Shown here: one piece after another, positions 1-48,443 of the stretch
How positions within the stretch are numbered: the stretch's first letter is position 1
Layout of the letters: every line of letters begins with the position of its first letter
From: Nemertoderma westbladi
Taxonomy: Eukaryota; Animalia; Xenacoelomorpha
Length of the DNA stretch: 48,443 bases
Direction: 5' to 3'
Assembly: GCA_032718475.1 (NCBI GenBank)
Contig: JAUCBJ010008906.1
Span: 1 to 48,443, forward strand
Notes under the pieces: model-generated
The model's input: the letters and a program-made list of their open reading frames with translations, nothing else
What the model was told of the DNA's origin: nothing
The model's database searches: none
Made by a program: the position numbers and the translations under genes

Positions 1-3000
1 GGATCGGCATGCTGCATTACAGCTGGATTTTTAAGAATGCTGTGCCGGCAAAATCGACAAAATTGCGCCACCACAACTCCCTATCACCCATGACATTTGC
101 TAGATCATCCGCATCTTCAAGGCCAGTGTCCTTTAAGATGCGTCTCAAGAAAGTCATGGGCTGTCCACCATGCTTATTCACTCCATGAGGCTGCCAAAGT
201 ACAAGATTATGCACTGGGTGGTCCTCACGGCGAAAGCAATGTCCTGCAAAATGGAGGAGATTTTGTTCTAGTTTCAAGCTTGGGGGAACCAATGAGACAC
301 CTCCAATGTTATATAGTGTCTGGTTGGAGATTTGGTGTCCTCAGCAGTTAGAGCCCAGCATGGACTCCCATAGAGGAGTACTGGAACTACCGCTGCTCTA
401 AATAATCGGACATTAAGTTTCCGATTAATTCTCGGTAACTTCCAAATCCTGGAAAGCCTATTCAAGGCTGCCCATGCCTTTCCCTTACGTATTCGAAGGT
501 CCTCACCTGACTTCCGGATCCATGATCCCAGGTAACAGAAGTCATCCACATGCTCAAGCATACCATCTTTTGAGCTTATGCTCATCCGATCAGAAACTTG
601 CTGAGGACTTTCAAAGTTAACTGTCAAAATTTTGGTCTTTCTGGTGTTAATAAAAAGACCAACACTAGAAGCAGCAAGTTCTAATGAGCTGAGGAGACGT
701 TGGGCTCCCTCTAGTGATCCTGAGAGTACTGCTAAGTCATCAGCAAAGTCTAGATCAGTTAGGTACTTGGCAGGATTTCCTCGACTTCTGGAGCCAGTAG
801 GTGGAGTTATCATCACCCCATTATCATTATGATGATCTAAGGACATGCGTAGAACATAGTCAACCACAATTATGAACAAGAATGGTGCAAGTGTGTCTCC
901 CTGGAGGACGCCCCATAACACTACAAATGGTTCTGTGTCACCGTCAACAGTAGACACAAATGTTGCCGAACCATCGTACACTGATCTGATTGCTGCAATA
1001 ATTTCATCAGGAATCCCATATAATGAAAGTATTCTGAACATACGTGAGCGAGAGACTGAATCAAAGGCCTTGAAGAAGTCAACAAAGATAACAGCCAGAT
1101 GCCTGTCTTTCTTTTTTGATAACTCTTCAATTATCCTTCTAAGTAAGTGCCAAAATGGGCTCCATGGCCCCACGACCTTTACGGAACCCATTCTGATTTC
1201 CACGGAGCAGTCTCTCAATGGGATCCCTGATGCGATTTAATAGAATTCTATTGCATAGCTTTGCAGCAATCGAGATCAATGAGATTCCCCGAAAAGAACC
1301 ATAGAGTGTTAGGTTGCCCTTCTTGGGAACTGGCACCAACTTATTTGTTTTCATTTCTTGTGGGACTCTTGTTGTTCGGTACATGTCTACTATGATGGGA
1401 TAGATGAGCTTTAAACACTCAGGTATTTTAAAGACCTCAGGGGGAACACCATCTACTCCACTGGCACGATTGGTCTTAATGTTCTTTGCAGCAGCCTTTA
1501 CTTCTGCAATGGAGATATCGCCAATGGGAATACCTGGGAGTACAGACTCAGACACTTTTACTTCTATAAAGTTATCAGGCAATACCCTGCCATTATTGAG
1601 GAGCTTTTCAAAGTGGGCCTTCCAACCATTGAGGCGTTCGGCTGGTGATTCAGCCTTAACCTTGGTGGTTAAGACTTGGGTTAATTTCCATGCCTGGGAT
1701 GATTGCCTGCTGTCATCAGCATCATTGATGGCATCAATCTGTTGGGTTATTAGCCCCGGTAGATTAACAGAGTACTGGTTGTTTAGGGACCTATATGCAG
1801 CCTTAACTGCATTCTTGGCCGCTGTAGTCTGTTTGAATCGGGAATCTTTCTGCGCCTTGTAGAGGTCATTTCGGCACTTCTGAATGTTGTTGTCAGTCCA
1901 GGGGGCCCTTTTCCTGTTTCGAGGGTATACAGGAACTGTTTCTGCAGATGCTAACTTAACTGCTTCTATGAAGGCAGTATAGCCCTCACAGTGATCTGCC
2001 GCCTCAGAGGCACGAACCTCATACCTGTTGGTCAGCTGTAGTGTGAAGCTAGATCTCACATTTGGCTGTTGCAACCGAGAGGACCAGTCATGCCGTGGCA
2101 ATGCAGATTTCGTTGTTCTGCTAGCACGCAGACTAAGTCTTACCTTGGCCACAATAAGGCGGTGATCACTGGAGAAGGGTCGAAGTGTAAATGCATTACA
2201 GTCTTGTATAAAGCTCCTGTATTTCCTACGAAACAGAATATGGTCTATCTGGGACTTGTGACCACTGGGTCCACTATGAGTCCATAGCTTTCCAGTTCGC
2301 TTCTTGAACTGGGTTCCAGCCGAAAACAATCCATTTCCAGAAATAAAATCCTGAAGATGGACGGAATTTCGGTTAACACTATTGCTATAGACCCAGGGCG
2401 ATGTAGGTGATTGATGCAGACTAGCATTAAAGTCTCCCAGGAATGTTAAGAATGCATGCTGATCCACTCCATCAGTAGCTGCTTGTAGATTGTGGTAGAA
2501 ATTTTCCACCTCCTCAACAGGGGCAACACTAGTTGGAGAGTAGCACACAATCAGAACCATCTTAGGGAACTTCTTAGCCAGTCTTCCAGAACATGAGAAG
2601 TGGCAACGGATGATGCGGTTAGAGATTTGGTCTATTTTGTTCAATGCTGCATGTGCAGTTGTATTCATCAATAGACCAATTCCACCATTGCCACTATCAT
2701 CTGCTGACGCGAGGGCGAGTCGCCAACCGCCCCCCCATGTCATTAATCAGTACTTCATCAGTCTGTCCAGTCTGCATTCGGTGCTCTTGAATACCCACTG
2801 CGCTAAGAGAAAGCTTATCTGCCAAGGCAGTCAGCTCACCTTGTCGCATTGGGGACCCGAGTGTTAGGGTGTTTACTGAGGCTAGTCTAGTGACTTGCCT
2901 CAGATTCACCAATGGCTTTGTTGGTTGGTGTGGAACATGAGAGTAGCCTCCAACTCCAGAATCCCTCTCCCCCTCACAATCTGGCCTCCCTGGTGACCCG

Positions 3001-3200
3001 GGGTTTGGGCCAGAAAGGTCATCAGGAAAGGGACTCAAAGAATTGTTGGCTGCTCTCTCTCCAGTAGGGGGTGAGACAGGCAGCCGGTCAGGAGATAACA
3101 GACGCCTGTGAGGCCGATTGTGTCCGGTAATTCCACTGGCCTCTAGTGGCCAGACCTCCGCATTACTAATGTTATCCATAGTTGGGGTTGGGGGGTGCTT
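1..3200 (-). mobile_element. RTE-clade non-LTR retrotransposon, decayed; 3' end probably runs off the window start
   Basis: Four overlapping minus-strand ORFs (2697-3179, 1139-2743, 274-1218, 17-292) join into one APE+RT polyprotein with no separate ORF1. The 5' boundary is approximate. Confidence 0.88.
17..3179 (-). pseudogene. AP-endonuclease + reverse transcriptase polyprotein of the RTE element, frameshifted
   Basis: APE motifs VNTLTL, IQEHR, GDFNA, SQIDHIL, SDHR; RT motifs PVPKKG, RGISL, QNGFR, FVDFFKAFDSV, GVLQGDTLAPFLF, FADD, YLGS; RTE-type C-terminus FAGHCFR...DRELW. Frameshifts near 2730, 1200 and 330, the last with an apparent internal deletion between EDTK and ISNQTLY. Confidence 0.9.
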
Positions 3201-3224
3201 TTTAGCCTAAAAAAAGGCACGAAA

Positions 3225-4020
3225 AAAACAAGTAGTGTAAATATGATAATGAAAAATCACCACAAACTCAAATTGATTATATGACCATATAGGTTTTTTG
3301 AGATTGTGGCATATTTGGATATGTGATATATATGATATGTGCGGCACGAAAATTACATGTAGCACAAATTTAATAATCAAAAATCTTTACCAAATTAACC
3401 TGATTTTTAGACATTATGGGTTTTCTGGTACACTGATCACGAATATGACACTCAAAAATATCGTATTATCCAACGAAATTTGATTTTTGCCGTTTGGAAT
3501 TTTTTGCTAATTGTACTTTTCGTCCCACCTGACAAGCACCAAAAATGATAGTTGCTTTGCCAGGAATGATTTTTAACGAGTTGTATCGTGATCAACGACC
3601 TTGAAAACTTATACTTGCACTAAAATTTGGTTTACCTTTACCATAAATATTTATAACTAGTTCATCGTGATCACCGACTTCGAAAACCCGTATACACGAT
3701 TATCAAACCAAATACAACATTTTTTAAATTTGACATTTGTTTACTTGTACTTTTGAACTTGTACTTTTAAATAGCACAAAATATGATGGTTGCATTGCCG
3801 GAAAATATTTTTAATAAGTTTTATCCTGATCAGCGACCTGGAAACCCCTTATACCATCAAAATTGTAAATTTTGAACCAATCTAAAAAATTTCTAAAATT
3901 TCCCTCCCCTCCTGGCCCAATTAATTTGTAAAATAGCCCGGGACAGATAGGCAGACATATAGGACAGACAGATAGGACAGACAGGTTAAAACCGTCAAAT
4001 TCACATAAACTATATACAAA
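3225..4020. mobile_element. Non-autonomous HINE/Helentron-like (DINE-1-like) repeat
   Basis: Begins AAACAAG; diverged internal direct repeats (3535-3614 vs 3773-3854, core TGATCANCGACY at ~3589, 3668, 3827), an inverted copy near 3418-3444, and a GACAGA/GATAG microsatellite at 3941-3984 near the end. The class is inferred from architecture only. Confidence 0.5.
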
Positions 4021-4324
4021 AAAGTTAACCCCTTCTTGTGTCTTTGTTAACGGTATTTAATCTTATTAATCATTAGTTTAACAAATTACTTAATAAATTA
4101 ATCGGCTTTTCATGTTTTTTCCGCTGGATTTCCATCTATTTCTTATTTTTCTTTCATTTTTTTGTATGTAAAACCAATTCTTAGAATAACTACTAAAATA
4201 AAGTTGTGTCAGTCAACTATACATACTCATCAATTTCATTACTACATTATTACTAATTAGTCTAATATTATTTTTATTGTATTATTATTATTAAATTATT
4301 TCATCGTTACCTGTTTTCATTTAG

Positions 4325-4986
4325 GAACATGCGCGGAGTTACAAGCAAACGGAGAAGTTCTTCCTGCCACTGTAAACAGTCTCAACGGTTATCTTCGTTA
4401 CGACGATCAACAAGGAGATCAATGGATCGTCATTCAACGAAGAATGAATGGGATTGTTGATTTCTATAGAAATTGGGATGAATACATAGCTGGATTCGGA
4501 GACATAAACAACGAGTTTTGGCTTGGCCTCGAAAACATTCACCAGCTCACCCAGCAGGGAGGAGTTCAACTTAGAGTAGAACTTTGCTACAAAGACGTAA
4601 GATATGCAGCAGAATATTCATCCTTTGAAGTTCTATCTGCTGACACCAACTACACGCTAACGATATCAGGATACAATGACCAGGATTCTACTGCCGGCGA
4701 TTCGCTGACCAACGATAATTCTCCAAACCAAGTCCACAATGGAATGGCGTTTACAACATATGACAATGATTTTGATAAGAAAACGGGTAACTGCGCTCAG
4801 GAGTTTAGCGGTGCATGGTGGTATAATAATTGCCATCTATCCAACCTTAATGGATTATTTGATGCTGGAAGCTACCAACAGGGACTTGGATGGAGGTCTT
4901 TATCTGATACTTACCCAGTTGAAATGGTTGAAATGAAAATACTGATTGAAGGTTGGTACCTATTATTAGCGAATCAATTCCGCTAG
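4325..4986 (+). CDS. Exon encoding a fibrinogen C-terminal (FReD) domain; ficolin/angiopoietin/tenascin-like protein, upstream exons not identified
   Basis: Acceptor TTTTCATTTAG ending 4324, then an open frame TCAELQANG...WIVIQRRMNGIVDFYRNWDEYIAGFG..EFWLGLENIHQLT..HNGMAFTTYDND..NCAQEFSGAWWYNNCHLSNLNG..EMKI. Bases 4964-4986 come from the E1 LTR; a possible donor AG|GTTGGT lies at 4951/4952. Confidence 0.9.
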
Positions 4987-5514
4987 CCACCCCACAAGAG
5001 TTAGCTTTAAGCAATATTGGGAACACGAGGTTGATTGCCAATATCAACCTCGTATCACCCCAATAAAATGGGAAGGAGAAACCCCAGAGAACATACACAC
5101 AATGGGGGTCAGGGGTTACACCTCTGAGGGAGAGGGAATGACAGCAGCAGGGGGAAACACTCCCAGGGAGATGAGAGGGCGACAATTAAGTTATCAGCCA
5201 ATGGGGGGCAAGCATCGACTGAGTGACACAATACGGCCAACGGTGCAATACATATTACCGGTAACCGTGTCATTTCATTCAGTTATCCCAGTACAGCTAG
5301 AGGGCAGAGCGGTGACTTTCATTACCGTCATTGCCGCTACCATCACTAGTAGTATATTCAGTCAACTAAACATGAACTGTGCTACCTGTCAATATTATCT
5401 CATTTATACTATACTTTATATCTATATTAACAATCGGAACGACAACCATAACAAACTCGCGGGGACGCGTAAGTGAATACACCGGATAAATCGGGATCCC
5501 CGGATCCCGTCACA
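4964..5514 (+). repeat. 5' LTR of E1
   Basis: Near-identical to 19698-20244; starts TA (TG in the 3' copy), ends GTCACA; CCAAT near 5199 and Inr-like TCAGTT near 5279. Confidence 0.95.
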
Positions 5515-5591
5515 GTAACGAAATCCAAAGTTGCCCAAGACTGTGACTGCCAGCCACCAATCTAAAGAAAAGACAGGACTGCCAAGATAAC

Positions 5592-8500
5592 ATGAGTCGA
5601 GAAAGAGAAACGACACCGCCGTGGACCCCGGACGATGACAAAGACCTAACGATCCGCGAGGCCGCGACGCGACGGTACCGACCCATGATGCCGGACCCAT
5701 CGATAACGGGCGATCCGGTAATCCAAGATGAGGGGGGCCATCTACTACGAGAGGACGAGTCGGGAGAGGAGAAAGACGAGTCGACACAGAGCGGCGGTCG
5801 ACGTGCCGAAGTCGCCGGCCAGCCACAGGCCGAGGGCGACGGGCGGCCCACCGGAACGGCGATGGTGGGGCCGCCGGTAAGACGCCGGACCCGGAGAGAT
5901 AGAGGAGATGTCGGCGACGAGGACGTCGGGGTCAGCGACCGACTCCGACGGGCCTACAACGCGACCCGGAAACAACTAAGAGAAGCTAAAGGAGGGGCCA
6001 AGATAGACGAGGTGAAGTTAAGGAAGCGGCTAGGTGAGTCGAACAAACACTTTGATTACTTAGTGCGTTTTGGGCAGAGAGAACTAGCCGATGAGAGAGC
6101 GAGAGGGGTTGCCAGCGAACTGCTTGAACTATGGGAATGTAGGGGTGTGGAGCCTAGTGTAGTGTACATAGGGCCATACTCAGTCGATGCCCGGGGAGTA
6201 AAATTAGTGGGTTGGAGGAGACCGCAGGAGGGCGAATCCGAGGTTAACCCCGAGGATTCGGTCTCGTCAGTCGGAGGAAGTTCCGGGAGGCGGGGGAAAA
6301 TTAGTAGGACAGGAAGGCGGAGGGAGTCCGTCACAACCGATAAGTCTGCTACATCCTCCGCAAAGGAAAGACGGGTGATGGCAATAAATCTGGCGTGCCA
6401 ACTCGATCTGGCGGCGCTAGATCGGAGAGAATTAGAGAGACAGTTAGAGGAAGAGAGTGCGTTAATAGAGAAGGAGAAAGAACTGATTAGAGAGAACAGA
6501 GAGAAAGCCGAAAAGGTCGCGAGAAGTTTTAAGGAGTATGAGGAAATAAAGAGGATGGAAAGAAAGGAGCGAGAAGAGCATGAGGCGGCGAGAGAGGCGA
6601 GAGAGCAGAGTGAACATAAAGAGCGCGAGGCGAGACGATTTGAGAGAATTGCGAGAGAGGCCAAGTTAGTCAATCAGAGTACGCGGGAGGACTTGGAGAG
6701 AGAGACAGCGGGAAAGCGTGTGCGGGATAATATGCACGCCCGGTTTAAGGGGCTTATACAATACCAAGCCAAACAGAAGCGCAGACTGGAACTGGTGCAG
6801 ATGGGATTGTCAGAGAGCGAGGCTGGCTCGAGTATTTACGAGGATCCAAGGGTTGTGAAAACATTTATTGATACCCCACTTACAGGGACCGCACGACAGA
6901 CCCGAGACTGGTGTGATGGTACGGGCGGGGGGGGGTAATAATAATAATACAGAAGACAATGTTAATATTAATAGTACCGTAGTGGATAATTCTAAATTCT
7001 AGTGGGGGCCTGATAGGCCATGTAGCTAGTAGGCATGAGGTGGCGGGGTTGAGTCAACCCGAGAGGGGCCTGGTAGGCCACGCAGTAGTAGAGAGAGAGG
7101 CGGGGGTGAATAGATCCAGCCACAGTGGAGACATTGTGTCGACTGGAGAGGGGTGTAGAAGTGAAGTAAGAGGTAGTGGAGTGATATGTGGCGAGTGGGG
7201 GGGGGGGGGGGGGGGGGGGGGGGCTACAGGAGCCCCACAACGAGAAGTTAGCTGCGAAAGGGGGGGGGGGGGGGGGGGGGGGCAGAGAGTGTCCCACAGG
7301 CGTCAATGGATAATGCACGGGCCGAATTAGGTAAACCTCAACACCCGGCGATGGAGAGCAATAGGGGGATTGCGAGTATCCCCAGCGGCGTGCCATTGAG
7401 CAAAGAGAGAAGAGAGACAGGTTGACGTCGCGAGAGGGCGAACGACGAGACGTCGAGCCCGATCAGAAGAGGAAGAAGAACAGTGGAGTTTGACCGGGAG
7501 GTCGACGAGAGATCTTACGAGCGGAATACTGCACTGTAGAGAGAAGAAGAGAAGAAAGTAGAAGAAGTGCCGTCGCGAACGATAGGAGAGCGAGGACGGA
7601 TAGCGAGCCGTCGGTAGTCGAGATGGAAACGGAGAGTCAGTGGGGTCGAACTTCGGGAGATTGCCGTCGTCCCGGAGAGACGCGACCTGACGAGGCGCAC
7701 TACGCTTCGAGAGAGGGGTACGCGATGTACCGGTACGATGACGAGAGCAGTAGAAGGGGGTCGAAGAGAAACTCTCCGGCGGGATCTACCTACCGACCGA
7801 GAATACGGTAGCCGCGGGGAGGATTATTCGAGAAGATTAAACTTCGATCCCGAACGACACATACAGACCTGCAGAACATACTGTAGGCCTTACTGCACAT
7901 ACTATAGGCTATGCCGGCAGAGATAATGTAGGTGATAGGGTAGCACGGACGACGGGATTAAACCCGGAAGTCGCGGAGTATATACCGGCAGGTAGGCCAG
8001 AAGTTGATAGGCCTATACCGGTACCAGCACAGCAGTATGACTACAGCATGCAGGGACATAACATATACCCAGGGGAGGGGGGAATTATTGCGGATAGGTG
8101 CATGGGCCCCAATATATTAACATCAACCCCAGTACCAAACATACCGGTGGGGGGGGGGGGGGGGGGGGGGGCAGGGTGACATTCCCCCATCACAATATCT
8201 ACAATATACCCCAATAGGAGCAAGATCATCGAACCCCTTGGACGGGAATAGATCATGCGACACCGAAATATGGAGGGGGCCGCTACCCCCGATGATATAT
8301 CCGAAGTCAAAGGAAAACGGCAGACAGGACGAACGGACCGCACCCAACAGGAGAATCTATACAACATCCATCGAACCCATTAGAAGCGCAAGCGATGGGG
8401 ATGGCCACATTAATCGATGCGTTGAAAACCAGGATCGAGTTACCACCTGTGGAACCATTTAAATTCGATGGGAGTAGGCCGGAAGAATATCTACAGTTTC

Positions 8501-9553
8501 GGCGCATGTATAGTAATGAAATACTAACAAAGAACTTGACGCAGGCGGAGTGCCTAAAATATCTGCAAGTATATACAGGAGGCCCAGCATACGACATCGT
8601 GAGGCAATACCAGGGCATCGAGGGCGGCTTCACGACAGCATGGCGGGCATTGGACAGGGAATACGGGCACCCGGCCAAGATCATCCGGCAAACCCTGAGA
8701 GGCATAACATCGGGTGGCCTACAGGATAATCCCGTTAGCATAAAGACGTTTGCGAACAAGGTTGAGAAGGCGCTAATCGTGCTAAAGACGCTAGACGCAC
8801 CATACGAGCTCAACGCGTCCAACAACATCACCACGATAGCGCAGGCACTACCGATATGGCTGCGCAACAAGTGGAGGAAAATCGCTTTCCACTCGAGATA
8901 AGAAGGGTGCGGAACCGGGTTTAGAAGAGATGTCGAGCTTCTTGAACTACGAAGCCGAATTAATAACGGACCCAGTCTATAGCGAGGATAGCCTGGGAAA
9001 GGGACCAAAGACCGAGTACAGTAGGCCGAAACCAGAACACAATGCGGCGAACGCATTGCCAAAGCTCAGACAATCGCTGCCATAATCGGCGACGCAGGGG
9101 ACTGCTAGTCCACAGGTAGCCGGGGGTAAGACCACATCATGAAGCGGACAGGGGAAAAATAACAACACAAATAAACATAACCCCAGCACGCCCAGTAGGC
9201 CGAACCCAAACAATAAGAATAGTAGGGACTTTGGTACGAACGCAAGTGCGATACGCAGTGCACTGTATAAGGACGGCTACAACCCAGAGAGCAAATGCCA
9301 ATTACACACAAATGCACTTCATCAGACCATGAACTGCAGGTACTGGCAAGCGCTACCCAGGGAAGATCAGGTAGAATACGCGAGACGAAATGAGATCTGT
9401 TCTCGGTGTGTGATGGGTGGACATAGAGCCAACCAATGCAAAGAAATGCCAATTAAGTTCGGTCAGAGCAAAGGTCAGACAATGGCAACGAGCACCGTAG
9501 GGGCGAGGAAAAGAGGAACGGTACTACTTGGGGTAGTACCAGTAAGCGAGTGA
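5592..9553 (+). pseudogene. Gag region of E1 (long charged/coiled-coil N-terminus, DUF1759-like core, zinc knuckle), broken by stops and frameshifts
   Basis: ORF 5592-6938 is E/R-rich; 8395-8901 has the Pao gag core IELPPVEPFKFDGSRPEEYLQF..LDREYG; CCHC knuckle CSRCVMGGHRANQC in 9329-9553. Confidence 0.82.
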
Positions 9554-10161
9554 TCGGGGAAGGCCATCGATCAGTGACCACACTGATGTTGGTCGACAGT
9601 GGCGCAGCCTTCACCTTAGTTGAGGATTGGGTGGCCGAGGAGATAGGATTGAGAACGAGGCCAAGTAGAATGGCGGTAACAACCATCTCCAGCAAAGATG
9701 AGATCCTGGAGATGAGGACCGGACGGTGCGCAATAGCAGCAATAGAACCGGGATGCGACTATGGGGCGAGCATCGACCCCATCCATGTGATAGAGTCGAT
9801 AAACATCAACGCCAGGCGACCAACCAAAATCGAGGTCGAGCAATATAAATTCCTGGACAGTATCGATTTCTCAATCCCAGAGGTGGACGTTAGGAAGGTA
9901 TCCATCATAGTAGGAATGGACTGCCCAACGGCCCACGAGAGAATGCATACGGTCTTCGGCGAAGACAGGCAGTGTGACCCGGTGGCGATTTTAACACCAT
10001 TCGGGTGGACGCTGAGCGGCCCAATTAAGAGTAAAATACCATTTAGGATGTCGGAGACATCAGGTTGCATGTTCGCGGGAACTATGCGAGAAATGGGAGA
10101 CGAGAGAGCGGAGGAGCAGCTCAAGAGCCTGCTCAGGCAGGATTTTGAGGGATTAAAGTAA
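9550..10161 (+). pseudogene. Aspartic protease region of E1
   Basis: LMLVDSGAAFTLV (DSG), IIVGMD, and the Pao-typical AILTPFGWTLSGP. Confidence 0.88.
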
Positions 10162-13100
10162 ACCGGGGTCGGAACCTCGGTAGAAGACAAGCAGGCTCTA
10201 CAGAGCGTAAAGGAGTCGATGAGATGCGACGAGGGGCGGTATACCATAGGGATGGTATGGAAGCTACCGAAGCTACCGCTGCCCGACAATAGAGGGATGG
10301 TACTCACGAGGCTTCGTAAGTTGAAGCAGACACTAAAACGGAGCCCCGAGAAGAATGAGTACATCCACAAGACAATCAGAAAGTACGTCGAGAAGGGATG
10401 GGCCGTGGAACTACCGGTCGACGAACCAAACACGGACAGGACCTATTACCTGCCACTCCACGTGGCTCTAGACCCGAAGAAAGGTAAACTGCGGATGGTA
10501 GTTGACGCATCGGCTAAAACCAACGGCAAATGCCTAAACGATTATCTGCTGGAGGGTCCCAATATCTACAACTCAGGGATCGAGGTCCTACTCAGATTCA
10601 GGAATGGGAAACACGCCTTCACCTGCGACATAGAAGGCATGTTCAACCAAGTCCGTGTAACGGAAGAGGATAGCGATAGTCAACGCTTCCTATGGTACGA
10701 TGGCGACGAAGAACCGTCGACAATACCGATGTACAAGATGATAGTACAGAATATGGGAGCCAAGTCGTCTTCGTTCACGACGACTATGGCCGTAAGAGAC
10801 ACAGTAGTCGAAAGGAAGATAAATACAGCGCTAGGGCCGTCGATATGATTCGACGCGGCTTCTATGTAGATGACGGGATGGAGTCTGGAAACACGGTTAA
10901 GGAACTACTGGACACAGGGCGCGAGGTTCGCAACATCCTTAAAGGATCCGGCTTTAACCTAACCAAATTCCAGTCCAGTTCAGAGGAATTTATCGAGGCG
11001 ATAAAGGATGAGAGACCAGGATCGACCATGGATAATCCCACGACAGCCGAGGGACAGGACATGGCGAACAAACGAATAGAGTCCCAACAGAAGGCACTGG
11101 GGATCGTGTGGAACAGAGAGGCGGACGAGCGGAAGTACCAATTAAGCCAGGAGGGCGCAGATATCCACACAAAGAGGGGTTATGTGTCGTACATAGCGAG
11201 GATATACGATCCCCTAGGCCTAGCATCCCCATTGTTAGTCACGTGGAAACAGATACTCAAGAGAGTATACAAACTGAAGGACGAGTGGGACGCAGAGGTA
11301 CCAGAAGAGATCAGAAAGCAGTGGTGTAAATGGACAGAGAGTTTGGAGCAGATGGGAACATACAGCATGCCACAAGTGTTTTTCCCAGATGGGGACATGG
11401 CGAATCTGGATCTGCACATGTTCTCTGATGCGTCATTAGAGGCATACGGAGCGGCACTCTATTTAGTACAACGAGAGGGGGCTCACAAGCCCAGACTCGC
11501 CTTTAGCAAGGCAAAGTCGACGCCACCAGATTCAGCATCGGTTCTGAAACTCGAATTGACAGCTGCGAGGTTAGGAGTTAGGACCACAGCCTACTTAATG
11601 GACGTTATTCCCAACATAGTGGATACACACTACTGGACGGATTCCATCGTAGTGCTTGGCTCGCTACATAACGAGAGGACGAGATACCCTATATTCGTCG
11701 CGAATAGGGTGGACGAAATAAGGGTGACCACACAATTAGAAAGGTGGCACTACTGCCAAACGGACGAGAACCCAGCGGACTTGTTATCGAGGGGCGTGGC
11801 ACGCCACACTTTCTTTAAAAAGGAAGTATCGTGGCAACACGGGCCACAGTTTCTGAGCGATAAGGGGGCCTGGCCGCCGATGAGAAAGGTGGACCCGGGC
11901 TCAGGAGAAGTAGCATTATATGAGGAAGAGGGAGATTCAGAGGGAGAAGAGATCTATAGCCAGATGGTGAGGGAGATAGGGGACGTGCAACCAAAACAGG
12001 GAGAACTGTGCGATAACCCGATGGATAAACTCCTCAGCTACAGCTCTAGTTGGTACAAGACCAAGAAATTAGTGGCGCACTGGAGAGCCTTCGGGGATTT
12101 CCTCAAGGGAGTTGGCAAAGACGTAGAGATTAGAACAACCATAGATCTGGAGGGAGCGGCCAAAGCAGTCATCTGCTACGAGCAGAGGAAGAACTGCGGC
12201 GATGAGGTGGGACGCGTCGGTAAGCAACAGCATCTCCGACGGGTCAGCGAGCTGATCGCGCTGTCACCGCAACTTAATGATGACGGGATCCTAGTAATGA
12301 ACTCTAGGGTATTAGACAACAACAGCATTGTAATACTGCCAAAGCCCATCATCATCCCGACTGGATCGCCAATAGTCCACCAGATTATCTGGGACTCCCA
12401 CAAGTCGATATTGCACGTGGGCACTAACCAGCCCCTCACGGAGATACGAAGGACCTTTTGGGTCAAGCAACTGAGAAAGAAGGTAAAGGCGGTAGTGGGG
12501 CAGTGCCAGACCTGCCGACGAGCTAAGAAGGAGCGAGCTATACAGGAGATGGCGCCACTACCGGCCAGTAGGGTGAGACAGCACGACCCGCCATTTACGC
12601 ATTGCGGTGTGGATATGTTCGGGCCGATAAAGATTAAGGTGATGCGGCACACGGAGAAACGTTACGGTATCATCTTCGTATGTAACAACACGCGGGCGGT
12701 AGGGATAGAACTCGCCCAAGATGCAACCGCATCGGCATTCATTAATGCCCTAGAAAGGTTTAGAGACCGCAAAGGTGGGACGATCGCAGTAATATACTCC
12801 GACAACGGGACCAACTTTGTGGGGGTGGAGAACGAGATGGCAGAGGCCTTGGATATCCTGGAAGGGGAGGAAGTCAGGGCAGCCATGAAAAGACGACAAG
12901 TGAAGTGGGAGAGGAGGACGCCGTATGCTCTGCATACCCTAGGATGCGTCGAGAGACTCGTGGGTAGTTCGAAGCGTCTGATGACGAAGTTGATGAACAC
13001 CCACATGGTTACGGAGGACATACTAAGAATGGTACTAGCGAAGTGTGAGGGTATCATTAATAGCAGACCGCTATATCCAGAAAATGATGACCATGAGTAA

Positions 13101-13508
13101 TTAGACGTGCTGACGGCCCAGCCTTTTCTAATGGAAAGGCCAGCGACCATCGATATGCGGGGTGTAGACCCAGATGACATACACTCCCGCCAGAGTTGGA
13201 AAGTCGCTAAGGCGATAAGCGCAGAGTATTGGAGGAGGTGGGTTGAGGAATATCTACCCACGCTTCACAGGAGAAGCAAGTGGAGGAACACAAACAGAGA
13301 GTTCAAGGAGGGTGATCTGGTGATCGTCACCGACGATACCATCATCAACAACCAGTGGCGGTTGGCGAGAGTTGTGGGCACTTACTCCGACAAGGACGGA
13401 AGAGTCCGGTCGGTAGAAGTGCGGATAGGTGGCAAGATAGGTGCGAAAGACAGGAAGACCTACAGGAGGGCTGTAGGGAAGTGTTGCCTGTTGGAGGGAG
13501 CACCTTAG
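10162..13508 (+). pseudogene. RT, RNase H, integrase and DUF5641-like C-terminus of E1
   Basis: YYLPLH..KLRMVVDASAK, DIEGMFNQV, RFLW, FYVDD; IYDPLG, FSDAS, LELTAA, WTDS, NPADLLSRG; HHCC, GVDMFGP, SDNGTNFVG, ERLVG; YWRRWVEEYLPTL..GDLV..DGRVRSVEV. Frameshift near 10820; stop at 13098-13100. Confidence 0.95.
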
Positions 13509-13629
13509 TTGAGTTAGAGTGGGGTTTAGTAGAGTTTAATCGTCCAAGTCTTGGACTGAGGGGGGTGGGATTGAGGGCGAGACGCCCTTCCCACAAACAA
13601 AATAAAAATATAAAAAAAAATAAAGAGAA

Positions 13630-13897
13630 AGTAATAGTACGTAGTAGGTACATAGTAAGTGTAAGTAGTTAGTTAGCAAGAGTCAGCAGTAAGAGGGTAC
13701 GTAGTACCGCTAGTTAGTTAGTAAGAGTTAGTTAGTAAGAGGGTACATAGTACCGCTAGTTAGAGAGGTTAGTTAGTTAGTAAGAAGGTACGTAGTACCG
13801 CTAGTAAGAGTGGAGTCAGAGAAGTTAGTAAGAGGGTATGTAGTACCGGTTAGTAAGAGTGGAGTTAGAGAAGTTAGTAAGAGGGTATGTAGTACCG
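13630..13897 (+). repeat. Purine-rich ~50-bp tandem repeats in the E1 3' region (left part)
   Basis: Repeated TTAGTAAGAGGGTAYGTAGTACCG with TTAGTAAGAGTGGAG subunits; resumes at 18396 after the CRE insertion. Confidence 0.85.
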
Positions 13898-14088
13898 TTA
13901 GTTACCGGACAGTTAGTACTGTAGCAGTACTTCAAGTCACCGAAAGTCCATCCTACATGCTATTTAAAACTGTACTGCTGTACTGACTACTGCCTTGACA
14001 ACTGTCAGACTTTGTGGCGCCAAATTATATATTTCTGATTGTGTCGCCTCTAAATTCGAGTGAACGCGTCACTGCAGCCGGCGTTTTG

Positions 14089-17000
14089 ATGGCAGCTTGT
14101 TGTGGCTGCAATGGACGGTCCGGGCGCTGCAAGAAATGTATATGCATCAGGAATAGCTTGCGGTGCTTATCATGTGCCCCAGGAAGAAACGAAGAAACAG
14201 TAATTGCAAGAACAGCCAGCACCCTTCCTCTCAACCTCTACCGGATCGCCACGAACGACCTTCGTTCTCCCAGATGTCAGTCTCACAGCCGCTTAACTCT
14301 TGCGCTGCTTTGGAAAGTCCAGCGGACGATACATTGATGGATCAGGACGAAACTATACTGGGTGGATCCCTGATCGTCCAGGATACTCCGCTAGCTGCCA
14401 GTGCGTCAGCATCATTGAACTCTCCAGTTTGGTCTCCGGGCGCAGCACGAGCGAGGGCCAGTGCCATCATATCTAGGATTCGGAGCCCCGGTACAGGGTC
14501 TGCTTTGGGGTCAGCAGTTAAAGACGTTATACTTCAGACCCCGAACTTTTCAGATCCCCGAGCAGTCCAGTCCGTTCCCTCAGCAGTCCAGTCTGGTCCC
14601 CTTTCAGGCCAGTCGGGTCCCCCTGCAGTCCAGTCGGTGCGCCCAGCAGTCCAGTCGGGGCCCCCATCAGTCCAGTCGGTGCGCCCAGCATTCCAGTCGG
14701 GTCCCCCATCAGTCCAGTCGGGTCCCCCATATGTCCAGTCCAGTCGGGTCGCCCAGCAGTCCCAGTCGGTTCCCCCATCAGTCCAATCGGGTCCCCCAGC
14801 AGATCAGTTGGGTTCCCCATCAGACCAGTCGGATCCCTCAGGAGTCCAATCGGGTCCCCCAGCAGTCCAGTCGGGTCCCCCTTCAGACCAGTCGGGTCCC
14901 TCAGGAGTCCAGTCGGGTCCCCCAGCAGTCCAGTCAGGTCCCCCATCAGACCAGTCGGGTCCCTCAGGAGTCCAGTCGGGTCCCCCAGCAGTCCAGTCGG
15001 GTCCCCCTTCAGACCAGTCGGGTCCCCCATCAGTCCAGTCGGGTCCCCCAGCAGTCCAGTTGGGTCCCCCTTCAGACCAGTCGGGTCCCTCAGGAGTCCA
15101 GTCGGGTCCCCCAGCAGTCCAGTCAGGTCCCCCATCAGACCAGTCGGGTCCCTCAGGAGTCCAGTCGGATCCCCCAGCAGTCCAGTCGGGTCCCCCTTCA
15201 GACCAGTCGGGTCCCCCTTCAGTCTGGTCGGGTCCCCCACCAGTCCAGCTGGCACCCTCGGCATCTATCGGTCGACCTCTGCCATCCTCCCTGTCCAGTG
15301 TTGGACTCACTTCAACAATGTGTCAGCCCCCTACAGTCGCGGGTCAGTCGTCCATCCCAACTCACACTGTATCTTGGTGTAATACAACTCTACCAGTCCA
15401 GGAGATCTCTAGTTCTGTAGAGAAGGTGTACAACACCATCGTACGCCGGAGACCCAACCTATTTTTAGTTCATATGGGCGCTGGAGGTAGAGAGTTGGTC
15501 TCCGAGTATACCAGGCTGGTTAAACTGTTTACATCAGGATCAGAGTTACAGGTGATCGCCCTTTATGCACTGATGTGCATACCAGCGCTCCTGTTACAGA
15601 AACCCAGTAGGTCATCCAACGCAGCGACCCACAGGAAGATTCTGGAACGTCGTCTGTGTGATTGGCGGGCTGGTCGATTCCTACAGCTGTTGGCGGAAGC
15701 GAGAGCCATCAAAAAAACCTTCCAACGTCCCGGGTAAAGAAATCAGATACCAAGGCGCTCCGGAAGGCGTTTGTACGCCACATGCTGACTGGTAACGTGT
15801 CAGCGGCCACCTGTTGTCTCTCCGATATCAACAAAGGTAGTCCCATGAAACTGTCAGACACCTTTGTTTATAAGGACGGGGCTACCCGACGGGTGAGGGA
15901 CGTTCTGCTGGAGAAACGCCCGCCAGCCGCCCCAGCTGACAGTTCAGTGCTCCTGACGGAGTGGGATGGAGCGCCAGAACACCATAACGTCGTGTTCGAG
16001 CGGCTAGATGGCTCCCTCATCCTATCGAGTCTTCTCCGGATGAGAGGTAATGGTGCTGGTCCTTCTGGGTTGGATGTCCAGGGGTGGAAGCACATCCTGA
16101 CCAAGTTCCGCCAACAATCCGTTGACCTGTGTGGTGCCATAGCCGATATGGCGAAACGGATTAGTCAGGATGTGCTGCCCTCTGGCGTGATGTCGGCGCT
16201 CCTCTCCTGTCGGCTGTTGGCGCTCGATAAGTGCCCCGGAGTTCGTCCGATCGGCATCGGCGAGGTTCTACGGAGGGTTATCGGGAAGGCGGCGATGCGT
16301 TGCATCACAGAGGATCTTCAGAGCGTTGGTGGGTCGACTCAGCTGTGTATGGGCCAGAAAGCTGGCATAGAATATGCCATACACAGTCTGAACGAGACGT
16401 TCTCCGAGGACGACTGCGAGGCCGTCCTCCAGATCGACGCCACCAACGCATTCAACTCGCTGAACCGCGACGCCGCCATCCATAACATCCGCCACGTCTG
16501 TCCCTCCCTTCACACCATTGTAACGAACTGTTACAGCGAACCAACGCAACTGTTTGTAGGGGGGGAGACTATCTACTCCAGGGAGGGGTCGACCCAGGGG
16601 GACCCGGCTGCGATGCCAATGTTCTCCGCTGGGACGCGGCCATTGCTAACGGAGATCGCTGCCACCTGCGTGGTGAACCAGAAATGGTTCGCCGATGACG
16701 GCAATGCGGCGGGTGCCCTCCGGGAACTAAGGAAGATGTGGGATGTGGTGGTAACGCGTGGTCCGCTGTACGGGTACTACCCGTCCAAGTGCCACCTGAC
16801 GGTGAAGTCGGAGAAACTGGCGGAAGCAGAGGAGATATTCGCGGGAACCGGGATCATCATCTCGGCGGGGGGGGGGGGGGGGGGAACAAACTCCTAGGTG
16901 GTGTGGTGGGGTCTGCTGAGTACCGCCAGGCCTACATCACCTCCAAGGTCGAGGAGTTCGTCGCAGAGATCGACAGAATTGGCGACATCGCCAGCATCAA

Positions 17001-18216
17001 CCCCCACTGCGCCTACTCTAACCTGGCGCTGGGGTTGTCCTGTCGCTGGCGGTTCCTCGCAAGGGTGGTCCCGAATGCCACCCTCCATTTCGATGACCTT
17101 GAGGGCGCAGTTCTGCGATGTCTGTGCAAGATCGCTGACCGCCCCTCGATCCCAGACAACGAACGCCAGCTCCTCTCTCTACCCATAAGGAACGGCGGTT
17201 TGGGTATCCCTCTCCCCTCAGACCTCACCAACCAGTTTGCGAACTCCTGCCGGGTCTGCGAACCGCTAGAGGGGGCGACAGCCGAGACCATGTCAGACGT
17301 CAGGGAGGATCAGAACCATATCACTAATCTGATAAAGGCTGAATCCTCAGAATCCACAAAATCCTCAAAATCCACAGAATGTCATGGTCGGCTGTCGGAG
17401 TCCCAACAGAATCTGAGGGAGCTGGTGTCGGAGAAGGGGGCTTCAGCTTGGTTGAACTCAAAACCGGTCACCCTTCACAAAACTCACCTGTCTAAGGAAG
17501 AGTACCGCGACGCTCTGTGTCTGCGCTACGGCTGGCAACCGAAATCGCTCCCTTCTCGTTGTATCTGTGGGGAACGATTTTCCCCTTCACACATCCGGTC
17601 GTGCCCCACCGGGGGTTATCCCTCGATAAGGCACAACGAGATACGCGATTTCGTTTCCGACGCGCTAACCGAAGTACCCCACAACGTCGCAGTAGAGCCA
17701 ACACTCCAGCCTCTAACAGGTGAGGAGTTCACCCACAGATCCACCTCCACAGAAGATCAGGCAAGGTTGGACGTCTCTGTCAGCGGGTTCTGGGGTGGCC
17801 GCTTCGAGAAGACTTACTTCGACGTCTCGGTCAACAACCCTCTAGCGGCCACCAACGCAGCCATGACCACCGAGGGCGCTTATTCCCACCACGAGGCGCG
17901 GAAACGCCTGAAGTACGAGGAGCCCATCCGAGAGGTCGAACTGTCGTCATTTGTGCCTCTGATACTTTCAGCCTTTGGCGGTATCGCGCCAGCGATACAA
18001 CAGTTCGTTAAGCATTTATCGCTTAAACTCTCGGATCGTCGCGACCTCAGCTACTCTGAGTGTATCTGCTGGACGCGGAGGAAGATAAGCTTCGCGCTTC
18101 TCCGCTCCAGTTTGATGTGTCTCCGTGGAGCGAGATCCGCCACCAAACGCCCCGTTTATCATCAGGTGTTCGCAGACTCGATTTGCCTGACTAACGCTGA
18201 TACCAACACTGGCTAG
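14089..18216 (+). pseudogene. CRE polyprotein: Cys-rich N-terminus, repeat linker, RT, CCHC finger, restriction-like endonuclease; three frameshifts
   Basis: CCGCNGRSGRCKKCICIRNSLRCLSCAP; GAGPSGLD, GVRPIGIGEVLRRVIGK, DATNAFNSLNR, GSTQGDP, WFADDG; LPIRNGGLGI, SAWL, CICGERFSPSHIRSC, RHNEIRD, ARLDV..FDVSV..EARKRLKY. Frameshifts near 14195, 15712 (A run) and 16870-16884 (G run). Confidence 0.9.
14561..15250 (+). repeat. 21-bp coding minisatellite (QSGPPAV-like heptads) with 63-bp higher-order period
   Basis: About 33 copies of CAGTCGGGTCCCCCAGCAGTC variants, in frame in ORF 14163-15737. Confidence 0.95.
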
Positions 18217-18395
18217 ACTGACTGTCAGTGGTAGTCATAGGCCTCTACACAGGCCCTTCTTTCTTTATTTATTATTTTTTTTATTATCGGTATCGGTGTA
18301 GGAATTATTTATTTTGTTCTATTAATAAAGTGCCTGTAAAAGGGTTATGCTGATATTGTGCAAATTATATAATAAACTAGTAAGTTAAAAAAAAA

Positions 18396-18720
18396 CGTAG
18401 TACCGGTTAGTAAGAGTGGAGTTAGAGAAGTTAGTAAGAGGGTACGTAGTACCGGTTAGTAAGAGTGGAGTTAGAGGAGTTAGTAAGAGGGTACGTAGTA
18501 CCGGTTAGTAAGAGTAGAGTTGGAAGTTAGTAAGAGGGTACGTAGTACTGGCTAGTAAGAGTAGTAGTTAGTTGTAGAACTAGTTAGTAAGAGGGTACGT
18601 AGAGTACCGTTAGTAGCAAGAATTAGTGGTAGGGGGATATAAAATATAGTATATAGTAAGAGTTAGTAGAAAATAGAGCTAGAAGGGTTAGTAGAGTTAG
18701 CAGTAAGAGAGTAGAGACCG
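18396..18720 (+). repeat. Purine-rich tandem repeats in the E1 3' region (right part)
   Basis: Same unit as 13630-13897, degenerating rightwards. Confidence 0.85.
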
Positions 18721-19688
18721 TGAAAGTAGTAGCACAGAACAAGGGCAAATAGGGATAAAACATAATAAAATTAAAACAAAATTAAGGATATTAGGATCAC
18801 CTCCGAACTACAGAAGAGCCCTCAAGGTGGCCTTCGAAGGTCTGGTAGACCACCTGGGGCTGGAGGGCGAATCGGTGTAATACAACAGCCGGCGTCTAGA
18901 AGACTGGGAGGTGGATACATATATCACGTGGGAGAAGTTGGAAGCGGATAGATTTGGCGAGAGGCGACTGGAAGAGGTCACTAGGGGAGAAAGGCCGAGA
19001 GAGTGAGGCGCGTCATGTGGACGATCATATAATATAATATATGATAATAATAGCCTTATAATAATTATATAAGTAACTCGCATATATATATTATAAAGTA
19101 CGTACCGTAGTCAAGCATAACCTTTTCCAATTGGCCACTGGGACTGGGAATTAATTGACTAGGGCGACAGGACGGGACTTGGACGGCTCCCACCAACATG
19201 AGCGCACATGTGTGGGGCCCGATAAGTGTGTAAGGGATGAAAGCGAGAATGGGAATCGGGGGGAGAATGGAGAGGAGATTTTTGACAGGATGAGAGATAG
19301 CGAGAGGTGGTGTGGAGATAGCGTGGAGAGAGTGTGGGTGCAATTCAAGTGTGGGGGGGAGAAGTAAGAGGCAGAGTGAGAGACGAGGAGGTCCGGGAGT
19401 GTGGAAGAGATAGGATGAAAGTGGAGGGGAGTTAGTGGTGAAATTGTTGGGGAAATAAAAATTGTGTGAGAGAAGCGCACGATCGGCCAAACACGGGATG
19501 CCAGATGTCTTGGTGCAAGATAGGTAGAGTTGTACCAAGACGGGGTAGTAATATCATACCCATAGAGAGCGGCCTGGAAAGCCGGCTCCGGGAAAATAGT
19601 TCCACTCCACACCCGATACTAGATCGGGATCCAGAGGAATTGTAGCGCACTAGAGGTGGATGCTATCTTCTCACCGGGAAGATAGCAT

Positions 19689-19697
19689 GGGGGGGAG
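19689..19697 (+). other. Polypurine tract of E1
   Basis: GGGGGGGAG directly before TGTTAGC of the 3' LTR. Confidence 0.85.
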
Positions 19698-20244
19698 TGT
19701 TAGCGAATCAATTCCATTAGCCACCCCATTAAGCAATATTGGGATACGAGGTTGATTGCCAATATCAACCTCATATCACCCCAATAAAATGGGAAGGAGA
19801 AACCCCAGAGAACATACACACAATGGGGGTCAGGGGTTACACCTCTGAGGGAGAGGGAATGACAGCAGCGGGGGGAAACACTCTCAGGGAGATGAGAGGG
19901 CGACAATTAAGTTATCAGCCAATGGGGGGCAAGCATCGACTGAGTGACAATACGGCCAACGGTGCAATACATATTACCGGTAACCGTGTCATTTCATTCA
20001 GTTATCCCAGTACAGCTAGAGGGCAGATCGGTGACTTTCGTTACTGTCATTGCCGCTACCATCACTAGTAGTATATTCAGTCAACTAAACATCAACTGTG
20101 CTACCTGTCAATATTATCTCATTTATACTATACTTTATAACTATATTAACAATCGGAATGACAACCATAACAAACACTTTCACTAGCGGCGGGGACGCGT
20201 AAGCGAATACACCGGATAAATCGGGATCCCCGGATCCCGTCACA
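19698..20244 (+). repeat. 3' LTR of E1
   Basis: TG...CA, followed by TSD CCTAT. Confidence 0.95.
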
Positions 20245-20429
20245 CCTATTTATACAATAAAGTTTACGATTTAAGTGAGGCTTGATGGGTGTAGTAAAAA
20301 TGAACCATCACATTTTTATTTATAGAAAATGCAAGCATTTCCAGTACTAAATGGCAGGCACAATTTACAGGACAAAATGCAAGCATTTCTTAAGGGGGGG
20401 GGGGGGGGGGGGGATTTTTACGGTTCTTC

Positions 20430-20551
20430 GGCGAAGATCGCAAAATTTCGCAAACGTCGCTATTTTTGCGAAGATTGTGAAAATCGTGAAATTTCGCACA
20501 TTTCGTGATCTACGTGATATTTTGTGTTTAACAATACTATAGGTGGAGCTA
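20430..20551. repeat. Left end of the 57-bp satellite array, cut by E2
   Basis: ATATTTTGTGTTTAACAATACTATAGGTGGAGCT matches the monomer at 41856-43680. Confidence 0.85.
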
Positions 20552-21689
20552 TGTAAAAGCTTTTGCGGACATAACAAGTCATTTTTACGCAATGCGCAGA
20601 ATACTCTAAAATAACCCTAAATTTGTCCAACTACGCGACGGGAGGGAATTAGAGCCAGGATGACGAAATCTGTCAGCTCATTCTTTGTGGACGTGGAGTT
20701 TCTTTGTTCTGCCTTATTCAGCCAATCAGAGCAATTTTCCCTTTATGTCGAACAGAAACCTATGGAAACTCGCACAATGCATTACGGTCTTTGTTTACTA
20801 TTTTCTGAGCATCAGAGCCAGCTCGGAATTTTCTGTGCTTCTGTGTAGAAGTTTCAGACTTTGGCCTAGGAACATCAGATGGCCTTGATTATAAGAACAT
20901 AAAACTATTAATGCATTGAACATTGCTGCACATGGCATCGCATCACATTGTCATACTTGGATACACATTTCATAACTGCATAAGTAACACATACTGACTG
21001 TTCACCGCATTATTTTACTTCTGTTATTAATTGTTGTTATATTAATGGATATTGCTGTTATATTTGGAGAATACCGATAAATAATCATAAACCCCTCAAT
21101 CTTCTTGATTACTGAGGTAAGAGGAACAGGTTTACCGGTAGCAACTGCAACTTACATAATATTGGTTTTGTGTGAATTAAATGCTATTTCATAATCCCTA
21201 CATGTGTCAGTTGCGATCCTCCTTATATATGATCAAATTCAGTGACGGTCGACAGATTAGTGTGAAGTAGTGTGAAGTAGTGTGAAGTCGTGTGAAGTAG
21301 TGTAAGGTTAATAAAGCATCTCCTAAAGAATGCGCTATTTACGAAACTTTGTGGCCATCTAGTTGTGATTAGTATAAGTCATAACTCTGTTTTTATACTT
21401 AAAGCGCCACGTCCTAAAGGAACTGTTAATATTTCCCCGAAAGTAAATATATTTGTCAAAGATTATATAGTAACGATCAATCGAATAATACAGTAGGTCT
21501 ACACTGCAATAACTCTCAAGGAATCCGAATCCAGTCTCCCACACCGTGGGTCATACGCCGCGCACGGACTGGCTTCGGCTGATGTAACTTCAGTACACTA
21601 GGTAATTGATATAGGCTAAAGTCAATTTATAAACAAGAGGACAACTAAAATTGGCAGGTTAAACTGCTAAAGGTCTAAAAGCGCGAATA
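20552..21689 (+). repeat. 5' LTR of E2
   Basis: TGTAAAAGC...GCGCGAATA (CA in the 3' copy); near-identical to 40732-41855; contains a variable 10-bp repeat AGTGTGAAGT. Confidence 0.95.
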
Positions 21690-22384
21690 TTAATAGTTTT
21701 CAGTTTCTTGATTGCACAGTAGGCAATAAATATATTTTGTCTAATGTTCTGGTAAGAACATTAATAGTCTTCAGGTTTCTTTATTGCGCTGTAGGCAATA
21801 AAGTCGAATGCACCGGTCGGACGTAGTCCTAGCTGCCCAACCACACGAACCGGTACTTACAGGTACAGCAGTATTATTTCGATTATGATATATTGTATAT
21901 TAGTAGGCTGTTTAAGAGAGTAGGGACTGTACACCCCTTATTTCTTTTAGAGTTTATTTATTTCTGTCAGTTTTATTTAGCTTTAAGTATAATATTGAGC
22001 AGAGGGCGTGTAAGCCTGCTCAGATTGTATAAATAATTTGTAGGCCGGATTGTTGTCTAACTGTTGTTAGGTCTGAGGAGATTGCAGTGTGTATAGAGTG
22101 TCTGTCCGATAAAGTGCTAGTTAGGAAAGTGGGGGCATCCAGTGCTGTAAGGTAAATCCCCCCCGAAAGAATAAGTCGTACTACTTGGTTAGAACTCCTA
22201 CTAACTAACCATTTCGGAGTCTGCATCTACTGTAGTTTATTTAGGCTTGTCAGTAGTCTGCCAGCATTTGGTCTGTATTTTGTTTGAATACTCTGCACGG
22301 GTAGCGTAATATTTATTATTCAGAGTCTATGTGAGTAATCGCAACCTCTAATTCCCCAAGTTTATTCCTACAGTAATTGTGCTT

Positions 22385-22422
<38 letters not shown>

Positions 22423-22929
22423 CGTATTTTATAGTTTTATTATTATTAAAAACAAACAATTCAACAATTACAATTAAACAACAACATTAAAAACTGCATA
22501 CTACTAGTATACTTAGATTACTTGATACCCCCCCCCCCCCCCCCCCCCAGCCACAGACCCCACTACTAAATACTATAGCCACTTCCTAGGCGCCAACATT
22601 TCCGAACACAGAAGCATGGCTTATTTTGTGCTAGAAAATATATTATTTTTAATACTTAATTTTTTATTTTAATGTCATATTTTTTTTTTTTTTTAATTAT
22701 GCTTATTAATGCTACAAACATTTTTTTGTAGTAGTATGGTATAATACTACACAATTTATTTGTCTAGATTTGCCAGTTTTGGTTGAGTATTCATTGACAG
22801 CTGATCACCATCTTACTTTATTTTTGCTGTAATGGTTGCCGTATACATAATAGGAATAGGATAGATGTAATATTTTTATTGTATGTTTATAGAATGTGTA
22901 TTTCATGGAATATACAGTACGGTACAGAG

Positions 22930-25900
22930 TTATTGGAGATTGATAAGGTATGTCTTTAGAAGTTTTTTTACTTTGCATAACGATTTTGAGGTTTGAATTT
23001 CGGCCGGTATGATGTTCCATAGTTTGACTGCCTGATATGATATTGTGGATTTTCCGTAGTTCGTTTGATAAAGTGGGAGCCGATAGTGGTGGTTTTGTGC
23101 CGCGCGAGTTGGATACTTATGTACAGTACTTATTGGAACTAGGGTTGATTTAAGTCCTTCTGGAAGATGTTGGAGTCCTAATCGGTGACGGAAAATGTAC
23201 AGTAAACAACGATACTTATAGAGTGATTTAAGTTTTAGTATGTTTAGATTCTTAAACAACTCATGGGTAGGAAAGTTATATGGTTTTAAAAAGATAATTC
23301 GGATGTATCTCTTTTGTAGTTTAATTAACTGGTTTAGAACTGTATCGTGTTGAACCTCATGACAATTACCCCAGGCTGTTAAGGCAAAGGAAATATGGGA
23401 CTCGATCAATGTGTGATAAAGACTTAATCTGATTTTAAATGGTATGAAGTGTTTGATTTTATTTATTATCCCAATATTTTTTGATATTTTAACTCTGATG
23501 TGATCGACGTGCCTATTCCACTTTAAATTTTCACTAATGTAAATACCCAGGAATTTTATATGATTTACTTGTTCAATTTTGCAACCTCCGATTTTTAAAT
23601 ATTTTCCTAGTGATGATTGGTGATTAGAATTATTTTTAAATATGATGTACTTTGTTTTTGTGATATTTAAGGATAATTTATTTGTATTTAACCAAATCAT
23701 AACTTTCTCTAGTTCGAGATTTGCTTCCCGTAAAATTTCAGAAATGTTTTTACCGGTTAGAAATATATTACAATCGTCAGCAAAGAGGATAAAATTTAAC
23801 GTTTTTGATGAAGAAATTATGTCGTTCATGTATATTAAAAATAATAAAGGAACTAGTATTGATCCTTGGGGTACACCGCATTTGATTAATTGTTGGTTTG
23901 ATAAAGTTGATTTGTATTGAACTGACTGATATCTCTCTTCCAGGTAGCTTTTAAACCATTGCAAGGCTAATCCCCTTATTCCATAGTGTTCGAGTTTTTT
24001 AAATAATACATTGTGATCGACCGTATCGAACGCTTTCGATAGGTCTACGAATATTCCCAGAGTCGATTTTTTCGCTTCAGTGTTTTCCGTGAGGTTTTGA
24101 AGAAGTAGAGATATTGCTTGGTCGACTGATCGCCCTGTACGGAAACCGAATTGAGTGTCAATAAGTAATTTATGTTTGGCAAGAAATCCACTGAATTGTA
24201 AATAGACAGTCTTTTCTAAAAGTTTTGACAAAAAAGGTAGAACACTAATGGGGCGATAATTTTGAAACAGATTGGCGTCACCATTCTTAAAAATTGGTAC
24301 AACTTTGGAGAGTTTCATATTTTTAGGTACAATACCAGTTTTTAAACTAAAGTTAATTAGATGAGTGACGGGATCTGATATATATTGGATTATTTGTTTA
24401 AAAATTATAACATTTACCCCGTCTAGACCAGTGGAAATTTTGTTAGGCAGTGCATTGACCATATTTATGACTTCTTCATTGGTTACCGGACTGAAAAAAA
24501 TGGACTCTGATAAGGAATTTCCTAGATAGCTTTCTACCGTACAGTCGGTTTTGGGGATTTTATTAGCGAGATTTTGCCCAACTGCTGCAAAGTAGGTATT
24601 GAATCCATTAGATATTTCTGTTTCATTAGATGATAGTTTATTATTTACAAGAAATGTACTTGATATTTTACTTTTGTGTTTATTATTCATAAGTTCTCTT
24701 ATTACTCCCCATGTTTTTGAGATGTTGTTTTTGTATTTTTCAAACAGATTTGAGTAGTGAAATTTCCTGGCATTACGTATAATCTGGGTTAGGTTATTTT
24801 TGTAGTTAATATATAATTGCCTATTTTGTATAGTAGGATTTTTAAGGAGGATACCGTATAGTTGGTGCTTTTGTTTTATCGATGTGAATATGGACTCTGT
24901 AATCCACGGTTTGCTTTCGTTGATTATTTTGCATTCTTTTAGTGGAAAACATGTGTTGAATAAATTCTGATACTTTTGCATAAAATTATTGTAGGCGTTG
25001 TTTATATCGTCTTCTAGTGTAATGTTATCCCATCTGTTATTTTCATGCAACGATTTCAAAAGTTTTATAAATTTTTCCTTATTTTGGACGGATATATCGC
25101 GTTTGTAGTATATTTTATGTTTCCCAGGAGGACTGTTTATTGGTATATTACATTCGACCATAATCGGTAGGTGATCCGAAATGTCAGCCAACAGTATACC
25201 TGTGTGTACAACTGAGCCATAATCATTTGTTATAATGTTATCAATAGCTGTTGCCGAGTGGTCTGTGAATCTGGTGGGTTTGTTTATTAGTGGCACAAAG
25301 CAGTGGTTTGTTATCTTTTCCAAGAATTCCATTGGTATAGATGATTTATTTATGTGTAGGATATTGATGTTAAAGTCTCCAAGGATATAGGCAATTTTAC
25401 CTTCAGAATTAATTTTTCTTAGGCTTTTTTCTAAGTTATCGAAGAATGGTACAGTATCTGTCCCTGGTGGGCGGTATAGACAACCAAATATAACGTTTTT
25501 ATTGTTTTCCCGTTGCCATTCGACGAAAGTGGATTCATAAGTGTTTGGAATAAAATTGCCGATATCAGGTCTTGGAGAACAGTTTAAGTTATCTACAATG
25601 TACAAACCACATCCACCACCCGTTTGATCTTTTCTGTGGTTGTAAAAAAAATTATAATTATTTATTTTAAATGTGTCGTGATTGATGTTTGTTTGCCATG
25701 TTTCAGAAACCGCAATCACAGGGAAATTTAGGGGAATGCATTTTAAAGTTTCCTTAAGTTCCTCAAGATTTTTATTCAGACTCCGTATATTACAGTGAAA
25801 CATGGCAATGCTTGTTATAGAATTTTGTTGGATAGATGTTAAGTCGCGGTAGTATTGGGTATCTAAGTCTGCATTAAAATAATTACTGTCAGGGTCATTG

Positions 25901-26220
25901 TCTGTTAAATTATCGGTATCTTGTTCAAAAATGTTTGTATAATGAGAGTCTAGTAAATCCATGTTTATTACGGAAGGTAAGCGGTAATCAGCTATCGTAA
26001 GTAGAAATTCGTTTTGATCTGTAATTTTGGTAAAGGGTAAGTTATCTTCAATACAAAAAAGGCAAATCTAGTCACTCAATTGCTGCAGGTAATTTTTATC
26101 TGCTTTTTGGTTTCTACCAGGTAAACAATTTAAGTGGAAAGATTTATAGCAGCAATTACACTTTATAAGACATCGTTGTTGTATAATTTTTGAGCAAATT
26201 TCACAACTACTCCGCGTCAT
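22930..26220 (-). CDS. LINE ORF2: PHD finger + AP endonuclease + RT; one premature stop at 26068-26070, then 1010 aa open
   Basis: HCNIRSL, VSETW, GGGCGLYI, YRPP, GDFNI, IDNI, SDHLPI; VVPIFKNGD..NYRPISVLP, QFGFR, DLSKAFDTVDH, GVPQGSIL, FADD, KFLG. Upstream in frame from ATG 26220: CEIC..CNCC..FHLNC..*ICLFC. Confidence 0.93.
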
Positions 26221-26759
26221 TAGAAGTGGTATAGACTAAAACTACAGTAACAGTATTATTATATTACCCCAATACTTAATCCCGTTTTACAGTGAAATTA
26301 ACCCCTGAGTAAATTAAATTAACTACCTGAATATGAACTGTAGGCCTACCGGTAAACCTACCACAACAATCAACCCCCACTGCAGGTAATGTTGAATTCT
26401 ATATAAGGCGGTAAAAATCCCACTAATAAAGTATTGTTGCCTAGTTTATTCCCAGGAAAGACTCCCAAAAAAAAACTACTTATTATATACTTATTATAGT
26501 AATAAAGTACAGTTGTTTCCCAAAAAAAACTATATCTAGTAAAGCCAACTAAAACTAATAAGATATGTTTAAACTAAACTAATAAAATAAGATTGTACCG
26601 GCACTGCAAAAACAAAAACCTATAGAAATACACAGACAGTTTGACAAAGGCGAAGTGTTAGGTAATATCAACATAAAAGTTTTTCCCATACAGAATCGGC
26701 TCATCTGTATGCAGATAAACCACAAGGGGGAACTAGGTAGTGAGTGAAGAGCAAGCGAT

Positions 26760-27674
26760 TTAAGTAGTTTTCATTAAGCGAGATTGATTCCTGTCTCTTC
26801 GCGCTTTACGTTCTTCCCGAGTGAATGTTTTCACTCGCTCCAAGTCAGCGTGAACCATTATTGGAATTGGTCGGTCTGCGTCACCGATTGCGTACAGACG
26901 GCCATCCCGTGACCACCCTATACCTTTGATTCGGATCTTCCGTAGTAGATCCGACCGCGTGGTTGTCAGCGATTCCGTTATGTTATAATCGGTATTCCGT
27001 AGACGATTCGCTTGGGAAAACACACGGGCACGCACACGGTATCGCACAAATTTCACCATGATTGCCATTGGCTTATCGCTACTACCGGTACCTATTCCCG
27101 AACGCAGGCCCATTGTAGACTCAGTGTTACGTGGTGACAATCTATGACATCGGTCAAATTCCGTTTCCGGAATTTGGAGTCCGATTTGGTCCCGGAAAAA
27201 CGCTTGAACTATATTGTAGGTGTCATCTTCGGTTTCCTTGATTCTTTGTTGCACGCCATGTACGAGAATACAGTTCCGACGTGAGTACTGTTCCGCATCA
27301 TCTAAACGATGGGTAAGGACGTCTTTGACATTAATAAATTCGCCACGGATTTCTACCAGACGCTTTTTCATTGACTCAGTCTCGAAATTCACGTTATGCT
27401 TGATTGATGCTACCAGTTCTCTTTCTTCCTCCTTGTCGAATCCGAGAAATTTACTGTCGGTAGGTCCAGGATTATCGTCTTTATCGCTATTCGCATGTCG
27501 CTTGTTCAGTTCTTTACTTATAACTTCTGCGATCCTTAAGTCAAGATTGTTGAAACTGACTTCAAAGTCGTCGAGTCGAGATATTTGTTCGCTTATGGAT
27601 TTGTTAAGTTTATCAGAGTCGTTAACGGAGCTGTGGTCGTTTTTTGATTTACGGGAATGGTTTGACTTCGTCAT
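26760..27674 (-). CDS. LINE ORF1 (coiled coil + L1-like RRM/CTD nucleic-acid-binding protein)
   Basis: LDDAEQYSRRNCILVHGV, FDRCHRL, AIMVKFVRY, ITESLT..R, WSRDG; lies upstream of ORF2. Confidence 0.88.
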   Translation of the reverse strand: MTKSNHSRKSKNDHSSVNDSDKLNKSISEQISRLDDFEVSFNNLDLRIAEVISKELNKRHANSDKDDNPGPTDSKFLGFDKEEERELVASIKHNVNFETESMKKRLVEIRGEFINVKDVLTHRLDDAEQYSRRNCILVHGVQQRIKETEDDTYNIVQAFFRDQIGLQIPETEFDRCHRLSPRNTESTMGLRSGIGTGSSDKPMAIMVKFVRYRVRARVFSQANRLRNTDYNITESLTTTRSDLLRKIRIKGIGWSRDGRLYAIGDADRPIPIMVHADLERVKTFTREERKARRDRNQSRLMKTT

Positions 27675-29056
27675 TGGGATGAATTGATGCGATATCAGTA
27701 TATAGATAATTAAATTGGAAGATTACATTGGCTGATTGGTTGGGCCGATCTGTTGGATGGTGGAATTCTTTCAATCGCCGTTAAGTCATTGGTTGTCTGT
27801 GTAAATCACAGATTCATATTTCAGTATTTTGCAGTGCTTTACAGCTGTCTTTTTACAGTAGGCCTAACTAAACTGAAAAAAACTTGTTATACATACCGTT
27901 ATAGTTAAATTAACCCCGGTACTACATCAGGACTGCTTGGCGTAGGTAAAGACTGGTGATTTTGTGCTCCGGTCACTCCAGCAGATACCGTGGTTCTTTT
28001 GGCTGTTCAAGTATATTTAACTGCTGGTTATTTGTTGTACAAGTACTTGTACCTAACTTAGGGTTTAGAGTACAGTGCTTTCCGAAAGTAATTTAGTGTG
28101 TAGGCAGTATATTTGTGTTGTAACGTGGTTAATAGGCACGTTAGCTCTGGTTGGCTTCGGTAATTAACCTCTAGGTAGGGACACTCCGGGTACATAACGT
28201 AGTACTTATAGAGCTAAGACTATAAGTCGTCAGACGGTGGTATTTCCTTATCTGGACAACGCAACTTACTTACTACTGCTTTATTGTTTTCAAATACTGT
28301 AGTTTCCTGTCAGTTAGTAAGAACCAGAAATTCTAACATCTTGTTAGGCTGGTTCGTAGATTTCTTGTAAAATTACCCTAAAAAATTGTACGTGTAACTT
28401 TTATTGTTTATTTAGAGATTGCAATCTCAAACTATAATTGTAAGTAATTTGTAGTGATAAGTAACTTAGTAAAGTAGAATTATCTGTATTAGTGTCTAAC
28501 AAGTAGCACTCCACTGAGAGCGTTCAGCTTCTGTGTAGTGACTCCTTATCCAGAAATAATAACATTTATTTCAAATATTGTCAAAACCCCTTGTACGGGT
28601 ATATATTTATATATATTATATATTATATATATTATATATTTATAAATCAACTCAAACAGATTTATAAAATAGTAGGCCTGTTATAAATCAAATAGGTCTT
28701 AATATCAGTTGAACTACTGCTTAATATCAGTAATAAAGTAACGGGAAGTAACCCTAAAATTCAGAAATTCAGTTATTATTAAATAATTGACATTACCGGT
28801 ATTTACGGTAAGCTTATTATATTTATATAAATTTAGGCTGAAATTATATACCGGTATTCTCTGACTGATCCTAGTCTGTAAATAATACTTATATATATAC
28901 TATAAGTGTATACCGGTATTTTAATATGTTATATAGATCACGTTACACTGAGTAACGGTATCGGTATCTAACTACTAGGCTTACAGTTGATATTGATTCT
29001 TCTAGACTTGCTTTAACTGCCATTATAGTAGTAGGCATTCAACTGTAAAATAAATC

Positions 29057-31670
29057 ATGTCTGACACAAAGCAAACACTGTCAGATAGTCTCCTAGAAAC
29101 AACAATTTGTGACCCAGACAAGAGTATCGAACATCTCAGACCAAAGTCCAAGTCCCCTCCTACTGTAAGAAAGGTCATCCCTACAGTAGTAGTATCAGAC
29201 CCTAGGCTAGTAAAGCACCATAGGTCTATTATAGGCACTAGGGCTCAAGTTAAGCTAGACCAAGAGACGGCTGTTAAACAGCAGCAGCACCCGAGCCGAG
29301 AACTTATTTCTCAATGGCAGGATAACTCTAGTAGTTCAGACACTGAAGAGTTAACGCCCGAGATCGGAGCAAGGATGGGAGAAGCGGTTTATCCAGATCC
29401 ACTTCTAATTCTTCCTGGGGCCGTACTCACTAGAGTATTGATCGCGGTGGAGGAACATCAAGCCGATTGGGCGAGAAATAAGAGATCGACCAGGGACAGT
29501 TATGCGGGATACACGATGGAGGAACTGAGGTCTATTGTCGAGACGCAATGGAACTTCCCCAGACCCGGACTCCCATTTAACTTATCGGAAGCTGCCTGGG
29601 AGGACTTATACAGAATGGGAATAGTAAGGGACACTCGAGATCCAGCTGTATGGAAGAGGTCGGCAGCAGGATATGTCCAGGGATTCTACAGCTCTTTGGA
29701 GCGACTAGAGGAACACCTATTTCAACAACGTCAAGGGACCTCAAGAGCAGGGAGAGCTGCTTTATCAAGTGCGAGAACAAATCTTACGGATCAGACTAAT
29801 CCTTTCAGCCTTTGAGGAAGCCTCGAAGAGAAGCCAAGAAACGTCGTTGCAAGTGGCTGTAAAGACTTGGTTCCAACGAGTGAGTGTTAAGGTCCAGGGA
29901 ACGACACAATGGATGGTTCAGTTGACTGAGCGCATAACCCACGGAGAATCAACAGACGCCACCTTTTCTCATGTGGAAGGCGAAGCAACATCCGAAAAAC
30001 CTCAGAAGAAGGATGCGATTGACATCTATCTGTCGGATTATCAACGATTTATAGGTGACAAGAACTCAGAAGACGGCTAGCTGGACTTCATCCCAATAGT
30101 GAGGGAGCCAAATTCGTGTTAGATTCTTTAGATGCGGAAATAGTAGCTGCAGAACATGCTAAACTTGATGAAAGCATCATCATTGCTATGGACCAAGAAG
30201 AGCAAATAAAGAGGAAGCAAATAGAAGGATGAAGGTCAGCGGCAGCGGCAGAATCTGAAAGAAAAGCGGCAGCGGCAGCGGCAGAATTAGAAAGAAAGGC
30301 GGCAGCAGCAGCAGCAGAATTAGAAAGAAAGGCGGCAGCGGCAGCGGCAGAATTAGAAAGAAAGGTGGCAGCAGCAGCGGCAGCAACAGAGGCTGAAAGA
30401 AAGGTGGCAGTGGCAGAAGCAGAAGCAGAAAGACGAGCATCTGAAGAGACAACCCAACTAGAGTTGGAAAATCTTCAAGCGAAGCAAGATTACTTAAATA
30501 AACAGAGAACAGCTACTCAGATGCAACTGCTGAGTCGATCCACTCCCAGGAGACAGGGATTCACCTCCTCTGATGAAGGTGATACAACAGATCCTGAAGG
30601 TAGAGGTAGTAAATCTCGCAGACGTAGAAGAGCGCCACACTGGCAGAAGTTGCCTAATTTGCCTCCTGCGGTGAGAAGGCAACTAGCTAGTGTAGACTTA
30701 AGTATTCCTGAGCCTACAGACCAAATTATTAGAGTAGAAAGACTCCCTACTATAGTAGATGAGCCCGAAATAATTAAGCCTGTTGTTGAAGCCACTCACT
30801 TGGTGGAGACCCCTGTACTTCCAGAACCTAACTCTAAATTCCCTTTGCACAGTACTAAACTACCTGTGCCCAGTAGACAAGCCCCGGAATCACATCCAGT
30901 CCTGGACGCCGAGCAAGACATGAATGAGTTGTCCCCCGTTGTCCCTACGCGTCACCCTGCTACCATGTTGGCGGCTCCCGCTTTAGCGGTTGAGTGGGTG
31001 GACGAGGGACGACAGGGGAATGAATCAGTTGCTCGGGCAGCTGGAGTACCACAAGAGAAGGTCTTCCCAGCAGGTCCGAGAATTGGAAGGGACTGTTCAG
31101 CAGTTAAAGGGAACAGTAAGAGAGAGTAGGTTAGAGTTGCAAGAAGTACAACAAAGTATCGCTTTAGAGCGCGATAAATTAGTAAATATACAAATGGGTA
31201 TACCACCACCCCCTGTAACAATGTGTCAACCCGTTAGGTCTGAAGTATTTCATGCGCAAGGTGTGGAGCCTACACGCATCTATACTGCTAGTGAAGTAGA
31301 AACTCCTATAGTAAACCCTATTAAGGGTAATTATAAACCCATTGATAATGATATCCCATACAGATCTGATCATAATCCGAGAAATTTATATACCAATAAC
31401 TCGATATTAAATAATACGATGGCTCAAGAAAGTTTTACACGTCAAATAGACGCGCTTGAGACATTAGAAAAACAGCCTGCTTGACCGCAACCATTGCAGA
31501 CGTATGCGGGAAGAACGAAAGTGGGTTGGTACTTCACTGGACCTTCCCGTAGAACCCTAATGGAAAGATTCCCTAATGAAAGAATCGATCAGGTGAGTGA
31601 ATGGGAAGAAGAAATCAGTGAGGAAGGAACCACAACTGAGGAAACTCCATACTCCTACCTAAAGAGGTGA
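29057..31670 (+). pseudogene. Probable N-terminal gag region of E2, fragmented
   Basis: Chain of overlapping plus-strand ORFs (29057-29815, 29769-30080, 30365-31129, 30990-31484, readable to ~31670) with coiled-coil segments; assigned by position, no diagnostic motif. Confidence 0.6.
30235..30430 (+). repeat. ~30-36-bp coding tandem repeat (A4-6ELERK)
   Basis: GGCGGCAGCGGCAGCGGCAGAATTAGAAAGAAA repeated about 5-6 times. Confidence 0.85.
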
Positions 31671-33049
31671 GGTCTCTATAGGGGTGGGAGTAACAGGCGG
31701 CAACGGACACGTGAGGGTCTGGGGGCACGTTAAATTGGATTATAGTGCAAGGGAGTCACTGAAGGCCCTCGTGTCTAGCGAACCATTAATCAACATGGTG
31801 CCATGGTACCATCTAGTCGGCCTGTTGCCGTACTGCTAGTCCTGTACACAGTAGGGGTGGTGGCTTGGTGTGATCTGTGGTCTATGTGGTCTATGTGGTG
31901 TCTATGTTTGGTATGTATGAGTTGACCAGACTCTTTACTGTCTCCGATCGGCTGCCGAAACGTGCCTTTTCCCAGGGTAGCACTATTGGAATGGAGGTGT
32001 TGCATCGGAATGGACAGGTTTCTGATGATTCTGTTGGTACTACTATTGGAATGGAGGTGGCACCCGGAATATCGGCTGCAAGGAGGGGTTGGTGTTGTAG
32101 TGTGGTCCGAGTGAATGATACTCTGGAATCTGTGGTTTGTGTGTGTGTTGCTTGGGGCTTGGATGGCTTCCTTTGGCCATCAGCTGTTCCGTTTTTTTGA
32201 TACTATATGTTATTGTCTCCATGTTCAGCTGATTGGTCTTTGGAATTTGTTCGGGTCTTTGAGCTTTCTGTTGCTGTGGGTACGTGAGTACACGTGATTG
32301 TATGTATGGCCACTGCGAGTGAGTATGGGAACCCTTGCCGGTTGGTCCAGACGCCGCTGGTATGAGTAGGACCATATATTTTTACTGCGCCCCAGCATAC
32401 TTTGTGCACACAAAGTTATTTTGCCCTGACGGCAAAATAAGTTACTCTTGACTCTTTTATCATTCAATACAATTTTGTCCCCTCTGATTTTGTGACCGAT
32501 TTGTCTTTCCCGATTATGTCCTCTGTGTGTGCATGGTATGTGTCCAATTTTGTGTTTACCGTTGTGTACTTGATTTCATGAGCATCTGTTGAGTACACGT
32601 GTACAGTGACTAGTAAGTGGTGACTTGTTCTTAGCTTTTAAGCTAGACAGTATTGCCTTTCAATACTGCCGGCGAGGCGGGTGAAAATGTGTCAATATTC
32701 CATGTTGGGTAGCACAAGCCCACTTGGGACAAGACCGTCGGTTTGGCTCAAGGGCGACCTTGATGCTCGATCGCTATCAACTGGTCCACCCGTCGGTTGA
32801 CTCTCTGAGTTGGCTCAATGTACAGTCAGGCCACAGTAAGTTGAAAGTAGCCGACCATCTGGCTACATGTGCGACAAGCTGTGCCGGTGTGATCGGGGGA
32901 TTGAAAATTGAACCCGGGAAGCATCGGGCTACCCTCCTGCCCGGTCTGATAAAAATGGAGTCAGAATGGCCCCAAGGGTGGTGGGACAGCGTCCACCTCG
33001 TGGGTGCGCCTCGGGGAGGAGCCCAGAAGGACAGCAAGCGCAGACAACG

Positions 33050-36000
33050 ACGACATTAACCAGTTGTATGATGAGGAAAATGTCTTAGATATCCTCACTG
33101 AGAACCAAACTTGGTTAAACCAAGCCAACCTATGCCATCTTATCAATCAACATGGCGGACAATTAACTTATAATGACGAAGTAAACGAAGTGATAGATCG
33201 ATACAATAACAAAATCCGTGATGAACATGCCGTACGATTCTTTACTCAAGAAGCCGTAGAGCCTAATTCCTACGACAAAGCCTTGTCTGTCGAGGAAGAG
33301 AGAGCCAATCAGATTCAGGAAACGACCACACATTATCTGAAGGATGAAGGTCGCTATGAGATTGGTCTTCCGTTCCGACGGCGAGAACCCAGCTTTGCAA
33401 ATAACCGACCTTTAGCGGAAAAGAGAATCGCACAACTACATCGGCGTCTTACGGCCAACATTCAAGCCAGGGAAATGTATAAAACCCAGCTGAAGAAATT
33501 TATTGATAAAGGATACGCGGAGCTAGTTCCGGAAGAAACACCCATAACGGAAAGAACGTATTATCTAACACATCATTACGTTCCCAAGCCCGGTAAACCC
33601 AACGAAGTCCGGGTAATGTTTGATGGCTCTGCCCTTTACATGGGTCAATCCCTTTACTCAGAACTGTAGCCGGGACCCAACTTACTCCAATCTTTGTTGG
33701 GAATATTATTGAGACTGCGGCAATATTCTATCGCATTCGCTTCGGACATCGAAGGCATGTTCTTACAAGTCAAGGCGCTGGATAGGGATCGAGACAGCCT
33801 ACGATTTCTGTGGTGGCCTGAAGGAGACCTCAACCGATAACCGGTGGAGTACTGGATGACCATCCAGGCTTTCGGGATCATCTCGAGCCCCTCCGAACGC
33901 TTGTTCGGTAGTGCATACCACTGCCGATGACAACCGAGATGCCTTCTCTAAAGCGGTTATCGACAACATCAAACGGTATATATACATGGACGACAATTTA
34001 AAGTCCCTCCCATCGGTGGAAGAAGCCATTGATGTTGCCAAGGGAACGGTAGAGTGCTTGCAACGCGGTGGATTTCGGCTAACCAAATTCACTAGTAACT
34101 CCCGTTTCTGGAATCGATCCCGGTAGAAGACCGAGGTGTTAAAGATCTGGACCTCATCAAGGACGATCTTCTGGAAACCAAGATGCTTGGATTAAAATGG
34201 GACACCGAGAGAGATATCTTGTTTTTCCAGTTAAAACAGCGAGATAATCCAGTTAGAACTAAATGGATTTGTCTAAGTATCCTGAGCACTTATTTCAATC
34301 AATTGGGATTTATTAGCCCAGTTATATTAGTTGCTCGGAGCTTAGTGCAACAAATGTGGCTCGAAAACCACTCGTGGGATGATCCACTTAAGGGAGAACT
34401 GCTAAAGAAGTGGATGAAATGGGAAGATTCTCTACCATCCATCGAGAACTTTAAGATTTCCCGTTCATATTTTGGTCACGTTCTCCCCACGTATTCCTAT
34501 CAACTCCATGTGTTTGGAGACGCCAGCGATATGGGAATAGGTATAGTAGCCTACCTGAGGGTTGAAACTCCGGATGGAATTAAAGTTGTCTTGGTCGCCT
34601 CTAAGCCCCTAATAAACAACAAACTACGAGTTCCTCGAGCGGAGTTAAAGGCGGCTCTATACGCTACAGCCATTGGCCGGAATGTAACAGAACAGATCGA
34701 CTATCCACTGGAGAAAACTGTCTATTGGACTGAAGCTTCACACGTTCTGGAGTATATAACAAATGAAGTCTGTCAGTTCAGCATCTTTGTTACCAACAGA
34801 GTAGCCATTATACTCAGTTGCTCTAATGCCGATCAATGGAGACATTGCCCTGGGATGATCAATCCAGCCGACATCGCCTCCAGAGGAGCAACTCCTCAAG
34901 AACTGATAGATACTGATAGAGGATGAATGGCCTTCTCATCTTACCACGGCTGAGATTAGACAAGCCAAGGGAGCGGAGAAAGTCAAACCTAAAACCCGGA
35001 CGAGTAAATCAAAGTTATTTAAACCCGTGATAGATCTGTCTGTACTACACATCTCCGGGGACGACGCTGTGGATCAAAACTCCCCCAGCACGAACAAATC
35101 TGTTATAGAAATCAGGGAAAGAGACTGGAAATCTGGAACACCAGATGTCTCGCAAGGACTCTCCCCTCTCCTACAGAGAGCAATAAATCATTATAGCTCC
35201 TGGAATCGGCTTTGCAAGGCCGTTGTGCATCTTAAAAGATGTCTCCATCATCACTATTCCAGTATGAAGATCGCTAGTGATACCCATCCAATGATATCCG
35301 AAAAGGTCCATGCTATTAAAGACCTTCCCGCTTATAAAGTGTCTGATAGGTTTCTGACGGAGAAGATCAGTTACCAAGAGCATGAGGATACCAATAAGCA
35401 GATACTGAGACTCCTGCAATGCTACGAAGATTCCGATAAGTATTTCCTGTTGTTGAGAAATCCACAGATGCGCTTAAGGGATCGTTTCTCTAGCACCATG
35501 ATAGATGGGTTAATACGTGTTGGAGGGAGACTAACTAATGCTCCATTGTCCTTTGACACTAAGTTTCCCATACTCATTAGAAATCTTGAAATACAAATCA
35601 AGATGATTGTAGATGTTCACAGTAGACTTTACCATGCAGGTAGAGAACGAGTTCTTAGCGAAATTCGAACTCGCTATTATTTCCATAAGCCCTGTAGAGC
35701 TCTGAACCAAGTTCTTAGGAACTGTATACCCTATAGGAAAGCATTTATTATGCCTTTAACACAGAGAGAGGCAGAATTACCTAGGGAACGCGTAAGCTTC
35801 TATGAACCACCCTTTACTAATACTGGTGTGGATTTATTTGGCCCTATTGAAGTATATCGTGCTAGGACTATAGTCAAGCGATGGTGTATCATCTTTGTCT
35901 GTATGACTTGTAGAGCGATCTTCATACTGAGTTTATGCCGACAGATCGCTCGTTTTGGGACTAGCAACACTATGAGATCCGACAAAGGAACGAACTTCAT

Positions 36001-36794
36001 TGGCGCCAATAATGAGATCAAAGCTTACGTGAAAGATTGGAACCAAAGACAGGTGGACGATCAGCTAAGGGTAACAGCATCTAGCTGGACCTTCAATGCC
36101 GCCGACGCCCCTTGGTGGGGAGGAAGTTGGGAGAGATTAATACGGACCGTGAAGACCGCATTTCACTTTATAGTGCCGTGCCGCGCGTATCTCACCGACG
36201 AACTTTTGCGGACGTTAATGGAAGAAATCGCCGCCTATCTCAACTAGAGACAGCTTTTGTCAGTGTCATCGAGTCCCGACTCCCTAGAAGCGCTGACACC
36301 TGCGCATTTCCTACTAAAGAAGCCTGTAGCCATGCTCCCGCAATCAGAAATCATGGACGGAAACGAATACTGCCAACAAACTTAAGCAACTTATGCAGTT
36401 GTTGTCCCGTCGTTTCGCTGACCATTTCGAAAAACATTATCTTCCTACGCTACAACTTCGAACAAAGTGGTTTGCGCAGCAAGAAAACGTCAGCACCGGA
36501 GACATGGTCCTTATCGTGGAATCAGATCTTCCACGTAAGAGGTGGCAGACAGGTCGTATCATCGAGACTCATATATCCGATGATGGTTTAGTGCGATCGG
36601 TAGAACTCGTCGTCATGCGACGTAACTTTAAGAAACCTGGAATTGTATTCGAAACACAACAACTTAATCGCCCAGTTGGTCGTTTATGTATACTGGAAAG
36701 AGACCGAGAGTTATCCGGAAACTATGGAATGCAAGATACTCTTCCCACGACCACCTCCCTAATCCAACAAACATCTAGGGACTCCCCAACATAA
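33050..36794 (+). pseudogene. RT, RNase H, integrase and DUF5641-like region of E2, with many stops and frameshifts
   Basis: GRYEIGLPF, YYLTHH..VRVMFDGSA, DIEGMFLQV, LRFLWW, YMDD; FGDAS, PRAELKAA, NPADIASRG; TGVDLFGP, SDKGTNFIG, APWWGGSWERLI; YLPTLQLRTKW..DGLVRSV. Confidence 0.94.
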
Positions 36795-37323
36795 CAGCGT
36801 CTGGAGTGGGTGTGTGACTACATTATTTTATATTTTTTTTTATTATTTTATATTTATGTATGTATTATTATGTAATTTTATTATTACAATCGTTTTCTTT
36901 AATTTTATTTAGTAGAATAATATTTTAATGATTATTCAGTAGATTAGTGCAATATATATTCGTGTTTATTACTTAATTACTTAGCATAATATATTTCGTT
37001 TAACGGCGAGAAATAATTCATTTTCTCTTTCCTTACTGTCCGTATCATACTATAAATACGTGACTACAGTAAGATGAAATGTCCGTACTTATTAAAGTAC
37101 AAAATACCGCCCCTACTATACTCAAGTATTATTGGTAAGTAGAGTATTAGGAATGCAAAGTTCAGATCCTCGTGTCTCGGCTAAACCAAGCTCTGGGTAG
37201 ACCTTGGAAACGACTTGCCTCTTCTCACTGACATTGCTTCTTGCAATATTGCTCTCATACCGTATATTAAATAATACATATAGTAGAATGATGTCCATTT
37301 AACAGTAGCGTGAAACGCAAAAT

Positions 37324-37711
37324 AAATCTGTTAAACCCTTTGACCATCTGAAATTCTAGTCGATTAAGATATCGCGGCACCCACTGATATACTTGAAAGA
37401 CAAAATTCTAGTCTCAGTGTTCTTGTTCCACACATGTTCTGGAATAAATCGGTGCCCATCTTAAATATTAAATATTTAATAAATATTTGTAAAATCTGTT
37501 AAAACAAATGTTACAATAGAGTAAATGCTAACAAATTGACTCTAGAAAATCTATAAATCAAATCTGTTAAAATTTAGATCCTCTAAAATTCTAGTCGATT
37601 AAGATATCGTAGCACTTACCGATACTCTTAAAAGACAAATTTCTAGAATTAAGGATCCTAGTCCCCAGACATGTTCTGGAATAAAATTGTGTCCATTTAA
37701 TATCAAATAAT
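37324..37711. repeat. Diverged direct duplication with ~236-bp period in the E2 post-pol spacer
   Basis: AAATTCTAGTCGATTAAGATATCG and ACATGTTCTGGAATAAA each occur twice in register. Confidence 0.8.
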
Positions 37712-38364
37712 AAAATTCACGGGAATAAATTTTAAATTCATATCCTCTCATGAATTTGATAAATTGTTATTTTATACAATTTATAACATTCCCAAAATTC
37801 CATTAATTAATAGATCATGGGAGCGGAGATTCACCCTATTAAGTATATTAGTGTGCGAGAATCTCCAGTGTACAGTCAATAGCCGATAAAATTCATAAAA
37901 TCATGTATAAGGGGAATATTGACAATTAAAGAATCACTATTAAATAGCATCCCAGATCTGTATGCATGAGAATTACCCTAACTCTACTGCTAGCTTTCCA
38001 TAATGTCACCATAGCAACAACCACGCTAGAATTAGAAGCGAGTTAAAAGAACAATAGAAAGCTTGCCCCCATTGAATAGCATGCGGAATAAATAGCACCC
38101 TGCTAGTATCCAGGGATACATAATAATAACGTGGCATTCTGGAAGGCACTTGACTAACGGACAAATGGCCCGAATGTGTACAAATTGTGACAGGAGTGTG
38201 GAATTTGTGTATTTATAGGTGAATGTTACTACTAAAGTGTGTTTACAGTAGCGAGTCGCAGGTGTGAAAGTTACCCTGCCTCTGTAGCAAGAACCTCCAG
38301 TAAATCTAAGCCCTTGGGACGGACAGTGGAGTGACTCGCGCTGGTTATTGTTGTCGTTGTGTAG

Positions 38365-40653
38365 CTACTACATTGGCGAGAGGCACAGCGACAACAGTAC
38401 ATCAGCGCTGAGGATCTTGCGCTGTCCGGGGGCACAGAGGAGGCAGCGACGACTGCTAGCCTAAATATTATTAATTATAATATCGAAAAACTCATATAGC
38501 AGCTGACTGAGTTGATAGAAGATGATCTTGGTATCAGGGAGTGATATACCCTACCATTGCAAGCGTTTGTTGATAGTTTAATAAGCGGCGACGCTAGTCA
38601 ACATACTACCGAGGACGATGGCCATTATATCGAACCGCCAATGTCAAAGGAACAGCTCACATGTGAATTAGACTATAGAAAATTCACCGCTCGCTATACG
38701 CATCGTAATGGTACGTATATGGACTTCTTAACTATTGGTCATCCTATCGATTTACATGATACGGACAATGTAGACACCGAAAGGGAAATGATTCTATTTA
38801 AATATCATACCCAGCGGAGTCGGAATGATAAACTGATAATCGAACACGTAAATTCTATTCGAAATCGACTCGAAAGAGAAGACGTTGAAGAGCCGGATAA
38901 ACGCAGTGACTTCAACAAATATTTGGAATTCCTGAGAGAAACATAACTCAACGTAGCCAGTCAACAAAATCTAGAAACTCGATATCCTCAAGGTATACAT
39001 CATAACCCTATGATAGAACTCAAACGACTCTATTTCACTATGATGTATCTTACCGCCGATCGACCGCTACCTGTTGTACCGGATAGCTTCGAACAGATGG
39101 AGGAATATTGTAAAACTGGAGAAAGATCACCCGCATTTCCCCTACAAGACGTGCGTCTTTGGTATTATTGTGTTGAATGCCCTAGACCCAACCAACAAAC
39201 GGAAAGACATAAACTAAACGCTAAACACAGTTTTACTCGCTATACTTATGGGAGTTTCGAGCGAAACTTGTTCGACATATCACCTACGCTCGCTCGACTC
39301 AAACGATCCTTAAATAAACCTATAATCTGAGTTCCGGAATACTTGGTCAGACCTCCCCATTTCCTGGTGAGACCTCAGACTCTTGATCCTAAGTGTATGA
39401 CAGATCCTCCTGAACTGTACTCATTGTTCAAAGATCTAGTAGTGTTACCCGAACAATTAGTCGGTGGCACTTCGGTTGTGGGCTCCCTAGATATTCGCCC
39501 ATCCTACCTAGCCGGATTGGGACGCGGACATCTAATATCGCCGTTCAACCCGTATAATCGTCCCAGTTTAACCCCGATACAACCCGTCACCGAGGTGGAG
39601 GAGAGCGTTGTACGAAACGCGTTAGACGCTATTCGACAAAAGATCGGAAAGGGAACCTACGATTGTTTAGATAAACGTAAATTGCTGCAGCAAGTCCAAG
39701 CGGTAAAGGAATTGGCCTTACCCCAGTTCGAACAGGAAATCCAGAATCTCGAAGAAGATATCGAACTTGGACGAACCTACTCTCTACAAGAGTTTTTGGA
39801 TGAACGCTTCCAACGACAAGCGGAGGAAAATCAGCTCGAGGAATGGACGAGAGAGAATAAGCAGCTTTAGCCCAGCCAGAAGCTCAAACCCTTATGACTG
39901 ATCTCTATTCCAAAACCATTATTCATCCTTCGATGGTTCCCCATTTCGGAGACAAACTCTTCGCCACGGTACAACCCCAACCGGTTGATATCAACTTAAG
40001 ATCTAGAGATCTTATCGCTGACGCTCCTATGTTACAACATCCACCAATTGAGGCCGCTCATGTCGACGGTATACTCGTTGAACCTCCGGACAATCGAGCG
40101 GATCTTGTCCATCGTATGGTACACAAGGTCAACCTACGCGCTAGACCTTTACCGAACTCATTTTATGGAATCAAAGACCACCCTTATTATGTCAATTTAA
40201 CTCAATATTATATGGTGAAACCGGAAGATCCTACGCACAGTTTAAAGTTTCTACCATTGATAAATCCAGCTACAAGAAGTTCATAGACGACCATATGAAT
40301 ATAAAGCCAGAGAACGCGAGTTGGAGAGAACCATAAAACCGAGGAAATTTCTCACTACACACGGTCAATCTACCGCTATCGTGCAAACGACCCATCAGGG
40401 ACCAGTAAGAGCTGCTGTCCTGAAACGCGCTCAAAAGGTTGTTCGACCACGTTCCACTGAGGTTGATATCGATCAACCGGGTACCTCGATCGGCGGATAC
40501 ACCAACCGTAATCCGAAACCTTCCGATGCAATTGTATTGCACCCCTCACTCAGGAGTTATAGCCCTCCTAGTAAAGTGGCCCGCCCCAAAGAGAAAAGAA
40601 CTCTTACTAGCCTCAAAAAACTTTGTAAACGCCGTTCACATAAGAAGGACTAA
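38365..40653 (+). pseudogene. Decayed additional ORF of E2, product unknown
   Basis: ORFs 38557-38946, 39010-39330 and 39343-39870 share one frame separated by single stops; 39894-40286 and 40321-40653 follow after frameshifts; ends ~80 bp before the 3' LTR. The start is uncertain. Confidence 0.65.
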
Positions 40654-40731
40654 TAGTTTAGAGTATTTTTGTATTTTAGAAACTGTGATTTTTTATATTT
40701 TATAGACTTAAATCCCATTTTTTGGGAGCGG

Positions 40732-41855
40732 TGTAAAAGCTTTTGCGGACATAACAAGTCATTTTTACACAATGTGCAGAATACTCTAAAATAGCCCTAA
40801 ATTTGTCCAACTACGCGACAGGAGGGAATTAGAGCCAGGATGACGAAATCTGTCAGCTGATTCTTTATGGACGTGGAGTTTCTTTGTTCTGCCTTATTCA
40901 GCCAATCAGAGCAATTTTCCCTTTATGTCGAACAGAAACCTATGGAAACTCGCGCAATGCATTACGGTCTTTGTTTACTATTTTCTGAGCATCAGAGCCA
41001 GCTCGGAATTTTCTGTGCTTCTGTGTAGAAGTTTCAGACTTTGGCCTAGGAACATCAGATGGCCTTGATTATAAGAACATAAAACTATTAACGCATTGAA
41101 CATTGCTGCACATGGCATCGCATCACATTGTCATACTTGGATACACATTTCATAACTGCATAAGTAACACATACTGACTGTTCACCGCATTATTTTACTT
41201 CTGTTATTAATTGTTGTTATATTAATGGATATTGCTGTTATATTTGGAGAATACCGATAAATAATCATAAACCCCTCAATCTTCTTGATTACTGAGGTAA
41301 GAGGAACAGGTTTACCGGTTGCAACTGCGACTTACATATTATTGGTTTTGTGTGAATTAAATGCTATTCCATAATCCCTACGTGTGTCAGTTGCGATTCT
41401 CCTTATATATGATCAAATTCAGTGATGGTCGGCAGATTAGTGTGAAGTCGTGTGAAGTAGTGTGAAGGTTAATAAAGCATCTCCTAAAGAATGCGCTATT
41501 TACGAAACTCTGTGGCCATCTAGTTGTAACTCATAACTCTGTTGTCATAACTCTGTTTTTATACTTAAAGCGCCACGTCCTAAAGGAACTGTTAATATTT
41601 CCCCGAAAGTAAATATATTTTTCAGAGATTATATAGTAACGATCAATCGAATAATAAAGTAGGTCTACACTGCAATAACTCTCAAGGAATCCGAATCCAG
41701 TCTCCCACACCGTGGGTCATACGCCGCGCACGGACTGGCTTCGGCTGATGTAACTTCAGTACAGTAGGTAATTGATATAGGCTAAAGTCGATTTATAAAC
41801 AAGAGGACAACTAAAATTGGCAGGTTAAACTGCTAAAGGTCTAAAAGCGCGAACA
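40732..41855 (+). repeat. 3' LTR of E2
   Basis: TG...GCGCGAACA followed by TSD AGCTA. Confidence 0.95.
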
Positions 41856-43680
41856 AGCTACGCGAACGTCGTGATCTTTGTGAAATTTTGTGATTACCAA
41901 TACTATAGGTGGAGCTTCGCAAACGTTGCGATCTTCGTGATATTTTGTGCTTACCAATAATATAGGTGGAGCTTCGCGAACGTCGCAATATTTTGTGTTT
42001 AACAATACTATAGGTAGACCTTCGCAAACGTTGCGATCTTCGCGATATTTTGAGTTTAACAATACTATAGGTGGAGCTTCCAAACGTCGCGATCTTCGCG
42101 ACATTTTGGTTTTAACAATACTATAGGTGGAGCTTCCAAACGTCGCTATCTTCACGATATTTTGTGTTTAACAATACTATAGGTGGAGCTTCCAAATGTC
42201 GCGATATTCGCAATATTTTGTGTTTAAAAATAATATAGGTGGAGCTTCCAAACGTTGCGATCTTCGCGATATTTTGTGTTTAACAATACTATAGGTGGAG
42301 CTTCCAAACGTCGCGATCTTTGTGATATTTTGTGTTTAATAATACTATATGTGGAGTTTCGCAAACGTCGCGATCTTTGCGATAGTTTGTGTTTAACAAT
42401 ACTATAGGTGGAGCTTCGCAAATGTCGCTATCTTCGCGACATATTTTGTGTTTACCAATACTATAGGTGGAGCTTCGCAAACTTCACGATCTTTGTGATA
42501 GTTTGTGTTTACCAATACTATAGGTGTAGCTTCCAAACGTCGCGATCTTCGCGATATTTTGTGTTTAACATTACTATAGGTGGAGCTTCCAAACATCGCA
42601 ATCTTCGCGATATTTTGTGTTTAACAATACTATAGGTGGAGCTTCCTAACGTTGCGATCCTCGCAATATTTTTGTGTTTAAAAATACTATAGGTGGAGCT
42701 TCGCAAACTTCGCGATCTTTGTGATATTTTGTGTTTACCAATACTATAGGTGGAGCTTCGCAAACTTCGCGATCTTCGCGATATTTTGTGTTTACCAATA
42801 CTATAGGTGGAGCTTCGCAAACTTCGCGATCTTTGTGATAGTTTGTGTTTACCAATACTATAGGTGGAGCTTCGCAAACGTCGCGATCTTCGCGATATTT
42901 TGTGTTTACCAATACTATAGGTGGAGCTTCGCAAACGTCGCGATCTTCGCGATATTTTGTGTTTACCAATACTATAGGTGGAGCTTCGCAAACGTCGCGA
43001 TCTTTGTGATATGTTAGCTTATCCAATTCCGCTAACACCCCATAAAGTGAGCCGTTAAGCAATATTGGGAGCACGAGGTTGATTACCCAACCTCGTGTCA
43101 CCCCAATAAAGTGGGAAGGAGAAACGCACAATAGGGGTCAGGGGTTACACCCCTGACAGAGAGAGAATAGCAAGGGCGAAGGGAAGCACTTCAGAGGGGG
43201 GCAAAGGGTGACAAGTAGGATATTAGCCAATAGGGGGGAAGCATCGACTGGGTACAGTAACAACGGCCAAACCGTGCAATATATATTACCGGTCGATGCA
43301 GCATTCATTCAGTTTACTCAGTCAGTTCAGTAGGGTGGAATGGTGACTTCTATCACCGTCCGCTACCGCCATCACATGTAATACTTATCTACCGGTAACC
43401 GTGTCATCCATTCAACTGTGCTATATCAACTATATTATACCTTTATACATTTTACCGAACATCAGAACTCTTAACGTCTTAACGAACCTTTTCATATACA
43501 CGGCGGGGACGCGTAGATAGAAAACCCAAACGGATAAATCGGGATCCGTAGATCCCGTCACATGATAGTTTGTGTTTACCAATACTATAGGTGGAGCTTC
43601 GCAAACTTCGCGATCTTTGTGATAGTTTGTGTTTACCAATACTATAGGTGGAGCTTCAGAAACGTTCAGATCTTTGCGAA
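41856..43680. repeat. 57-bp tandem satellite (~22 monomers), interrupted by a solo LTR
   Basis: Monomer ATATTTTGTGTTTACCAATACTATAGGTGGAGCTTCGCAAACGTCGCGATCTTCGCG, with 56-bp variants. Confidence 0.95.
43012..43562 (+). mobile_element. Solo LTR of an E1-related BEL/Pao subfamily
   Basis: TGTTAGC...GATCCCGTCACA, 551 bp, colinear with but clearly diverged from the E1 LTRs; TSD TGATA (43007-43011, 43563-43567). Confidence 0.93.
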
Positions 43681-43894
43681 TGTTCCAGAACATATTTTAA
43701 AAAGAAAGAAAATCGATTACTAATAAATATTATAGTTTTAGTTTAAAATATTTATGTTCTAGAACAAAATATATTAGTTCTTGAGAAAAAAGTATTTTTA
43801 AATAAATCATTAATATGTTCTAGAATATCTTCAAAATTTTTGTGAAGATTGTGAAAATCGCGAAATTTCACAAACATCGCAACTTTTGGGAAGA

Positions 43895-45480
43895 CCCGAG
43901 TTGGTGCTTTGGGTCCCGACTGGGGTAAATCTCTATTGTGGTCGTAGATGATCCTATGCCTTGCCGCGCTTTTAATAACTGAAGGCTGATGTTAGTGCCG
44001 GATAAATCAGAGTTTGACGTTAATATCACTTGATGTTTTTGGATCTCTGCTAGTCTGATATAAGTAGATAATATTCTAGATAGATAAACAGTATAATACA
44101 TCGGGCGATGGTGGAAAACTATCTAGCTACTACACCAGTAAATTTTCCAACTGAAGTAGCCATCACATGACCGACACTATATATGTTATATGGAAAATTA
44201 GAGAGAATATTACACAGCCCCCACACATATACCTGCCAACCAATCGATACACTCACCACCCTCTGTGTTCTAAACCCCGACCGCTGTGTTGTTTGGTACT
44301 ATATGCGTTGCCGGCTGTAGGCTGTAAGGCTCACAACTATACAGATACCAACTGAATCATATCCCACAAGTACAACGGTTATATTATTAACACATATTAG
44401 TTACTCCTACTGTACTGAGCGGCCTGGCCAATAGATGTGTTCCGATCACCTGTTTTCCCCTCCGATCATTGGCTAACCTAATTAATTTCCATCTCGCCAC
44501 TCCCTGCTGCAACTATCCCCACGTGCTAGCCCTGCTAGCCCCTTTGTCCCTCTGAGATGGTTTATGACCTCTCAACTTTCTTTGTGGCTGGCGATGTGTA
44601 TCGCCTAAGTTGGTTATTAGGTGACATAATTATTGGTAATGTCACCTTCCCAACAATAATTGGTAAAATGCCACTTTGCGCATTTTCCGCTGGGTAGTGC
44701 AGGGAATTGAATCCGCTTACACTCTGTGGTCCTCCCAATGGACTGCTTATTCCATTCCTACAACATAATATCCCCTTTGCCTGGTGTTAGCCCCTGATTC
44801 GTAAATCAGTCCACTTCTCCAATCTCCTGGCAGGTGGCGTGCAGCGGGATGGATCCGCTTACACTCCCCCTACGCTATCTTCCCTGTGAGAAGAACGCAT
44901 CAACCAATAAGTCTGCTCCATTCCGCTGGAATCCAATCTAGTATTGTATATGCGGTGCAAATATCTTCTCTGGGGCCAGTCTTCCAGTCTGGCCCCACTG
45001 GGTCTGAGTTCACTACCCATCCTTGGTACATATGCGAGATAAGTTGTACCAAGGCATGTGAGTTCTCTATTTTAGACGATTGCCCCTCCTCCTCACTCAA
45101 TTTTTAACTGGATACTGTTGTCCAATCTCACCACTCCTCACTCACCTCATTAGTCCCTCGGCTCGCTCCCCTCATTTTCCGAATGTCGCACCCTTCATCC
45201 TCCCTCAAGTCCTCATATTCTATCATCACATCCCTTTTACTCAACCCCTTTTACTCAACCCCTTTTACTCTCATCCTCTCACCCCTGTCGGATTCCCACA
45301 GTCTCACACATGTGTACACTATATATGATAAGTGGGTCCCTTTGTTGTCTCGTCCTCCTGTTTCAGTCAATGAGTCCCCCGTCCCAGTAGCTAATTGAGA
45401 AAGGTTATATTTGACTATAGTACATACGTGGTGGTTATATTATCTAATCTACGTAATATATTGCACTTCGGATTATTTGC
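43895..45480 (-). mobile_element. Probable remnant of the 3' region and partial LTR of a third, E1-like LTR element
   Basis: The reverse complement of 45363-45428 aligns with E1 19100-19160; the minus strand is purine-rich; GGGGGCTG|TGTAAT at 44222-44209 resembles a PPT/LTR junction. Confidence 0.5.
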
Positions 45481-45769
45481 ATATATATTAATTTGATTAT
45501 TTTTATATTTACGGAGGGAGTTCTGAGTTCTTTGTATGCATTAGTTAGTTTAGTTCTGAGGATATTTCATTTTACAGGATATTTCATTTTACAGAACACA
45601 AGCGAACACAGTATAACACACCCGAACACAATCCAAAAACTGCCGAACACAATCGAACACAGTCGGAAATATAAAGAGCACAAAAATTTACACTGGTTAT
45701 CATCTTTTAGATAAAATTAGCCATGCATAACAAAATAAAATATTGAAAATTGGAAACTTGAAAAAGATA

Positions 45770-47470
45770 ACATAATATTGCGGAAGGAGATTGCTCATCT
45801 CCAGTCTCATAATGACGCACAAGATCAGTACAGCCGTCACCATAATATCCTGCTACACGGAGTATCTGAAGACGAACCTATAAAGAAAACACGAAGTGGG
45901 GCCTTCGCGCAGCACGTGAAATGAGTTAATGCTAAGTATCAACTCGAAAGGATTATAAAAACATAGGAGAAGATTTTCCCGGAAAACGTTAACCCTCTAG
46001 CGGGAGACTGGGTAACTGAAGAAGGAAGGATTAGTTTCCCTACAAAGCCACAGCCTATGGTCTATTACATATCTACCAAGTTTCCGATTGACGGATCATA
46101 AATAACGAAATGTTGGAAGGTTTTCACTTTCATACATTTAGCCCTCTAGCGGCATATTAAAGAACTACGGATCGATCACCTTCCTCACAAAGACGAGGCA
46201 TGTGGTCTAGTACATACCGGTACTGTATATTCCAAAATTCAGCTTAAATAGATTAAGATCAAGGAATTCGCGAAGGTTATCACTTTCCTAAATTTCGCCC
46301 TCTAGCGGCAGACTCGAAAACTCCGGACCGATTACTGTCCACACAAAGACTTAGGATGTCTTCTAGTACATATATGACAAGTTTCAGCTTGATCAGATCA
46401 TAAATAACTAAATGGGAGATTAATTTCACTTTCGGGACATTTTGCCTTCTAACGGCAGACTGGAGAACTGTAAACGGATTCGCCTCATTTGAAAGTCATA
46501 GCTAATGGTTTAGTACATATCTGCCACGTTTCATCTTAAACGGATTAAAAGCAAAAAATGGGAAGGACATTTAATGTTTAGACATGTGGCCCTCTACCGG
46601 CAGACTGGAAAACTTCGGACCGATTACAATCCACACAAAGACTCAGGATGTCATCTAGTACATATATGACAAGTTTCAGCGTAATCAGATCATAAACAAC
46701 TAAATGGAAGAATAATTTCACATTCGGGACATTTCGCCCTCTATCGGCAGACTGGAGAACTGCAGACAGATTAGCCTCCTTTGAAATTTACAGCTAATGG
46801 TCTAGTACATACTTCCCAAGTTTCAGCTTAAACGGATTAAAAGCAAAGAAATGGGTGGCCATTTAATGTTTAGACATGTGGCCCTCTAGCGGGAGACCAT
46901 TGCACTGATGGTGTCTGAAAGTCTCTCAAACGTCTCAACTTTAGCTCATATTGATACCTACAAATTTTCAACTTGGCAGCTTTAAATCCGACAAAGTTAT
47001 TAGCATGTCAAAATCGTAACGACGACAACGATTTCACTTTCAGACCTTTGGCCCTCTAGCGGCAGACTGGAGAACTGCAGATGGATTCGCCTCCTTTGAA
47101 AGTCACAGCTAATGGTCTAATACATATCTGCCAAGTTTCAGCTTAAACGGATTAAAAGCAAAGAAATGGGAGGGCATTTAATGTTTAGACATGTGGCCCT
47201 CTAGCGGGAGACCATTGCACTGATGGTGTCTGAATGTCTCTCAAAAATCTCAACTTTTGCTCATATTGATACCTACAAATTTTCAACTTGGCAGCTTTAA
47301 ATCCGACAAAGTTATTAGCATGTCAAAATCGTAACGACGACGACAACGACGACGACGACGACGACAACGACGACGACGACGACGACGACAACTATTTGCA
47401 TAAATTGACCCACCCCCTAACAGTGTCAATTCGCTAAGGCTCCGCCAACTTCGTGGCTCGCCCCACAATA
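45770..47470. mobile_element. HINE/Helentron-like non-autonomous element with ~147-bp core repeats
   Basis: About 9 diverged units anchored on GCCCTCTAGCGG, then a (GAC)n microsatellite and two short terminal hairpins (47403-47431; GCCA-ACTTCG-TGGC 47444-47457). The class is inferred from architecture. Confidence 0.65.
47334..47391. repeat. (ACG/GAC)n microsatellite
   Basis: Direct reading. Confidence 0.95.
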
Positions 47471-47484
47471 GCTTTAATTGTTTC

Positions 47485-47600
47485 TCTCGGAATACAGGAG
47501 TGTGAGATTGATGTAATTCATCGTCTCGGGAAACCTAAGCATGATTCGGACAAAATCCGACTGGTCCTGATACAGTTATTGTTCATTCACGTCGAACTTT
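47485..47600 (+). pseudogene. Short fragment of a LINE ORF1 (L1-like RRM)
   Basis: LGIQECEIDVIHRLGKPKHDSDKIRLVLIQL matches the ID.xHRLG...RPVIV motif, also seen in ORF1 at 26760-27674. Confidence 0.55.
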
Positions 47601-47684
47601 ATGTTTCAAGAATAGTGATAAGTTACCACAGGGGATGTAATTCAGTGAGCACTTAACCGTATTGTACCAGTATAATAAAATAAT

Positions 47685-48378
47685 TTTTTTTTTACTTTAC
47701 AAGCCTCATTTATTCACAAAATAATAAAAACCTTCAGAAATACAAACACAATTATAGGCACTATAACAAACAACTAAAAACAGTAATTACAGAAACGCGG
47801 GAAATTTAAAAACTTAAACAACAACAAACAGGTAAACTGCACCACCACCAAACAGCCTGTAACCTATCTAAACATGCCTGCGCCTGGCTCTGTGTCGGCG
47901 TTCGCTAACACGATGGAGGTGTCAGCGACATCTGCTGCCCGTACCGGTCTCTTGGCGGCAGACCGGAACCCCCGCAGACACATTAGGGATGACCTGAGGA
48001 GCGCGAAGCTAATTCGTCGCCGCACCCACGAGATGCACTCTGGGTATGGGATCTGCCGCTTCTCTGCCAGTTTTAACGCGAGGCGCTTGATGAACTGGCG
48101 ACACAGCGGCGCCATTCCTCCGAAAGTCGAGAAGATGAGATGAGTGAAAGTGGCGTGTTCCACGTCCCGGATCCTCTCCTCGTACTTCCGGATCTTCCGC
48201 GCCTCGTGGTGGAGATGGGTGGTGTCCAGCGACATTGCCGCATTGGTTGCCGCCAGCGGGTTGAAAACCGACACATCAATAAACATCTTCTGGAAGCGGT
48301 TGCCCCAGAATCCGCTTACTGACACGTCCAGTCTCGCCTGCTGATCTGTCGAGGTGGAGAGGAGGGAGAATGTCTCTC
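47685..48378 (-). mobile_element. 5'-truncated CRE-type retrotransposon (RLE domain + 3' UTR + poly(A))
   Basis: ORF 47864-48325 is homologous to the C-terminus at 17760-18216 (SVSGFWG..DVSVFNP..HEARKIRKY..ISFALLRSSLMCLRG); T run at 47684-47693; TSD CCAGTATAATAAAATAAT at 47667-47684 and 48379-48396. Confidence 0.93.
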
Positions 48379-48443
48379 CCAGTATAATAAAATAATAATT
48401 AAATACTATGTGAAATTAAAACAAAGTTAATACAGAAAGGCCT

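What the first reader, a model, noticed from the sequence alone, without database searches (positions are those of the whole stretch)
20894..21750. Candidate self-priming BEL/Pao element: the E2 primer-binding position is complementary to its own LTR, not to a tRNA 3' end
Seen: after the 5' LTR end (21689) there is no TGG. The next 11 nt, TTAATAGTTTT (21690-21700), are the exact reverse complement of AAAACTATTAA inside the LTR (20901-20911; identical in the 3' LTR at 41081-41091). The adjacent LTR bases AGAACAT (20894-20900) also pair with ATGTTCT (21744-21750), giving 18 contiguous LTR bases paired around a looped-out segment. The 3' end of the paired strand sits exactly against the LTR-terminal CA, the geometry needed to start minus-strand synthesis. 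Known: S. pombe Tf1 and related Ty3/gypsy elements self-prime from an 11-nt piece of their own RNA; BEL/Pao elements are generally described as tRNA-primed. Inference: a self-priming BEL/Pao lineage. I am not aware of a description of one but cannot check the literature. The motif is AT-rich and lies ~350 nt into the LTR, so its position relative to the transcription start is unknown.
Basis: partly seen in the sequence, partly recalled or inferred. Interest (0 to 1): 0.88.

Follow-up and report, generated by a model that had tools for sequence, protein, structure and literature searches.

The report
Self-priming BEL/Pao retrotransposon lineage
A decayed jumping gene of the BEL/Pao group has no tRNA-type landing site; the 11 letters at that position match a stretch of its own terminal repeat, as in nearly all relatives checked, so these elements likely start copying themselves with a piece of their own RNA instead of a host tRNA.

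Summary
The core observation holds. After E2's 5' LTR (20552-21689) there is no TGG, and 21690-21700 is the exact reverse complement of LTR 20901-20911 (chance 0.1-0.4%). The neighbouring BEL/Pao E1 has the same geometry with different letters (9 nt), downstream of a predicted promoter. Among metagenome relatives whose LTR end was fixed independently, 13 of 14 families carry a 10-15-nt match to their own LTR; 12 of these need an LTR intron spliced out. Non-cognate controls reach 10 nt in 2 of 110 pairs. In E2's family, conservation stops exactly at 20911. Against: E2's AU-rich helix is weak (predicted pairing 0-0.3), no transcription start or host tRNA set could be tested, and a TATA-like motif at 20890 could put the motif in U3. 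Best reading: Tf1-like self-priming, widespread in aquatic BEL/Pao. I found no description of it in 10 literature searches; ICTV lists the family as tRNA-primed. This scan already reported it in other genomes.

The parts
20547..20551 (+). left target-site duplication AGCTA (right copy 41856-41860)
20552..21689 (+). E2 5' LTR, 1138 nt; starts TG, ends TA in this copy (family CA)
20720..20729 (+). CCAAT-box-like motif in the LTR (consensus recalled)
20890..20895 (+). TATA-like TATAAG just upstream of the motif; if functional it would place the motif in U3
20901..20911 (+). candidate self-primer 3' segment, exact complement of the PBS; family similarity ends at 20911
21117..21242 (+). candidate LTR intron (AG|GTAAGA donor, pyrimidine tract and CAG acceptor); its junction does not build the PBS match in E2; splicing untested
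21310..21315 (+). AATAAA polyadenylation-signal-like motif
21690..21700 (+). PBS position directly after the LTR, non-tRNA type, complementary to 20901-20911
21756..21802 (+). degenerate tandem copy of LTR end, PBS and following leader
22386..27722 (-). nested LINE in E2's leader: poly(A) tail 22386-22422, endonuclease + RT ORF 22930-26067, upstream ORF 26760-27722 (outer edges approximate)
33235..36698 (+). broken BEL/Pao pol: RT (YMDD at 33983), Peptidase_A17, Integrase_H2C2, DUF5641, with stops and frame changes
40724..40731 (+). short purine-rich tract before the 3' LTR
40732..41855 (+). E2 3' LTR, ends CA; motif copy at 41081-41091, followed by C
5515..5523 (+). neighbouring BEL/Pao E1: non-tRNA PBS directly after its 5' LTR (4964-5514)
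20036..20044 (+). E1 3' LTR (19698-20244) motif, 9-nt complement of E1's PBS, at +37..+45 from a predicted Inr (CCAAT 19919, TATA-like 19970, Inr A 20000); the 5' LTR copy differs at one of the 9 positions
43012..43562 (+). solo LTR of an E1-related subfamily (about 70% identical), TSD TGATA; keeps the CCAAT/TATA/Inr spacing, motif letters changed

Best explanation
E2 is a decayed BEL/Pao retrotransposon whose 11 bases after the 5' LTR match a stretch of its own LTR, and its family likely primed reverse transcription with that stretch of its own RNA rather than a tRNA. Shown: the match, the absence of TGG, the same relation with different letters in E1 and in 13 of 14 bounded relative families, and the end of family conservation at 20911. 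Inferred: transcription starts upstream of 20901, so the motif lies near the RNA 5' end (R). Inferred: it anneals to 21690-21700, probably with help from Gag/nucleocapsid because the helix is weak. Inferred by analogy with Tf1: RNase H cuts just 3' of the motif (at or near 20911/20912) and RT extends the new 3'-OH across U5 and R. In most relatives the primer would exist only after host splicing of an LTR intron; E2, E1, L002, L023, L047 and L064 carry it contiguous.
For: Chance 0.1-0.4%. E1: 9 nt at offset 0 with unrelated letters, 37-45 nt downstream of a CCAAT/TATA/Inr set whose spacing is kept in a 70%-identical solo LTR. Relatives: 13 of 14 families with an independently fixed LTR 3' end have a 10-15-nt perfect self-match starting 2-5 nt after the LTR. 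In the 9 spliced families first found, a scan that asked only for GT+purine returned GTAAG donors in 9 of 9. Non-cognate pairs reach 10 nt in 2 of 110 and 11 nt in 0 of 110, against 9 of 11 cognate pairs at 10 nt or more. The core helix forms in predicted folds of 5 of 6 relatives (P 0.84-1.00). In E2's family, contigs of all 4 runs laid (3 samples) break away from E2 right after 20911, each continuing with C. L002, sister to one of E2's best protein hits (P0030), shows the contiguous offset-0 form like E2 and E1 (its LTR end is inferred).
Against: No transcription start, RNA or primer-cDNA junction was seen; the look-up of sequencing runs listed no RNA holder. TATAAG at 20890 lies inside the conserved block and would put a start near 20920, downstream of the motif. 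E2's helix is AU-rich (-7.5 kcal/mol, the weakest of 7 compared) and has predicted probability 0.00-0.02 in 10 folds and 0.30 in 3 shorter ones; L002 also gives 0.00. E2's PBS starts at offset 0 with TT, whereas bounded relatives start at offset 2-5 with GT or AT, so E2's primer end is uncertain. Pairing beyond the core is not significant overall (Fisher p 0.10, 13 families). E2 and E1 are long branches, so their exact place among these relatives is unsure. Host tRNAs, including mitochondrial ones, could not be screened (no genome). Covariation within the E2 family could not be measured.
Confidence: 0.58

Rival explanations
1. Self-supplied primer, but not from the 5' end in cis. The motif lies in U3 or 3' R and primes from the RNA 3' end, or it comes from a short LTR-only transcript (spliced in relatives, cut or polyadenylated in the LTR) that is packaged and acts in trans.
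For: TATAAG at 20890 could start transcription near 20920. Relatives keep the LTR intron although the primer needs it removed, which is simplest if primer and genome are different RNAs. Poly(A) signals lie 17-110 nt past the acceptor in 7 of 9 spliced relatives. The family is very high-copy, so LTR transcripts could be plentiful.
Against: In E1 the motif lies downstream of a canonically spaced promoter kept in two subfamilies. Cutting the genome's own 3' end would remove the R needed for strand transfer unless a second RNA serves as template (inference). In cis folding already forms the helix in 5 of 6 relatives.
Confidence: 0.2
2. The pairing is real and selected but structural (circularisation for strand transfer, a translation/packaging switch, or PBS shielding), while the primer is a host RNA such as a tRNA fragment, a mitochondrial tRNA or another small RNA.
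For: Host tRNAs could not be searched. Two relatives (L059, L061) show TGG within 1 nt of the LTR end. ICTV describes the family as tRNA-primed (PMC8742986).
Against: The paired strand sits exactly at the PBS position in every family and differs in letters between families, so each would need its own host RNA; most lack TGG altogether. L059 and L061 also have 10- and 14-nt self-matches. No tRNA or Rfam match lies in the LTR or leader.
Confidence: 0.17
3. For E2 alone the match is a chance AT-rich coincidence or a relic in a decayed element.
For: AU-rich 11-mer, weak folding; broken pol and nested LINE; geometry differs from most relatives (offset 0).
Against: Chance 0.1-0.4%. No majority variant at either strand among the 40 rows shown of 296. 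Sharp conservation edge at 20911. Same pattern in E1 and relatives.
Confidence: 0.05

Closest known systems
Tf1/Tf2 of Schizosaccharomyces pombe and the Tf1/sushi group (Ty3/gypsy chromoviruses)
   Same: No tRNA site; an 11-nt stretch of the element's own LTR RNA is complementary to the PBS (Tf1: first 11 bases, cut by RNase H between bases 11 and 12; PMC7175516, passages read).
   Different: Different superfamily (BEL/Pao). In E1 the motif ends about 45 nt after the predicted start rather than at base 11; for E2 the start is unknown. Most relatives need an LTR intron removed to build the match. Cleavage and priming are untested.
Tcn1 chromoviruses and TAR (Houba, Osr-1) Ty1/copia lineages of plants
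   Same: Self-priming predicted from PBS-LTR complementarity alone (PMC6317226, passages read).
   Different: Other superfamilies and hosts; the passages read do not mention splice-built primers.
Belpaoviridae / BEL/Pao as described by ICTV
   Same: TG..CA LTRs of 0.2-1.2 kb, RT-RH-IN order, Peptidase_A17 and DUF5641 domains.
   Different: ICTV gives an 18-nt PBS for tRNA-Arg or tRNA-Gly and tRNA-primed replication (PMC8742986, whole text); E2, E1 and the relatives sampled lack such a site.

Membership tests
BEL/Pao (Belpaoviridae) | LTRs with TG..CA ends and target-site duplication | tested here: met
   (TSD AGCTA; 3' LTR ends CA; 5' copy ends TA, family CA)
BEL/Pao (Belpaoviridae) | pol with RT, RNase H and integrase in this order, with Pao-type domains | tested here: met
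   PF05380, PF17921 and PF18701 in order; YMDD at 33983; hits of 31-38% to BEL/Pao polyproteins; no protease or gag domain was detected in E2 itself
BEL/Pao (Belpaoviridae) | 18-nt PBS complementary to a host tRNA-Arg or tRNA-Gly 3' end | tested here: not met
   no TGG after the LTR; this is the departure that makes the finding
BEL/Pao named subclade (Sinbad, Suzu, Dan etc.) | RT/RH/IN phylogeny with named reference elements | not testable with these tools
   no named references were held; E2 groups with unnamed proteins (98, FastTree) but is a long branch and unresolved
Tf1/sushi self-priming group | Ty3/gypsy chromovirus phylogeny | tested here: not met
   Pao-type domains; all homologues are BEL/Pao
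Tf1-type self-priming mechanism | PBS complementary to own LTR RNA, no tRNA site | tested here: met
Tf1-type self-priming mechanism | complement lies at the transcript 5' end, downstream of the start | tested here: inconclusive
   E1 motif at +37..+45 from a predicted Inr; E2 has candidate starts on both sides of the motif; no RNA data
Tf1-type self-priming mechanism | helix forms in the transcript | tested here: inconclusive
   predicted P 0.84-1.00 in 5 of 6 relatives, 0.00-0.30 for E2
Tf1-type self-priming mechanism | RNase H cleavage yields the primer that RT extends | not testable with these tools
   needs primer-cDNA junction data or biochemistry

The most novel reading that the evidence does not exclude
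A large, undescribed share of animal BEL/Pao retrotransposons replicates without host tRNA, and in most of them the host spliceosome builds the primer by joining two LTR exons into the exact PBS complement. Splicing would thus be a switch for reverse transcription, and the primer may be a separate short LTR transcript. E2 and E1 are contiguous-primer members of this system.
Probability: 0.6. Interest if true: 0.85.

Novelty: new variant of a known kind. Interest (0 to 1): 0.72.

Why it matters
It would overturn the standard description of BEL/Pao priming (ICTV: host tRNA) and show that self-priming, known from Tf1/sushi and predicted for some plant lineages, occurs in a third LTR superfamily that is abundant in aquatic animals. 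The splice-built form seen in relatives would be a new link between host splicing and the start of reverse transcription. It poses a testable puzzle: how is an intron that must be removed from the primer kept in the LTR? It would also mean that LTR finders requiring a tRNA PBS can miss or mis-bound these elements.

Tried and rejected
No host genome was held, so family copies, host tRNAs and within-family covariation could not be read directly. No RNA holder was listed; run X6, guessed to be RNA, gave only short contigs and was not used as evidence. Viral-contig scans found no relatives. ARAGORN found 0 tRNAs in the window and Rfam 0 matches at E up to 1 over 20500-22400, so no element-encoded tRNA-like primer was seen. 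A splice-built primer for E2 or E1 was rejected: best spliced match 6 and 5 nt. Leaving out E2's candidate intron did not change the helix probability (0.30 in 3 of 3 folds). Extended pairing beyond the core was not significant (2 of 15 families at p below 0.05; combined p 0.10 over 13). The unanchored scan of 40 loci was too noisy (46 of 300 non-cognate pairs at 10 nt or more) and was not used for counts. The TG that extends the duplex into the LTR end is not a family feature: E2's 3' LTR and the family loose ends have C there, and CpG decay is the likely cause (inference). The C after the primer end (13 of 19 relative families) is partly forced by how the match end is defined, so it is weak evidence. 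Of 70 loci, 41 had flanks too short or no resolvable LTR end. L031 was bounded but gave no match of 9 nt or more and does not end in CA; it counts as the miss. An atlas search of the extra ORF piece 38545-38943 gave only weak unnamed hits.

Full report
THE ELEMENT. E2 runs from 20552 to 41855, between LTRs of 1138 and 1124 nt (1090 matches, 27 mismatches, 28 gap columns) with a 5-bp TSD AGCTA, and sits in a 57-bp satellite. It is a decayed BEL/Pao element. Peptidase_A17, Integrase_H2C2 and DUF5641 lie in order at 34.1-36.8 kb, an RT YMDD motif lies at 33983, the frames are broken, and a LINE is nested on the minus strand in the leader. Its best homologues are BEL/Pao proteins at 31-40% identity. 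It is a long branch, and no named subclade could be assigned. Contig depth in three DNA runs points to a very high-copy family.

THE OBSERVATION. There is no TGG after the 5' LTR, and 21690-21700 is the exact reverse complement of 20901-20911, also present at 41081-41091. Only 15 of 19,000 internal positions have a match of 11 nt or more into the LTR, and simulated LTRs hold this 11-mer in 0.16-0.20% of trials (0.29-0.39% over four offsets). This 5' LTR ends in TA; family contigs show C at 21688 at more than 99% of depth. The second helix (20894-20900 with 21744-21750) has predicted probability 0.00 in all 8 folds that contain it, because 21742-21763 forms a local 9-bp hairpin (P 0.90-0.97). 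The leader also holds a degenerate tandem copy of LTR end plus PBS.

THE FAMILY. No assembly was held, so contigs were laid. Among the 40 variant rows shown of 296, none falls in 20901-20911 or 21690-21700. In a narrow lay of 20855-20975, all 4 runs (3 samples) have loose ends starting right after 20911, each beginning with C. Depth in X1 falls from about 13,000 at 20905-20909 to 46 at 20915-20919; part of the low depth further right may come from the end of the stretch, but one search also shows joints and contig ends at 20911. Conservation therefore ends at the last base of the motif. One minor variant deletes 36 nt of leader directly after 21700 and keeps the PBS whole. Covariation within the family could not be measured.

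A SECOND CASE IN THE WINDOW. E1 (LTRs 4964-5514 and 19698-20244, TSD CCTAT) is another BEL/Pao, 28% identical to E2 in the RNase H region. It also lacks TGG, and its first 9 leader bases match 20036-20044 of its 3' LTR; the 5' LTR copy differs at one of these positions. E1's LTR has CCAAT, TATA-like and Inr-like motifs at about -81, -30 and +1 (consensus motifs recalled; the Inr TCAKTY is also given in PMC3601003, passages). The spacing is kept in a 70%-identical solo LTR at 43012-43562, and the motif lies at +37..+45. For E2, Inr-like sites exist upstream (20814, 20856, 20878), but TATAAG at 20890 could start transcription near 20920, past the motif. This is the main open point.

RELATIVES. 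A metagenome scan with an alignment of 13 related proteins returned 70 loci. For 23 loci (14 families) the LTR 3' end was fixed by comparing both LTR ends, within a locus or between loci of one family. 13 of 14 have a perfect 10-15-nt complement of the sequence starting 2-5 nt after the LTR; L031 is the miss. Only one (L023) is contiguous. In 12 the match appears only after an LTR intron of 72-366 nt is left out, a test prompted by earlier scan notes e1-7811049 and e1-7809694. For the 9 spliced families found first, a scan asking only for GT+purine returned GTAAG donors in 9 of 9; L009 has GTGAG, and L059 and L061 have weaker donors. Four of the 13 share one PBS core and are not fully independent. 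With strict intron rules and one member per core, non-cognate pairs reach 10 nt in 2 of 110 and 11 nt in 0 of 110, while 9 of 11 cognate pairs reach 10 nt (L006 drops to 6 under the strict acceptor rule; E1 is 9). Six more loci fit with the LTR end inferred from the match itself (L002, L047, L064 contiguous; L003, L032, L048 spliced). L002 is sister to P0030, one of E2's best protein hits, and shows the offset-0 contiguous form like E1 and E2. The other 41 loci were not resolvable. The core helix forms in predicted folds of 5 of 6 relatives (P 0.84-1.00; L002 0.00), but only at 0.00-0.02 (10 folds) or 0.30 (3 folds) for E2, whose duplex (-7.5 kcal/mol) is the weakest of seven compared. Pairing beyond the core is not significant overall (p 0.10).

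MECHANISM. Best reading (0.58): Tf1-like self-priming in cis. A 5'-proximal LTR segment anneals at the PBS, is cut at its 3' edge, and is extended by RT. The pairing is shown at sequence level; transcription of the motif, cleavage and extension are inferred. Rivals: a self-supplied primer from the 3' LTR or from a short LTR transcript in trans (0.20), which would explain why relatives keep an intron the primer must lose; a structural pairing with a host RNA primer (0.17); chance or relic in E2 (0.05). Self-supplied priming of some kind thus totals about 0.78 for E2.

WHAT IS KNOWN. ICTV describes Belpaoviridae as having an 18-nt PBS for tRNA-Arg or tRNA-Gly, with replication poorly understood (PMC8742986, whole text). 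Tf1 primes from its first 11 bases after RNase H cleavage (PMC7175516, passages). Self-priming is predicted for plant Tcn1 and TAR lineages (PMC6317226, passages). A large BEL/Pao survey and the Sinbad paper hold no occurrence of PBS or tRNA in their main text (PMC3118150, PMC554778; term searches); PMC8220671 mentions PBS only generically (passages). Ten library searches listed no paper that, by title, abstract start or the passages read, describes self-priming BEL/Pao. Searches used a phrase that may not match the usual spelling with a slash. The library lacks most subscription journals and Repbase Reports, and I read no supplements, so a prior note may exist. I recall a report that C. elegans Cer7 encodes its own tRNA-like primer; this was not checked. 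This scan has eight earlier AI notes of the same phenomenon in other genomes and none on this DNA; they served as leads, not as support.

VERDICT. A real feature and a new variant of a known kind of mechanism. E2 is one of the weaker examples of it, and the clade-level pattern is strong. Interest 0.72.

Noticed in passing
window 5515-5523 and 20036-20044: The neighbouring BEL/Pao element E1 has the same non-tRNA, self-complementary PBS with different letters, downstream of a canonically spaced predicted promoter.
   Followed up: yes
LTRs of loci L003, L006, L009, L013, L014, L020, L021, L022, L026, L032, L046, L048, L056, L058, L059: The PBS complement is split by an LTR intron (66-366 nt, mostly GTAAG..YAG) and is perfect only after splicing.
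   Followed up: yes
window 43012-43562: Solo LTR of an E1-related subfamily in the 57-bp satellite; its motif letters differ, predicting a different PBS for that subfamily. E2 is also inserted in this satellite.
   Followed up: partly
window 20912-21000: Sequence right after the motif is highly variable among family contigs and starts to diverge exactly at 20912; it may mark the template-switch point of strong-stop DNA (speculative).
   Followed up: partly
window 38545-40653: A broken extra coding region between pol and the 3' LTR of E2 with no Pfam hit; an atlas search of one piece gave only weak unnamed hits.
   Followed up: partly
window 22386-27722 (minus strand): A LINE with a long endonuclease-RT ORF (1045 aa) is nested in E2's leader; further LINE-like RT pieces lie at 274-2746 and 15662-16897 (the latter inside E1).
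   Followed up: no
window 4261-4986: E1 is inserted at the end of a fibrinogen C-domain coding stretch.
   Followed up: no
window 14555-15248: A 21-bp tandem array (33 copies) inside a 526-aa open frame within E1, downstream of its integrase.
   Followed up: no
window 21117-21242: E2's LTR holds an intron-like stretch of the size seen in relatives, but its junction does not build the primer.
   Followed up: partly
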